From contig WYBL01000086.1 of the NCBI GenBank assembly GCA_011526565.1, positions 22,219 through 86,218 of the forward strand: a DNA stretch of 64,000 nt, given 5' to 3'. The stretch's first letter is position 1. The number at the start of each line of letters is the position of its first letter. This stretch comes from Acidobacteriota bacterium (GTDB taxonomy: Bacteria > Acidobacteriota > Vicinamibacteria > Fen-336). The notes below the pieces were generated by a model. It ran no database searches. It was not told where the DNA came from and was given only the letters and a program-made list of their open reading frames with translations. The translations under genes and the position numbers were made by a program. Below are positions 1 through 64,000 of the stretch, in pieces.

Positions 1-146
1 CGGTGCCCGGCGGGCTCCGGCGGCTCGTAGGTGAGCGGCGGGAACGTGAGCGCGTCGGGGTGCTTGGGCAGCGCGGGGGCCTGGGCGAGTGCCGGCAGCG
101 CCAGCGCGGCGACGGCGGGGAGGAGGACGGCGAGCTTGCTGCGCAT
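1..146 (-). CDS. M16 family zinc peptidase, N-terminal fragment (gene continues beyond window start)
   Basis: Reverse-strand ATG at 146 then MRSKLAVLLPAVAALALPALAQAPALPKHPDALTFPPLTYEPPEPAGH: signal peptide followed by the typical N-terminus of the second subunit of tandem M16 peptidase pairs; starts 3 bp after the stop of the upstream M16 gene. Confidence 0.6.
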   Translation of the reverse strand, partial: MRSKLAVLLPAVAALALPALAQAPALPKHPDALTFPPLTYEPPEPAGH

Positions 147-148
147 GG

Positions 149-1906
149 CTACTTCTTCTCCCCCGAAGGCTCGAGCGCCTTCAGCCGCTCTTCGGTCTTC
201 GCGATCACGTACTCGAGCCCCGGCTTGATCTCCGCCGGCACCTGCGCCGCCATCGCCTGCATCCGGGCCAGCCCCTCCTGCAGCTTCGCGGGGTCGGTTT
301 CGGCTTCGATGCGGGCCAGGCTCTGCTTGACCATCGCCTTCGCCTGCGGCGGCAGGGCCGCCAGTGCCGGGTCTTCCGGGGCGGTCCCCTCCTTGCGCAG
401 GAACACCGCCACCGTGCGCTTCTCCGGCACCAGGTACTCGCGCGCGACGCGCTGGATGTCTTCCGCGGTGACCGCCTCCCAGGCGTCGGCCGAGGTGTTG
501 ATGTAGCGCCAGTCGCCGAGCCCCTCGTAGACGAGGAGCTGGATCGCGATGAAGAAGGGCGACGACAGCCGGCGGTAGGCGCCGGCCTTGGCCTGGTTCT
601 TCACCTTCTGCAGCTCCTCGGCCGCCACCGGCTCCTTCTGCAGCCGCTCGATCTCCTCGCCGAGCGCCTTCTCGACCGCGGCCGGGTCCTGGCCGTCCTT
701 GACCACGGCCTCGACCTGCACGAGTCCCGCGTGCTTCTTGAAGTCGGAGCTGGCGCGCGCCTCGTTGGCCAGCTTGCGGCCCTCGACGAGGCCCTTGTAG
801 AGCCGCCCGGTGCGGCCCGAGAACACGTCGGTCAGCAGGTCGAGCGCCGCGGCGTCGCGGTGCACGAACGGCACGCCGTGGAAGAGCAGGCGCACGGTCG
901 GCGAGGTCTCGGCGCTGGCCTGGTAGCGCTTCTCGCCGAGCTGCTTCGGCTCCAGCGTGACCACCGGCGGCGGCGCGACGGTGCCGCGGGCGAGGCGGCC
1001 GAAGTAGCGCTCGATCAGCGCCTTCGCCGCCGCCGGCTGGAAGTCGCCGACCAGCACGCCGGTCAGGTTGTTGGGCGCGTACCAGGTGGCGAAGTAGTCC
1101 TTCGCCTGCGCCAGCGTGTACTCGGGGATGTCCGAAGCCCAGCCGACCACCGGCCACTTGTACGGGTGCGCCTCCCAGAAGACCGAGTTGAGCGCCTCCT
1201 CGTACTTGCCGAGCGGGGTCGACTCGGTGCGCAGCCGGCGCTCCTCGAAGACGACGTCGCGCTCGGAATAGAACTCGCGGAACACCGGCTCGGCCAGGCG
1301 GTCGGACTCGAGCCACGCCCACAGCTCCAGCTTGTTCTTGGGGACGCGCACGAAGTAGATCGTCCAGTCCTCGCTGGTCGAGGCGTTGAGGCCCTCGCCG
1401 CCGTGCTTCGTGTACAGCTCGTCCATCGGGTCCTTCAGGATCAGCGCGCGCTGCTCCTGGACCAGCGCGTCGAAGCGCGCCTCGAGCTCCTTGTAGCGCG
1501 GGCTGCGGCTCTCCGGCGCAGCGAGGTCCGCGATCTCGCCGCGGCGCAGCCGCTCGCGCATCGCCTCGCGCTCGGCGCGCATCTCCGCCTGCACCTTTTC
1601 CTGCTCCTCGATCAGCTCGAGGTCGCGCGCGAGGTCCTTCGTGCCCAGCGTGCGGGTGCCCTTGAACATCATGTGCTCGAAGAAGTGGGAGATGCCGGTG
1701 ATGCCCGGCCGCTCGTTGACGGAGCCGACGCGGGCGACCCAGCCGGCGGCCACCGTCGGCGCGTCGGCGCGCGGGAACAGCAGCCACTTCATCCCGTTGT
1801 CGAGGGTGACCTCCTCGACCGCGATCTCGGGCTTGCCGGCGGCAGCGCCGGCGGGGAGGGCCGTGACGGCCAGGAGTGCGGCGAGGGCGGCGAATCGAAC
1901 GCGCAT
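149..1906 (-). CDS. M16 (insulinase/pitrilysin) family zinc peptidase, secreted
   Basis: 585-aa ORF, N-terminal signal peptide, inverted zinc motif HFFEHMMFKGT (HxxEH). Confidence 0.9.
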   Translation of the reverse strand: MRVRFAALAALLAVTALPAGAAAGKPEIAVEEVTLDNGMKWLLFPRADAPTVAAGWVARVGSVNERPGITGISHFFEHMMFKGTRTLGTKDLARDLELIEEQEKVQAEMRAEREAMRERLRRGEIADLAAPESRSPRYKELEARFDALVQEQRALILKDPMDELYTKHGGEGLNASTSEDWTIYFVRVPKNKLELWAWLESDRLAEPVFREFYSERDVVFEERRLRTESTPLGKYEEALNSVFWEAHPYKWPVVGWASDIPEYTLAQAKDYFATWYAPNNLTGVLVGDFQPAAAKALIERYFGRLARGTVAPPPVVTLEPKQLGEKRYQASAETSPTVRLLFHGVPFVHRDAAALDLLTDVFSGRTGRLYKGLVEGRKLANEARASSDFKKHAGLVQVEAVVKDGQDPAAVEKALGEEIERLQKEPVAAEELQKVKNQAKAGAYRRLSSPFFIAIQLLVYEGLGDWRYINTSADAWEAVTAEDIQRVAREYLVPEKRTVAVFLRKEGTAPEDPALAALPPQAKAMVKQSLARIEAETDPAKLQEGLARMQAMAAQVPAEIKPGLEYVIAKTEERLKALEPSGEKK

Positions 1907-1921
1907 GCGCGGTCCTTTCGG

Positions 1922-2680
1922 CTAGGAGTGGCCGACTCCCGTGGCCATTTCCAGGAGCAGCTTGGCGACGACGTAGAGCAGCACTCCCGCGAAGGGCATG
2001 AAGGAGAGGCCGTGGCCCCGGGTGTGGTTCACCTCGGGGATCAGGTCGGAGGCGGCGACGTAGAGGGTGACGCCGGTCGACAGCGGCAGCGCCCACACGA
2101 CGGCGTTGGGGAACCCGTTGAGGCCCAGGGCGCCCAGCATCGTGGCGGCGGCGAGCAGCCCGGCGCCGAGCAGCGCCAGCTTCGGGCCCTTGCCGGAGGC
2201 GAGAGCGATGGAGGCGACGGTGAAGCCCTCCGGGATTTTGTGCAGCGCGACGGCGAGGAAGATGAGCACGCCGAGCGGCACCGACACCAGCAGGCCCGAC
2301 GCGATCGAGACGCCGTCGAAGAAGGTGTGGATCGACAGGCCGACGAGCGCCGAGAAGCTGGCCGCCGGGTCCAGCATCGCCTCGTGGTGTGTTTCTTCGC
2401 CGAAGTGGAAGTGCGGGGCCAGGATGTGTTCGGCGAAATGCACGATGAAGTAGCCGACCAGGATCAGCTCGGGCGCGTGCGGGTTCAGCTCCAGCGAGTG
2501 CGGCAGCATCTCGACGATCGCGGCGGCCAGCATGAAGCCGGCGCCGAGACCGATGAAATGCTTGAGGACCCGGTCGTTCCAGTGCTTGCGCCACACCACG
2601 ACCAGGCCCCCGAAGAGGTTGGCCGCGGCGGCGGCGCCGCCGAGCAGCAGGCTCCATTCGAAGGGGGACAAGGTGGGCAT
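1922..2680 (-). CDS. ZIP family metal (zinc) transporter, ZupT-like
   Basis: 252 aa, multi-TM, His-rich HFAEHILAPHFHFGEETHHE loop and conserved ZIP helices (HKIPEGF); 15 bp upstream of the M16 gene on the same strand. Confidence 0.88.
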   Translation of the reverse strand: MPTLSPFEWSLLLGGAAAAANLFGGLVVVWRKHWNDRVLKHFIGLGAGFMLAAAIVEMLPHSLELNPHAPELILVGYFIVHFAEHILAPHFHFGEETHHEAMLDPAASFSALVGLSIHTFFDGVSIASGLLVSVPLGVLIFLAVALHKIPEGFTVASIALASGKGPKLALLGAGLLAAATMLGALGLNGFPNAVVWALPLSTGVTLYVAASDLIPEVNHTRGHGLSFMPFAGVLLYVVAKLLLEMATGVGHS

Positions 2681-2715
2681 CCGCGCGAGCGACTGACGCT
2701 ATCACGAACCGCGCG

Positions 2716-3297
2716 GTGCGGCCCGCGACCGGGCGGGCGGTTTCGCGCGAGGCGGCACCCCGGTCTACGCTCGCGCCCGTGCCGAGTTCCGAGGCCCAGG
2801 TCCTGCTGTGGATTCACGAGTGGCGCACGCCCTGGCTCGACGCGATCTTCGTCGCCTCCCACTTCGCCGGCCGCACGCCCGTGCAGTTGGGGGTGACCGG
2901 CCTGCTGCTCGCCTGGTTCGCGGCCCGCCGCGAGTGGTCGCGCGCCGGGGTGGTCGCCCTCCTCGGCTGGCTCGCGTTCCTGCTCGTCGACGGCGCCAAG
3001 GTGGCGATCGGCCGCCCGCGCCCGGAGCTGTGGCCGCGCCTCGTCGAGCAGGACGCCGCGTCGTTCCCGAGCGGCCACGCGGCGATCTCTGCGGCCCTCT
3101 ACACGCTGATCGCGGCGGAGATCGCCCGCCACCGCCCGCGCCACGCGCCCTGGCTCTACGCCCTGGCCGTCGCCGGCAGCCTGTGGCAGGGCCTGGGCCG
3201 CCTCTACCTCGGCGTCCACTGGCCGACGGACGTCCTCGCCGGCTGGGCGATCGGCGCCGCCCTCGCCTGGCTCGGCCTCCGCACCTGGCGCCGCTGA
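2716..3297 (+). CDS. PAP2-family phosphatase (phosphatidic acid phosphatase type 2 / undecaprenyl-PP phosphatase-like)
   Basis: PAP2 signature motifs KxxxxRPRP (KVAIGRPRP), PSGH and LGVHWPTD; membrane helices. Start uncertain (GTG 2716 or GTG 2779). Confidence 0.75.
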   Translation: MRPATGRAVSREAAPRSTLAPVPSSEAQVLLWIHEWRTPWLDAIFVASHFAGRTPVQLGVTGLLLAWFAARREWSRAGVVALLGWLAFLLVDGAKVAIGRPRPELWPRLVEQDAASFPSGHAAISAALYTLIAAEIARHRPRHAPWLYALAVAGSLWQGLGRLYLGVHWPTDVLAGWAIGAALAWLGLRTWRR

Positions 3298-3310
3298 GAC
3301 TGAGCGCGTT

Positions 3311-3511
3311 CTAGGGCTGGCGCCCCCGCTGCCCCGGCCCGCGGCGATCCCGAAGGGTGGCCTCCGCGTCGGCCAGGGCCTTGCGGACCATCTGCTGGGC
3401 CATGCGCTCGATCGGGTCGGCCGGTTCGGGCGGTGCCGGCGCCGCAGCCGCGAGTTCCCGGCGAAGCGCCTCGAGCGACCGGAACACCCGTGCCTTCGTT
3501 CGTTCGCTCAT
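3311..3511 (-). CDS. Small helical protein (66 aa), possible ribbon-helix-helix-like partner, translationally coupled to the upstream Ntn-hydrolase-like gene
   Basis: ATG at 3511 overlaps the stop of the upstream gene by 4 nt (ATGA); predicted beta-strand plus two helices (TKARVFRSLEALRREL ... PIERMAQQMVRKALADAEATLRDRR). Confidence 0.45.
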   Translation of the reverse strand: MSERTKARVFRSLEALRRELAAAAPAPPEPADPIERMAQQMVRKALADAEATLRDRRGPGQRGRQP

Positions 3512-5010
3512 TCCGAGTTCCCCTCGGCGACCGCACCCCCTCCGAAGTAGCGCTGCAGGAACTGGGGGTTGAGTTCGGCCTGGAAGTAGTGCTTTCGGCG
3601 CATCCAGATGAAGCCATCATGCTTGGAAATGACGGCCACGTCTATGGGGCCGCCCACCGTCTCCGGCCCGAGCGTGAAGCGGCGTTTCAGCGAAGTGAGC
3701 TGCACGAGCGCCTCCGCGAGCGCGGCCAGATCCTCCTTCCCGAGGTGCTGGACCGCCTCGATGACCGGGCCGATGCGAGCCTCGCGTCGGTGTTGATCCA
3801 TGGTGCGGTCGAGCGCGGCGAACATGCGCTCGCCGAGTGCCCGAACCTGGCCTCCAAGGTCCGCCACGGAACTCTCGCCGACCATCGCCTCGATCCGCCC
3901 CGGCAACTCCGTGACCAGAAGACGGCGCACCGTTTCCCGAAAGAGGTGCCGGGACTCCGGGTCCACTCCTTCCATGAACGTGGCCACCATGTCCCTCTGG
4001 GCGAAAGCCCGGACAGCAGCGCCCGCATCCAGGGTCAGGCGCGCAGGGGGCTCGCGGGCGATCTGTGGCCGCCCTTCGAGGCGCCCCCAGAGTCGGAGCG
4101 GGTGGAGCGCCGGCCGGTACTCGTCTCGACCGAAGCCCGCCACGACCAGCCCGGTGCTCGACGACAGCTCCTGGTCCTTCAGGCAGGAGAGCAGGCCCAG
4201 AGCCAGCGTCCGTTCCCGTTGCCCGGCGCTGATGCCGAGGTCCCCGAGCACGCGCTCGAAGGCCGTCTCCGCCAGCGGTCGCACCGAAGGATTCAACCGG
4301 GCCAGATCATCGGCCGCGAAACCGTCGAGGAACCCCTGGGCCGCCAGGTAGCTCTCACCCCGCTGGAGCACGTGGTCGAAGGCCACGGGGAGTTCGTCGA
4401 TCGACAGGCCAGAGGCTTCGATGGCCTGCCGGAGCTCCTGGGCCAGAGCGCGAAAGACGGCTTCCAGGGCGCTTGCGAGGAGCTGCGCTTCTTCCGACTC
4501 CGAGCAGAGCCTCTCGCCGGCGAGGAACTCGGCAAGAGCTTCGACGTATCCCTCGACCGTCGGGAAGGCCCGGGCCCCGAGCCGCACCCGGAACTGCTTG
4601 ATCACCGTCTCGGCCGGCAGTCCCGCGATCGAGGCGTTGCCGTAGACAATGATCCCGACCGGTTCGTGCTTCGAGAGCGCGAAGAGCTTGTTGACGGTGT
4701 TGTAGACCTTGCGCTGCGCGTCGGCGGGCGCCGTGATGGTCTCGATGGTGACCGCGCTGTCGGCGGCCAGAGCGACGGCTTGCGCGTTCAGGACGGCAAT
4801 CTCGGCAGTCAAGAACCCCTCCCCGCCGCGGGGAGGCGCGACCGGCCCCGATCCTCCGCCACCCGTCTGCCGCACCGGGACCGGCGCGGTATGCTCGGGT
4901 CGGCCTCGCAACTGTCGAGGCAGTTGTTGTTGCTGGGCCAGTCTCTTGGAGCAATCGGCACAGCCAAGCTCCTCACCGGTCACATGGACGGCCGCTTCCG
5001 GTACAACCAC
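3508..5010 (-). CDS. Divergent proteasome-beta/HslV-like Ntn-hydrolase-fold protein with large insertions (alternative TTG start at 4812 gives a 434-aa product beginning M-T-A-E-I-A-V)
   Basis: Motifs in order: TAEIAVLNAQAVALAADS (Thr1...Asp17-like), NKLFALSKHEPVGIIVYGNASIAG (Lys33-like and the GFAGxxADA-like strand), STGLVVAGFGRDEYRPALHPL, and C-terminal VGGPIDVAVISKHDGF (GGxIxVAVItkDG-like). TTG at 4812 is preceded by GGGGAGGGG; the ATG at 5010 would add a 66-aa low-complexity leader. Confidence 0.6.
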   Translation of the reverse strand: MVVPEAAVHVTGEELGCADCSKRLAQQQQLPRQLRGRPEHTAPVPVRQTGGGGSGPVAPPRGGEGFLTAEIAVLNAQAVALAADSAVTIETITAPADAQRKVYNTVNKLFALSKHEPVGIIVYGNASIAGLPAETVIKQFRVRLGARAFPTVEGYVEALAEFLAGERLCSESEEAQLLASALEAVFRALAQELRQAIEASGLSIDELPVAFDHVLQRGESYLAAQGFLDGFAADDLARLNPSVRPLAETAFERVLGDLGISAGQRERTLALGLLSCLKDQELSSSTGLVVAGFGRDEYRPALHPLRLWGRLEGRPQIAREPPARLTLDAGAAVRAFAQRDMVATFMEGVDPESRHLFRETVRRLLVTELPGRIEAMVGESSVADLGGQVRALGERMFAALDRTMDQHRREARIGPVIEAVQHLGKEDLAALAEALVQLTSLKRRFTLGPETVGGPIDVAVISKHDGFIWMRRKHYFQAELNPQFLQRYFGGGAVAEGNSE

Positions 5011-5284
5011 GTGGCTCCCGCAGGCATGCTCGGACTGGATACCGTGAATCAGCTCGACCCTCCGCGGCCTGGGAGAGGCCCTTGCCCGCGAAGCACTGCA
5101 GGAAGTCCACAGTGTTTTCCTCTCCGGTGAGCGCGAACCACTCGTGCCGTTCCATGGTCACCGGCCCTGAGCCAGCTTCCGCCACAGCCCCGTCGTCGTC
5201 TGGATCACCCGCACCAAGGTCTGGCGCGCCTCGATGGCCCGGTTCAAAGGCACCTCGCCATGAGCACCGGGAACGGTACGACCG

Positions 5285-5661
5285 CAGCGGTTCGTTGCCG
5301 TGGCCGTTTCGAGCTGTCGCTCCGCCGCCCACCGCGGAGCGCCGTGTCGAACCCTCGCGCCGGTAGGCGAAGCCCACGGCGCGCCACGTCGAGCTGGCGC
5401 TCCGTCACCCGAGCCGGCGGAGCGTCGGGTCGAACCCATCTGCGGAGCGTCGAGCTGATCTGCGAGGTGTCGATGCCGGCGAAGGGCACGGCCACGGTTC
5501 GACGCTGGTCTTAGCCCGCGTCAGCGGTGGCTCGACCCGGCGCACCGCCGGCCCAGGCGACGGTGCGTTCGTTCGACCCGGCGCGCGGCCGGCGCGGTCT
5601 CCCGCGCGCGGTTCGACTCGACACACCGCCGGAGTCCCGACGGTGTGCAGCTCGAGAACGG
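5285..5661 (+). repeat. Copy A of an about 350-bp GTCGAAC/GTTCGAC-rich repetitive element, directly abutting the 3' end of the Fic gene
   Basis: Near-identical over more than 240 bp to 6950-7190 (e.g. gggtcgaac..tctgcggagcgtcgagc..ggccacggttcgacgctgg..gtgcgttcgttcgacc..gcgcggttcga..cgagaacggc); multiple inverted heptamers. Confidence 0.8.
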
Positions 5662-6783
5662 CTAACCGGCCGCCGCGAACGGGTCGCCGACCAGCTTCTT
5701 TTCCGCGTATCGCTGTGCGAGTTCCCGCAACCCATCGGCAGCCACGTAGTGGCGCCCGCGCTTGTCGCCCACCGGCTGGAGATATCCCGCCTTCACGAGC
5801 GCGCGCAGGTCACGGCCCGCGGTGGCCTCGGTCACGTCAGCCGCGTTCCTGTACGTGGGATTCCGCACTCGGTAACCGATCGCAGCATCCGCGAGAGCCA
5901 GGACGCAACGATTCGGAAGGCCGCTCTGCTCGATGCGGCGCTCGAGTTCGTTGCAGATGTTTTCCATGGTGCGCTGCCGCCGCAGCAGGGTGTGCACCTG
6001 TCGATAGTGAGCCGTCAGGCAGAAACGGATCCACGGCCTGGCACTGTTCCCGGGGTTCCACGACCCCTGGCCGACTTCTGCCAACACACGGTAGTAGGCC
6101 TCGGTGTTTCGGCCCAGATATTCCTCGATGCTCGAGAAGACGGGCGGGATGTTCCCGCTTCGGGCCAGCACGAGCGTCTGAAGGCACCGGCCCATGCGCC
6201 CATTTCCGTCCGAGAACGGGTGGATCATCACGAGGTTCAGGTGAGCCATCGCGGCATCGACGAACGGTGAGTCCCCCGGCTCGGCCAGCGCGACCAACAG
6301 GGCCGAGATCAGGCTCGGGACAAGTTCGACAGGAGGGCCCTCGTAGACGCGCTCGCCGGTGCCGGACCTCTGCACGAAGATCGGCCCCGGGCGCCAGCGC
6401 CCGGGGTTCTTCGCCAGGTCATGGCCCGTCATCATGAAGTGGAGCGACTTCAGCAGCTCAGCCGAGTACTCGAAGTGGGCGTCGTCGGCCTTCTGAAGGA
6501 CCAGCGTCATCGCCTGGCGATACCCCGTGACCGCGGCCCAGGCTTCGTCCTTGGGCTCGAGCGGCTCCTCGCCCTCGACGGCCGCGACGGCATCGTCGAT
6601 CGTCACGTTGTAGCCTTCGATCGAGTTCGACCCCTGAACGGCTCGGGCAAAGGTGTTTCGCCTGAGCAGACCGCTCCAGCGCCGCGGCTGACTCAACGCG
6701 TACCGCAACTGGCTCCTGGCCTTGTCGATTTCGCCGATCACGGCCTGCTCGGCCTGGTCGGTCGGGGGTGCCTTGAAGATCAT
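5662..6783 (-). CDS. Fic family protein (class II Fic AMPylase with C-terminal winged-helix domain)
   Basis: Canonical Fic motif HPFSDGNGRMGR; N-terminal inhibitory motif SNSIEG ((S/T)xxxE(G/N)); 373 aa; C-terminal wHTH-like region. Confidence 0.9.
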   Translation of the reverse strand: MIFKAPPTDQAEQAVIGEIDKARSQLRYALSQPRRWSGLLRRNTFARAVQGSNSIEGYNVTIDDAVAAVEGEEPLEPKDEAWAAVTGYRQAMTLVLQKADDAHFEYSAELLKSLHFMMTGHDLAKNPGRWRPGPIFVQRSGTGERVYEGPPVELVPSLISALLVALAEPGDSPFVDAAMAHLNLVMIHPFSDGNGRMGRCLQTLVLARSGNIPPVFSSIEEYLGRNTEAYYRVLAEVGQGSWNPGNSARPWIRFCLTAHYRQVHTLLRRQRTMENICNELERRIEQSGLPNRCVLALADAAIGYRVRNPTYRNAADVTEATAGRDLRALVKAGYLQPVGDKRGRHYVAADGLRELAQRYAEKKLVGDPFAAAG

Positions 6784-6852
6784 GTCGGTTTGTCGGTTAC
6801 TTCATGCCCACGTGTCGGATAATAACAGGCATTCTGGACGACATTAACCGCG
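6784..6852 (-). promoter_or_regulatory. AT-rich putative promoter region of the Fic gene
   Basis: Local drop in GC (cggataataacaggcattctggacgacattaacc) immediately upstream of the Fic ATG; on the coding strand TTAATG-17nt-TATTAT lies about 45 nt upstream of the ATG. Confidence 0.3.
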
Positions 6853-6854
6853 AA

Positions 6855-7195
6855 TCGCGGACGTTGCCTTCGTTTCGAACCAGCGCTCCGCCGGCTGCCG
6901 GCGGAGCGTCGTGTCGAACCATCGCGCCACTCGGCGCAGCTCGTGGCGCGCCGGGTCGAACTCGTCTGCGGAGCGTCGAGCCGTCCTGCGGGGCGTCGAA
7001 GCCGGCGAACGACGCGGCCACGGTTCGACGCTGGTTGCGGCCCGGGTCAGTTGCAGCTCGACTCGGCGCACCGCTGGTTCCCGACGGTGCGTTCGTTCGA
7101 CCTGGGCGCGCGGCCGGCTACGGACACCCGCGCGCGGTTCGAGTCGGCACACCGTCGGGGTTGCAGCGGTGTGAAGGTTCGAGAACGGCCGCGTT
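6855..7195 (+). repeat. Copy B of the GTCGAAC/GTTCGAC-rich repetitive element (direct repeat of copy A)
   Basis: Same orientation and near-identical core as 5285-5661, ending ...ggttcgagaacggcc 22 bp before the FeS-gene start. Confidence 0.8.
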
Positions 7196-7216
7196 TGCTA
7201 GAGTACGCGCACCTTC

Positions 7217-8743
7217 ATGGCCACCGCTCCCCTCGAGCCCTCGCGCCCGGCGTCTGCCGCGCGGTGGGCGAAGCTGATCGACCACACCCGCTGCATCGGC
7301 TGCCACGCCTGTTCGACCGCGTGCAAGTCCGAGAACGAGGTGCCGCTGGGCGTGCAGCGCACGTACGTCAAGTACGTCGACGTCGGGCGCTTCCCGAACG
7401 CGCGGCGGGCCTTCCAGGTCACGCGGTGCAACCAGTGCGAAAACGCGCCCTGCACGATCGCCTGCCCGACGGCGGCGATGTACAAGCGCGGCGACGGCAT
7501 CGTCGACTTCGACAAGAACGCGTGCATCGGCTGCAAGGCGTGCATCGCCGCCTGCCCGTACGACGCGATCTTCATCAACCCCGACGACGGCGGCGCGGAG
7601 AAGTGCAACTTCTGTGCTCACCGCCTCGACGTCGGCCTCGAGCCCGCGTGCGTGACGGTGTGCCCGACCGAGGCGATCCTGGTCGGCGACCTCGACGACC
7701 CGCGCTCGCGGGTGGCGCGCGCCGTGGGCCGCGACGTCGTCCACGTCCGCAAGCCCGAGAAGAACACCCGGCCCAAGCTCTTCTACAAGGGCGCCCACGC
7801 GGCGACGCTCGACCCGCTGGCCGCGCGGCGGCCCGACGGCGGCCTGTTCCTGTGGAGCGAGCAGCGCGGCAACCACGTCGGTGGCGTCGGCTCCGGCGCC
7901 GCCGCGACGGTCAGCTCCGCCGCGGCGCTGCTCTCCTACGACGTGCCGCACCAGGCGCCGTGGGGCTGGCGCGTCAGCCTCTACACGTGGACCAAGGGCA
8001 TCGCCGCCGGCGCCTACCTCGCGGCGCTGGCCGCCGGCGCCCACGGCGCGCTGTGGGCGTGGGGCGTGCCGATCCTGGCCGGCTTCTTCCTGGCCCTCAC
8101 CGGCCTGCTGCTGATCGCCGACTTGAAGCGCCCCGAGCGCTTCTACCTGATCTTCACGCGCCCGCAGTGGAAGAGCTGGCTGACCCGCGGCGCGGTCGTG
8201 ATCACGCTCTACACCGGCCTCCTGGTCGCGCACTTCCTGGGCTCGGTGTTCGGCCTCGACCGGGCCCGCGACGCGCTCGTCCTGCCCGGCGCGCTGCTGG
8301 CCGCGGCGACCGCGGCCTACACCGCGTGGCTGTTCGCCCAGGCCCACGCCCGCGACCTGTGGCAGAGCCCGCTGCTGCTGCCGCAGCTCCTGGTCCAGGC
8401 GCTGCTCGTCGGCTCCGCCGCGCTGCTGCCGGTCGCCGCCTTCCTGCGCGACCGCGCCGAGCGCGACCTCGCGCTGCTGCTGGCGGTGGGCGCCGTCGCC
8501 CACCTCGTCTGCGTCGCCGGCGAGGTGCTGCTGCCGCACGCCACGGCCCACGCCCGCCAGGCCGTGGCCGAGATGACGCGCGGCCGCTACGCCGCGCTCT
8601 TCTGGGGCGGCCTCGTGCTGCAGGCCGCGGGCGTGTTCAGCGGCCCGCTCGGCGCGGTGCCCGCCGCGGTGCTGGTCCTCGCGGGCGTGCTGCTCTACGA
8701 GCACGCGTACGTCCAGTCCGCGCAATCGGTGCCGCTCGCCTGA
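7217..8743 (+). CDS. Fused 4Fe-4S ferredoxin-type (PsrB/DmsB-like) and NrfD/PsrC-like membrane anchor subunit of a molybdopterin oxidoreductase
   Basis: Four Cys clusters (CIGCHACSTAC, CNQCENAPCTIACP, CIGCKACIAACP, CNFC...CVTVCP) followed by about 8 TM helices of NrfD type; no twin-arginine signal. Confidence 0.85.
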   Translation: MATAPLEPSRPASAARWAKLIDHTRCIGCHACSTACKSENEVPLGVQRTYVKYVDVGRFPNARRAFQVTRCNQCENAPCTIACPTAAMYKRGDGIVDFDKNACIGCKACIAACPYDAIFINPDDGGAEKCNFCAHRLDVGLEPACVTVCPTEAILVGDLDDPRSRVARAVGRDVVHVRKPEKNTRPKLFYKGAHAATLDPLAARRPDGGLFLWSEQRGNHVGGVGSGAAATVSSAAALLSYDVPHQAPWGWRVSLYTWTKGIAAGAYLAALAAGAHGALWAWGVPILAGFFLALTGLLLIADLKRPERFYLIFTRPQWKSWLTRGAVVITLYTGLLVAHFLGSVFGLDRARDALVLPGALLAAATAAYTAWLFAQAHARDLWQSPLLLPQLLVQALLVGSAALLPVAAFLRDRAERDLALLLAVGAVAHLVCVAGEVLLPHATAHARQAVAEMTRGRYAALFWGGLVLQAAGVFSGPLGAVPAAVLVLAGVLLYEHAYVQSAQSVPLA

Positions 8744-8756
8744 GGGGAAAGAAGCG

Positions 8757-11606
8757 ATGAGCGAGACGCGCTACCCCGGCCCCTCCGGTCACCCCGGCCT
8801 CGCGGCCTTCCCGCCGAAAGAACGGTGGGACGACTGGAAGGAACTCGACTCGAAGGCCTGGCCGCAGCGCAAGGAGCGGCGCTACCTGCTGGTGCCGACC
8901 ACCTGCTTCAACTGCGAATCGGCCTGCGGCCTGCTCGCCTACGTCGACCGCGACACGCTCCAGGTCCGCAAGCTGGAGGGCAACCCCGAGCACCCCGGCT
9001 CGCGCGGTCGCAACTGCGCGAAAGGGCCGGCGACGCTCAACCAGATCCACGATCCCGAGCGCATCCTCCATCCGCTCAGGCGGGTGGGGAAGCGCGGCGA
9101 GGGGAAGTGGAAGCGGGTGTCGTGGGACGAGGCGCTCGCGGACATCGCGGCGCGGATCGCCGACAGCCTCGACCGCAACCGGCCGAACGAGGTCATGTAC
9201 CACGTCGGCCGCCCGGGCGAAGACGGCTACACCGAGCGGGTGCTGGCGGCGTGGGGCGTCGACGGCCACAACTCGCACACCAACATCTGCTCGTCTTCGG
9301 CCCGAGCCGGCTACCAGTTCTGGATGGGCCTTGACCGACCCTCGCCCGACCACGCGGGCGCCGAGCTGATCCTGCTGATCTCGGCCCACCTCGAGTCGGG
9401 CCACTACTTCAACCCGCACGCGCAGCGGGTGATGGAGGCCAAGCAGCGCGGCGCGAAGCTGGTCGTGTTCGACGTCCGGCTGTCGAACACCGCGACCCAC
9501 GCCGATCACTGGCTGGCGCCGTACCCCGGCTCCGAGGCCGCGATCCTGCTCGCGATCGCCCGCCACCTGATCGAGACGAAGAGCTACGACCGCGAGTTCG
9601 TGCGCCGCTTCTGGAACTGGCGCGAGTACCTGCGCGTGTGCCGCCCCGGCGAGCCCGAGACCTTCGCCGGCTTCGAGCGCGCGCTCGCCGACCTCTACGC
9701 CGAATACACGTTCGAGTTCGCGGCGCAGGAGTCCGGCGTCGACGCCGCCGCGATCGAGGAGGTGGCGAAGCTGGTGGCGAAGGCCGGCACCCGGCTTTCG
9801 ACCCACACCTGGCGCAGCGCGACCGCGGGCAACCTCGGCGGCTGGCAGGTGGCGCGCTGCCTGTTCCTGCTCAACGCGCTGACCGGCGCGGTGGCGACCC
9901 CCGGCGGCACCTTCCCGAACGCGTGGAACAAGTTCGTGCCGCGGCCGATCCACACGCCGCCGCACCCGCACACGTGGAACGACCTGACCTGGCCGCAGGA
10001 GTTCCCGCTCTCGATGAACGAGCTGTCGTTCCTGCTGCCTCACTTCCTGAAGGAAGGCCGCGGCACGCTCTCGGTCTACTTCAGCCGCGTCTACAACCCG
10101 GTGTGGACCAACCCCGACGGCTTCACCTGGATCGAGCAGCTCAGCGACGAGTCGAAAGTCGGGCTCCACGTCGCGCTGACCCCGACCTGGAGCGAGACCG
10201 CGTACTTCGCCGACTACGTGCTGCCCGTCGGCCTCGGCTCCGAGCGCCACGACACCCACTCCTACGAGACCCACGACGCGCAGTGGCTCGGCTTCCGCCA
10301 GCCGGTGCTGAAGGAGGCGCGCCAGCGCCTGGGCGAGAAGGTGGGCGACACCCGTCACGTGAACCCCGGCGAGGTGTGGGAGGAGAACGAGTTCTGGATC
10401 GAGCTGTCTTGGCGCATCGACCCCGACGGCCGCCGCGGCATCCGCAGGCACTTCGAGTCGAAGGCGAACCCGGGCGCGAAGCTGACGGTCGACGAGTACT
10501 ACGCCTGGATGTTCGAGAACTCGGTGCCGGGCCTGCCGGAGAAGGCCGCGGCCGAGGGCCTGACTCCGCTGCAGTACATGCGCCGCAACGGCGCCTTCGA
10601 GATCCGCCGCGGCACCGGAGCGCTCCACGCGCAGGAAGTCGACCGCGACGAGCTGCAGGACACGGTGACCGACGACCTCGGCCGCGTGTTCACGAAGGCG
10701 CCGAAGCCGGCGAGCCCCAACCTCGTCCCGATCCCCACGCCCGACGGCGACGCGATGGGACGGCGGCTCGCGGGGATCGACGTCGACGGCAAGGTGCTGC
10801 GCGGCTTCCCGACGCCTTCGGGCCGGCTCGAGTTCTTCTCGCGCACGCTGCACGACTGGGGCTGGGCCGAGGCCGCGATCCCCACGTACCTGAAGAGCCA
10901 CGTGCACCCCGAGAACCTGCAGCCGGGCGAGATGCCGCTGATCCCGACCTTCCGGCTGCCGGTGCAGATCCACACCCGCAGCGCGAACGCCAAGTGGCTC
11001 GACGAGATCGCCCACACCAACCCGGTGTGGATGCACCCGCAGGACGCGGAGCGCCTCGGCGGCATCCGCACCGGCGACCTGGTGCGGGTCGAGACCCGGA
11101 TCGGCCACTTCGTGGTCAAGGCGTGGGTGACCGAGGGCATCCGCCCCGGCGTCGTCGCCTGCAGCCACCACATGGGCCGCTGGAAGCTCGACGGCGGCCC
11201 CGGCCAGCGGCAGATGATGGCGACGGTCGCGCTGCTGCGCGACGGCGCGCGCCAGGTGCTGACCCGGTTGCGCGACGTGACGCCGTTCGCGAGCGACGAC
11301 CCCGACACGTCCCGCGTGTGGTGGACCGACGCCGGCGTGCACCAGAACCTGACCTTCCCGGTGCAGCCCGACCCGGTCTCGGGCATGCACTGCTGGCACC
11401 AGGCGGTGAAGGTGACGAAGGCACGGCCCGGCGACGCCCACGGCGACGTCGAAGTCGACGCCGAGCGCGCCCACGCGGCGTACAAGGACTGGCTGCAGCG
11501 CACGCGGCCCGCCCGCGAGCACTCCCCGGACGGCACCCGCCGCCCCTACTGGCTGCTGCGCCCGCTCAAGCCCGCCCGCGAGGTCTTCGCGCTCCCGAAG
11601 GCCTGA
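8757..11606 (+). CDS. Molybdopterin (Mo-bisPGD, DMSO-reductase family) oxidoreductase catalytic subunit, Psr/Phs/Ttr-like
   Basis: 949 aa; N-terminal CFNCESACGLL...C 4Fe-4S motif, molybdopterin-binding domains; 14 bp after the FeS/NrfD gene; no Tat motif. Confidence 0.9.
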   Translation: MSETRYPGPSGHPGLAAFPPKERWDDWKELDSKAWPQRKERRYLLVPTTCFNCESACGLLAYVDRDTLQVRKLEGNPEHPGSRGRNCAKGPATLNQIHDPERILHPLRRVGKRGEGKWKRVSWDEALADIAARIADSLDRNRPNEVMYHVGRPGEDGYTERVLAAWGVDGHNSHTNICSSSARAGYQFWMGLDRPSPDHAGAELILLISAHLESGHYFNPHAQRVMEAKQRGAKLVVFDVRLSNTATHADHWLAPYPGSEAAILLAIARHLIETKSYDREFVRRFWNWREYLRVCRPGEPETFAGFERALADLYAEYTFEFAAQESGVDAAAIEEVAKLVAKAGTRLSTHTWRSATAGNLGGWQVARCLFLLNALTGAVATPGGTFPNAWNKFVPRPIHTPPHPHTWNDLTWPQEFPLSMNELSFLLPHFLKEGRGTLSVYFSRVYNPVWTNPDGFTWIEQLSDESKVGLHVALTPTWSETAYFADYVLPVGLGSERHDTHSYETHDAQWLGFRQPVLKEARQRLGEKVGDTRHVNPGEVWEENEFWIELSWRIDPDGRRGIRRHFESKANPGAKLTVDEYYAWMFENSVPGLPEKAAAEGLTPLQYMRRNGAFEIRRGTGALHAQEVDRDELQDTVTDDLGRVFTKAPKPASPNLVPIPTPDGDAMGRRLAGIDVDGKVLRGFPTPSGRLEFFSRTLHDWGWAEAAIPTYLKSHVHPENLQPGEMPLIPTFRLPVQIHTRSANAKWLDEIAHTNPVWMHPQDAERLGGIRTGDLVRVETRIGHFVVKAWVTEGIRPGVVACSHHMGRWKLDGGPGQRQMMATVALLRDGARQVLTRLRDVTPFASDDPDTSRVWWTDAGVHQNLTFPVQPDPVSGMHCWHQAVKVTKARPGDAHGDVEVDAERAHAAYKDWLQRTRPAREHSPDGTRRPYWLLRPLKPAREVFALPKA

Positions 11607-11670
11607 CCCTCGGCCGTCGCCCCCCCGAGTTCCCGTCTGCGCGATCTCGTGGGCCCGTAAATATGGGAAT

Positions 11671-11937
11671 ATGGGGACCGTGAAGACGACGATCGAGCTG
11701 CCGGACGCCCTGTTCCGGAGTGCCAAGGCCCGGGCCGCCGAGCGGGGCCAGCCGCTCAAGCAGTTCGTCACCGAGGCCCTCCAGGAGAAGCTCGCCGGGA
11801 GACCTCGCCGCAGTGCAGACGAACCCGCGTGGATGCGTGGCTTCGGGGGCCTGAAGGACCTGCGCGCGGAGACCCGGCGGGTGCAGCGCCGGATCGACGC
11901 CGCATTCGAGGAGATCGAACCCGAGGACCGGGCGTGA
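11671..11937 (+). CDS. vapB: Type II antitoxin (VapB-like) of a VapBC module
   Basis: 88-aa ORF, stop overlaps the PIN-gene GTG start (GTGA at 11934-11937). Confidence 0.65.
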   Translation: MGTVKTTIELPDALFRSAKARAAERGQPLKQFVTEALQEKLAGRPRRSADEPAWMRGFGGLKDLRAETRRVQRRIDAAFEEIEPEDRA

Positions 11938-12326
11938 TCCTCGACACGAACGCGCTCTCGGCCTTCGTCGACGGGTCCCCGGCCATCGGCGACGTGGTCC
12001 GCGGACAGCGGCGCCTCGCCCTCCCGGTTGTCGTGATCGGCGAGTTCCGCTACGGCATCGCGATGTCGCGGCACCGCGCAGCCTACGAGCGCTGGCTCGA
12101 CGAGCACGCGCGCGATTTCGAGATCCTGGACGTGACCGAGGCGACCGCCGCCGTGTACGCAGCGCTTCGAGTCGAGCTGAAGCGGCGGGGGCGGCCGATT
12201 CCGGCGATCGACGCCTGGATCGCCGCGCTCGCACTCGAGCACGGCCTGCCCGTGCTCTCCCGCGACGCACACTTCGACGTGGTGGCCGGTCTCCACCGCG
12301 TCGACTGGTCGGTCTCCGCGGGCTGA
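11934..12326 (+). CDS. vapC: PIN-domain toxin VapC
   Basis: VILDTNALSAF N-terminus (Asp of the PIN active site), about 130 aa; longer ORF from 11829 is a GC-rich upstream extension. Confidence 0.8.
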   Translation: MILDTNALSAFVDGSPAIGDVVRGQRRLALPVVVIGEFRYGIAMSRHRAAYERWLDEHARDFEILDVTEATAAVYAALRVELKRRGRPIPAIDAWIAALALEHGLPVLSRDAHFDVVAGLHRVDWSVSAG

Positions 12327-12373
12327 CGGCCGGCGGCTCGTCGAATGCGCTTGACTTCGGTCGCTGATGAACA

Positions 12374-12399
12374 CATACTGAACCATATGGTTCAGTATG
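12374..12399 (+). promoter_or_regulatory. 26-bp perfect palindrome CATACTGAACCATATGGTTCAGTATG centred on the ArsR start codon; putative ArsR/SmtB operator
   Basis: Perfect inverted repeat (13/13) with centre at ATAT; the in-frame ATG at 12387 lies at its centre. Confidence 0.6.
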
Positions 12400-12758
12400 G
12401 GCATCCGGCACCGACGCATCTCGACGCGTCGTTCGCCGCGCTCTCGGACGTCACCCGGCGTGGCGTCCTGGAGCAGCTCGGGCGCGCCGACGCCTCGATC
12501 ACGGAGCTCGCCGGGAAGTTCCGCATGACGCTCACCGGCATGAAGAAGCACGTGAGCGTGCTGGAGCAGGCGGGGCTCGTCACGACGGAGAAAGTCGGGC
12601 GGGTGCGGACGTGCCGGCTCGGCGCGCGCCGCCTGGAAGAAGAGGCCGCCTGGATCGAGCGATACCGAGAGCTCTGGGCCGCGCGTTTCGACGCGCTGGA
12701 CGTGGTCGTCGACGAACTGATGAAGGAGAAACGCGATGGACGCCAGAAGAGAAGCTGA
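12387..12758 (+). CDS. ArsR/SmtB-family metalloregulator-type transcriptional regulator
   Basis: ASFAALSDVTRRGVLEQLG...ITELAG HTH region typical of ArsR; start chosen at the ATG inside the palindrome (ORF upstream to 12345 possible). Confidence 0.8.
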   Translation: MVQYGHPAPTHLDASFAALSDVTRRGVLEQLGRADASITELAGKFRMTLTGMKKHVSVLEQAGLVTTEKVGRVRTCRLGARRLEEEAAWIERYRELWAARFDALDVVVDELMKEKRDGRQKRS

Positions 12759-13257
12759 GCCTGCGAAGAACCCGACGACGGCGGAGCGGGCGTCCGAGCG
12801 CGAGCTCGTCGTCACACGCAGCTTCGACGCCCCGGCCCGCATCGTGTTCGAGGCCTGGACCCGGCCCGAGTTGCTCCAGCGCTGGTGGGTGCCGAAGTCG
12901 TGCGGAGCGACGCTGGCCTCGTGCGAGGCGGATGTCCGCGTCGGCGGCCAGTACCGCTTCGTGTTCACCCACCCCGAGGCGCCCCAGCCGATGGCTTTCT
13001 TCGGCCGCTACCTCGAGGTGGTGCCGCCCGCGCGCCTCGTGTGGACCAACGAAGAAGGGGGCGAGAACGGACAGGTCACGACGGTGACCTTCGAGGAACG
13101 GGACGGCCGCACCCGCCTCGTGATGCGCGAGCTGTATCCGTCGAAGGAGGCGCTCGACGAAGCCGTCGCGTCCGGCAGCACGAGCGGGAACAGCGAGAGC
13201 TTCCTCCAGCTCGACGATCTCCTCGAGGCACTCGGGTCGCGGGCGGGGCTGGCCTGA
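12736..13257 (+). CDS. SRPBCC / AHSA1-like (activator of Hsp90 ATPase homologue) domain protein, common ArsR partner
   Basis: 173 aa; AHSA1/SRPBCC-like pattern (RIVFEAWTRPELLQRWW...); overlaps the ArsR gene end. Confidence 0.75.
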   Translation: MDARREAEPAKNPTTAERASERELVVTRSFDAPARIVFEAWTRPELLQRWWVPKSCGATLASCEADVRVGGQYRFVFTHPEAPQPMAFFGRYLEVVPPARLVWTNEEGGENGQVTTVTFEERDGRTRLVMRELYPSKEALDEAVASGSTSGNSESFLQLDDLLEALGSRAGLA

Positions 13258-13269
13258 GCCACCACCCGC

Positions 13270-13803
13270 TCAGCCGCGGAGCCCCGCCGCGGTGTCGCCG
13301 CCTGCCGCCGCGGGAGCTGCGAGCGACGCGCCGCAGCCGGCACAGTTGCGCCAACCCGGCTCGACCCTCTGGCGGCAAGCGGGGCAGACGGCCCGTACCG
13401 GCGACCCGCAGCCCGGACAGAACGCATGCTGCTTGCCCGCCAGCATCCCGCACGTGCCGCAGGGAACGGGCAGCGGCTCGCGCAGGATGAAGTAGAGGAT
13501 GAGCCCGATGCCGTTGGGAACGAAGATCGCGATCAGCGTCCACATCACGTGCCGCATGCCCCGGCGCCGGGCGTCGCCGAACACGTAACCGACGAGCAGG
13601 ATGAAGGCGGCGAGGAAGGCGACGCCGAAGAGCGACGCCAGGAACAGCGGCCCCAGCATCGCCACGGCCCCGGGGTCCTTCTCCAGGAACCCGGGCAGCA
13701 GGAACAGGCTGCCCATCAGCACGACGACGACCGAGCAGACGACGAGCGCGGTCCAGCGGGCCCCGGCGGGAACGACGGCGAACTCCTTCTCCAGGCGACT
13801 CAT
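13270..13803 (-). CDS. Membrane protein with C-terminal zinc-ribbon (CxxC...CxxC x2)
   Basis: 4 predicted TM helices then CGTCGM...CPGCGSPVRAVCPACR...CAGCG; start overlaps anti-sigma stop. Confidence 0.6.
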   Translation of the reverse strand: MSRLEKEFAVVPAGARWTALVVCSVVVVLMGSLFLLPGFLEKDPGAVAMLGPLFLASLFGVAFLAAFILLVGYVFGDARRRGMRHVMWTLIAIFVPNGIGLILYFILREPLPVPCGTCGMLAGKQHAFCPGCGSPVRAVCPACRQRVEPGWRNCAGCGASLAAPAAAGGDTAAGLRG

Positions 13804-14267
13804 GCGACCCTCCCCTCATCCCGCACGTGGCGGCCGAGCAGCACCGCCGCGACTGCGGCGGACAGCCAGCCCGCCGCCAGGTACACGCCGTACCACGCCG
13901 CTGCGCCGCCGACCGGGCGCTGGAGCCACTGCGCGATGCCCCCGGCGACGAGATCGGCCACGAACCAGGACGCGACGATCGACGTCCACGCGAACGCCAC
14001 CAGCAGGCCGAGCACCTTCCGGTTCCAGGCCTGCTCCTCGCGTTCGGCCAGCGCCCTCTCGACCGCGCCGAGCGTCCGCACGACCAGCGCGCGCGACGGC
14101 ACCGGCGCAGGGACGCGGCGCAGCTCTTCCACGACCACGCCCCACGCCGCTGCCTCGGCCGCGCAGTCGGGGCACTCGCGAAGGTGGCCCTCGACGCCGG
14201 CTCGTTCGGCGCCGTCGAGCGCCCCCGCGACGAAGAGCGGCAGCAGGTCGCGGTGGTGGGCCTTCAT
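13800..14267 (-). CDS. Anti-sigma factor (zf-HC2 putative zinc finger, one TM)
   Basis: MKAHHRDLLPLFVAGALDG...HLRECPDCAAE motif; GGAGG 7 nt upstream of the ATG; ATGA overlap with the sigma-factor stop. Upstream 130 codons of the ORF are low-complexity and not counted. Confidence 0.75.
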   Translation of the reverse strand: MKAHHRDLLPLFVAGALDGAERAGVEGHLRECPDCAAEAAAWGVVVEELRRVPAPVPSRALVVRTLGAVERALAEREEQAWNRKVLGLLVAFAWTSIVASWFVADLVAGGIAQWLQRPVGGAAAWYGVYLAAGWLSAAVAAVLLGRHVRDEGRVA

Positions 14268-14869
14268 CGCCAGTCCTCCGCAGGAGCGACCGCCAGCAGC
14301 CGGTCGCGCAGGCGCATCAGCGCCCGATAGAGGCGTGCCTTCGCGGTGGGCAGCGGGACGCGCAGCGCGTGCGCCAGTTCCGGCAACGTCAGGTCCTCGT
14401 CGAAGCGGCGCGACAGCACTTCCCGGTCGAGCGGCCCGAGCGCGGCGAGCGACCCGGCCACCCGCTCGCGCCGCTGACGGACGGCCGCCAGCGACAGCGG
14501 GTCGGCCTCCGCCGACGCCAGGGCGGGCGCGTCGACCTCGTCCAGGCTCTGCGGCCGCGCCCGCCGGAGATGGTCCAGCGCCAGGTTCCGCGCGATGGCG
14601 AAGAGCCACGGCCCGAACTGCCGCCCCGGATCGAAGCGGTCGATCCGCTCTGCGGCCCGCACCCACGTCTGCTGGAACACGTCCTCGGCCACGGCCTTAT
14701 CTCCCAGCAGCCGCAGCAGGTAGCGGAACAGCCGGTCCTGGTGCCGTTCCAGCAGGCCGGCAAGCCCGGAAGTGTCGCCGCGGCGCAGCCGCCCGACGTC
14801 CTCCCGGTCCGCGCGACCCGCCTCCGGCTCCGGACCCACCCGGCCTCCTTCCCCTGCGGCCTCGTCCAT
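14264..14869 (-). CDS. ECF (sigma-70 family, group 4) RNA polymerase sigma factor
   Basis: Region 2 (LFRYLLRLLGDKAVAEDVFQQTWVRA) and region 4 (LTLPELAHALRVPLPTAKARLYRA) signatures. Confidence 0.9.
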   Translation of the reverse strand: MDEAAGEGGRVGPEPEAGRADREDVGRLRRGDTSGLAGLLERHQDRLFRYLLRLLGDKAVAEDVFQQTWVRAAERIDRFDPGRQFGPWLFAIARNLALDHLRRARPQSLDEVDAPALASAEADPLSLAAVRQRRERVAGSLAALGPLDREVLSRRFDEDLTLPELAHALRVPLPTAKARLYRALMRLRDRLLAVAPAEDWR

Positions 14870-14932
14870 TCCGATTACGGACGAGCGGTCCGAAAGGACG
14901 CAGGCCGGGCTCCGGGGAGAGAGTCGCCCCGC

Positions 14933-15367
14933 TCAGCCCCGGTAGGACTCGGCCGCCTCGATTGCCGCTTCGACCTGCTCGCGGCTGGGGTGGACCTGGG
15001 GGCGCTTCGCGCGCAGCAGCAGCAGCGCCTCGTCGACGCCCTGCTCCTGGTACGGGCCGGCCAGCAGGTAGGCGAGCGCGGCGGTCGCCGAGCGGCCGAT
15101 GCCGGCCATGCAGTGCACGAACACCGGCACCTTCTCCCGCTCGCAGTGGCGCAGGAACGAGATGCCCATGTGCAGGTGGACCCGCGACGGCGGTGTGTGG
15201 TCGACCGTGGGCAGCCACAGGAACGACTCGAACGCCCACGGGTCCGCGCCCTCCTGCTTCATGTCGACGCAGGCGCGGACGCCGTGGGCGCGCAGCCGGT
15301 GGTAGTCGTCGAGCGAGGCGATGCGCGAGCCGAGGTACAGCGTCTCGGTGATGCGGTCGAAGCCCAA
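14933..15367 (-). CDS. Dual-specificity / protein-tyrosine phosphatase-like protein (CX5R)
   Basis: VHCMAGIGRSAT active-site motif; ITETLYLGS N-terminus; TTG start 14 nt after the pepA stop; remainder of the 865-aa ORF is artefact. Confidence 0.7.
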   Translation of the reverse strand: MGFDRITETLYLGSRIASLDDYHRLRAHGVRACVDMKQEGADPWAFESFLWLPTVDHTPPSRVHLHMGISFLRHCEREKVPVFVHCMAGIGRSATAALAYLLAGPYQEQGVDEALLLLRAKRPQVHPSREQVEAAIEAAESYRG

Positions 15368-15381
15368 GCGGAGCCTGCCGC

Positions 15382-16869
15382 TTACGCGAGCGGCTCGTGG
15401 AAGCGCTCGACCAGGTCGACGAGCGTCTTCACGCCGAAGCCGATCGCGCCCGTCTCGTAGTACTTCCAGTCCTTCTCCCGGAACATCGGGCCCGCGATGT
15501 CGAGGTGCGCCCACTTGACGCCCTCGGGCACGAACTCGCGCAGGAACAGCCCGGCGGTGATGGCGCCGGCCAGCCCGCCGGCCGCGATGTTGTTGAGGTC
15601 GGCGAACGGGGTCTTGAGCGCCTCGCAGTACTCGTCGACCAGCGGCAGCTCCCAGTAGGCCTCGCCGTGATTGCTGCCGGAGCGCGAGACCCGGCGCAGC
15701 AGCTCGGGGTCGTTGCCCATCATGCCGGCCACCGACGGGCCGAGCGCGCGCAGCACGGCGCCCGTCAGGGTGGCGAGGTCGATGACGTGGGTGGCGCCTT
15801 CTTCGCCCGCGCGGTGCAGGCCGTCGGTCAGCACGAGGCGGCCTTCGGCGTCGGTGTTGTCGACCATGATCGACTTGCCGTTCTTCGCGGTGAAGATGTC
15901 GCCGGGGCGCTGGGCGTTGGCGTCGGGGAAGTTCTCGGCGCAGCACAGGATGCCGATCACCTTCAGGTTCGGCTTGAGGCGGCCGATCGCGCGCATCGCG
16001 CCGAGCACCGCCGCCGCGCCGCCCATGTCGCCCTTCATCTCCCACATGTGGTCGCCGGGCTTGAGGCTGATGCCGCCGGTGTCGAAGGTGATGCCCTTGC
16101 CGACGAGAGCGAGCGTCGGGCCGCCCTTCTGCGCCGGGACGTGGCGCAGGATCGCCATCCGCGGCTCGGTGCGGCTGCCGGCGCCGACCTGGAGCAGGCC
16201 GCGGTAGCCCTTGGCCTCGAGCGCCCTGGCGTCGAGGATCTCGGACTCGAGGCCGACCTCCTTCGCCGCGCGGTCCGCCGCTTCGGCCAGCGTCACCGGG
16301 TTGATCACGTTGCCCGGCTCGTTCATCAGGTCGCGCGCGAAGTTGACGTTCTCCGAGACCCACGCGTAGCGGCCGCGACGGGCTTCGGCGTCGGCCTGGC
16401 GCTCGGGGTGGGCGAGGATCACGAACGACGCCTGCTTCGCGAGGAAGTCGTCCTTCTCCTGCTTGTAGCGGTCGAACGTGTAGGCGCCGAGCAGCGCGCC
16501 CTCGACGGCCTTGCCGACCAGCGGCGCCGCCTCGATCGTGTTGAGCGCGAGGCCGACCGTCGACATCCGGTAGTCGCGGGCCAGCCGCAGCGCCTTCGCG
16601 GTGAAGGTCTTCAGGTTCTCCCACAGGTTGAACGCCTTGATCTGCGGGCTCCAGTAGACGACCACGGCCTTCGCCGCCGCGCCCTCGGGCAGCGTGGCGA
16701 AGTACTCGCGCTTGAGGCTCTTGTCCTTGAAGCCGGCCTCGGCGCGGGCGACGTGGGCCGCGACGGCGGCGTCGTCGATCGCGTGCAGCGCCTTGCCCTC
16801 GTCGAGCACGACGCAGAGCAGGTCGACAGGGGTCTGCGAGAGGGGGGCGAAGGAGAGGCGGATGTTCAT
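15382..16869 (-). CDS. pepA: Leucyl aminopeptidase (M17)
   Basis: NTDAEGRL signature, VGKGITFDTGG, 495 aa. Confidence 0.95.
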   Translation of the reverse strand: MNIRLSFAPLSQTPVDLLCVVLDEGKALHAIDDAAVAAHVARAEAGFKDKSLKREYFATLPEGAAAKAVVVYWSPQIKAFNLWENLKTFTAKALRLARDYRMSTVGLALNTIEAAPLVGKAVEGALLGAYTFDRYKQEKDDFLAKQASFVILAHPERQADAEARRGRYAWVSENVNFARDLMNEPGNVINPVTLAEAADRAAKEVGLESEILDARALEAKGYRGLLQVGAGSRTEPRMAILRHVPAQKGGPTLALVGKGITFDTGGISLKPGDHMWEMKGDMGGAAAVLGAMRAIGRLKPNLKVIGILCCAENFPDANAQRPGDIFTAKNGKSIMVDNTDAEGRLVLTDGLHRAGEEGATHVIDLATLTGAVLRALGPSVAGMMGNDPELLRRVSRSGSNHGEAYWELPLVDEYCEALKTPFADLNNIAAGGLAGAITAGLFLREFVPEGVKWAHLDIAGPMFREKDWKYYETGAIGFGVKTLVDLVERFHEPLA

Positions 16870-16941
16870 CGTGATCCTCGAAGTCCTGACGACTCGGAAA
16901 CTGCGGATGACGCGATGCGACGGCTCGCGGCGAGGCCTCGA

Positions 16942-17664
16942 TTATACGCCCCGGCCGGCGGCCGCCTCGCGCCGCCCCTTGCGCCACGCCCACCACAGGA
17001 AGAAGGCGAGGATCGAGACCCCGAGCCCGATCGTGACCGCGAACAGCGTCGCGGTGGTGCCGAGGATCGAGCGCGAGTCGAGCGTCGCCCCGAACTCCAG
17101 CTTGCCGCCGCCCAGCGCCGAGGCGACGCCCTGGCGCCACGAGGTGATGTTGCCGCGCTCGACGCCCTCGAACGCGTTCTTGTGGGCGTACACCCGGCTC
17201 GGCAGGTGGAAGCGCACCGCCATCAGCCCCTCGTGGTGCTCCGGCCCCGGGTCGCCCGTGGCGCCGGGCCGCACCCAGTCGCCCTCCAGCACCAGGTGCT
17301 CGCCCTCGCGGCGCAGGCCGATCGTCAGGTCGGGGAACGCGGGCGTGCCGCCCAGCTTGTTGACGTCGTCGAAGTCGGCCGAGACGAACAGGTAGGGCTG
17401 GCCCTGGCGCTCCGTGAGGGTGACGCGGCGGACGCTCAGGCCGCTGCGCTCGAACAGCGCCCGCGCCTGCTCGCGGGTCGCGTGGGCGGCCGGGTCGCGC
17501 GGGTCGCCGAGGCCCTTGAACGCGCCCCACAGCGCAGGTCGGCCGGTGACGTTGACGGTGCCCGAGCCGTCCACCCGCAGCCAGAACTCGTGCTCGTACT
17601 CGTAGGCGACGCAGCCCTTGAGGGAGGCGGCCAGCAGCAGCGAGAGGGCGAACGCGCGCAACAC
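16942..17664 (-). CDS. Lipoprotein of unknown function with C-terminal TM helix
   Basis: Signal peptide with lipobox LKGC, 240 aa. Confidence 0.55.
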   Translation of the reverse strand: MLRAFALSLLLAASLKGCVAYEYEHEFWLRVDGSGTVNVTGRPALWGAFKGLGDPRDPAAHATREQARALFERSGLSVRRVTLTERQGQPYLFVSADFDDVNKLGGTPAFPDLTIGLRREGEHLVLEGDWVRPGATGDPGPEHHEGLMAVRFHLPSRVYAHKNAFEGVERGNITSWRQGVASALGGGKLEFGATLDSRSILGTTATLFAVTIGLGVSILAFFLWWAWRKGRREAAAGRGV

Positions 17665-17703
17665 GGGCCGGGATTATAGGGGGGCGCCTACAATGGCCTG
17701 CCC

Positions 17704-20406
17704 ATGGCCTCCCCCCGCAGGACGGTGCACCTCGTCGACGGCAGCGCGCAGTTCCACCGCGCGTACTTCGCGATCCGCGGCCTCGCCACCAGCCGCGGCC
17801 TGCCGACCAACGCGACCTACGGCTTCACGACGATGCTCGAGAAGCTGATCGCCGACGAGCAGCCGAGCCACCTGGCGATCGTCTTCGACGCGCCCGGCCC
17901 CACCTTCCGCGACGAGATGTTCGCGGACTACAAGGCCAACCGGCCGAAGATGGACGACGAGCTGGCGGTCCAGTTTCCGTACGTGCGCAGGGTCTGCGAC
18001 GCCTTCGCCATCCCGGTGATCGAGGAGCCCGGGGTCGAGGCCGACGACGTGATCGCGACCCTCGCCCGCCACGCCGTGGCACAGGGCTTCCGCGTGGTCG
18101 TCGTCACCGCCGACAAGGACCTGCTGCAGCTCGTCGACGGCGACGTGCAGGTGCTGAACCCGGGGCGCGAGGGCTCGGGCGCCACGCTGTTCGACGCGGC
18201 GGCCGTCGAGGAGAAGTGGGGCGTGCGGCCGGAGCAGATCGCCGACGTGCTGGCGCTGATGGGCGACGCCGTCGACAACGTGCCCGGAGTGCCGGGCATC
18301 GGCGAAAAAGGCGCGCGCGACCTGATCCGCGAGCACGGCTCGCTGGAGGCGCTGCTGGAGCGCGCGGCGGAGGTCAAGCGCAAGGCCTATCGCGAGGGGC
18401 TGCTGGCCCACGCCGAAGACGCGCGGCTGTCGAAGCGGCTGGTCACGCTGCGCGCCGACGTGCCGGTGGCCTTCGAGCCCGACGCGCTGCGGGTGCGCCC
18501 GGTCGACAACGCGCTGGCGAGCGCCTTGTTCAAGGAGCTCGAGTTCGTCGCCCTCGCCCGCAAGTACGCCGCACCCGCGGCCGAACGCGCGCCGGTCGCC
18601 GTCGAGCTCGCGCGTGGGCCGCAGGACGTCGCCGCCGCGGTGAAGGCGGCCGCGAAGGCGGGTCGCTTCGCGCTGGCACTGGTGCCGACCGCTTCCCAGG
18701 CGATGCGCGCGAAGGTGATGGGCCTCGCGCTCGCCTCGTCGCCCGAGCGCGCGCTGTACGTGCCACTCGCCCACGCCGCGGCTCCCGCGAAAGGGCAGGG
18801 CGACCTGTTCGGCGCCCCGTCGAAAGAGGAGGGCGACGCGAAGGCGATGCTCGCGGCGCTGCGCCCGCTGTTCGGCGCCTCGTGCGAGTACGTCTCGGCC
18901 CAGGCCAAGCGCGACCGGGTGCTGCTCGGCCGGCTCGGCCTGGAGGACGCGGGCGCCTCGTTCGATGCGCTGGTGGCCGCGTTCCTGCTCAACCCCGGCC
19001 GCCGCGCGTATCCGCTCGAGGACCTCGAGCGCGAGGTGCTGGGCGAAGACCGCACGCCGGCCGCGCCGGGCGACGTCGCGGCGCTGACGCCCGAGGCCGC
19101 GGCCGCGCTGGCGGCGGAAGAGGCGGCGCTGGTGCTGCGCCTGGTCGAACCCGTGCGCGCGCGGCTCGCCGAAGAGGGGCTCGCGGAGATCCACGAGACG
19201 CTGGAGCTGGCGCTGATCCCGGCTCTCGCCGACATGGAGCGCGCGGGCGTCAAGATCGACAGCGCCCACCTCGCGGCGATGAGCCGGGAGATGGACGAGC
19301 AGCTCCAGGCGCTGGTCGCGCAGATCCACGAGGCGGCGGGCGGCGAGTTCAACGTCAACTCGCCGCCGCAACTGCGCGAGGTGCTGTTCGACAAGCTCGG
19401 CCTCAAGTCGGGCAAGAAGACCGCCAAGACCCGCGAGGCCAGCACCGCCGAAGACGTGCTCGAGGAGCTGGCCGACCAGCACCCGCTGCCGCGGCTGATC
19501 CTCGACTACCGGGCGATCCAGAAGCTGAAGGGCACCTACGTCGACGCGCTCCCGGCGATGGTCGACCCGGACACCGGGCGCATCCACACGACCTTCCACC
19601 AGACCGGCGCGGCGACCGGCCGGCTGTCGACCTCGGACCCGGGGCTGCAGAACATCCCGATCCGCACGGCGCTCGGCCGCCGCATCCGCCAGGCGTTCGT
19701 CGCCGAGCCAGGCCACCTGCTGGTCAGCGCGGACTACAGCCAGATCGAGCTGCGGGTACTGGCCCACCTGTCGCAGGACCCGATCCTGATCGACACCTTC
19801 CGTCGTGGCGAAGACGTCCACGACCGCACCGCGCGCGAGGTCTTCGGCGAGCTCTCGGGCGTGCCGAAGGACGAGCAGCGGCGGGTCGCGAAGATGGTCA
19901 ACTACGCGCTGCTCTACGGCAAGACCGCGTTCTCGCTGGCCAAGGACCTCGGCGTCCCGCGCAAGGAGGCGGAGGGCTTCATCGAGGCCTACTTCGCGCG
20001 CTACCCCAAGGTGCGCGGCTTCATCGACGACACGCTCGCGACCGCGCGCGAGACCGGCTGCGTGCGCACCCTGCTCGGCCGGCTGCGGCGCCTGCCCGAC
20101 ATCCGCTCGAAGAACTTCCCGGTGCGCGCCGAGGCCGAGCGCCAGGCGATGAACACGCCCGTGCAGGGCTCTGCGGCGGACCTGATCAAGAAGGCGATGA
20201 TCGACCTGCGGCTGCGGCTGCGGGCGGAGAAGCTGCGCACGCGGCTGATCCTGCAGATCCACGACGAGCTGCTGCTGGAGGCCCCCGAGCCGGAGGCCGA
20301 GCGCGCCCTGGCGCTGGTCAAGGACGTGATGGAGCACGCGCTCGCCCTCGACGTCCCGCTCGAGGTCGACGCCCGCATCGGCCGCACCTGGGACGAGGCG
20401 CACTGA
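17704..20406 (+). CDS. polA: DNA polymerase I
   Basis: 900 aa; 5'-3' exonuclease N-domain (VHLVDGSAQFHRAYFA...), Klenow-like polymerase motifs (RRxxKxxNFGxxYG, YSQIELR, QIHDELL). Confidence 0.97.
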   Translation: MASPRRTVHLVDGSAQFHRAYFAIRGLATSRGLPTNATYGFTTMLEKLIADEQPSHLAIVFDAPGPTFRDEMFADYKANRPKMDDELAVQFPYVRRVCDAFAIPVIEEPGVEADDVIATLARHAVAQGFRVVVVTADKDLLQLVDGDVQVLNPGREGSGATLFDAAAVEEKWGVRPEQIADVLALMGDAVDNVPGVPGIGEKGARDLIREHGSLEALLERAAEVKRKAYREGLLAHAEDARLSKRLVTLRADVPVAFEPDALRVRPVDNALASALFKELEFVALARKYAAPAAERAPVAVELARGPQDVAAAVKAAAKAGRFALALVPTASQAMRAKVMGLALASSPERALYVPLAHAAAPAKGQGDLFGAPSKEEGDAKAMLAALRPLFGASCEYVSAQAKRDRVLLGRLGLEDAGASFDALVAAFLLNPGRRAYPLEDLEREVLGEDRTPAAPGDVAALTPEAAAALAAEEAALVLRLVEPVRARLAEEGLAEIHETLELALIPALADMERAGVKIDSAHLAAMSREMDEQLQALVAQIHEAAGGEFNVNSPPQLREVLFDKLGLKSGKKTAKTREASTAEDVLEELADQHPLPRLILDYRAIQKLKGTYVDALPAMVDPDTGRIHTTFHQTGAATGRLSTSDPGLQNIPIRTALGRRIRQAFVAEPGHLLVSADYSQIELRVLAHLSQDPILIDTFRRGEDVHDRTAREVFGELSGVPKDEQRRVAKMVNYALLYGKTAFSLAKDLGVPRKEAEGFIEAYFARYPKVRGFIDDTLATARETGCVRTLLGRLRRLPDIRSKNFPVRAEAERQAMNTPVQGSAADLIKKAMIDLRLRLRAEKLRTRLILQIHDELLLEAPEPEAERALALVKDVMEHALALDVPLEVDARIGRTWDEAH

Positions 20407-20413
20407 CCGGGTT

Positions 20414-20440
20414 CCGGGGCCGACGTGAAGTCGGCCCCGG
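20414..20440 (+). terminator. Stem-loop after polA (11-bp perfect stem CCGGGGCCGAC, loop GTGAA), candidate intrinsic terminator
   Basis: Perfect hairpin 8 nt after the polA stop; no U-tract (expected in high-GC genomes). Confidence 0.5.
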
Positions 20441-20508
20441 TCCCGCGGGGGCTACGTCGCGAACGGACGCTCCTCCGCCCCCGCACCCCCAGGGGTTCCG
20501 TCCCGCTT

Positions 20509-20559
20509 AGCACTCTCCGGGGGAGAGTGCTTGACGGCGCCCGGCCCGCTGCCTACTCT
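20509..20559 (+). promoter_or_regulatory. Perfect 10-bp inverted repeat AGCACTCTCC-GGG-GGAGAGTGCT abutting a putative -35 TTGACG / 17 nt / -10 TACTCT promoter for the downstream zinc-ribbon gene
   Basis: Palindrome 20509-20531, TTGACG 20531-20536, TACTCT 20554-20559; gene start at 20582. Confidence 0.4.
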
Positions 20560-20581
20560 ATTCGTCCGGGGAGGTATTGCC

Positions 20582-20878
20582 GTGCCGCTCTACGAGTACC
20601 AGTGCCCGTCCTGTGGCACGTTCGAAGTGATCCAGAAGTTCTCCGACGCCGCGCTCACCCAGTGCCCGACGTGTCAGGGCGCCGTCGAAAAGCTGATCTC
20701 CGCCTCGGCCTTCCACCTGAAGGGCGCGGGCTGGTACATCACCGACTACGCCCGCAAGGGGAAGACCGGCGGCGAGTCGAAGTCCACGTCGGAGAGCAAG
20801 CCGGAGAGCAAGACCGAGTCGAAGCCCGATTCGTCGTCGACTTCCACCTCGACCCCCGCAGCCGCCACGACCGCCTAG
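20582..20878 (+). CDS. FmdB-family zinc-ribbon regulatory protein with Ser/Lys-rich tail
   Basis: [12 protein letters not shown]...CPTC signature; GTG start preceded by GGGGAGG. Confidence 0.75.
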
Positions 20879-20960
20879 CCGCACCGAGGGTGTAGGATCC
20901 CTCTGGTCGCTCCCGGGTTCTCCGGGGGCCGGCTCGACGTCCAACCGGGATATCGCCACC

Positions 20961-22511
20961 ATGAGCCTCGAGCGCAAGATCCTCGAGCTGGCCCACCTGC
21001 GACAGACCGCCCAGCGCGCCGGGGGCGAGTCTCGCGTCAAGAAGCAGCACGAGCAGGGCAAGTACACCGCCCGCGAACGCCTCGAGAAGCTGCTCGACGA
21101 GGGCAGCTTCGAGGAGTTCGACGCCTTCGTCACCCACCGCTGCACCGACTTCGGCATGGAGAAGGAGCAGCCGCCGGGCGACGGCGTGATCACCGGCCAC
21201 GGCACCGTCAACGGCCGCCTGGTGTTCGTGTTCAGCCAGGACTTCACCGTGTTCGGCGGCAGCCTGTCGAAGGCCTACGCCGAGAAGATCTGCAAGGTGA
21301 TGGACCTGGCCGTCAAGGTCGGCGCGCCGATCGTCGGCCTCAACGACTCCGGCGGCGCCCGCATCCAGGAGGGCGTCGACGCGCTGGCCGGCTACTCCGA
21401 CATCTTCCTGCGCAACGTGATGGCCTCGGGCGTCGTGCCCCAGCTCAGCCTGGTGCTGGGGCCGTGCGCGGGCGGCGCGGTGTACAGCCCCGCGATCACC
21501 GACTTCGTGGGGATGACCCGCGGCACCAGCTACATGTTCCTGACCGGCCCCAAGGTCGTGGAGCAGGTGACGCGCGAAAAGGTGACGACCGAAGAACTCG
21601 GTGGCGCCGACGTGCACGGCGGCCGCAGCGGCGTCGCCCACTTCGTCTCCGCGAACGAGGACGAGGCGCTCTCGCTGGTGCGGCGGCTGCTCTCCTTCCT
21701 GCCGCAGAACTACCAGGAAAAGCCGCCGCTGCAGCCGTGCGACGACCCGCTCGACCGGCCCGTCCCGGAGCTCAACGCCGTGCTGCCGGAGAGCCCCAAC
21801 CGCCCCTACGACGTGAAGGACGTGATCCACGCGATCGTCGACGGCGCCGAATTCCTCGAGGTCCACGGGGCGTGGGCGCAGAACCTGGTCGTCGGCTTCG
21901 CCCGCTTCGGCGGCCGCGCCGTCGGCATCGTCGCCAACCAGCCGAAGGTGATGGCGGGCGTGCTCGACAACGCCGCCTCGATCAAGGGCGCGCGCTTCGT
22001 GCGCTTCTGCGACGCGTTCAACATCCCGCTCGTCACCCTCGAGGACGTGCCCGGCTTCATGCCCGGCACGGCGCAGGAGTACGGCGGCATCATCCGCAAC
22101 GGCGCGAAGCTCCTGTTCGCCTTCGCCGAGGCGACGGTGCCGAAGGTGACCGTGATCCTGCGCAAGGCCTACGGCGGCGCCTACTGCGTGATGAGCTCGA
22201 AGCACCTGCGCGGCGACGTCAACTACGCGTGGCCCACGGCCGAGATCGCGGTGATGGGGCCCGACGGCGCGGTCGAGATCCTGTACCGCAAGGAGCTCGC
22301 CGGCGCCGAAGACGTCGAGGCGCGGGCCGCGGAGCTGAAGGAGCGCTACGCCAGCCTGTTCGCGACGCCGTACGTCGCGGCCCGCAAGGGCTACGTCGAC
22401 GACGTGATCGAGCCGGCGACGACCCGCTTCCGGATCGCGCGCGCGCTCGAGGTGCTGGCCGACAAGCGCGACCGCAACCCCGACCGCCGCCACACCAACA
22501 TCCCGCTCTGA
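20961..22511 (+). CDS. Acyl-CoA carboxyltransferase subunit (methylmalonyl-CoA decarboxylase alpha / propionyl-CoA carboxylase beta family)
   Basis: 516 aa, strong PccB/MmdA-like sequence throughout. Confidence 0.95.
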
Positions 22512-22513
22512 CG

Positions 22514-22828
22514 ATGACGGCCGCCGAGGCGTGGACCGTCACCGGGCTGGGGATGGCGGTGACGTTCCTCGGCCTCGCGATCTGCATCGGCTTCATCCGG
22601 CTCTTCGGCGTGCTCGCGCGCCACGTCGGCGAGGCAGAGCCGCACGGCGCCGGGGCGCCGCCGGCTGCCGCGCCAGCCGTTGCCGCGCCGCCGCCTCCGC
22701 CACCCGCGGAGCCCGTGCCCGCGCCGGTGCTGGCGGTGATCGCCACCGTGCTCGACATCGAGCGCGCGCTCTACATGAACCGGCCCGGGTCCCGGGTCAC
22801 CATCCGGCGCACCGCGCCGCGGCCCTGA
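22514..22828 (+). CDS. OadG/MmdD-like small membrane subunit of Na+-translocating decarboxylase (Pro/Ala-rich tail)
   Basis: N-terminal TM helix MTAAEAWTVTGLGMAVTFLGLAICIGFIRLF, position between carboxyltransferase and BCCP. Confidence 0.55.
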   Translation: MTAAEAWTVTGLGMAVTFLGLAICIGFIRLFGVLARHVGEAEPHGAGAPPAAAPAVAAPPPPPPAEPVPAPVLAVIATVLDIERALYMNRPGSRVTIRRTAPRP

Positions 22829-22847
22829 GAGAGGCCGGGGGACGCCC

Positions 22848-23342
22848 ATGAGCCAGCACGTGCTTCGCATCGCCGGCCGCGAGTACCGCGCGGAGGTCAA
22901 GGACCTCTCGCCCGAGCGGGCGACCGTCGTCGTCGACGGCGTCGAGTACGCCGTCGACCTGGTCCAGCTCGGCCGCCGCGCGGTCGAGGCGGTGCGCCCG
23001 GTGGCCGCCGCCGTTCCGCCGCCGGCTGCCGCGCCCGCGGCCACCGCCCCGGCGCCTGCGGCGCCGCCTGCGCCTGCGGCCTCGCGCCCGGCCGCGGCGA
23101 CCCGCGGCGAAGGCGGCGTGGTCGCGCCGATGCCGGGTCTCGTGCTCAAGATCCACGTGCGCGAAGGCGACGCGGTGAGCGCCGGGCAGACGCTGCTGGT
23201 GATGGAGGCGATGAAGATGGAGAACGCGGTCGCCTCGGCCTACGCAGGCACGGTGGCCCGCGTGTACGTGCGCGAAGGCGACGCGATCGCCGAGGGCGAC
23301 CTGCTGGTCCAGGTCTCGCGCCCGCAGCTCACCACGCTCTGA
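22848..23342 (+). CDS. Biotin carboxyl carrier protein (biotinyl domain)
   Basis: C-terminal biotinylation motif EAMKMEN; Ala/Pro linker. Confidence 0.9.
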   Translation: MSQHVLRIAGREYRAEVKDLSPERATVVVDGVEYAVDLVQLGRRAVEAVRPVAAAVPPPAAAPAATAPAPAAPPAPAASRPAAATRGEGGVVAPMPGLVLKIHVREGDAVSAGQTLLVMEAMKMENAVASAYAGTVARVYVREGDAIAEGDLLVQVSRPQLTTL

Positions 23343-23351
23343 GGAGGCGCC

Positions 23352-25073
23352 GTGAAGGGTCTCGCGCTGCGCCTCGTGATCGTGCTCGCCGTGCTCGGGG
23401 TCGGCCTGGCCTCCGCCGACGACCGGCCCCGCTTCGGCGTGACCTTCGAGCCGGGCGCCGTCTACCTCCGCATCCACAAGGGCACCCGCGACGGCCTGCG
23501 CAACGACTACATGGGCCCGGCCGCCACCCGCGGCCTGGTGCGCGACGCGCAGGAGCGCGAGATCGGCACGTTCGTCACCGTGTACGCCGACGACTTCGAG
23601 GCGGTCGTGCGGGCCGAGTTCGCGCCGGGCCAGGGGCTCACGGCCGCCGACCACGTCGCGGTGCCGGAGCTGCAGCTCGCCTTCGTGCCGTTCCAGGTCG
23701 AGCCCGCCGGCGCCTACTTCCGGATCGACAAGGGCCGCGCCGAGCTCCCGGTGCTCAAGCGCGCGGCCAAGGGCCAGTTGTGGGACGCCCAGGGCCGCGT
23801 GGTCGCCATCTACACCGTGGTCACGGTCGCCGAGCACCAGAGCCTCGGCTACGTCACCCAGTTCGCGGCGGGCGCGTTCGCCCACGACGTGAAGGGCGGC
23901 CACGTGGCCGGCTACCTCGACCAGGTCGTGCAGGGCAGCGGCATCGCCAACCTGACCGCGGGCCACCTGGTGATGATCGCGATCGGCCTGCTGTTCATCT
24001 GGCTGGCGATCGCGAAGGACTACGAGCCGCTGCTGCTGGTGCCGATCGGCTTCGGCATCCTGGTCGGCAACGTGCCGCTGCCGCTGTCGATCTTCAACAG
24101 CGTCTCGCTGTACATGATCGACCCGGTGTCGCGCGAGTACGTGTTCAACCAGAGCGGCAACAGCGTGCTGGGGATCATCTACTACGGCGTGCGCGCGGGC
24201 GTGTTCCCGCCGCTCATCTTCCTCGGCATCGGCGCGCTGACCGACTTCCAGGCGCTCCTGTCCAACCCGCGCAGCCTGCTGCTGGGCGCCGCCGCCCAGA
24301 TCGGCATCTTCGCCACCTTCCTCGGCGCGCTGTGGCTCGGCTTCTCGCCGCAGAGCGCGGCCGCGATCGGCATCATCGGCGGCGCCGACGGCCCGACGGC
24401 CATCTTCACCGCGTCCCGCCTGGCCCCCGCCCTGATCGGCCCGATCGCGATCGCCGCCTACAGCTACATGGCGATGGTGCCGATCATCCAGCCGCCGATC
24501 ATGAAGCTCCTGACCACGCGCGAGGAGCGGCTGATCCGCATGAAGCCCGGGCGCAAGGTGTCGCGCTTCGAGAAGATCGCGTTCCCGGTGATGGGCCTGC
24601 TGGCCACGACGCTGCTGGCGCCGGGCGGCCTGCCGCTGCTCGGCATGCTGTTCTTCGGCAACCTGCTCAAGGAGTCGGGCGTCACCGGGCGGCTGGCCAA
24701 GACCGCGTCGTCGGCGCTGCTCGACTCGTGCACGATCCTGCTCGGCCTGGCGGTCGGCGCCTCGACCGCCGCGGACGTGTTCCTCACCCCGCAGTCGGTG
24801 ATGATCTTCGTGCTCGGCTGCCTGGCCTTCGCGTCGGCCACCGCCGGCGGCGTGCTGTTCGCCAAGCTGATGAACGTCTTCTCGGCCGACAAGGTGAACC
24901 CGCTGATCGGCGCCGCGGGCGTCTCGGCCGTGCCCGACTCCGCCCGCGTCGTGCACCAGGTGGGCCAGGCGGAGGACCCGGGCAACTACCTGCTCCAGCA
25001 CGCGATGGGACCCAACGTCGCGGGCGTGATCGGCTCGGCGCTGGCGGCCGGCGTGTTCCTCGGCCTGTTCTGA
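23352..25073 (+). CDS. Na+-translocating decarboxylase beta subunit (OadB/MmdB/GcdB) with about 185-aa N-terminal signal-peptide-bearing extension
   Basis: OadB-like sequence from about residue 185 (LTAGHLVMIAIGLLFIWLAIAKDYEPLLLVPIGFG...); GTG start with GAGGAGG RBS; extension has signal peptide MKGLALRLVIVLAVLGVGLASA. Confidence 0.88.
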   Translation: MKGLALRLVIVLAVLGVGLASADDRPRFGVTFEPGAVYLRIHKGTRDGLRNDYMGPAATRGLVRDAQEREIGTFVTVYADDFEAVVRAEFAPGQGLTAADHVAVPELQLAFVPFQVEPAGAYFRIDKGRAELPVLKRAAKGQLWDAQGRVVAIYTVVTVAEHQSLGYVTQFAAGAFAHDVKGGHVAGYLDQVVQGSGIANLTAGHLVMIAIGLLFIWLAIAKDYEPLLLVPIGFGILVGNVPLPLSIFNSVSLYMIDPVSREYVFNQSGNSVLGIIYYGVRAGVFPPLIFLGIGALTDFQALLSNPRSLLLGAAAQIGIFATFLGALWLGFSPQSAAAIGIIGGADGPTAIFTASRLAPALIGPIAIAAYSYMAMVPIIQPPIMKLLTTREERLIRMKPGRKVSRFEKIAFPVMGLLATTLLAPGGLPLLGMLFFGNLLKESGVTGRLAKTASSALLDSCTILLGLAVGASTAADVFLTPQSVMIFVLGCLAFASATAGGVLFAKLMNVFSADKVNPLIGAAGVSAVPDSARVVHQVGQAEDPGNYLLQHAMGPNVAGVIGSALAAGVFLGLF

Positions 25074-25084
25074 CGGGAGGTCCC

Positions 25085-26005
25085 ATGTCGCAGATCGTCT
25101 CCGTCGTCCCCAACATCTCCGAGGGTCGCGACGCGGCGTTCGTCGACTCGCTGCGCGAGAGGCTGGAGCGGGTGGCCGGCCTGGTCGTGCTCGACGTGTC
25201 GATGGACCAGGTCCGCAACCGCACGATCTTCTCCTTCACCGGCTCCCGCGAGGCGCTGTTCGAGGGCGGCTTCATCGTCTACGAGGCGACGCTCGGCCAC
25301 GTCGACATGCGCCACCACCAGGGCGAGTACCCGCGCATCGGCGCCGTCGACGTGTTCCCCTTCGTGGCGCTGCGCGACGCGCCGATGGCGATGACCGTCG
25401 ACTGGTCGGTGCAGTTCGCCGAAGAAGTCGCGCGGCGCTTCGAACTGCCCGTCTACTTGTTCGCCGAGTCGGCGCGCACGAAGCTGCGGCGCGACGTGGA
25501 GAACATCCGCGAGGGCGAGTACGAGGGCTTCGCGGAGAAGATGCTGGACCCGGCCTGGAAGCCGGATTTCGGCCCCGACCGCTTCCCGCTCGACAAGGGG
25601 GCGACCATCATCGGCGCGCGGCTGCCGCTGGTGAACTTCAAGGCCTACCTGACGACGCCGCTCGAGGAGGCCGCGGAGCGCGTCGCCGACGTGCTGTCCG
25701 ACCCGGCCACCGGGATGACCGGCGTGCACTTCTACCCGGCGCTCGACCGCACCCGCAACCAGGCGCTGCTCAACATCACCGTCGCCAACTTCCAGGCGAC
25801 GCCGCTGTATCGCATCCTGGAGGCGGTCAAGACCGAGCTGCGCCGCTTCGGCGCCGGGGTCAGCCGGGTCGAGGTCGTCGGCCTGGTGCCGGAGCAGGCG
25901 CTCTTCGACTCGGCCGAGCACTACCTGCAACTGTTCGGCTTCGCGGCGGCCGACGACGTGCTCGAGAACCGCCTCGAGCAGATCCTGCAGCAGCGCGCGC
26001 GCTGA
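25085..26005 (+). CDS. Glutamate formimidoyltransferase-like (formiminotransferase domain) protein
   Basis: 306 aa; FtcD N-terminal-domain-like sequence (VPNISEGRD...). Confidence 0.8.
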   Translation: MSQIVSVVPNISEGRDAAFVDSLRERLERVAGLVVLDVSMDQVRNRTIFSFTGSREALFEGGFIVYEATLGHVDMRHHQGEYPRIGAVDVFPFVALRDAPMAMTVDWSVQFAEEVARRFELPVYLFAESARTKLRRDVENIREGEYEGFAEKMLDPAWKPDFGPDRFPLDKGATIIGARLPLVNFKAYLTTPLEEAAERVADVLSDPATGMTGVHFYPALDRTRNQALLNITVANFQATPLYRILEAVKTELRRFGAGVSRVEVVGLVPEQALFDSAEHYLQLFGFAAADDVLENRLEQILQQRAR

Positions 26006-26042
26006 GCGAACTACGGCAGCCGCCACAGCATCAGCGCGACGG

Positions 26043-26078
26043 CCTGGCGTCGGGTGGCCGGAGCCACCCGTCGCCAGG
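26043..26078. terminator. Bidirectional hairpin between convergent genes (15-bp stem, one mismatch)
   Basis: CCTGGCGTCGGGTGG-ccggag-CCACCCGTCGCCAGG between gene ends at 26005 and 26088. Confidence 0.5.
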
Positions 26079-26087
26079 CACGCCGCG

Positions 26088-27065
26088 CTACTTCAGGCCA
26101 GCGTCACACGACTGGATCTCGAAGCTGTAGTTGCAGCTCACGGGGCCGGAGTTGCTCTGCACGACGATCCGCAAGCCAGCTCCGGCGGGGACCACGAACG
26201 AGAAGGGTCCGTCGAGACTCGACCCGATGTCCCCCAGATAGCCCGAGGACAGGTCGGCGGGGTTGAAGGCGCCCGAGTAGGCCAGCGCGTGGGCAGCGGT
26301 GCTGCAGTCTCCGTCGTCCCAGTTCACGGTGACGCAGGAGTCCGCGGCGCCGACGGGGCCCACGTTGTGAACCGTGTAGGTGTTCTCCGCGCCGGTGGTT
26401 CCCGGGAACGCCTTGCCCCCGCAGGTCGAAGGCACGCCGTCGCGGAACAGCCGGGTGACCATCGTCGGCCCGGTGGCGGAGAGCGAGCCGCTCACGATGC
26501 CGGCCGGACACGCGAGTTCCTCCTCGGGTGGACCGGGGTTGATCGCGTAGACCTTGCAGACCTCGCCGTCCGCCTGGCGGTCGGAGACGCACACCTTGGC
26601 GGACGACGGCACGAAGTACGTGTGGTCCGCGCGGCAAGTGCCCCGGAAGTCGACGATGCCGTCGTTGTCGAAGTCGAACGTGTAGCGGAGCTGGTCCCCC
26701 GGGTCGGGGTCGGTCGAGCGGCAGAGGTTGAAGCTCACCGTCAGCGGGAAGTAGCCGTTGATCTCGCCCAGTGCGTTGGCGGCCGGCCTGGTCTTGAACA
26801 CGCCGGTCGGCGCGGCGAGAGCGCCCACGCCCCCGGTCGGCGCGCCGGCCCCCACCGGGGTCGCGCCGATGTCGTTGGGGCTGCCCAGCGCGATCGCCGT
26901 CGTCGCCGCCGCCCCAGCCGTCCCGCCCTCGCCCGTCGCCGGCACTCCCGGCCGGTGCGACGGCCCGGAAGGGCTCGAACACGCCACGCACGACAGGGTC
27001 GCAAAGAACGCCACGATGCGCCCGAAACGTCTGTTCAGTCGCAGCATCACTGTCCTCCTGGACAA
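26088..27065 (-). CDS. Secreted/lipoprotein of unknown function (Cys-rich, Gly/Thr-rich N-terminal region)
   Basis: Signal peptide with LSCVACSS lipobox-like site; 325 aa; 10+ cysteines. Confidence 0.55.
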
Positions 27066-27258
27066 GTTGCCGCGGAGTCTAGGCCCGCCTGTCCCAGGCG
27101 GTGCTCAAAGCAGTTTTCAATTGGACGTCAAAGCAGTCCACCCGGGCCCTTCGCGTGCTCGAGGAGCGCGGCCCTCGGACGCGGCCTCCAACGCCCCCAG
27201 GTCGGGCGTGCCCATGTCGATCAGCGCGGCGAACCCGGTCGCGGGCCGCCCCGGCCGC

Positions 27259-28137
27259 CTAGAGCTTCAGGCCCTTCAGGTACTCGCGGAAGGGGCCGCC
27301 GAGGTCCTCGCGCTGCAGCGCGAACTCGACCGTCGCCTGCAGGAAGCCGAGCTTGTTGCCGGCGTCGTGGCGGCGGCCGTCGAAGCGGTAGCCGTAGAGC
27401 GGGCGGCGGCCGGCCAGCACCCGCAGGCCGTTGGTGAGCTGGATCTCGCCGCCCTTGTCGCGCGGCGTCTTGTCCAGGATCTCGAAGATGTCGGGGGTCA
27501 GCACGTAGCGGCCGATGATCGCGAGGTCGGACGGCGCTTCCGCGGCCCGCGGCTTCTCGACCATGTCCGAGACCCGCCACAGCCGCTCGTCTTCGGCGTC
27601 CTGGCTGCCGGCGATCACGCCGTAGGCGGAGATCTCGCTGCGCGGCACCTGCTGCACGGCGATCACCGGCGCGCCGCCGCGCGCTTCGTGGGCGTCGAGC
27701 ATCTGGCGCAGGCACGGCTTGTGCGGCGCGTCGATGATGTCGTCGCCGAGCATCACCGCGAACGGCTCGTCGCCCACCAGTTCGCGCGCCATCAGCACCG
27801 CGTGGCCGAGGCCGAGCGTCTCCTTCTGGCGCACGTAGGCGACGTCGATCATGTTCGAGATCGCCCGCACCTGCTCCAGCAGGTCGGTCTTGCCGCGCTC
27901 CTCGAGCAGCTTCTCGAGCTCGTAGGAGACGTCGAAGTGGTCCTCGATCGCGTTCTTGCCGCGCCCGGTGACGATGATCAGGTGGGTCAGGCCGGAGGCG
28001 ATCGCCTCCTCGACCACGTACTGGATCAGCGGCTTGTCGACGAGCGGCAGCATCTCCTTCGGCTGCGCCTTGGTCGCGGGCAGGAAGCGGGTGCCGAGGC
28101 CGGCGGCAGGAAACACGGCCTTGCGGATCTTGTGCAT
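27259..28137 (-). CDS. galU: UTP--glucose-1-phosphate uridylyltransferase
   Basis: [32 protein letters not shown]-terminal signature, 292 aa; upstream part of the 731-aa ORF is artefact. Confidence 0.92.
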
Positions 28138-28224
28138 GTCCCCGCGATCGTAACATCGGGGTCCGACGCCGGGCGGGTTCCGAACCCCTCGGGCTATGAT
28201 CGCCGCCCTGCGAGAGGTCGAAAC

Positions 28225-29535
28225 GTGCTGGATCTGAAGTTCGTCATCGAGAACAGGGACAAGGTGCTCGAGCGGCTGGCCGCCCGCGGCAGCAGCCTCG
28301 AGCAGGTGTTCGCCTGGCCGGGACTGGAGGGCGCCGACCCGTGGGCGCTCGACGGCGAGCGACGGGCCACGATCCAGGCTGCCGAGGAGCGCCGCCACCG
28401 CCAGAAGAAGGTCGGCGAGGAGATCGCCCGCCGCGGCAAGGCGAAGGAGGACACCTCCGGGCTGCGCGCCGAGATGAAGGTCGTCTCCGACGAGATCAAG
28501 GCGCTCGAGGAGAAGCTGGCCGGCATCGAGAACACGCTGCGCCAGTTCCTGCTGGTGCTGCCCAATCTGCCCGACGACTCGGTGCCGGTCGGCGCTTCGG
28601 CCGACGACAACGTCGAGGTGCGCCGGGTGGGCACGCCGCGCAGGTTCGACTTCGAGCCGAAGGCGCACTGGGACCTCGGCCCCGCGCTCGGCATCCTCGA
28701 CTTCGAGCGCGCCGCGAAGGTGTCGGGCGCGCGCTTCGCCACCTACTTCGACCAGGGCGCCCGGCTCGAGCGTGCGCTCGTCCAGTTCATGCTCGACCTG
28801 CACACCACCGAGCGCGGCTATCGCGAGGTGATCCCGCCCTACCTGGTCACGGCCGAGACCCTGCTCGGCACCGGACAGCTCCCGAAGTTCGAGGGCGACC
28901 TGTTCAAGACCCGCGCGGGCGAGCGCGAGCTGTACCTGATCCCGACCGCCGAGGTGCCGCTGACCGCCCTGCACCGCGACGAGATCCTCGAGGCCGACGC
29001 GGTGCCCGTGCGCTACGTCGCCTTCACGCCCTGCTTCCGCTCGGAGGCCGGCTCTCACGGCAAGGACGTGCGCGGCCTGATCCGCCAGCACCAGTTCCAC
29101 AAGGTCGAGCTCGTCAAGCTGACGACACCCGAAACCTCGATGGAAGAACTCGAGAAGATGGTCGCCGACGCGGAAGAGGTGCTGAAGCGGCTGGAGCTGC
29201 CCTATCGCGTGATGGCGCTGTGCAGCGGCGACATGGGCAGCAACTCGGCGAAGACCTACGACCTCGAGGTGTGGCTGCCGGGGCAGAACGCCTACCGCGA
29301 GATCAGCTCCTGCTCGAACTGCACCGACTACCAGGCCCGCCGCGCGTCGCTGCGCTACCGGCCCGAGCCCAAGGGCAAGCCGCGCTTCCTCCACACGCTG
29401 AACGGCAGCGGACTGGCCGTCGGCCGCACCCTGGTCGCCGTGCTCGAGAACCACCAGCAGGCGGACGGCAGCGTGGCGATCCCGAAGGCCCTGCGCCCCT
29501 ACATGGGCGGCCTGGAAGTGATCACGCGGCGGTAG
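28225..29535 (+). CDS. serS: Seryl-tRNA synthetase
   Basis: N-terminal coiled coil, class-II aaRS motifs; GTG start with GAGAGG RBS. Confidence 0.95.
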
Positions 29536-29559
29536 GCGACCGCTCCGCCCCCTGATTCT

Positions 29560-31425
29560 TCAATTCTTCTTGAAGTTGAACTGGGCGGACTGCTGGACCT
29601 TGACCTTGACGCCTGCCTTCGTCGCCGGTTCGTAGCGCCAGGTCGCGACGGCCTTCAGGCCGGCGTCGTCGAGCGCCTTGCCTCCCGACTGCGCGACCCG
29701 CAGCTCCGTCGTCCGGCCCTTTTCGTCGACGATGAACTCGACGAGGACGACGGCCGGCAGCTTGACGTCCTTCGTCACGGCCGGCATCTGGACCGGGTCG
29801 CCGGACACCTTCTTCGGCGGCGTCATGTCCGTCGAGAGGGGCACCAGGTCGCCCTCCTTGACGGCCGGCGGTGGCGGCTCGGCGGGCTTGCGGGTGAGCA
29901 CGACCCCGACGCCGATGGCGACCGCCAGCAGCGCGGCCAGCCCGCCGATCAGCAGCCCCTTGTTGCCGCCGGAGGCCGCGGCGGGTGCCGCCACCGGCGC
30001 GGTCGCCGCCGCGACGGGACTGCCGGCGGGCGGCGTCGGCGGGGCGGGCACGGCGACGGCGCGCGGCACGTGCACCGTCGGCGCGTCCTCGTCGATCGGC
30101 GGCGGCGCCACGGCCGGCCGGCCCGAGCCTCCGCGCAGGTCCACCGTCGCGGGCTCGTCGTCCAGCGGCGGCGGCGGCACCGCCGGCCGTGCCGACGGGG
30201 AGGGGGGAGCGAGATCCGCCAGGGGATGATCGTCGACCACTTCGACGACCTCGACGTCTTCCGCGAGCGCCGCGCCTTCGGCGAGCGCGGAGGCGGCCTG
30301 GTCGGCGCCGAGGTAGACGGTGGACTCGGCGTCTTCGGCGGGCGTCGCCGGCGGCGGCGGCGGCGCGGCGGCGGGCGGCGGCGGCGGCACGGCCTTGCGG
30401 CCGCCGGAGATGGTGCCGCCCACGCTGCGCCGCCCCGACGACACGCCGCCCGAGGTGCCGCCGGAGCGGGCGCCCGCGTCGGCCGGGGGGCCGCCGAGCT
30501 CGTCGGCGTCCATCACCACCATCGACCCGGTGCCGGCCTCCGGCACCCCGGCCGGGCGCGCCACCGAGGCCGCCGGCGCCTCGTGGCCGAGCAGCGCCTG
30601 GGAGAACTCGGTCGCCGACTGGTAGCGGTCGTTGGCCTCCTTCGAGAGCACCTTCTCGAAGATGGCGTCGTACTCGTGGGGCAGGCCGAAATCGGCGATC
30701 CGCTTCGGGGGCTCGCGGATGATGCTCGTGATGATCACGGACACCGACTTGCCGGGGAACGGACGGTGTCCGGTCAGCGCCTCGTAGGCCGTGACGCCGA
30801 GGCTGAAGATGTCGGCCCGCGGGTCGGCGGGCCGGCCCATGATCACCTCGGGTGCCATGTACGACGCCGAGCCGAGCACGGCACCCGCCGCGGTGAGCTG
30901 CGAGCCGCCGATGCGGGCGAGGCCGAAGTCCATCACCTTCACCAGCCCGTCCGTCTGCACCATGATGTTGGCGGGCTTGATGTCGCGGTGGACGACGCCG
31001 TGGCGATGGGCGTAGTCGAGCGCGTCGGCCACCGAGGCGACGATCTCGAGCATGCGCTGGGCGCCGGGCGGGTTCGGGCTCTTGATCACCGCCGCAAGGC
31101 TCTGGCCCTCGACGAACTCCATCACCATGAAGTCGGGCCCGAGGTCGAAGACCTTGACGATGTTCGGGTGGTTGAGCACGCCCGAGACCTGGGCCTCGCG
31201 CCGGAAGCGCTCGAGGTACTCCTCGGCGCCGACCTCCATCTGGGCCAGGAAGGCGCGGTTCAGCGCCTTGATCGCGACGGTGCGGCCGATGAAGGGGTCG
31301 CGGCCCTTGTACACGACGCCCATGGCGCCGCGGCCGACCTCCTCGATCACCTCGTAACGGCCGAAGTCCTGGTCCATCTCTACGGCAGGGCGCTCCCCGG
31401 GGGATTGAGCTCCGGATGGTAGCAC
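29560..31425 (-). CDS. Hanks-type Ser/Thr protein kinase fused to Pro-rich linker, TM helix and TonB C-terminal domain (start 31425 or 31377)
   Basis: GRGAMGVVYKG, HRDIKPAN, DFG, APE kinase motifs; C-terminal TonB_C-like LPAVVLVEFIVDEKGRTTELRV...LKAVATWRYEPATKAGVKVKV. Confidence 0.9.
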   Translation of the reverse strand: MLPSGAQSPGERPAVEMDQDFGRYEVIEEVGRGAMGVVYKGRDPFIGRTVAIKALNRAFLAQMEVGAEEYLERFRREAQVSGVLNHPNIVKVFDLGPDFMVMEFVEGQSLAAVIKSPNPPGAQRMLEIVASVADALDYAHRHGVVHRDIKPANIMVQTDGLVKVMDFGLARIGGSQLTAAGAVLGSASYMAPEVIMGRPADPRADIFSLGVTAYEALTGHRPFPGKSVSVIITSIIREPPKRIADFGLPHEYDAIFEKVLSKEANDRYQSATEFSQALLGHEAPAASVARPAGVPEAGTGSMVVMDADELGGPPADAGARSGGTSGGVSSGRRSVGGTISGGRKAVPPPPPAAAPPPPPATPAEDAESTVYLGADQAASALAEGAALAEDVEVVEVVDDHPLADLAPPSPSARPAVPPPPLDDEPATVDLRGGSGRPAVAPPPIDEDAPTVHVPRAVAVPAPPTPPAGSPVAAATAPVAAPAAASGGNKGLLIGGLAALLAVAIGVGVVLTRKPAEPPPPAVKEGDLVPLSTDMTPPKKVSGDPVQMPAVTKDVKLPAVVLVEFIVDEKGRTTELRVAQSGGKALDDAGLKAVATWRYEPATKAGVKVKVQQSAQFNFKKN

Positions 31426-31450
31426 CGCGGGGCCCGGGCCCCGCCGCGCT

Positions 31451-32746
31451 CTAGGGGCGGTCCTTGAACTGGCGATAGAGCCGGGTGTGGCGCGTCTCCA
31501 GCGACTGCTCCACGCCGTCGACGAACACGTGGCTCACCGTCGTCCGGTGGTCCATCGGGTCGCCGCTGGCGACGAACAGGCTGGCCGACTTGCCGACCTC
31601 CAGCGAGCCGAGCGAGTCCGCCACGCCGAAGATCTCGGCGGGAGACAGCGTGATCGCGCGCAGCGCCGCCTCGGCGGGCAGCCCGAAGGCCCGCGCCATC
31701 GCCGCCTCGAACGGCAGGTTGCGGGCGTTGGAGGGGTCGTTGGTGACGATCGCGAACGGCACCCCCGCCCGGTGCAGCGCCAGCACGTTCGTGTAGGCGG
31801 CGTCGTAGGCGTCGCCCTCGCGGCGCGGCAGCCGGTCGACGTTGGCGAGCACCGCGGCGCCTTTCGCCTTCAACTCGTCCGTGCAGCGCCAGGCCTCGAG
31901 CCCGCCGGCGACGATCGGCTTCAGGCCGTGCCGCGCCGCGAAGGCCAGCGCGCCGCGGATGTCGTCTTCCGCGTCGGCGCGGAACACCACGGGCACCTCG
32001 CCGCGCGCCGCGGGTGCCAGCGCCTCCATCGCGAGGTCCAGCTCCGGGGCGGCGGCCTGGCCCGCCGTGGCCGCGGCCTGCGCCGCCGCGTGGGCCTTCG
32101 CCCGCGCCAGCAGCTCGGCGAGCCGGGCCAGCGCCTTGTCCTGGTTCTTCCTGCGCTCCTTCTGGCGCTCGTCGAACGTCTTCAGCTCCGGCTCCGCGAA
32201 CATCTGCGCGAGATCGAAACCGCCGCGCCCGCTCGGGTAGACGACGTGCATCGCGGCCGGTGCCTTCGCGACCAGCGACGCCGGCGTCGAGCCGGCCAGC
32301 CGGATCAGCGCGCTCTGCCCGGAGACGAGGCCGCCGCCCGGCGCCGAGAGCACGTGGGTGAGGCCCGCGGCGCGCGCGACGGGGATCAGGTCGGAGTGCG
32401 GGTGGACCGCGATCCACGCCTTCGCGTGGGGGTTGACGTCGCCCGTCTCCGCGACGTCGACCGAGCCGGCCACCGAGCTGATCTCGGTCAGGCCCAGCGT
32501 GTTGAGGCCGTCGATCAGGCCCGGGTAGACGTGCCTTCCGGCCACGTCGACGACCCGCGCCCCGGCCGGCGCCGCGATGCTCGCGCCGATCGCGGCGATC
32601 CTGCCGTCGACGATCAGCACGTCGCCCTTCTCGAGCGCGGGGCCCGACACCGGCACCACGCGGCCGCCGCGCAGCAGCGTCGCTTCGCCGGCGGAGAGCG
32701 GGACCGCGGCGAGGGCCAGGAGCAGGCTCGTCAGCGCGCGCTTCAC
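31451..32746 (-). CDS. Amidohydrolase-superfamily paralog lacking the HxH metal-binding motif (predicted non-catalytic), secreted
   Basis: Signal peptide; YPGLIDGLNTLG in place of HxH; GTG start with GGGAGGTG RBS, GTGA overlap with upstream gene. Confidence 0.8.
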   Translation of the reverse strand: MKRALTSLLLALAAVPLSAGEATLLRGGRVVPVSGPALEKGDVLIVDGRIAAIGASIAAPAGARVVDVAGRHVYPGLIDGLNTLGLTEISSVAGSVDVAETGDVNPHAKAWIAVHPHSDLIPVARAAGLTHVLSAPGGGLVSGQSALIRLAGSTPASLVAKAPAAMHVVYPSGRGGFDLAQMFAEPELKTFDERQKERRKNQDKALARLAELLARAKAHAAAQAAATAGQAAAPELDLAMEALAPAARGEVPVVFRADAEDDIRGALAFAARHGLKPIVAGGLEAWRCTDELKAKGAAVLANVDRLPRREGDAYDAAYTNVLALHRAGVPFAIVTNDPSNARNLPFEAAMARAFGLPAEAALRAITLSPAEIFGVADSLGSLEVGKSASLFVASGDPMDHRTTVSHVFVDGVEQSLETRHTRLYRQFKDRP

Positions 32747-34026
32747 TGCGCACCTCCCGCCGCCGTCGCGGCGCTTCTCGCGGCGAGGTCCTGCGCGCGG
32801 TCGAAGCGCACGACGCCGTCGACCAGCGTCATCTCGACCCGGGCGTCGGGCGAGAAGGGGTGGGCGGAGAACACCGCGAGGTCCGCCTGCTTGCCGGCCT
32901 CGATCGAGCCGACCAGGTGGTCGACGCCGAGCTGCCAGGCGGGGTTCAGCGTGATCATCTTCAGCGCCTCCTGCTCCGGCACGCCGCCGTAGCGCACGGC
33001 CTTGGCCGCCTCCCAGTACAGCCGCCGCGCCAGCTCGTTGGAGTCCGAGTTGAGCGAGACGACGACGCCCTTCGAGTGCAGCACCGCCGCGTTGAAGGGG
33101 ATCGCGTCGTGGGCCTCGAGCTTGAACGCCCACCAGTCGGAGAAGGTCGAGGCGCCGGCCCCGTGCTTCGCGATCTCGGAGGCGACCTTGTAGCCCTCCA
33201 GCACGTGCTGGAACGTGCGCACCTTGAAACCGAGCTCCTCGGCCAGGCCGATCAGCATCAGGATCTCGTCCGAGCGGTAGCAGTGGGCGTGGATCAGCAC
33301 CTTGCCGTCGAGGATGTCGGCGATCGTCTCCAGTCGCAGGTCGCGCCGCGGCGGCACCGGCGCGATCGCGCCCCTGCCCGCCGCCTTCTTCTTCTCGTGC
33401 TGCTGCCACTCGCGGCGGTAGGCCTTCGCCTCCAGGAACGCCTCGCGGATCACCTCGGCGACGCCCATCCGGGTCGCCGGGTAGCGGCGCGGGCCGGGGG
33501 CGCTGAAGTTCGCGCGCTTGGGGTTCTCGCCGAGTGCGAACTTGATCCCGCGCGGCGCCTCGGCGAACACGAGCTGCGCCGGGTCGTCGACGCCCCAGCG
33601 CAGCTTGAGCACCGCGTTCTGGCCGCCGATCGCGTTGCACGAGCCGTGCAGCACGTTGATCGCGGTGACGCCGCCGGCGAGCTGGCGGTAGAGGTTCACG
33701 TCGCGGTGGTCGATCACGTCCGCGATCCGCACCTGCGCGGTGACCACGTCGGTGCACTCGTTGACGTTGTCCTCGATCGCCGCGTGCGAGTGGGCGTCGA
33801 TGATGCCGGGCATCACGAAGCGGCCCGCGCCGTCGATCACCTTCGCGCCGGCGGGCACCGTCACGTCGGCGCCGACCGCGGCGATCCTGCCGTCGCGGAT
33901 CAGCACCGTGGCCTTGTCGAGGTTGCCGGCCTTCGACACGGTGAGCACCGTGGCGCCGACGATCGCCGTCGTCTCGCCGGCGGCCGGCGCGGCCGCGAGC
34001 AGGGCGCAGAGCAGCAGGGCGTTCAT
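32743..34026 (-). CDS. Amidohydrolase-superfamily protein (catalytic; HxH present), secreted
   Basis: MPGIIDAHSHAAIED metal-binding motif, further His/Asp ligands; signal peptide. Confidence 0.85.
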   Translation of the reverse strand: MNALLLCALLAAAPAAGETTAIVGATVLTVSKAGNLDKATVLIRDGRIAAVGADVTVPAGAKVIDGAGRFVMPGIIDAHSHAAIEDNVNECTDVVTAQVRIADVIDHRDVNLYRQLAGGVTAINVLHGSCNAIGGQNAVLKLRWGVDDPAQLVFAEAPRGIKFALGENPKRANFSAPGPRRYPATRMGVAEVIREAFLEAKAYRREWQQHEKKKAAGRGAIAPVPPRRDLRLETIADILDGKVLIHAHCYRSDEILMLIGLAEELGFKVRTFQHVLEGYKVASEIAKHGAGASTFSDWWAFKLEAHDAIPFNAAVLHSKGVVVSLNSDSNELARRLYWEAAKAVRYGGVPEQEALKMITLNPAWQLGVDHLVGSIEAGKQADLAVFSAHPFSPDARVEMTLVDGVVRFDRAQDLAARSAATAAGGAQ

Positions 34027-35306
34027 CGCGCGACCTCCTCGCCGGCGCGCGGCCGGCCCTCGCCGCCGGGCGCGGCGGGCTTGTCCTCCGGTTCGAAGCG
34101 CTCTCCGTCGACGAACACCAGCTTCGCCTTCGTGTCCTTTGCGAACGGCTCGCCCGACCAGGCGACCAGGTTGGCCGCCTTGCCCGCCTCCAGGCTGCCC
34201 GTGCGGTCATCGATGCCGAGCGCCTCCGCGGCGCCCAGCGTGACCGCGCGCAGGGCGGCCTCCTGCGGCAGCCCGCGCTCGATCGCCTTGCGGATGCCGG
34301 CCACGAAATCGCGGCCGTGGGCGGAGACGAGGGCGAAGCGCAGGCCGGCCACGTGCAGCTTGCCGGGGTTGCGCTCGGCCGCCTCGATGTCGGCCTTCTC
34401 CTTCGCCTCGTCGGGCCCGCCGCCGAAGCTGAAGCCGGCCGCCCGCGGCGGGTCGTAGTTCGTGGTGACGAGCAGCGGCCGCCCGGCCTTCTTCAGCAGG
34501 TCGGCGACTTCCCACGCCTGCGGGACGCCGGCCAGGACGACCTTCACGCCGAACTCCTGGCCCAGCGCCAGCGCGCGGCGGACGTCGTTGAGGCGGCTAC
34601 AGGTGACGATCAGGGGCAGGCGACCCGCGAGGACGTCCTGCCAGGCCCGCGCCGAGGCGTCGAAACGCGGGCGCTCCTTGCCGCGCGGGTCGCGCTCGTA
34701 GTCGTCCCACTGCGCCTGCTGGTGGCGGGCGTCGAGCAGCGCCTGGCGCGCCCACGCGACGGTGCCCATCAGCGAGGCCGGGTACTGGCGGCGCAGCGTC
34801 GACAGGTGCAGGTGCAGCGCCGCGGGCTGGCGCCACACCAGCGCCTCCGCCGTCTCGCCCGCCAGGTTGAGCAGCACGCTGCGCCCGCCGGCGATGCCGT
34901 CGGGCGCCACCACCAGCGCGGTGGTGATGCCGGCGTCCCGCGCCTTGAGCGCATCCGCCAGCTTCACGCGGTCGAGCACGTCCGCCTCCGCGGCCAGCGG
35001 GTCCGGGGCATTCGTGGCCGCGCCGCCCGGTCCGCCCGCGGGGCGGGCCGGCAGGCCGATGCCCGAGAAGGCGTCGATCAGGCCCGGGGTCAGGGTCAGG
35101 CCCGAGGCGTCGATCACCCGCGCGCCGGCCGGCACCGCGACGTCGGCGCCGACCGCCGCGATCACGCCGCCGCGCAGGAGCACGGTGGCCTTCTCGAGCG
35201 CCGGGCCCGAGACCGGCAGCACGCGGCCGCCGACCAGCGCGACGACGGGCTCGGCCGTGGCCGCCGGGGCCAGGGCCAGCAGCACGGCGAGAAACACGAA
35301 TCTCAT
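34023..35306 (-). CDS. Amidohydrolase-superfamily paralog lacking the HxH motif (predicted non-catalytic), secreted
   Basis: TPGLIDAFSGIG in place of HxH; signal peptide MRFVFLAVLLALAPAATA; ATGA overlap with the downstream gene. Confidence 0.8.
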   Translation of the reverse strand: MRFVFLAVLLALAPAATAEPVVALVGGRVLPVSGPALEKATVLLRGGVIAAVGADVAVPAGARVIDASGLTLTPGLIDAFSGIGLPARPAGGPGGAATNAPDPLAAEADVLDRVKLADALKARDAGITTALVVAPDGIAGGRSVLLNLAGETAEALVWRQPAALHLHLSTLRRQYPASLMGTVAWARQALLDARHQQAQWDDYERDPRGKERPRFDASARAWQDVLAGRLPLIVTCSRLNDVRRALALGQEFGVKVVLAGVPQAWEVADLLKKAGRPLLVTTNYDPPRAAGFSFGGGPDEAKEKADIEAAERNPGKLHVAGLRFALVSAHGRDFVAGIRKAIERGLPQEAALRAVTLGAAEALGIDDRTGSLEAGKAANLVAWSGEPFAKDTKAKLVFVDGERFEPEDKPAAPGGEGRPRAGEEVAR

Positions 35307-35341
35307 GCGTTTGCTCCTCAGGGGACCGGGACGGACGGCCT

Positions 35342-36436
35342 TCAGCGCGCCCGCACCGCGTGGGCGTAGGCGGCCGCAGCGCGCAGGGCGTACGACTCGA
35401 GCAGCCGGTCGTACGGCTCCTCGTGGATCGACAGCAGCAGCAGCGCGCCCAGCGTGCGCTGCGGCGTCGCCAGCGGCACCCGCAGCAGGGTGCCCGCCGA
35501 GAGCCGGAAGCCGAGGGCGGCTTCCGCCGTGGCGAGTTCCGCGGCGTCGAGCCGGGCCAGCGCCCCGCCGGCCAGCACGACCGGAGCGGGGCGGCCTGCC
35601 GCGCGCTCGAAGACGTCGCCGGCGGTGGCGACGACGCGCCCCCCGCCGTCTTCGCTCAGCACCAGCAGCCCGGCGGTGTAGCCGCCGACGCGCAGCGCTC
35701 CCTCCAGCAGCACCTGCTGCAGCGCCGCCGCCGGTTCGCCGGCGAACAGCGCCTGGTCGACCGCGACCAGCCGCTCCATCAGGGCGGCGTAGCGGCGCAG
35801 GTGCTCGTGGAGCTGCGCCTTGCGGATCACCGCGGCGGCCGAGAAGGCGACCGCCTTGGCGCGGTACAGGTCCTCGTCGCCGAAGGCCTGGACGCGGCCG
35901 CGGCCGAGGGCGAGCACGCCCAGCACCTGGCCCTCGACCAGCAGCGGGATGCCGGCCCACGAGCCGATCTCGCCGCAGCCGGGCAGCGGTGCGAAGCGCT
36001 CGTCGGCCGCCACGTCGGCCACCACGACCTCGCGGCGGGTGGCGCACACCTCGTCGACCAGCGCGCTGCGGAAGCGCTGGCCGAGCGCGAGGCCGGGCTC
36101 CTCGAAGCCGCGCACGGCGAAGGCGCGGAAGCTGGCGTCCGGCTCCTGCAGCAGCAGCGCGCAGGAGTCGTAGAGGACCAGCCGAGCGAGCTGCTTCAGC
36201 ACCTCGCCGACCGTCTCCTCCAGGCTCTGCTGGCGGCCGATCGCCTCCAGGATCTCGCGCAGCGTCTCGGCCTCGAGCCGGCGCTCGCGCTCGACCTCGA
36301 CGGTGCCGACCGGGTCGTGGCGCCGCCGCTCGCGGCCGATCTCCTCGCGCAGCGCGTCCAGCACCTCCGCGCGGTGGGCCTCCGTCAGCCCCACCAGGCG
36401 TCGCTCGACCTCGCGCAGCAGACGCTCCGTGTTCAT
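35342..36436 (-). CDS. Tandem GAF-domain protein
   Basis: Two GAF-like modules, 364 aa. Confidence 0.75.
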   Translation of the reverse strand: MNTERLLREVERRLVGLTEAHRAEVLDALREEIGRERRRHDPVGTVEVERERRLEAETLREILEAIGRQQSLEETVGEVLKQLARLVLYDSCALLLQEPDASFRAFAVRGFEEPGLALGQRFRSALVDEVCATRREVVVADVAADERFAPLPGCGEIGSWAGIPLLVEGQVLGVLALGRGRVQAFGDEDLYRAKAVAFSAAAVIRKAQLHEHLRRYAALMERLVAVDQALFAGEPAAALQQVLLEGALRVGGYTAGLLVLSEDGGGRVVATAGDVFERAAGRPAPVVLAGGALARLDAAELATAEAALGFRLSAGTLLRVPLATPQRTLGALLLLSIHEEPYDRLLESYALRAAAAYAHAVRAR

Positions 36437-36497
36437 GAAGAATCGCACGGATTCTAGCAGCCGGCCGCGCGATAGACTGCGGGAGCGCCGCGCCTTC

Positions 36498-36584
36498 GGA
36501 GGGCTAGCCTAACGGTAAGGCAGGAGCCTTGAAAGCTCCCGGGCCGCAAGGCCCTTGGGGGTTCGAATCCCTCGCCCTCCGCCA
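36498..36584 (+). tRNA. tRNA-Ser (anticodon UGA), 87 nt with long variable arm and encoded CCA
   Basis: Acceptor GGAGGGC/GCCCTCC, D-stem GCCT/AGGC, anticodon stem GGAGC/GCTCC with loop CTTGAAA, variable arm GGGCC-GCAA-GGCCC, T-loop TTCGAAT, discriminator G, CCA. Confidence 0.9.
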
Positions 36585-36847
36585 GATCATTCCGGAGTCG
36601 CGGCGACGCCTCACGGCGTCTCCGCGCTCCCTGGGTCTGGGCGGAGGAGCGCAGCGACGGAGCCCAGCGGCCCGAGCGCCGGGATTCACTCCCGGCGCGA
36701 GCCGCCTTCCTGGGCTACGTCGGACGACTCCGGCCTCCTCCGCCCCCGAACCCCCACGGGCATCCAGAATCGCAGGTTCATCGCGTTGAAGTCCACAAAA
36801 TCGGGCGCCGGGGGACTATGATGCGCGGCAATTCTCGAGGAGGTCTG

Positions 36848-39775
36848 ATGTTCCACATGCGGTCCGTTCGTTTGGTCGTGCTTCTGGCCCTCGTGGCGCT
36901 GCCCGCGACGAGCCTGTTCGCGCAGCAGACCGGCGCGATCAAGGGCACCGTCACCGCCACCGACGGCTCGGTGCTGCCCGGCGTCACCGTCGAGGCCCGC
37001 TCCGCGGTGCTGCCCAGCCCGCGCGTCACCGTCACCGGCGGCAACGGCGACTACCGCCTGCCGGCGCTGCCGCCGGGCGTCTACGACGTCAAGTTCGAGC
37101 TCTCCGGCATGGCGCCGGTGACCCGCAAGGTCACGGTCGCGCTGGCGCTCGAGACGACCGCCGACGCCAGGCTGAACCTGGCCGGCGTCGAGGAGTCGGT
37201 CACGGTCACGGCCGAGCTGACGCTCGTCGACAAGGACCGGCCGACGATCCAGGCCAACCTCTCGAACGACGAGATCTCCGGCCTCCCGGTCGGCCAGGAG
37301 TACCGCGACCTGCAGAAGCTGATCCCCGGCGTCCAGTACTCCGAGGACCTGGTCCGCGGGCCCTCGGCCGGCGGCTCCGGCCAGGACAACGTCTACCAGT
37401 TCGACGGCGTGAACGTCACGATGCCGCTGTTCGGCACGCTGTCGGCCGAGCCCTCCTCCCAGGACATCGCCCAGGTCACCGTGATCAAGGGCGGCGCCCA
37501 GGCGGTCGACTTCAACCGCGCCGGCGGCTTCCTGATCGACTCGGTCAGCAAGACCGGCACCAGCGAGTTCCACGGCGAGCTCAGCTTCGAGATGCAGAGC
37601 GCCGGCATGACGGGCGACCTGACCGCCGCCAGCGACTCGCGCTACGACGAGGACCGCTCGTGGCTGGCGGCCAGCCTCGGCGGCCCCGTGGTCAAGGACA
37701 AGCTGTACTTCTACGGCTCCTACTACCGGCCCGAGCGCAGCCGCGAGAACCGCGCCAACAACTACGGCGAGCTGCCGAAGTACGAGAGCGTCCGCAACGA
37801 GGGCTTCGGCAAGCTGACCTTCACGCCCAACCAGTCGGTGCTGCTCAACGCGACCTACCGCCACTCGAAGCGCGAGGACACCTCGAGCCTGTTCGGCGCC
37901 AGCTCCTCGGCGACGACCGGCACCGGCGACGAGTCGGTGCAGAAGATCCTGACCCTCGAGGGCTCGTGGGTCGTCAACTCGAAGAGCTACTTCACCGCCA
38001 ACTACACGAACTACGCGCTGGAGACGCTGAGCCGTCCGGACTTCGAGTCGTCCGCGGTCCCGACCTCGGCGATCGGCGCCCGCCTCAACATCAACAGCCT
38101 CGACACCGAGGGCCGGCTGACGGTCCCGTCGCCGATCAGCGGCGCCACCGACTTCAACAACTTCGTCGCGCCGATCATCGCCCGCTACGGCTTCGACCGC
38201 GACGGCAGCAAGGTCGGCGGCGGCATCGTCGGCTACGGCGGCGAGTTCAACGACCAGGACTTCTTCCGCGACGCGCTGCAGCTCGGCTACAACATCACGG
38301 TCGGCTCGAGCCTGATCCACGACCTGCACTTCGGCTTCCAGTGGTCCGAGGACTCCGAGGAACTGGTCCGCAGCTCGAACGGCTGGGGCCTGATCTCGGT
38401 GCCCGGCGGCCGCCTCGCGCCGCCCGTCGCCGGCAACCCGCAGCGCGCGTACTACCAGGCCCGCTACCAGCAGCAGGGTACCGGCCAGGCCGCGCCGATC
38501 ATCTCCTCGTACCGGACGTTCGACCTCGAGTTCAACGACACCATCCGCTGGAAGAAGTGGGCCTTCAACCTCGGCGTGCTGGCCAGCCAGGACACGCTGT
38601 ACGGCCAGGGCCTGCGCGAGGACAGCTCCACGCTGTCGGGCTACGTCTCCGCCCCGGGCAACAAGTACGAGATGTACAAGATCCCGTTCAGCAAGATGAT
38701 CCAGCCCCGGCTCGGCGTGACCTTCACCTACAACGACTCGGACACGATCTACGCGAGCTACGCGAAGTACAACCCGGCGGCCTCGTCGCTGCCGCGCGCG
38801 GCCTCGTGGGACCGCAACCTGATCGGCACCTTCGTCGACGCCTTCTTCGACCAGAACGGCGTGCTGTTCGCGGCCGTCCCGGTCGGCTCCTCCTCGGGCA
38901 AGCTGTTCGTCGAGGACATGACGCCGCGCACGGTCAACGAGTTCCTGATCGGCACCTCGAAGCAGTTCAACCAGAACTTCTCGGGCCGCCTCTACGGCCG
39001 TCACCGCCGCGGCTCGCATTTCTGGGAGGACACCAACAACAACGCCCGCGTCGCGTTCAACCCACCGGCCGGCATCCCGCGCGAGCTCTACATCGCCGAC
39101 CTCGACGCCCGGCGCGCCCAGATCGGCAGCGGCTCCTCCTACGTGATCGCGGAGCTCGACGGCGCCTACACCCGCTTCAACGAGGTGACGCTGGAGGCCG
39201 AGTGGCGTGACGCCAAGACCGTGGTCCGCGGCTCCTACACGTGGAGCGAGTACTACGGCAACTTCGACCAGGACAACTCGACGACGGGCAACGACGCCAA
39301 CATCTTCATCGGCTCGTCGAACATCGCCGACGCGGCCGGCCGCCAGCTCTGGGACTTCAAGGACGGCACGCTGCGCGGCGACCGCCCGCACCTGCTGAAG
39401 GTGTTCGGCTACCGCACGCTGCCGTGGAACGGCATCGTCGGCCTCTTCACGGTGTTCCAGTCGGGCCAGCCGTGGGAGACCTGGAGCTACGAGCCGTACC
39501 GCGCGCTGACCACCTCGACCAGCTCGACCAACCGTTACGCGGAGAAGGCCGGCTCCCGCCGCTCCGACTCGCACTTCCAGATCGACCTGAAGTACATCCA
39601 GAACTTCAAGGTCGGCGGCCGCGCCAACCTGGCGCTCACGGCCGAGCTGTTCAACGTGTTCGACAACCAGACGGGGTACAACATCGACCCCATCTTCAAC
39701 AGCTCGCAGTTCGGACAGCCGCGCAGCTACTACGCCCCGCGGCGGCTGCAGATGACCGGCGCGTTCACGTTCTAG
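36848..39775 (+). CDS. TonB-dependent outer-membrane receptor with N-terminal carboxypeptidase-regulatory-like domain
   Basis: Signal peptide, CarboxypepD_reg-like N-domain (GTVTATDGSVLPGVTVEARS), plug and beta-barrel, C-terminal Phe (GAFTF). Confidence 0.9.
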   Translation: MFHMRSVRLVVLLALVALPATSLFAQQTGAIKGTVTATDGSVLPGVTVEARSAVLPSPRVTVTGGNGDYRLPALPPGVYDVKFELSGMAPVTRKVTVALALETTADARLNLAGVEESVTVTAELTLVDKDRPTIQANLSNDEISGLPVGQEYRDLQKLIPGVQYSEDLVRGPSAGGSGQDNVYQFDGVNVTMPLFGTLSAEPSSQDIAQVTVIKGGAQAVDFNRAGGFLIDSVSKTGTSEFHGELSFEMQSAGMTGDLTAASDSRYDEDRSWLAASLGGPVVKDKLYFYGSYYRPERSRENRANNYGELPKYESVRNEGFGKLTFTPNQSVLLNATYRHSKREDTSSLFGASSSATTGTGDESVQKILTLEGSWVVNSKSYFTANYTNYALETLSRPDFESSAVPTSAIGARLNINSLDTEGRLTVPSPISGATDFNNFVAPIIARYGFDRDGSKVGGGIVGYGGEFNDQDFFRDALQLGYNITVGSSLIHDLHFGFQWSEDSEELVRSSNGWGLISVPGGRLAPPVAGNPQRAYYQARYQQQGTGQAAPIISSYRTFDLEFNDTIRWKKWAFNLGVLASQDTLYGQGLREDSSTLSGYVSAPGNKYEMYKIPFSKMIQPRLGVTFTYNDSDTIYASYAKYNPAASSLPRAASWDRNLIGTFVDAFFDQNGVLFAAVPVGSSSGKLFVEDMTPRTVNEFLIGTSKQFNQNFSGRLYGRHRRGSHFWEDTNNNARVAFNPPAGIPRELYIADLDARRAQIGSGSSYVIAELDGAYTRFNEVTLEAEWRDAKTVVRGSYTWSEYYGNFDQDNSTTGNDANIFIGSSNIADAAGRQLWDFKDGTLRGDRPHLLKVFGYRTLPWNGIVGLFTVFQSGQPWETWSYEPYRALTTSTSSTNRYAEKAGSRRSDSHFQIDLKYIQNFKVGGRANLALTAELFNVFDNQTGYNIDPIFNSSQFGQPRSYYAPRRLQMTGAFTF

Positions 39776-39868
39776 TCGCGCGCTCGTGGCCCCGCGGGGC
39801 CACGGTCGTCGTGACTTTCCGGGCCCGGCGGGCAACCGCCGGGCCCGTTTTCATTAAGATGGGCGGGA

Positions 39869-40771
39869 ATGGACCGGCTCGCCCGCTTCGCGTGGTTCAC
39901 GCTCGCCTACAACATCGCGGTGATCCTGTGGGGCGCCGTCGTGCGCGCGACGGGGTCCGGCGCCGGCTGCGGGGCGCACTGGCCGCTGTGCAACGGCGAG
40001 GTGGTGCCGCGGGCCCCCGCCTTCGAGACGCTCGTCGAGTTCTCCCACCGCGCCACCTCCGGCATCGCCCTGCTCTTCGTGGTGGCACTGCTGGTCGGCG
40101 CCTGGCGCTCGCGGCCGCCGGGCTCGCCGACGCGGCGCGGCGCGGTGGCCTCGATGGTGCTGATGCTGACCGAGGCCGGCGTCGGCGCGGGGCTCGTGCT
40201 GTTCCAGCTCGTCGCCGACAACCAGTCCGTGGCCCGCGCGCTGTTCATGGCCGTGCACCTCGTCAACACCTTCTTCCTGCTGGCCGCGCTGACGCTGACG
40301 GCGCACTGGGCGTCCGGCGGGCGGGCCGTGGCCTTGCGCGGCCGGCCCGGCTCCAGCCTCTACCTGTGGACGATCGCGGGCCTGGTGGTGGCCGGGATGA
40401 GCGGCGCGGTGGCGGCGCTCGGCGACACGCTGTTTCCGTCGATGACGCTGGAGCAGGCGCTGGCCACCGAGGCCTCGGCCACCGCCCACGCCCTGATCCG
40501 CTTGCGCGTGCTGCATCCGATGCTGTCGCTGGCGGCCGCCGTGCTGGTCGCGGTCGCGGCCTGGAGACTGCTGGACGCCTCGCCCGCCTCCCGGTTGTGG
40601 GCCATCGCCTCGTTCGGCCTGTGCGCGCTGCAGCTCGCCGTCGGCGTCGTCAACGTGCTGCTGATGGCGCCGGTGTGGCTGCAGATCGTCCACCTGCTGG
40701 TCGCCGACCTGCTCTGGATCGCCGCGGTGCTGCTCGGCGCCCACGCTTTCGCGGTGGAGGAACGGCCCTGA
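39869..40771 (+). CDS. ctaA: Heme A synthase (COX15/CtaA)
   Basis: CGAHWPLCNG motif, 8 TM helices, conserved His in paired helices. Confidence 0.88.
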   Translation: MDRLARFAWFTLAYNIAVILWGAVVRATGSGAGCGAHWPLCNGEVVPRAPAFETLVEFSHRATSGIALLFVVALLVGAWRSRPPGSPTRRGAVASMVLMLTEAGVGAGLVLFQLVADNQSVARALFMAVHLVNTFFLLAALTLTAHWASGGRAVALRGRPGSSLYLWTIAGLVVAGMSGAVAALGDTLFPSMTLEQALATEASATAHALIRLRVLHPMLSLAAAVLVAVAAWRLLDASPASRLWAIASFGLCALQLAVGVVNVLLMAPVWLQIVHLLVADLLWIAAVLLGAHAFAVEERP

Positions 40772-41793
40772 GCGCGCGCGCCGTCCTGCTCGGCTTCGCC
40801 GCCCTCGCCCTCGGCTGCGCGTCCGCGTCTTCCGGCCCTGCGCCCGCGGCCCCGGAGCGCCCGTGGCCCGTCCGCCCCGAGGAGCGCTCGGGAAGCTGGG
40901 ACGACGGCGCCCCGTGGCGGGCGCAGGTCGCCTGGATCGACCTGCGCGACCCGCGGGTCTCCTTCCACGTGCCGGCGCCACTCGCTCCGGGTTCGCCTGA
41001 CGGCGCCGAGGCTCGCCTGCTGCCGCTGGACCAGTGGGCGGAGGCCGCGAAGCTCGACCTCGCGATCAACGCCAATTTCTTCGCGCGGCTGCCCGGCGCC
41101 GTCGAGCCGCTGCTGGGCTGGACCGAGGGGGAGTGGGTCGACCTGGTCGGCGTCTCGATCTCGGAGGGCAAGGTGGTCTCGCCGCCGCGCGAGCGGCCCG
41201 CGTCTTTCCCGAAGCCGGGCTTCAACGCGACGCCGCCGGCCGACGCCATCCCTTCCCGCGCGCCGGGCACCGGGCTGGACCCGGCGCTGCTGCTGCGCGA
41301 AACGCGGCACGGCGCCGCTGGCGCGGGCGCCTGTCCCTGCGAGGCGACCGTCGCGTATCCCGGTCCGGACGACCTGAAGGGCGTCACCGAGGCCGTTGCG
41401 GGCTACGGCGCGGGGGCCCGCTTCCAGGGCACGCTGCTGGTCGAAGCGGGCGTCAACCGCGGCTCCACCGCCCGCGTGCAGTGGGACAAGCGCCATCCGC
41501 GCACCGCGGTCGGCGTCAGCCGCGACGGCGCGACGCTGGTCGTGGTCGTGCTCGACGGGCGCCAGCCCGGCTGGAGCGCGGGCGCCACGCTGCCCGAGCT
41601 GGCGCGGGTGCTGATCGAGGCCGGAGCCTGGGACGCCGTCGCCCTCGACGGCGGCGGATCCTCCGCGTTGTGGCTGCGCGGCGAAAGCGAGGCCGAGGGC
41701 TCCATTCGCACCCGGCCCAGCGACGGCCGCGTGCGAGCGGTGGGCAACGCGCTCGGCGTGCGCGTCGAGCGCGCGGGGCCCGCGCGACGCTGA
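40768..41793 (+). CDS. Phosphodiester glycosidase (NAGPA/DUF2233) family lipoprotein; apparent CTG start
   Basis: Lipoprotein signal LSARAVLLGFAALALGCASAS at the 5' end, no ATG/GTG/TTG nearby in frame, GGAGG 7 nt upstream of CTG 40768. Confidence 0.65.
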   Translation: MSARAVLLGFAALALGCASASSGPAPAAPERPWPVRPEERSGSWDDGAPWRAQVAWIDLRDPRVSFHVPAPLAPGSPDGAEARLLPLDQWAEAAKLDLAINANFFARLPGAVEPLLGWTEGEWVDLVGVSISEGKVVSPPRERPASFPKPGFNATPPADAIPSRAPGTGLDPALLLRETRHGAAGAGACPCEATVAYPGPDDLKGVTEAVAGYGAGARFQGTLLVEAGVNRGSTARVQWDKRHPRTAVGVSRDGATLVVVVLDGRQPGWSAGATLPELARVLIEAGAWDAVALDGGGSSALWLRGESEAEGSIRTRPSDGRVRAVGNALGVRVERAGPARR

Positions 41794-41813
41794 ACGCCGC
41801 GCTGCGGCGCGTC

Positions 41814-42401
41814 GTGGCGCTGCCGGCCCCGGACGCGGCCCGCGCGCTGCTCGGCCACGTGCTGGTTCGCCGCCTGCCCCGGGGCCGCGAGCTGCGGGCC
41901 CGCATCGTCGAGACCGAGGCCTACCTGCCGGCCGGCGATCCCGCGGCCCACGTGTACCGCGGTCCCACGCCGCGCAACGCGCCGCTCTACGGCCCGACCG
42001 GCAGCGTCTACGTCTACCTCGTCTACGGCGTCCACCACTGCCTGAACGTGGCGGTCGACGCGGAAGGGGTGCCTGGCTGCGTGCTGATCCGCGCCGCCGA
42101 ACCGCTGTCGCCGGAACTCGCGCCCGGCGCGCTCTCGGGTCCGGGTCGGCTGTGCCGTGCGCTGTCCCTCGACACCCGCCACTCCGGATCGCACCTGTGG
42201 CGTGACGATGCGCCGCTGACGCTCGTCGCGGGCCGCGCGCCGCGGACGGTCGTCGCCGCGCGCCGCGTCGGCCTGCGGGTCGGCGTCGAGGCCCTTCTGC
42301 GCTTCTGCGACGCCGAGTCGCCGGCGGTCTCGCGGCCGCGCCCGCCCGGCATGGCCCTTGCGAAAGAAAGAGGCGAACCGAAGCAGGAGGCCTCGAAGTG
42401 A
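41814..42401 (+). CDS. mpg: DNA-3-methyladenine glycosylase (Mpg/AAG family)
   Basis: HVYRGPTPRNAPLYGPTGSVYVYLVYGVHHCLNVAVDAEGVPGCVLIRAAEP core; GTG start assumed. Confidence 0.8.
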   Translation: MALPAPDAARALLGHVLVRRLPRGRELRARIVETEAYLPAGDPAAHVYRGPTPRNAPLYGPTGSVYVYLVYGVHHCLNVAVDAEGVPGCVLIRAAEPLSPELAPGALSGPGRLCRALSLDTRHSGSHLWRDDAPLTLVAGRAPRTVVAARRVGLRVGVEALLRFCDAESPAVSRPRPPGMALAKERGEPKQEASK

Positions 42402-42515
42402 AGAAGACGATGTTCGTGACGCTCGCCGCGCTGACGCTCGGAGGTGCCGCATTCGCGGGCTGGAAGCTGACCCGCCGCAACGGCGCCCGCGCCCTGCCCC
42501 GCCGCGCCGCCTGAA
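42399..42515 (+). CDS. Candidate 38-aa hydrophobic peptide (VKKTMFVTLAALTLGGAAFAGWKLTRRNGARALPRRAA)
   Basis: GTG preceded by AGGAGG at 8-nt spacing; single predicted TM helix; overlaps mpg stop. Confidence 0.3.
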
Positions 42516-42621
42516 GCGTTCCCCCGTCGCTGTGGCGTCGTCGCCGCGCGTGTGGCGACGACGCCACGGGGATCACCAGGGCGTGAATGCAGATGTTCCG
42601 TGATTCTGCGATCATGATCTC

Positions 42622-42858
42622 ATGAGAGCGACGCTGACCATGACGGACCGGGGGGTCGTGACCCTTCCGGCTCGGCTGCGCAAGGCGCTGGCGCTGAAGC
42701 CGGACGAGCCGCTGATCGCCGAGGTCACTGCCCAGGGCCTGCTGTTGCGACCCGCCGTCACGCTGCCGATCGAGGTCTACGACGCCGCGCGCCTCGCCGA
42801 GTTCGAGTCAGAGGAGGCGGACCTCGCGAAGGTCCTCGCGCGCAAGAAGCGGCGCTGA
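42622..42858 (+). CDS. vapB: AbrB/MazE/SpoVT-family antitoxin (VapB-type)
   Basis: 78 aa, swapped-hairpin motif region (GVVTLPARLRKALAL). Confidence 0.75.
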   Translation: MRATLTMTDRGVVTLPARLRKALALKPDEPLIAEVTAQGLLLRPAVTLPIEVYDAARLAEFESEEADLAKVLARKKRR

Positions 42859-42866
42859 GCTCTCGC

Positions 42867-43277
42867 TTGCGGGTCTTCCTCGACGCCAACGTGCTGTTCT
42901 CGGCGGCGGCTCACGACGGCGCCGCGCGTGAACTCTGCAGGCGACTCCACGTCGCGGGACACGAGCTGGTCGCCGACGCCTTCGTGATCGAGGAAGCGCG
43001 CCGCAACCTCGCCGCGAAGGTCGGGGGGGCGACGGCCTGGGAGGCCATCCGCGCCCTGCTTGCCGAGACGCCGGCAGCGACCGCAGACCAGCGTCTTCCT
43101 CCCGAGGCGTCGGGCCTTGCAGAGAAGGATCGCCCGGTACTCGTCGCAGCGATCGTGCACCGCTGCGACTACCTGGTCACGGGTGATCGCACCCATTTCG
43201 GATTCCTGTTCGGGAGAAGGGTCGGCGGCGTCCGCGTCGCGTCGCTGCGTCAGCTCGCCGAGGCCCTGCTCCGCTGA
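42867..43277 (+). CDS. vapC: PIN-domain toxin VapC
   Basis: RVFLDANVLFSA N-terminus, TGD motif near C-terminus; TTG start 8 nt after antitoxin stop. Confidence 0.8.
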   Translation: MRVFLDANVLFSAAAHDGAARELCRRLHVAGHELVADAFVIEEARRNLAAKVGGATAWEAIRALLAETPAATADQRLPPEASGLAEKDRPVLVAAIVHRCDYLVTGDRTHFGFLFGRRVGGVRVASLRQLAEALLR

Positions 43278-43287
43278 TGAGCCGGGC

Positions 43288-44700
43288 TCAGCGGCGGGGT
43301 AGCGTCGCCAGCCGCTCGTAGAGGATCGCCGCCGAGCGCATCACCTTCTTCCAGTCGCCGAGGTGCAGGCTCTCGTTCTCCGAGTGCGCGGCCGAAGGCG
43401 GGTCCTCCACGCCCATCAGCACGCAGGGCGCGCCCAGCGCGTCGGCGAACGGCTTGACGAAGCCGATCGCGCCGCCCGCGCCCATCAGCACGGGCTCCTT
43501 GCCGAAGCCCTCGCGCAGGGCGGAGATCGCCGCCTCGAACGCGGGGCCCTCGGGCTCGCAGCTCCACGCCGACGAGGCGCGCACGAAGCGGGTCGTCACC
43601 TGGACGCCGAAGGGCGGGTCCTGGGTCAGCGCGCGCGCCAGCGCCTTCGCCGCCTTCTTCCCGTCCATGCCGGCGACGGTGCGCAGCGACAGCCGCGCGC
43701 GCGCCGCCTCGATGATCTGGTTCGAGGAGCCGGCGATCGGCCGCGCCTCGAACGCGATCACCGTCAGCGACGGCCGGAACCACAGCTTCTCGTAGGGCGT
43801 CGCCTTCGGGTCGCCCCACAACTTCACGCCCTTGAGCAGGCCGGCCTCGCGGCGGAAGCGGCGCTCGTCGAACGGCAGCGCGTCCATCCGCGCGCGCTCC
43901 TTCTTCGTCGGGCGCGGCACGCCGTCCATCAGGCCCGGCACGTCGAGCGAGCCGTCGGCGCGGGAGAGCCGCGCCAGCAGCCGCGCCAGCACCTGCACGG
44001 GGTCGGGCACCGGGCCGCCCCACATGCCGCTGTGGACGGGCTGCTCGAGCGCCCGCACCTCGACGTCGACCTGGGTCACGCCGCGCAGGCGGTAGGTGAG
44101 CGCGGGCACGCCGGTGTCGAAGTTGGAGGTGTCGGAGAGCACCAGCACGTCGGCGTCGAGGCGCGAGGCGTAGCGCTCGAGGAACTGCGGCAGGTGGGTG
44201 GAGCCGGTCTCCTCTTCGCCTTCGATCAGCACCTTGACGTTGAGCGGCAGCGCGCCGTGCTGTTCCACCCACGCGGCCAGCGCCGCGACGTGGGCGAGGA
44301 AGCCGCCCTTGTCGTCGGCGGCGCCGCGGCCGTAGAGCCGGCCCTTGCGCTCGACGGGTTCGAACGGCGGCGACAGCCACTTCTCGGGCCGGCCCGGCGG
44401 CACCACGTCGTGGTGGCCGTAGACGAGCACCGTCGGTTTGCCGGGGGCGTGCATCCAGTCGGCGTACACGTACGGCGGAACGCCGTCGATCTCGAGCAGC
44501 TCGACGTTGTCGAAGCCGCACTTGCGAAGCAGGGCGGCCGTGGCCTGCGCGGATTCGCGCATGGGTTCGGGAGGGAAGCCGGCGGCGGAGACGCCGGGGA
44601 TGCGGACGAGGTCGCACAGCGTGGACGTCCAGTCGTCGAAGCGGCGATCGAGATGGGCGAGCACGGCTTTGAGGGCGGGGGAGTGATTGATGCGTGCCAT
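43288..44700 (-). CDS. M20-family metallopeptidase (dipeptidase/ArgE/DapE-like)
   Basis: VLVYGHHDVVPP, GRGAADDKGG, EGEEETGS motifs; ATG at 44700; the ORF extension to 45018 runs into repeat copy C. Confidence 0.85.
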   Translation of the reverse strand: MARINHSPALKAVLAHLDRRFDDWTSTLCDLVRIPGVSAAGFPPEPMRESAQATAALLRKCGFDNVELLEIDGVPPYVYADWMHAPGKPTVLVYGHHDVVPPGRPEKWLSPPFEPVERKGRLYGRGAADDKGGFLAHVAALAAWVEQHGALPLNVKVLIEGEEETGSTHLPQFLERYASRLDADVLVLSDTSNFDTGVPALTYRLRGVTQVDVEVRALEQPVHSGMWGGPVPDPVQVLARLLARLSRADGSLDVPGLMDGVPRPTKKERARMDALPFDERRFRREAGLLKGVKLWGDPKATPYEKLWFRPSLTVIAFEARPIAGSSNQIIEAARARLSLRTVAGMDGKKAAKALARALTQDPPFGVQVTTRFVRASSAWSCEPEGPAFEAAISALREGFGKEPVLMGAGGAIGFVKPFADALGAPCVLMGVEDPPSAAHSENESLHLGDWKKVMRSAAILYERLATLPRR

Positions 44701-45057
44701 GAAGGGGAGCGTACCGCCAGAACCCGACCGGCGCAGCCCGGCCGCCCGTGCGCGGTCGGGTACCGCGGCGCACCGCCCCGACTGCGGAGCGGCGAGTGCC
44801 GCGCTCCGTTGCCCCGACCGTGCGCCGGTCGCTTGCCGTGGCGCATCGCCCCGACCGGCGATAGCCCGCCCCGTCCGTTCCAGTCGCGCCGTTTCGCTTC
44901 GACGTCGGCTCACGGTTCGACCCGGCGCTCCGCTGCTCAACCCGGCGGAGCGTTCGTTCGACGTCAGCGCGCGGCGGTACCCGGCCGCGCGCGGTTCGAC
45001 TGGGCGCTCCGACTGCAAACGCCGGAGCGACGGTTCGAAAACGGGCGTGAGGGTGGG
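44701..45057 (+). repeat. Copy C (more diverged) of the GTCGAAC/GTTCGAC-rich repetitive element, intergenic
   Basis: Shares gcgttcgttcgac, gcgcggttcgac, cggttcgaaaacgg blocks with copies A/B; lies between two same-strand genes. Confidence 0.6.
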
Positions 45058-46647
45058 TCAGCGCCCCTTGCGGGTCTCTTCCCACAGCCAGCGTGCGGCT
45101 TCGACGGGGGTGTGCTTGTCCTCGTCGCGGTCGACCATCAGGTTCGCCAGGCGCATGAGATCGACCGGGATGCGGCCCACCAGCGGCGCGAGCGCCCGCA
45201 CGACCCGGGCGTCGCCGGCGGCGCGAGGCGAGAGCAGCAGCACGGCGTCGTAGGGAGGAAACGCCTGCTGCGGGTCGGAGAGCACGGCCAGGTCGAAGGC
45301 CGCGATCCGCCCGTCGCTCGAGAAGGCGGTGATGACGTCCACGTGGCCCTGGCGCACGGCGTCGTACATGAAGGTGGAGTCGAAGCTGACCCGCCCGGCG
45401 AAGTCGAGGCCGTACGTGCGGCGCAAGCGCTGCCACTCGGGGCGGTGGAAGAACTCGTAGTCGCTCCCCAGCTTGAGGCGCGGGGCCGCGCCGGCCAGGT
45501 CGGCCACGCTGCGCACGTTCAACTCGCGGGCGTGGTCGCGGCGCATGGCCAGCGCATAGGTGTTCTCGAAGCCCAGCGCGCCCAGTTGCCGGATGCCGTG
45601 CTCGCGGGCCAGCCAGGCCGCGGTCTGGGCCTCGACCCGCCAGCCCGCCTCGGGCTCCGGGCGCCGCATGTAGTTGGCCCAGATGGTGCCCGTGTAGTCG
45701 ACGTAGACGTCGAGGTCGCCGTTGCGGAGGGCGTCGAAGGCCACGGTCGAGCCCAGGCTGTCCACGCGCTCCACCGGCAGGGCGGCAGCCTCCAGCCGCG
45801 CCCGCAGCAGCGCGGCCAGGATGTACTGCTCGGTGAACGTCTTGCTGCCCACCCGCAGGGGAGCGCTCGCGGCGGGCTCCGACGGCTCGACGCTGCCGCC
45901 CGGCTCGTCCTCCGCGGCCCGGTACGCTCCCGCCGCGCCAGGCGCTCCCGAGAACAGGCGCGGCGCGAGGGCCCCGCCTCCGAAGACGATCGCCAGCCCG
46001 ACGAGGGCGCCCCACTGGCGGGCCCGGCTGCGGCGGACGATGCCCCTCTCGAGCCCGGACAGCAGCAGGTCGAGCGTGACCGCCAGGCTTGCGGCCGCCC
46101 CGCAGCCCACCAGCACCGCGGTCCAGTTGCGGGTCTGCAGCCCCGCGAAGATGTAGTTGCCGAGGCTCGGCTGGCCCACGGGGGTGCTCAGCGTGGCCAC
46201 TCCCACCACCCAGACGGTCGCGGTGCGGATGCCGGCCACGATCACCGGGAGCGCCAGCGGCAGCTCGACCTGTAGCAGCACCTGGAGCGGCGTCATGCCG
46301 ACGCCCACCGCGGCCTCGCGCACGGCCGGGTCGACCTCCAGGATGCCGGTGACGGCGTTCTGCAGGATCGGCAGCACGCTGTAGAGCACGAGCGCCAGCA
46401 GCGCCGGCCAGAACCCGAAGGCCCCCAGCAGCGGGACCATGAGCGCCAGCAGCGCCAGGCTGGGAACCGCCTGGACGACCCCGGCCACCGCCAGCACGGG
46501 CCAGCGCAGGCGCACCACGCGGACGAGGACCAGGGCCAGAGGAAGGCTGATCGCGAGCCCGAGCCCCAGGGCGACGGCGCTGATCACGATGTGCTCGCCG
46601 AACAGCGACGGCAGCCGGGCGAGCTGCAACCGCAGGTTCTCGCTCAC
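45058..46647 (-). CDS. Osmoprotectant-type (glycine betaine/choline, OpuB/ProWX-like) ABC transporter, fused permease and substrate-binding domain
   Basis: N-terminal 6-TM permease with EAA-like region, C-terminal OpuAC-like SBP; 529 aa. Confidence 0.85.
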   Translation of the reverse strand: MSENLRLQLARLPSLFGEHIVISAVALGLGLAISLPLALVLVRVVRLRWPVLAVAGVVQAVPSLALLALMVPLLGAFGFWPALLALVLYSVLPILQNAVTGILEVDPAVREAAVGVGMTPLQVLLQVELPLALPVIVAGIRTATVWVVGVATLSTPVGQPSLGNYIFAGLQTRNWTAVLVGCGAAASLAVTLDLLLSGLERGIVRRSRARQWGALVGLAIVFGGGALAPRLFSGAPGAAGAYRAAEDEPGGSVEPSEPAASAPLRVGSKTFTEQYILAALLRARLEAAALPVERVDSLGSTVAFDALRNGDLDVYVDYTGTIWANYMRRPEPEAGWRVEAQTAAWLAREHGIRQLGALGFENTYALAMRRDHARELNVRSVADLAGAAPRLKLGSDYEFFHRPEWQRLRRTYGLDFAGRVSFDSTFMYDAVRQGHVDVITAFSSDGRIAAFDLAVLSDPQQAFPPYDAVLLLSPRAAGDARVVRALAPLVGRIPVDLMRLANLMVDRDEDKHTPVEAARWLWEETRKGR

Positions 46648-47411
46648 GGGGCGCCGTGCGCCAGCGCCTCGAGCCGCTCGATCTGGCGCCGGGGCGTGGC
46701 CATCAGCTCGGCGACGACGGGCCGGGCCGGCGCGTTGAGCAGTTCGGCGGGAGGACCGACCTGGACCAGCTCGCCGTCCTGCAGCAGGGCGATGCGGTCC
46801 GCCAGCAGCAGCGCCTCGGTGACGTCGTGGGTGACCATCACGGTGGTGAGGCCCAGGTCGCGATGGATGCGGGCGTACTCGGCCTGCAGGCGGTCGCGCG
46901 TCATCGGGTCCAGCGCCCCGAACGGCTCGTCGAGCAGCATGATCTGCGGGCGGGCCGCCAGCGCCCGCGCCACGCCGACGCGCTGCTGCTGGCCGCCGGA
47001 CAGGTGGCGGGGGAACCTCCCGCGGAACTCGGCGGGCGGCAGCCCCAGCAGCTCGAGCAGCTCGTCCGTGCGCTCGGCGATCTGCCCCGCGCCCCAGCCG
47101 AGCAGGCGCGGGACGACGCCGACGTTCTCGGCGAGCGTCATGTGCGGAAACAGGCCGAAGCGCTGGAAGACGTAGCCGATCGAACGCCGCAGGCGGACGG
47201 CGTCGAGCGAGTGCACGTCCCGGCCGTCGATCAGGACCCGGCCGCTGTCGGCGTCCAGCAGCCGGTTGACGAGCTTGAGGGTCGTCGTCTTGCCGCAGCC
47301 GGAGGGCCCCAAAAGCACCAGGAACTCGCCCGCCGGGACCTCGAGGCTGAGGCTCCGCAGCGCGAAGGCGCCGGCGCCGTAGCTCCGGCAGACGTCCTCG
47401 AAGCGGATCAT
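46644..47411 (-). CDS. ABC transporter ATP-binding protein (no CBS domains)
   Basis: Walker A GPSGCGKTT, signature LSGGQQQR, Walker B LLDEP; ATGA overlap with upstream methyltransferase gene. Confidence 0.9.
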   Translation of the reverse strand: MIRFEDVCRSYGAGAFALRSLSLEVPAGEFLVLLGPSGCGKTTTLKLVNRLLDADSGRVLIDGRDVHSLDAVRLRRSIGYVFQRFGLFPHMTLAENVGVVPRLLGWGAGQIAERTDELLELLGLPPAEFRGRFPRHLSGGQQQRVGVARALAARPQIMLLDEPFGALDPMTRDRLQAEYARIHRDLGLTTVMVTHDVTEALLLADRIALLQDGELVQVGPPAELLNAPARPVVAELMATPRRQIERLEALAHGAP

Positions 47412-48241
47412 GCCTCGACGAGCAGGGACTCCGGCACCGGCTTCAGCTTGGTGAGGACCATGGCCATGTAGTACAGGGGGCGGCCGTCGATGCCGATGCG
47501 GTGACGGTAGCGGCGGCTGGCCTCGAGCCGCGCGTACTGCTCGTCGATCATGCGGCGGATCAGGGCCGCGAACCCGTGCGTGTAGCGCGGCTCGAGGAAG
47601 TCGGCCTTGATGTTGAAGGCCAGCAGGCCCCCGTCGGACACGAACTCGACGGCATTCCAGTACAACCGCGGCGGAATGTCGCCGAAGCCCAGCGCCGCCA
47701 CGCAGGTGAGCGCGTTCGCCGCGAAGCGGCTCAGCCGCTGCCGCGTTTCGGCCGCCACGTCCAGCAGGTCGGCCGCCAGGTAGTCCTCGTACGCACCCGG
47801 CCGATCTCTCAGCGCGGCTTCGCGAGCCTCCTCCAGGATGTCGACTCCCAGCGCGTGCGGCATGCCGTACTCGCGCAGGCGCTCGGCCACGATGCCGTTC
47901 CCGGCCCCCAGGTCGAGGACGCGCAGGCTGTCGCCGTCGAGGCCGGCCTCGCGCCGCACTTCGTCCAGCAACGCCACGACGCGCGAGGGCGAACGGCATT
48001 CGAGCAGGCCGTAGAAGAGGTGCTCGTAGAGCCCCGGGCGACGGTAGATCTCGCCGTAGTCGTGGAAGCGCAGCCGCTTCCACTCGCCGTCCTCGAGGAT
48101 CTCGCACCACTCCTCGGCCTGGCTCAGGCGACCCGTTCCGTCGGCTTCGGGGAAGCGCACCCGGGCCTCCCACTCGGGCTTCCTGAAGTTTCGGGTCGTG
48201 GGGGTGCGATGCGGGGATGCGCCGGAAACGGCTGCTTCCAT
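47408..48241 (-). CDS. Class I SAM-dependent methyltransferase
   Basis: Motif I VLDLGAGNG; 277 aa; translationally coupled to the ABC transporter genes. Confidence 0.75.
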   Translation of the reverse strand: MEAAVSGASPHRTPTTRNFRKPEWEARVRFPEADGTGRLSQAEEWCEILEDGEWKRLRFHDYGEIYRRPGLYEHLFYGLLECRSPSRVVALLDEVRREAGLDGDSLRVLDLGAGNGIVAERLREYGMPHALGVDILEEAREAALRDRPGAYEDYLAADLLDVAAETRQRLSRFAANALTCVAALGFGDIPPRLYWNAVEFVSDGGLLAFNIKADFLEPRYTHGFAALIRRMIDEQYARLEASRRYRHRIGIDGRPLYYMAMVLTKLKPVPESLLVEA

Positions 48242-48440
48242 GAGTAGCTCCTTGCCGGAGCCGCCACGAAGGAGGCGGCTCGGCTCGATGCGCTCACGGA
48301 CGGCCGCTTGTCAGCCACCGACCGAGAACACGAGTTGGACGACCGAATGCGCTCAGATCCGGATGGGGTTCCTCCGACCAGGGGCGACGCTGCGCACCTT
48401 CTCAAAGCCGGGCGCCGGGTGCAAGCCGTAGGATCCCCCC

Positions 48441-48896
48441 ATGACGACCTTCACGTTCACTCCGATCGCCTTCGTTCGCACGCCGTACGCCGACACCGCG
48501 CAGGTGCCGAAGGGGTGCGGGGCGCAGCACGAGGCGGAGGGAGTGATCGAGGTCGAGCGGGCGCTCGAGGCGGGGCTTGGCGACATCGAGGGGTTTTCGC
48601 ACCTGTTCGTGATCTGGGTGTTCGATCGCTCGCCCGGCGTGGAACTGTTCGGTATCGCGCCGACCGACGATCGGCCGCACGGCGTGTTCGCCACCCGCTC
48701 GCCGAAGCGGCCCAACCCGATCGGGCTCACCGTCGTCGAACTGCTCGGGCGCGAGGGGTGCCGGCTCCGTGTGCGCGGCGTCGACATGCTCGACGGCACG
48801 CCGGTGCTCGACCTCAAGCCGTACCTGTCCAGCGTCGATCCGCAGAAACTGCGGCGAGGCTGGCTGGCCGAGGCGGAAGCGCGCCGCCGCGGCTGA
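48441..48896 (+). CDS. tsaA: tRNA-Thr(GGU) m6t6A37 methyltransferase TsaA/TrmO (YaeB family)
   Basis: YaeB-like pattern PNPIGLTVVEL, VLDLKPY. Confidence 0.8.
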   Translation: MTTFTFTPIAFVRTPYADTAQVPKGCGAQHEAEGVIEVERALEAGLGDIEGFSHLFVIWVFDRSPGVELFGIAPTDDRPHGVFATRSPKRPNPIGLTVVELLGREGCRLRVRGVDMLDGTPVLDLKPYLSSVDPQKLRRGWLAEAEARRRG

Positions 48897-48969
48897 GAGC
48901 CGGGGGCGCCGAAAGGCGTTGCGGAAACCCACGCCGCGGCCGACCTTGTCCGATGAGAGGGGGCAACCC

Positions 48970-49434
48970 ATGAAGCGTCTTGCCACTGTCGCCGCCGCGC
49001 TCGCGACGGCCTCGATCCCCTTCACCGTCCTGGCCCAGGAGGTGGCACCGGCCAACCCGGCTGCGCCGGACGCCGTGGCCTCGGCGATCGGCCAGGTCGT
49101 CTACCAGCGCTACTGCGGCGCCTGCCACGGCACGACGGGGCGCGGTGACGGGCCGCTGGCCCCGGAACTGCGGACGAAGGTCGTCGACCTCACGCGGCTG
49201 GCCGCCAACAACGGCGGGAAGTTCCCGTTCTTCAAGGTCGTCCGGGTGATCGACGGCCGCAGTGGCGCCAAGGGGCACGGGTCCGCCGACATGCCGGTGT
49301 GGGGCGAGATCTTCCCGAAGACCCAGGGCGCCCAGGCCCCGGACCCCGAGACCGCGGTGGCCCGGATGACCCACTACCTGTGGTCGATCCAGGAGCCGCC
49401 CGCCCCGGCCTCGTTCGAACCCGCCCGCAAGTAA
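48970..49434 (+). CDS. Class I c-type cytochrome, secreted
   Basis: Signal peptide, single CGACHG haem-binding site, distal Met (MPVW). Confidence 0.8.
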   Translation: MKRLATVAAALATASIPFTVLAQEVAPANPAAPDAVASAIGQVVYQRYCGACHGTTGRGDGPLAPELRTKVVDLTRLAANNGGKFPFFKVVRVIDGRSGAKGHGSADMPVWGEIFPKTQGAQAPDPETAVARMTHYLWSIQEPPAPASFEPARK

Positions 49435-49552
49435 GGCGCCCGCTGCGGCCCCGGCCCCGCGAGGGCGGCCCCGCCGCCCCGCGGGCTCCGTGTGTCCGCG
49501 CCCCGTCGCGCCGGCGCGCTAAACTCCCCGCGGCGACACGGAGGTCCTCTTC

Positions 49553-52258
<2,706 letters not shown>

Positions 52259-52282
52259 GCAAACCGGGTCGGCGGTGGAACA

Positions 52283-53377
52283 ATGCCGCCGCCCCTCCAT
52301 GGAGGCCTGAAGGCCGTGTCGAAACTCAAGCTGATCCCGCTCGCCGGCGGGGACGCCCGCGAGCTCGAGACCGCCGTCGTCGTCGGCCGCGACCCGGGCT
52401 GCGACTGGGTCGTCGCCGACGGTTCCGTGTCGCGCCGCCACGCGCGCCTCGAGCCGCGCGGCGACGGCTGGGCGGTGATCGACCAGGGCAGCGCGAACGG
52501 GACGTTCCTCGGCGCGCAGAAGGTCGTGGACGCCGCGCTGGAGAACGGCCAGGAACTGCGCTTCGGCAACGTCGGCTTCCGCGTCGAGCTGCCGCTGCCC
52601 GCGGGGAGCGACGCGACGATCGTGCAGACGATCCAGTTGCCGACGTTCGACCCGCGCCCGCCGGCGCCCGCGGCGCCGCCGCCTCCGCTGGCGGCCCCGC
52701 CGCCCCCGCCTCGCCCCGCGGCCCCGCCGCCTCCTCCGCCCCCGCCGCCGCGGGCCGCGGGCCCGGTGCCTCCTCCGCCCCCGCCGCGCGCGGTCGGGGG
52801 GCCCGTGCTGCCGCCGCCCCCGCCCGCGGGTGGAGGCGGAGCGAAGAAGGCGATGGCGTGGGCGGCCGGCGGCTGCGGCTGCCTCCTGATCCTGTTCGGC
52901 ATGGCCGCGCTCGGGCTGATGCTGATGGCGGGGTCGTGTGGCGACTCGGCCACGCCGCCGGCTCCGGGCGCCTCCCCCGCCCCGGCGTCGCAGGACGGCA
53001 GCACCGCGCCGGCGATGATGAAGATCACCGACGAAGGGCTCAAGGCCGGCGTCGCGGGCGACGCGGTCACCGTCGACTTCGCCTACGTGGCGACCGGCTT
53101 CGCGACGCGAGCCGAGGGCGGCGGTTACCGGATCCAGTTGCAGGCCGACGTGACCACCTTCGGTCCCGACGGCAGCAAGATCGAAAGCCTGTCGCAGGAC
53201 GCCTTCCACGTCGCCGACGAGGTGGTGCCGCAGCAGCCGGACACGTACCGCTTCAGCGGCCAGCTCACGATCGCGGCGGGGGCGGCCGGCGGTCGCTACC
53301 ACCTGCAGATCGACGTCACCGACCGGCTGTCGGGGACGCGCGCGACCAAGCGCTCCGCCTTCGATCTCGAGGGCTGA
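52283..53377 (+). CDS. FHA-domain protein with Pro-rich linker, TM helix and C-terminal extracytoplasmic domain (start 52283 ATG or 52316 GTG)
   Basis: FHA core GRDPGCDWVVADGSVSRRHARLE...SANGTF; PPPPPPPPP linker; TM AMAWAAGGCGCLLILFGMAALGLMLMAG. Confidence 0.8.
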   Translation: MPPPLHGGLKAVSKLKLIPLAGGDARELETAVVVGRDPGCDWVVADGSVSRRHARLEPRGDGWAVIDQGSANGTFLGAQKVVDAALENGQELRFGNVGFRVELPLPAGSDATIVQTIQLPTFDPRPPAPAAPPPPLAAPPPPPRPAAPPPPPPPPPRAAGPVPPPPPPRAVGGPVLPPPPPAGGGGAKKAMAWAAGGCGCLLILFGMAALGLMLMAGSCGDSATPPAPGASPAPASQDGSTAPAMMKITDEGLKAGVAGDAVTVDFAYVATGFATRAEGGGYRIQLQADVTTFGPDGSKIESLSQDAFHVADEVVPQQPDTYRFSGQLTIAAGAAGGRYHLQIDVTDRLSGTRATKRSAFDLEG

Positions 53378-53384
53378 AGCCGCA

Positions 53385-54404
53385 ATGCTGCTCGGCCTGC
53401 TGATCGGGCTCACCTTCGTCACGCCGCTGGTGTTCTTCTACGTTCTGGTCATCAAAGGCGTCGACCGCTACGAGCCCGAGCCATGGTGGCTGCTGACTGC
53501 GGCCTTCCTGTGGGGCGCGTTCGCCTCGACGGCGCTGGCCATCGTCGGCAACGGCCTCGGCGACGCGGTGTTCACGGCGGCGCTGGGCCAGGGCAACCCG
53601 CTGATCGAGGGCGCCACCGCGTCGATCGTGGCGCCTCTCGTCGAGGAGTCGACCAAGGGTCTCGGCCTGCTGCTGCTGCTCGCGGTCTCGCTGCTGTGGC
53701 TGCACGAGGTCGACGGCCCGCTCGACGGCGTCATCTACGGCGGCGTCGTCGGCCTCGGCTTCACGTTCACCGAGGACATCCTCTACATCTCGCGCCACAC
53801 GGCCGAGCACGGCGTGGCCGGCGGCTTCGTGCTGCTGGTGCTGCGCACGGTGCTGGCCGGACTCGGGCACGCCAGCTTCACGGCGATGACCGGCCTCGGC
53901 ATCGGCATCGCGGTGGTCGCCCGCAACCCGCTGCTGCGGATCGCCGCGCCGATCGCCGGCTGGTGCCTCGCGGTGCTGCTGCACGGCATCCACAACGGCC
54001 TGGTCAGCTTCTTCGGCGGCGCCGGCCTGGTCGTCAAGCTGCTGTTCTTCTGGCTCGTCGACATCCTCTTCTTCGTGCTGCTGTTCGCCCTCGCGCTGCG
54101 CGACCGCCGCCTCGTGCGCGAGCAGCTCGCGCCCGAGGTGGGGGTGATCCTGCACGAGCTGGAGCTCGAGAACGTCACCCGCTTCAAGATGCTGCTGCCG
54201 CTGTGGAACACCATCGCGCTGTGGGGCGACGGGCTCGCGGGCTACCGGCAGCGCCGCGCCAAGCAGCTCGCGCTGATCGAGCTGGCCTTCGCCAAGGATC
54301 GCGCCCAGCGCGACCCTGAAGACGCGGAGAAGGCGGCCCGGGAAGCCGAACTCCGCCGCCAGATCGACGGCCACAACGCCGCAGGCGTGTTCGTCGGGAC
54401 CTGA
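53385..54404 (+). CDS. PrsW-family intramembrane metalloprotease
   Basis: EESTKG and HGIHNG motifs (PrsW EExxK / HxxxN), multi-TM. Confidence 0.8.
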   Translation: MLLGLLIGLTFVTPLVFFYVLVIKGVDRYEPEPWWLLTAAFLWGAFASTALAIVGNGLGDAVFTAALGQGNPLIEGATASIVAPLVEESTKGLGLLLLLAVSLLWLHEVDGPLDGVIYGGVVGLGFTFTEDILYISRHTAEHGVAGGFVLLVLRTVLAGLGHASFTAMTGLGIGIAVVARNPLLRIAAPIAGWCLAVLLHGIHNGLVSFFGGAGLVVKLLFFWLVDILFFVLLFALALRDRRLVREQLAPEVGVILHELELENVTRFKMLLPLWNTIALWGDGLAGYRQRRAKQLALIELAFAKDRAQRDPEDAEKAAREAELRRQIDGHNAAGVFVGT

Positions 54405-54441
54405 GGGTCGATCGGGTTCGGGGGTTGCGGTCCCCTGGGGC

Positions 54442-54810
54442 CTACGCCCCGCGGGCGTCGAAGGCGGCGGCCGTCTCCGGGTACATGCGGCGGGCGTACT
54501 CGAGTTCGGGCTTCATCTGGCCGAGCAGCATCAGCCCGTACATGTGGAAGTCGCCCATCAGCGACCACACGGGGTGGCGGAAGGTCGCCGGCCGGTTGCG
54601 CTCGAACACGAGGTGGCCGAGCCACGCGAAGCTGTAGCCCGCGACCGGCGCCGCGAACATCCAGACGGGCGTGGTCAGGATCGCGCCGGCGGCGATCGCG
54701 ATCACGAAGGTGGTGCCGACCGCGTGCAGCACCCGGTTCAGCGGGTGGAGGTGCTGCGAGACGTAGTACGGCCAGAACTCGCGGTAGCTGGAGGGCCGGC
54801 CCGAACGCAT
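54442..54810 (-). CDS. DUF962 (Mpo1-like) membrane protein
   Basis: 122 aa, YHxN/HxxxNRPATF pattern. Confidence 0.65.
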   Translation of the reverse strand: MRSGRPSSYREFWPYYVSQHLHPLNRVLHAVGTTFVIAIAAGAILTTPVWMFAAPVAGYSFAWLGHLVFERNRPATFRHPVWSLMGDFHMYGLMLLGQMKPELEYARRMYPETAAAFDARGA

Positions 54811-54876
54811 TCGCCGATTCTAGAAGATCCCCCGCCGCGCGGGTATGCTCGCCTTCACCACGCAAGGAGGCCCTCG

Positions 54877-56895
<2,019 letters not shown>

Positions 56896-57957
56896 ATGCG
56901 CATCCTCGACGTCGCCCACGAGATGGGCCACGAGGAGGTGATCGTCCTCCACGACGCGGCCTCGGGCCTGCGCGCCGTGGTCGCCATCCACGACACGACG
57001 CTGGGGCCCGCCACGGGCGGCACCCGGATGCGGCTGTACCCGACGATGGACGACGCGGTGCTCGACGCGCTGCGGCTGTCGCGGGCGATGACCTTCAAGG
57101 CGGCGCTGGCCGAGATGCCGACGGGCGGCGGCAAGGCGGTGATCCTCGGCGACCCCGCCCGCGACAAGACCCGCCAGCGCCTCGTCGCCTACGCCCGCGC
57201 CATCGAACGGATGGGCGGGCGCTTCCACACCGGGCCCGACATGGGGATCGACCCGCGCGACGTCGCGGTGATGGCGCGGCAGACGAAGCACGTCTCCCAC
57301 GCCGGGGCGCAATCCGGAGTCGACACCGCCGACCTCACGGCACTGGGCGTGCTGGAGTCGATCCGGCAGACGGCCGACTTCCTGGGCCTCGAGCTGGCCG
57401 GAGTGCGGGTCGCGCTGCAGGGCGCCGGCCAGGTCGGCTACCGGCTGGCGAAGCGGCTGCACGCGGCCGGCGCGCGGCTGGTCGCCGCCTGCGACCGCGA
57501 GGGCGCCCGCGCCGAGCGGCTCGTCGACGAGTGCGGCGCCACGCTCGTCGAGCCCGACGCCATCTACGACGTCGAGTGCGACGTCTTCTCGCCGAACGCG
57601 GCCGGTGCCGTGCTCAACAGCGAGACGATCCCGCGGCTGCGGGCGAAGGCCGTCGTCGGCGCCGCGAACGAGCAGCTCTCGATGGCCGAGGACGGCGACC
57701 GCCTCCACGAGCGCGGCATCGTGTGGGCGCCCGATTACGTCGTCAACGCCGGCGGCCTGCTCAGCCTGCTGCACGAGCGCGGCGAACTCGACGAGGACGG
57801 CATTCGCGAGAGGGTCAAGGCGATCGGGCCGCGGGTGCGCGAGATCCTGGAGAGCGCCGCCGACGACGACCTGCCCCCGCACGTGATCGCCGACCGCATC
57901 GCCCACGAGCGGCTGCGCGCTGCCCGCGAGGCGAAGCGGGCTCGGCCCCTCGCATGA
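56896..57957 (+). CDS. Glu/Leu/Phe/Val dehydrogenase family (leucine/phenylalanine dehydrogenase-like)
   Basis: GGGK active-site region MPTGGGKAVI, Rossmann GAGQVG; 353 aa. Confidence 0.88.
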   Translation: MRILDVAHEMGHEEVIVLHDAASGLRAVVAIHDTTLGPATGGTRMRLYPTMDDAVLDALRLSRAMTFKAALAEMPTGGGKAVILGDPARDKTRQRLVAYARAIERMGGRFHTGPDMGIDPRDVAVMARQTKHVSHAGAQSGVDTADLTALGVLESIRQTADFLGLELAGVRVALQGAGQVGYRLAKRLHAAGARLVAACDREGARAERLVDECGATLVEPDAIYDVECDVFSPNAAGAVLNSETIPRLRAKAVVGAANEQLSMAEDGDRLHERGIVWAPDYVVNAGGLLSLLHERGELDEDGIRERVKAIGPRVREILESAADDDLPPHVIADRIAHERLRAAREAKRARPLA

Positions 57958-58751
57958 GCCGCCGCTTCGCCCGCGGCGGCGGTGCGCTCGCCTGGGACGT
58001 GAGCGGCGAGGGCCCGGACCTGCTGCTGCTCCACGCCTTCCCGTTCGACCACGGCATGTGGGACGAGGTGGCCGAGGCGCTGGCTCCGCATGCCCGCTGC
58101 GTGCGCTTCTCGGCCCGCGGCTTCGGCGGCTCGAGCCCCGCCGGTGCGCTGCTGTCGATGGAGGGCATCGCGGCCGACGCGGTGGCGCTGCTCGACCACC
58201 TCGGCATCTCCCGCGCGGCCGTGTGCGGGCTGTCGATGGGCGGCTACGCGGCGCTGGCGATGGCCCGCGCCCACCCGACCCGGCTGTCGGGGCTCGCCCT
58301 CGTCGACACCCGGGCCGAGGCCGACACGCCCGACTCGCGCGCGGGCCGGGCGGCGCTGGCGGCGGCCGTGCGGGCGCAGGGGGTCGGCCCGGTCGTGGAG
58401 GCGATGCTGCCGCGGCTGCTCGGCGCGACGACGCAACGCGAGCGGCCGCAGGTCGTGTCGAAGGTCCGGGCGGCGATCGAGGCGGCGGCGCCGGGCGCCG
58501 TCGCCGACGCGCTGGCCGGGCTCGCGGCGCGCGCCGACCAGACCGGGCTGCTGCGCGAGATCCGGGTGCCGGCGCTGTGCGTCGTCGGCGCCGAAGACGC
58601 GCTGACCCCGCCCGCCGACGCGCAGCGGATGGCGGCGGCGATCCCCGGGGCGAAGCTCGTCACGCTGCCCGCCTGCGGCCACCTGCCCAGCTTCGAGGCG
58701 CCCGCCGCGCTGGCCGCCGCGCTGCGCCAGTGGCTCGCCGCCCGGCCCTGA
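57954..58751 (+). CDS. Alpha/beta-fold hydrolase
   Basis: GLSMGG nucleophile elbow, C-terminal His; ATGA-type overlap with dehydrogenase gene. Confidence 0.8.
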   Translation: MSRRFARGGGALAWDVSGEGPDLLLLHAFPFDHGMWDEVAEALAPHARCVRFSARGFGGSSPAGALLSMEGIAADAVALLDHLGISRAAVCGLSMGGYAALAMARAHPTRLSGLALVDTRAEADTPDSRAGRAALAAAVRAQGVGPVVEAMLPRLLGATTQRERPQVVSKVRAAIEAAAPGAVADALAGLAARADQTGLLREIRVPALCVVGAEDALTPPADAQRMAAAIPGAKLVTLPACGHLPSFEAPAALAAALRQWLAARP

Positions 58752-59731
58752 TGGAGTTCGGTGCGGCGCTCGCCGCGAACCTCACATCGCCGCCGGTGCT
58801 GGCGTTCGCGCTCGGCTTCCTGGCCACCGCGCTGGGCGCGGAGCTGAAGCTGCACGAGGCGCTGTACGACGCGCTGTCGGTCTACCTGCTGCTGGCGATC
58901 GGGCTCAAGGGCGGCGTGGCGATCTCGGTCGCCGAGCCGGGCGCGCTGTTGTGGCCCGCGCTGGCCGCGCTCGCGATGGGCACGGGCATCCCGCTGTGGT
59001 GCTACGCGGTGCTGCGCCGGCTGCTGCGGCTCGGCGCGGCCGACGCCGGCGCGCTGGCCGCCCACTACGGTTCGGTCTCCGCCGTCACCTTCGTGGCCGC
59101 GCTGCAGTTCCTGGCGGCGCGCGGGGTGCCGGCCGAGGGCTTCCTGCCCGCGCTGGTCGCGCTGCTCGAGGTGCCGGCGATCGTCGTCGCCATCGCGCTG
59201 GCCCGCGCCGGCGGCGCCGCGGGCGGCGGCGGCGGCCTGCGCGAGGCGCTGCACGAGGTCGTGTTCGGCCGCAGCGTCGTGTTGCTGGTGGGCGGCCTGG
59301 CGATCGGCGTGCTGACCGGCGAGCGCGGCTTCGCGGCGGTCAAGCCGCTGTTCTCCGACCTGTTCCTGGGCGCGCTGGTGCTGTTCCTGCTCGAGCTGGG
59401 CGTCGTCGCCTCGCGTCGCCGCGGCGACCTGCGGCGCGCGGGGGCGCCGCTCGTCGCCTTCGCGGTGATCGCGCCGATCGTGCACGCGGCGCTGGCGGCG
59501 CTGCTCGGCCCGCTCGTCGGGCTCTCGCCCGGCGGGACCATGGTGTTCGCCACGCTGGCCGCCTCGGCGTCGTACATTGCGGCCCCAGCGGCCGTGCGCC
59601 TGGCGCTGCCCGAGGCCTCGCCCAGCCTGTACCTGGCCAGCTCGCTGGTCGTCACCTTCCCCTTCAACCTGGCGCTGGGCCTGCCGCTCTACGACGCGTT
59701 CGCGCGGCTCGCCCACCGCCTGCTCGGGTAG
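58751..59731 (+). CDS. sbtA: SbtA-family Na+-dependent bicarbonate transporter-like permease
   Basis: N-terminus LTSPPVLAFALGFLATALGAELKLHEALYDALSVYLLLAIGLKGGVAI resembles cyanobacterial SbtA; multi-TM. Confidence 0.75.
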   Translation: MEFGAALAANLTSPPVLAFALGFLATALGAELKLHEALYDALSVYLLLAIGLKGGVAISVAEPGALLWPALAALAMGTGIPLWCYAVLRRLLRLGAADAGALAAHYGSVSAVTFVAALQFLAARGVPAEGFLPALVALLEVPAIVVAIALARAGGAAGGGGGLREALHEVVFGRSVVLLVGGLAIGVLTGERGFAAVKPLFSDLFLGALVLFLLELGVVASRRRGDLRRAGAPLVAFAVIAPIVHAALAALLGPLVGLSPGGTMVFATLAASASYIAAPAAVRLALPEASPSLYLASSLVVTFPFNLALGLPLYDAFARLAHRLLG

Positions 59732-59735
59732 CGCC

Positions 59736-60044
59736 ATGGCGATTCACACGGTACCGGTGCAGCGGGTCACGATCGTCGCCGAGTCGCTGCTCGAGGAGCG
59801 GCTGCTCAAGGACCTCGAGGCGGCCGGCGCCCGCGGCTACACGCTGACGGCGGCCCGCGGCGCCGGCGCCCGCGGCGTGCGCAGCAGCGAGTGGGAAGGC
59901 GGCAACGTGCGGATCGAGACGCTCGTCTCCGACGCGGTCGCGCAGCGCCTGCTCGAGCGGCTGGCCGAGGCGTACTTTCCCCACTACGCCGTGGTCGCCT
60001 GGGTCGAGACGGTCGAGGTCGTGCGCGGCGATCGCTACGTGTGA
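59736..60044 (+). CDS. sbtB: SbtB, PII-like signalling protein
   Basis: 102 aa P-II-like (IVAESLLEERLLKDLEAAGARGYTL...), immediately downstream of sbtA. Confidence 0.75.
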   Translation: MAIHTVPVQRVTIVAESLLEERLLKDLEAAGARGYTLTAARGAGARGVRSSEWEGGNVRIETLVSDAVAQRLLERLAEAYFPHYAVVAWVETVEVVRGDRYV

Positions 60045-60345
60045 GCCTTCACCAGCCGAGCGCCAGGCGGTCGCGCCGCGCGCCGCGCTCCCGGCGGCGG
60101 TCCAGGGCCCGCGCCAGCGCTCGCTGCAGGCGGCCGGCGCCGCGGTCGATCGCCACGTAGAGGTCCGAGTCGCGCTCGGCGATCTCGAGCTGGCCGCCGC
60201 GGCGCAGTCGGGCCAGCATCCGCGCCTGCTTGTCGACGCCTCCGCGCGAACCTCCTCGCCCTCCAAGATGGAGCGTCGCTCATGCATAGACCACGAGATT
60301 GTTTCGACTTGTCGAATAGCAATCCGCGATGCATAATCGGTTCCG

Positions 60346-61248
60346 ATGGAATGGCTGAACTATCACCACCTGCGCTACTTCTGGGCCGTGGTCCGGGAGG
60401 GCGGCGTGACGCGGGCCTCCGAGAAGCTCAACGTCTCGCAGCCGACCGTCTCCGCCCAGTTGCGCGAGCTGGAGGAAGCGCTCGGCGAACCGCTCTTCGA
60501 GCGGCGCGGCCGGACCCTCGAGCTGACCGAGATGGGCCGCGTCGTCCACCGCTACGCCGACGAGATCTTCGCGATCGGCCAGGAGCTGGTCGACACCGTG
60601 AAGAAGCGGCCGACGGGGCGGCCCGCGCGGCTCTCCGTCGGCGTCGCCGACGCGGTGCCCAAGCTGATCGCCCATCGCCTGCTGCTGCCGGCGCTCGTCG
60701 GCCCGGAGCCGGTGGTGCTCTCCTGCGTGGAGGGCAGCAGCGAGCGGCTGCTGTCCGATCTCGCCACCCACGGCCTCGACGTCGTCATCTCGGACGCGCC
60801 CGTGCCGCCGTCGGTCCGGGTCAAGGCCTTCAGCCACCTGCTCGGCGAGTGCGGCGTCGCCGTGTTCGGCAGCGCGGAGTGGGCGGGGCGGCTGGCTTCC
60901 GGGTTCCCGGCCTCGCTCGATGGGGCCCCGTTCCTGATGCCCACGCAGCACTCGAGCGCGCGGCGCGGCCTCGACGCGTGGTTCGAGCGCGAGGGGCTGC
61001 GGCCGCGGGTGGTGGGCGAGTTCGACGACCCGGCGCTGCTCAAGACCTTCGGCTCCACCGGCCTCGGCGTGTTCACGGCGCCGACCGCGATCGCCCGCGA
61101 GGTGGAGCAGCAGTTCCAGGTGCGCCGCGTCGGCGAGCTGCCCGGGCTGCGCGAGCGCTACTACGCGATCACCGTCGAGCGGCGCCTGCGCCACCCCGCG
61201 GTCGTGCGCCTGTCGCAGGCCGCGCGCGAGGAGGTCTTCGCGCCGTGA
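60346..61248 (+). CDS. LysR-family transcriptional regulator (NhaR/CcmR-like)
   Basis: N-terminal HTH LNYHHLRYFWAVVREGGVTRASEKLNVSQPTVSAQLRELE, LysR substrate-binding domain. Confidence 0.9.
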   Translation: MEWLNYHHLRYFWAVVREGGVTRASEKLNVSQPTVSAQLRELEEALGEPLFERRGRTLELTEMGRVVHRYADEIFAIGQELVDTVKKRPTGRPARLSVGVADAVPKLIAHRLLLPALVGPEPVVLSCVEGSSERLLSDLATHGLDVVISDAPVPPSVRVKAFSHLLGECGVAVFGSAEWAGRLASGFPASLDGAPFLMPTQHSSARRGLDAWFEREGLRPRVVGEFDDPALLKTFGSTGLGVFTAPTAIAREVEQQFQVRRVGELPGLRERYYAITVERRLRHPAVVRLSQAAREEVFAP

Positions 61249-61679
61249 GCGGCGACCCGCTGCTCGCCCAGCTCCTGCCCCGGCGCAACCTGTGGTTCTG
61301 GCTGTGCGGGCTGCCGCTGCCGTTCGTGCCGTTCGCGGTGTTCCAGCCGGTGGGCGGCGGCGCCTTCCCGTGGCCCGTCGGCCTGACCGCGCTCGCGGCC
61401 GGCACCGCGCTGTGGGCGACCCAGCGCGCCCCCGCGTCGATGCTGCGGGGTTTCGCCTACGCGTTCTACTCGCTGGTGCTGGCCTTCGGCTTCGGGGCGG
61501 GCATGCTGAAGGCGGTGGTCAACCGCTGGGGCCTGCCCGCGGGCCCGGGCGATCCGTGGCTGACCGCGGTGTTCGGAGCGGGAGCCGTGGTCTGCGGCCT
61601 GGCCCTGCTCGCGCTCGGCGCGCTGATCCTGACCGAGCCCTCGCTGCGCGAGTCGCCGCTCGTCCGGCGGCGGCGCTGA
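61245..61679 (+). CDS. Hypothetical 4-TM membrane protein
   Basis: GTG start overlapping LysR stop; hydrophobic helices. Confidence 0.45.
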   Translation: MSGDPLLAQLLPRRNLWFWLCGLPLPFVPFAVFQPVGGGAFPWPVGLTALAAGTALWATQRAPASMLRGFAYAFYSLVLAFGFGAGMLKAVVNRWGLPAGPGDPWLTAVFGAGAVVCGLALLALGALILTEPSLRESPLVRRRR

Positions 61680-61873
61680 ACGACGCGAGGCAGCCCCGGG
61701 TGCGGCTGGGGAGCGGGGAATGGGCCGCGGCCCCGGGGCCACCTCGAAACGAAAGATAGGCATCGGCCCCCGGAGACGCCAATCCTTTGTTTTGCGGTGG
61801 TCGATAGCCTGGCGTTATTCGACGGCAGTTTCGGACGCCCTGCTAGAATCCGCTCCCGTTCCAAGGAGGAATC

Positions 61874-62818
61874 ATGCGCATCGGCGTGCTGCGCGGCCGC
61901 GAGAACTCGTTCCCCGACGCCTTCATCCAGAAGGTCAACTCGATGGGCCGCGGGGTGACGGCCGAGTACGTCCAGCTCGGCGGCACCAAGCTCAACGAAC
62001 CGGTGCCGTACCGGGTCGTGCTCGACCGCATGAGCCACGAGGTGCCGTACTACTCCGTCTACCTGAAGATGGCGGCGCTGCAGGGCACCTACTGCATCAA
62101 CAACACGTTCTGGCGCTCGTGCGACGACAAGTTCTTCGGCTACGCCATCGCCGAGAAGCTGGGCATCGCCGAGCCGAAGACGGTGGTGCTGCCCAACCGC
62201 GAGTACGTCGACGACGTGACCGCGGAGAGCCTGCGCAACCTGTGGCCGACCGACTTCGCGATGTACCTCGACTACGTCGGCGCGCCCTGCATCATGAAGC
62301 CCGCGTTCGGCGGCGGCTGGAAGGACGTCAACAAGATCCACAACCTCGAGGAGCTGATCCACTTCTACAACGCCTCGGGCAGCAAGACGATGATGCTGCA
62401 GGAGTTCATCAAGTGGGACACCTACATCCGGGTGCCCACCATCGGCCGCCGCCACGCCCGCGCGATCCGCTACGACCCCGCGCCGATGGGGCTCGGCGGC
62501 TACAACCAGGACTACGACGTGATGGAGAAGGAGCTCGGGGCCTGGGGCCGCGAGATGCGCGACACCGCCGAGGAGCTGTCGCTGAAGCTCAACATCGCGC
62601 TCGGCTACGACATGAACGCGATCGAGCTGGCGGTCAAGGACGGCAAGTACTACGGCATCGACCTGACCAACTACACGCCGGACATGGACTACCGCTCGCT
62701 CAAGGACGCCCACTTCCCCTGGGTGGTGGAGAAGATGGCGGAGTTCGCCGTGGAGAAGGCGTTGTCGGGCGAGCCGACGCCGCAGCCGCCCCACTTCCGC
62801 GAGCTGATGCTGCGGTAG
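61874..62818 (+). CDS. ATP-grasp-like domain protein of unknown specificity
   Basis: 314 aa, pattern suggestive of ATP-grasp ligases (GIxxPKTVV...MMLQEFI); function not assigned. Confidence 0.55.
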   Translation: MRIGVLRGRENSFPDAFIQKVNSMGRGVTAEYVQLGGTKLNEPVPYRVVLDRMSHEVPYYSVYLKMAALQGTYCINNTFWRSCDDKFFGYAIAEKLGIAEPKTVVLPNREYVDDVTAESLRNLWPTDFAMYLDYVGAPCIMKPAFGGGWKDVNKIHNLEELIHFYNASGSKTMMLQEFIKWDTYIRVPTIGRRHARAIRYDPAPMGLGGYNQDYDVMEKELGAWGREMRDTAEELSLKLNIALGYDMNAIELAVKDGKYYGIDLTNYTPDMDYRSLKDAHFPWVVEKMAEFAVEKALSGEPTPQPPHFRELMLR

Positions 62819-62832
62819 GAGCCGGGACGGCG

Positions 62833-63594
62833 CTACTGCAGTTTCGGGAAGGTGCCTTTCGCGTGGTACCAGCCGTGGAACTGCACGTCCATGTGGCCGC
62901 CCGCCACGTAGGCGTCTTCGGCGACCAGCGCCTTCGCCTCGTCGAGCGTGACCTCGGGCGCGAACACGAAGAGGCCGCGCCGCTCGCCACGCTCGACGAA
63001 GGGGCCCGCGGTCAGCAGCTTGCCCGACTTCATTAGGGCGACGATCCGCTCCATGTGGGCGGCCTGCAGCTTCGCGGCCTCCGTGGGCGGCACCGGCACC
63101 GAACCGGTGACCAGGACGCCGAGCGGGTGCACGGCCATCTCGAACTTCTTGCCCTCGGCCTGGTCCTTCCAGTACTGGTCGCCGACGCCGACCGGGCCCC
63201 ACCACTCGGCCAGCTCGAGCTTCAGCCGCCCGGCGGCGATCGCCGGGTCCTGCGCGGCCTCGGCCTGCGCGTCGGCGAGCGGCGTCGCGAACACGAACAC
63301 GCCGCGCACGGTGCTGTTCGGGTCGGCCATCGGGCCCGCGGCGACCAGCTTCTTCGCCTCGGCCATGCGGCCGATGTTCGCCATGTGGCCCTTCTGCAGC
63401 TCCTCGGTCTCCGGCGTGCGCTCCGGCGTCCACTTCGGGCCGCGGCTGAGCAACCCGAACGCGTAGCGCCGCATCGTCTGCCCGGTGGGGGCGACGAAGG
63501 TCTCGGGCGCAGCGGCGGGCGCCGTCGCCGGCGCGGGGGCCTGGCCGAGCGCGGGCAGGGTCAGCAGGCTCAGCACGGCGGCGCGCATCTTCAT
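62833..63594 (-). CDS. Secreted protein with two tandem YciI-like (dimeric alpha/beta barrel) domains
   Basis: Signal peptide MKMRAAVLSLLTLPALG with GGAGGG RBS; two repeated YciI-like modules. Confidence 0.7.
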   Translation of the reverse strand: MKMRAAVLSLLTLPALGQAPAPATAPAAAPETFVAPTGQTMRRYAFGLLSRGPKWTPERTPETEELQKGHMANIGRMAEAKKLVAAGPMADPNSTVRGVFVFATPLADAQAEAAQDPAIAAGRLKLELAEWWGPVGVGDQYWKDQAEGKKFEMAVHPLGVLVTGSVPVPPTEAAKLQAAHMERIVALMKSGKLLTAGPFVERGERRGLFVFAPEVTLDEAKALVAEDAYVAGGHMDVQFHGWYHAKGTFPKLQ

Positions 63595-63595
63595 C

Positions 63596-64000
63596 TCAGT
63601 TCCCTCCGGCGGTGGAGCCGCTGCCCCGCGGCGCCGTGATCGCCCGCAGCCACTCGCGGGCAATCACCTCGTAGCCCGCCTCGTTCGGGTGCAGGAAGTC
63701 GTCGAACAGCGCGGGCAGGCTCGGCTGCGCCATCATCGCGGCGTGGATGTCGGCCAGGATCGCCCCCTCCTGGCGCACCATCGGCCGGATCAGGTCGTTC
63801 ATGCGGCTGACCCAGGCGTTGCGGTTCTCCGGCTCGCGGTCGAGCACCGTCGGGTTGACCGGCGGGATGGTGCCGACGACGGCCACCGAGCCGTAGGCCT
63901 GGACCGCGCCGATCATGAAGCGCAGCGAATCGATCGTGTAGCAGGGGAAGGCGTCGCGGCAGGAGCTCGAGTTCCAGTCGTTGGTGCCGTAGAGGATCAG
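63596..64000 (-). CDS. SGNH/GDSL-family hydrolase, C-terminal part (start beyond window end)
   Basis: DFLHPNEAGYEVIA (DxxH block V) and upstream blocks; ORF open to window edge. Confidence 0.65.
   Translation of the reverse strand: MILYGTNDWNSSSCRDAFPCYTIDSLRFMIGAVQAYGSVAVVGTIPPVNPTVLDREPENRNAWVSRMNDLIRPMVRQEGAILADIHAAMMAQPSLPALFDDFLHPNEAGYEVIAREWLRAITAPRGSGSTAGGN

Follow-up and report, generated by a model that had tools for sequence, protein, structure and literature searches.

A conserved trio of amidohydrolase paralogs, one with and two without metal ligands, as a probable exported three-module hydrolase

Three adjacent genes, g1, g2 and g3, in the window (the whole stretch of 64,000 nucleotides of Acidobacteriota DNA that was analysed) encode amidohydrolase paralogs that probably form one exported hydrolase, in which one catalytic subunit and two paralogs with no catalytic role are combined 1:1:1 (probability about 0.72). 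In this enzyme, the g2 product (module D2) would be the sole catalytic part, having a ligand set typical of a binuclear, lysine-carbamate-bridged metal centre and a large invariant polar pocket. The g1 and g3 products (modules D1 and D3) are ancient paralogs in which the barrel-plus-sandwich fold remains but the metal ligands and most pocket residues are gone, and they are probably non-catalytic subunits packing against D2. An earlier note on this DNA had read them as inactive partners of a single hydrolase unit, and this reading is supported by colinear fusions, a conserved ordered trio, coupled junctions and confident models of the fusions.

Gene arrangement, family membership and distribution

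All three genes lie on the minus strand. The g1 (34023–35306, 427 aa) and g2 (32743–34026, 427 aa) genes start with ATG, and g3 (31451–32746, 431 aa) with GTG. The g1 stop and g2 start codons overlap in ATGA (34023–34026, minus strand), with AGGAGG 7 nt upstream of the ATG, and the g2 stop and g3 start codons overlap in GTGA (32743–32746, minus strand), with GGGAGG upstream of the GTG; both overlaps point to translational coupling. Every start of the three genes has a Shine-Dalgarno motif (GAGGAG, AGGAGG or GGGAGG) 5–9 nt upstream, and gene calls in public records of identical contigs likewise yield products of 427, 427 and 431 aa. The adjacent paralog trio with two 4-nt overlaps is no chance pattern, and its arrangement is found again in 80 other species.

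With maximal 10-residue Kyte-Doolittle means of 3.28, 2.87 and 2.70, respectively, the N-termini of g1 (MRFVFLAVLLALAPAATA/EP), g2 (MNALLLCALLAAAPAAG/ET) and g3 (MKRALTSLLLALAAVPLSA/GE) resemble signal peptides, the calls being made by this hydrophobicity heuristic only. The earlier note had placed 4-nt overlaps (GTGA/ATGA) between all three genes, and these and the coordinates are exact; it had also assigned signal peptides to all three products, in agreement with the hydrophobic, signal-like N-termini found by the heuristic. The overlapping stop and start codons would lead to roughly equal synthesis of the three chains, and each chain would be exported by its own signal peptide, followed by 1:1:1 assembly outside the cytoplasm. 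Export, a periplasmic location and assembly of the unfused chains are inferred.

Membership of g1, g2 and g3 in the amidohydrolase superfamily is indicated by scores above both Pfam curated cut-offs, with 48.9, 68.3 and 42.9 bits, respectively, for Amidohydro_1 (PF01979; cut-off 25 bits) and 51.8, 67.1 and 34.8 bits for Amidohydro_3 (PF07969; cut-off 29.7 bits). The Amidohydro_1 match covers residues 70–405 of g2. In the three-way alignment, g1 is 34% identical to g2 and 38% to g3, and tblastn local alignments among the three give 31–37% identity (about 31% for g2 and g3). Scored against profiles of the modules, g1 reaches 480 bits for D1, 256 bits for D3 and 164 bits for D2, and g3 reaches 517 bits for D3. 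Homologues of g1 fall into 1008 clusters (50% identity) at E ≤ 1e-30.

Modules D1, D2 and D3 occur in the gene order seen here in 80 species of more than 10 phyla, including Acidobacteriota, Bacteroidota, Planctomycetota, Verrucomicrobiota, Gemmatimonadota, Proteobacteria and others, so that conservation of the triplet, which the earlier note had proposed to check in related genomes, reaches across phyla. Exceptions are found at 6 of the 80 loci, where two modules alone lie within 6 kb (D1 is missing from L058 and L081, and D3 from L043, L065, L078 and L079), and at L017, where D2D3 is followed by D1; the trio is therefore neither absolutely obligatory nor fixed in its order. No other conserved neighbouring gene was found around the trio in the loci of the 80 species, and the context gives no hint of the substrate. 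In a neighbour-joining tree rooted on 3OOQ, a Thermotoga maritima homologue, D1 (69 sequences), D2 (80) and D3 (70) each form an exclusive clade; the modules are three separate ancient clades.

Where the modules are encoded separately in other species, 36 of the 88 junctions overlap by 4 nt, as in the window, eight by 1 nt, and 72 lie within 20 nt, although these gaps are biased towards small values by the choice of the start codon closest to the upstream stop. A hydrophobic N-terminus is present on 83 of the 88 separately encoded downstream modules.

Fusion proteins and packing of the modules

The format of the trio varies: the three genes may be separate and coupled, two modules may be fused and the third separate (2+1 or 1+2), or all three may form one D1-D2-D3 protein of 1,130–1,550 residues. 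Among the best 150 cluster representatives (50% identity), 54 are D1 alone, 42 D1-D2-D3, 35 D1-D2 and 12 D2-D3; 143 follow the gene order of the window, and the other seven are odd or permuted. Further fusions include 20 triple, 68 D1-D2 and 31 D2-D3 proteins. In many lineages, the assembly proposed for the separate chains would be hard-wired in this way as a two- or three-module protein. No published description of the D1-D2-D3 architecture was found.

AlphaFold2 models were obtained for a natural triple fusion of 1129 aa (pLDDT 88, pTM 0.90) and a natural D2-D3 fusion of 886 aa (pLDDT 89.6, pTM 0.90). The models indicate that the modules of natural fusions are rigidly packed, because a pTM of 0.90 across three equal-sized modules means that their mutual arrangement is confidently fixed, and part of this confidence may reflect homo-oligomer interfaces of this fold learned by AlphaFold2. 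The linkers at the junctions of the fusion P0167 are short (about 25 residues).

Such packing bears on an alternative that is unlikely, in which D1 and D3 are non-catalytic and form no stable complex with D2. They would then serve the same pathway individually in the periplasm, binding ligands or acting as chaperones or regulators that capture substrate or sense product, for example, and the fusions would merely tether them to D2. This would fit the loci having two modules only, and a binding site in D3 is conceivable; equivalents of E90, Y203 and R334 of D2 are retained mainly in D3 (67, 62 and 69 of the 70 D3 modules, respectively), and the conserved acidic residues E88, D97, E100 and D315, which are specific to D3, could form such a site. 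However, the pTM of 0.90 for two- and three-module fusions alike favours a fixed body over beads on a string, and the module order is fixed and the P0167 linkers are short. Moreover, the tight 1:1:1 coupling suits structural subunits, whereas a soluble binding protein is usually made in excess. The reading as one assembled hydrolase is thus preferred, with scaffold or substrate binding as the presumed role of the inactive modules.

Metal ligands in D2 and their loss in D1 and D3

The ligands of a binuclear centre (HxH, beta4 Lys, beta5 His, beta6 His and beta8 Asp) are complete in g2 only, as H79-x-H81, K162, H248, H274 and D328, and g1 and g3 do not have this set. The HxH ligands follow strand beta1 (codons of H79-S80-H81 at 33784–33792, minus strand) and are found in 80 of 80 D2 modules. 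The beta4 lysine K162 (codon at 33541–33543, minus strand) is presumed to be the carbamylated bridging ligand, by analogy with the binuclear subtype of the superfamily. H248 (beta5), H274 (beta6) and D328 (beta8) were placed by alignment and codon coordinates in the region 33043–33285 (minus strand), and in the model of the fusion P0167 their equivalents H607, H633 and D680 lie at predicted strand ends. None of H79, H81, K162, E167, H248, H274 or D328 varies among all 80 species, and among cluster representatives each D2 ligand is present in 84 of 84, except K162 and H248 (83 of 84). A metal-containing D2 may be inferred from this set.

The six ligand positions of g2 are occupied in g1 by F, G, H, T and G, the sixth being a gap, and in g3 by L, T, either H or V according to the alignment, R, G and N. 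The motifs quoted in the earlier note were correct, namely PGIIDAHSHAAIED in g2, PGLIDAFSGIG in g1 and PGLIDGLNTLG in g3. Its claim that the flanking copies lack the HxH site and obvious downstream His/Asp ligands holds well beyond the window, as the ligand positions are variable or absent in D1 and D3 of the 80 species. No residue is conserved at any ligand position among 69 D1 or 70 D3 orthologues, and Gly stands at the position of the beta6 His in 54 of the 69 D1 and 58 of the 70 D3 modules. An alternative complete metal-binding set in the flanking copies, which the same note had named as the finding that would speak against it, was searched for in D1 and D3 and none was found, nor was any conserved His/Cys/Asp cluster.

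The loss extends to the pocket. Most other invariant polar residues of D2 (N89, H127, N131, K141, N168, R186, Y250, K280, D297, W299, K302 and D382) have disappeared from D1 and D3, and equivalents of just three, E90, Y203 and R334, remain, chiefly in D3. Mean pairwise identity across phyla is 52% for D2, 37% for D3 and 30% for D1. D1 and D3 show the features of pseudoenzymes, with catalytic residues lost and both the fold and purifying selection kept. These observations support the non-catalytic nature of the two flanking modules.

Some members of the amidohydrolase superfamily function without the canonical metal set. The three products could accordingly be independent enzymes carrying out three consecutive hydrolytic steps of one pathway, g1 and g3 by non-canonical and possibly metal-independent catalysis, and this is quite improbable. 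It would agree with all three genes being intact, conserved and under selection, and with fusions of consecutive pathway enzymes being common. Against it, columns conserved at 85% or more number 109 in D2 and only 48 in D3 and 35 in D1, those of D1 and D3 consist largely of Gly, Pro and Ala and include neither His nor Cys, and in neither module do polar residues cluster at the ends of the strands, where the fold places its chemistry. The residues at the lost-ligand positions also vary by species, unlike a replacement catalytic site. That g1 and g3 are decaying copies of g2, from a recent tandem duplication and with no role of their own, has next to no probability; the ligands are gone and D1 and D3 evolve faster than D2, but 11 contigs carry the same intact reading frames, separate D1 and D3 clades are common to more than 10 phyla and both modules are kept within fusion proteins, and this deep conservation effectively refutes decay.

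Relatives, precedents and significance

The best PDB match of all three proteins is 3OOQ, an amidohydrolase of Thermotoga maritima MSB8 and a structural-genomics entry without assigned function (g2, E 1.4e-58 over residues 37–410; g1, E 4e-28; g3, E 1.9e-37), which is also the best fold match to the modelled fusion (target-normalised TM-score 0.87). It shares the ligand motifs of g2 (DAHSH, KMAFGEN, HAH, EH and CDH) and is oligomeric, having 10 chains in dihedral symmetry. Unlike the three modules of the window, 3OOQ comprises one chain of about 386 aa, and it has no signal peptide, since its aligned region begins within a few residues of the N-terminus. Genes of the 3OOQ type, encoding chains of about 385 aa, occur stand-alone in Thermotogota, Dictyoglomota and Firmicutes; no paralogous partners were found near them and their genomic context gives no functional hint. 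With 319, 288 and 230 bits for the D1, D2 and D3 profiles, 3OOQ is roughly equidistant from the modules and no member of D2, and it lacks the D2-specific DWW-x-YK-x-E motif. As 3OOQ falls outside the D1, D2 and D3 clades, and the window proteins are three-module and predicted to be exported, the trio is probably a sister group of the 3OOQ-type hydrolases and not a member. A likely history is that a homo-oligomeric 3OOQ-like enzyme was triplicated and inactive copies took two of the three assembly positions.

The next-best sequence and fold matches are the carboxypeptidases/prolidases of COG1228, including Sgx9260b/c (3FEQ, 3N2C and 3MKV) and Cc2672 (3MTW), and the related ochratoxin amidohydrolases (8IHQ and 9KOV). 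They share the superfamily and the barrel with composite beta-sandwich, and release a C-terminal amino acid by amide hydrolysis. Their crystals have many chains per entry, their fold matches to the modelled fusion reach TM-scores of only 0.4–0.6, and these enzymes have a single kind of active subunit, in contrast to the trio. Because the nearest characterised relatives cleave such a bond, the substrate may be guessed, by analogy, to be a small peptide or N-acyl amino acid that is split at its amide bond.

Pseudoenzymes partnering their own active paralog are well documented among eukaryotic kinases and proteases; to our knowledge, such pairs are rarely described in bacterial metabolism. CRMP/DPYSL proteins have the amidohydrolase fold without metal ligands and work via protein-protein interactions, forming hetero-oligomers. 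They (e.g., 4B90 and 4B91) are weak matches to g1 and g3 (E around 1e-5) and thus distant relatives, and they are eukaryotic cytosolic signalling proteins that, unlike the trio, have no active paralog as partner. For an inactive amidohydrolase that serves as a structural subunit in bacteria, the clearest precedent is the pseudo-dihydroorotase (pDHO, PyrC') of the Pseudomonas aeruginosa aspartate transcarbamoylase complex, described as inactive, stoichiometric and required for the activity of its partner (PMC7053772). Its partner is an unrelated enzyme, ATCase, in a cytoplasmic complex with a biosynthetic role, whereas the partner in the trio is a paralog of the same fold, with two distinct inactive modules and apparent export.

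The trio is a clean and very widespread bacterial case of one active and two dead amidohydrolase modules in a mostly fixed order, frozen into fusion proteins many times, and is probably one enzyme machine of wide distribution. The evolution of a homo-oligomeric enzyme into a hetero-oligomer with division of labour could be studied in it as a natural system. More speculatively, and with low probability, D1-D2-D3 could be an ancient obligate pseudoenzyme-enzyme-pseudoenzyme hetero-assembly in which the single active site is surrounded by both dead barrels as a composite substrate chamber or gate. For heterotrophs of soil and marine habitats, it might then be an unstudied major hydrolase outside the cytoplasm, acting on housekeeping substrates, such as damaged or unusual peptides, beyond the known periplasmic peptidases.

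The large family is labelled only 'amidohydrolase family protein' and is abundant in Acidobacteriota, Bacteroidota, Planctomycetota and Verrucomicrobiota; for annotation, two-thirds of such genes should not be counted as hydrolases. Two more specific assignments were rejected. The g1, g2 and g3 products lie outside the Xaa-Pro dipeptidase/Arg-Lys carboxypeptidase family of COG1228 (NCBIfam NF051886) and the imidazolonepropionase HutI family (TIGR01224), since their scores are far below the cut-offs (45–55 bits against 500, being 51, 55.1 and 45.7 bits, and 42–60 bits against 298, being 46.8, 59.8 and 42.5 bits, respectively). Homologues are named 'imidazolonepropionase-like' by JGI.

Gene anatomy and family placement of the trio

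Three overlapping amidohydrolase paralog genes lie back-to-back on the minus strand at 31451-35306, namely g1 (35306..34023, 427 aa), g2 (34026..32743, 427 aa) and g3 (32746..31451, 431 aa, with a GTG start). They probably represent (probability about 0.7) the unfused form of a predicted exported amidohydrolase, in which a catalytic g2 product and non-catalytic g1 and g3 products would be synthesized equally by translational coupling and assembled 1:1:1. The stop codon of g1 overlaps the start of g2 in ATGA, and that of g2 overlaps the start of g3 in GTGA; both 4-nt overlaps, first read from the sequence in the earlier note, agree with the gene coordinates. Gene calls on public contigs with an identical g1 give three products of the same lengths as in the window, and all three starts are preceded by a purine-rich Shine-Dalgarno-like motif. 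At each N-terminus a small-residue motif comes after a short hydrophobic segment (maximal 10-residue hydropathy 2.7-3.3), a pattern that fits a Sec signal peptide as judged by eye and hydropathy alone. The host, placed in the Vicinamibacteria (Acidobacteriota) by the taxon names of close homologues, has a high G+C content (about 72%). Searching 31-37 kb for promoter and terminator consensus sequences, which is uninformative at 73% G+C, found none, and no further trio-type copies were found across the window.

Amidohydro_1 and Amidohydro_3 both score above their Pfam thresholds in each of the three proteins, whose homologues are labelled in databases as 'amidohydrolase family protein' or 'imidazolonepropionase-like amidohydrolase'. 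Identity in a three-way alignment is 34% for g1-g2 and 38% for g1-g3, and tblastn local alignments among the three give 31-37% (g2-g3 about 31%). Curated equivalog identity was rejected, as the scores of all three stay far below the cut-off of every NCBIfam model (Xaa-Pro dipeptidase, 45-55 bits, cut-off 500; HutI, 42-60 bits, cut-off 298), and a specific enzyme name is therefore not assignable. The closest solved structure for all of them is PDB entry 3OOQ, a structural genomics amidohydrolase of Thermotoga maritima MSB8 (E 1.4e-58 for g2, 1.9e-37 for g3 and 4e-28 for g1).

Order, fusions and spread of the modules

Modules of the g1, g2 and g3 types (D1, D2 and D3) were typed in two independent samples, cluster representatives and species-representative genomes. 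The g1 search of 1.84 billion proteins gave 14,852 matches at E <=0.001 and 1008 at E <=1e-30, many of them long. The best 150 of the 50%-identity cluster representatives were typed for fusion architecture with module profiles, giving 54 D1-only, 42 D1-D2-D3, 35 D1-D2 and 12 D2-D3 proteins; the gene order of the window is matched by 143 of the 150, the remaining seven being odd or permuted. A second homologue set contains 20 triple, 68 D1-D2 and 31 D2-D3 fusions. Members that carry a taxon name come, among others, from Vicinamibacterales, Armatimonadota, Candidatus Solibacter, Planctomycetota and Pirellulales. Many D1-D2 fusions with a length of about 1000-1100 aa have a D1 of 560-630 aa vs 427 in g1 (e.g., P0183, P0228, P0231; D1 envelope 1 to about 600); being ~150 residues longer, it would therefore carry an insertion.

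For the second sample, one genome per species was queried with the D2 alignment; this returned at least 425 relatives, the best 80 of which were examined. These 80 belong to Acidobacteriota, Gemmatimonadota, Planctomycetota, Verrucomicrobiota, Beta- and Gammaproteobacteria, Rhodothermales, Balneola, Marinimicrobia, Zixibacteria, Eisenbacteria, one actinomycete MAG, and Bacteroidota (Flavobacterium, Polaribacter, Tenacibaculum, Spirosoma, Dyadobacter, Hymenobacter, Algoriphagus). D1, D2 and D3 follow in that order at ~70 of the best 80 loci, either fused into a single gene, split 2+1 or 1+2, or encoded by three genes, and at most of the others the trio is interrupted by a contig end. The exceptions are a Vicinamibacterales MAG in which D1 comes after a D2-D3 fusion (L017:5824-10058), two Acidobacteriaceae loci with D2 and D3, where D1 was not seen within 6 kb upstream (L058, L081), and four loci of Bacteroidota and Verrucomicrobiales with a D1-D2 fusion and no D3 within 6 kb downstream (L043, L065, L078, L079). 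On a long-read ENA contig (L003:7296-9893) the D2 and D3 genes are split into several short ORFs; these breaks are most likely assembly frameshift errors, not real pseudogenes.

Where modules are encoded separately, 72 of 88 junctions lie within 20 nt, and 36 have a 4-nt and 8 a 1-nt overlap; the start codon closest to the preceding stop was used, so that gap sizes are skewed downwards. The downstream module gene begins with a hydrophobic N-terminus in 83 of these 88 cases.

Two natural fusions were modelled with AlphaFold2 from alignments built of other fusions: P0167, a compact 1129-aa D1-D2-D3 protein of a Candidatus Solibacter MAG with a single N-terminal signal-like peptide (mean pLDDT 88.1, pTM 0.90), and P0361, an 886-aa D2-D3 fusion with 58% identity to g2 and 46% to g3 (pLDDT 89.6, pTM 0.90). 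Since a pTM of 0.90 extends over two or three equal-sized modules, their mutual arrangement is confidently predicted; low confidence is confined to inter-module linkers of about 25 residues. Foldseek of the P0167 model against the PDB found 3OOQ for single modules (target-normalised TM-score 0.87); for the three-module model no PDB entry spans more than one module (query-normalised TM-score <=0.30).

Triplet conservation in related genomes, which the earlier note had proposed as a check, is provided by these ordered loci, and together with the colinear fusions it supports the proposal that the flanking copies are pseudo-enzyme partners of one hydrolase. The products of g1 and g3 could also be loosely associated binding or regulatory proteins; the fixed module order and the pTM of 0.90 speak against this, and such looser association is considered improbable. 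In the preferred 1:1:1 assembly, D1 and D3 could serve as a scaffold, a gate or a substrate-binding surface.

Metal site, conserved residues and history

The ligand set of g2 is complete for a binuclear amidohydrolase, with H79-x-H81 behind strand 1 plus K162, H248, H274 and D328, and g2 also carries a GENPKR motif with E167. D2 modules keep each of these six ligands in all 80 genomes (best 80 of at least 425) and in 83-84 of the 84 cluster representatives; in the P0167 model their equivalents (H460, H462, K541, H607, H633, D680) lie where strands end or directly behind, in keeping with the fold. D1 and D3 show no conservation at any of the six, and Gly replaces the beta6 His in 54 of 69 and 58 of 70 modules, respectively. 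Most of the other polar residues invariant in D2 have been lost from D1/D3 as well (N89, H127, N131, K141, N168, R186, Y250, K280, D297, W299, K302, D382). The claim that only the middle copy keeps the metal site thus holds, and the alternative that would have spoken against it, another full set of metal ligands in g1 and g3, was not found: the conserved-column lists of D1 and D3 yielded no alternative metal site.

Columns conserved at >=85% number 109 in D2, 48 in D3 and 35 in D1, those of D1/D3 being largely Gly, Pro and Ala, without His or Cys. Equivalents of E90, Y203 and R334 are still present outside D2, chiefly in D3. That the three are independent enzymes with non-canonical chemistry is very unlikely, given the lack of conserved His or Cys in D1 and D3. 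A sub-group of D2 keeps the six ligand residues and has the otherwise invariant GENPKR motif replaced, by KFAIKEFARRR in the triple fusion P0136 (residues about 590-602) and by KFAVKKAVEIG in P0167 (residues about 538-550); substrate or second-shell arrangement may differ in these modules.

Rooted with 3OOQ, a neighbour-joining tree separates D1, D2 and D3 into exclusive clades of 69, 80 and 70 sequences. 3OOQ has similar scores with the three module profiles (319, 288 and 230 bits), vs 641 bits for g2 against the D2 profile. In Thermotogota, Dictyoglomota and some Firmicutes the 3OOQ family occurs as stand-alone chains of ~385 aa; 3OOQ has no room for a signal peptide, because the alignment begins a few residues from its N-terminus, and the entry holds ten chains in a dihedral arrangement. 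The neighbours of the stand-alone gene in Thermotoga and Kosmotoga include none that is informative or common. In the simplest account, a homo-oligomeric ancestor would have triplicated before the carrier phyla diverged, or the trio would have spread early as a unit, and two of the copies would afterwards have lost catalysis. Mean pairwise identity across phyla (best 80 of at least 425) is 52% for D2, 37% for D3 and 30% for D1; the inactive modules therefore evolve faster, yet are clearly retained, and decay of duplicated copies as an explanation of g1 and g3 is effectively excluded.

The nearest characterised relatives are prolidases, Arg/Lys carboxypeptidase and ochratoxin amidohydrolases. 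Because these cleave the amide bond that precedes a C-terminal amino acid, the substrate of the trio may tentatively be guessed, by analogy, to be a small peptide or an N-acyl amino acid. Among subunits of this fold that are inactive, the closest precedent is pseudo-dihydroorotase in Pseudomonas ATCase (PMC7053772); there the complex is cytoplasmic and the partner an unrelated enzyme. The literature search found no paper on a pseudoenzyme-enzyme-pseudoenzyme amidohydrolase trio or its fusions; a metallo bile-salt-hydrolase (2026 preprint) was set apart as a single-domain, 945-aa protein of a different family. The building blocks come from a very familiar superfamily, and the trio, though solid and widespread, introduces no new principle.

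Neighbouring genes

All-against-all clustering of neighbour ORFs at the 80 loci revealed no family common beyond family-level synteny. The recurring neighbours are housekeeping genes (SpoU methylase, RelA/SpoT, M48 and M20 peptidases, DUF3810, AsmA-like) and the largest cluster covers only 8 of the 80 loci, so that guilt by association yields no function.

A 368-aa GAF-domain protein is encoded 35 nt upstream of g1 (35342-36448, minus strand). Its gene is kept beside the trio in Vicinamibacteria (L001-L006), not in other phyla, and may be a lineage-specific regulator or simply co-transcribed. Directly downstream of g3, a 621-aa protein (29560-31425, minus strand) combines an N-terminal Ser/Thr protein kinase (Pfam Pkinase, 167 bits) with a C-terminal TonB_C domain (46 bits) through a long, Pro/Ala-rich linker with a hydrophobic segment inside. 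A cytoplasmic kinase joined to a periplasmic TonB-type domain is an unusual pairing; a 605-aa protein with Pkinase and TonB_C occupies the matching position in L004, a locus with identical g1.

A 985-aa CarboxypepD_reg protein (36818-39775, plus strand; 58 bits) has a signal-like N-terminus and looks, from its sequence, like a TonB-dependent outer-membrane receptor of the Acidobacteria type; it has a counterpart near the trio in L003 and is no conserved neighbour across loci. The sole tRNA gene of the window, tRNA-Ser(TGA) (36498-36584, plus strand), lies ~7 kb from the seryl-tRNA synthetase gene (28225-29535, plus strand; Pfam Seryl_tRNA_N and tRNA-synt_2b), with the trio, the GAF gene and the kinase gene in between.
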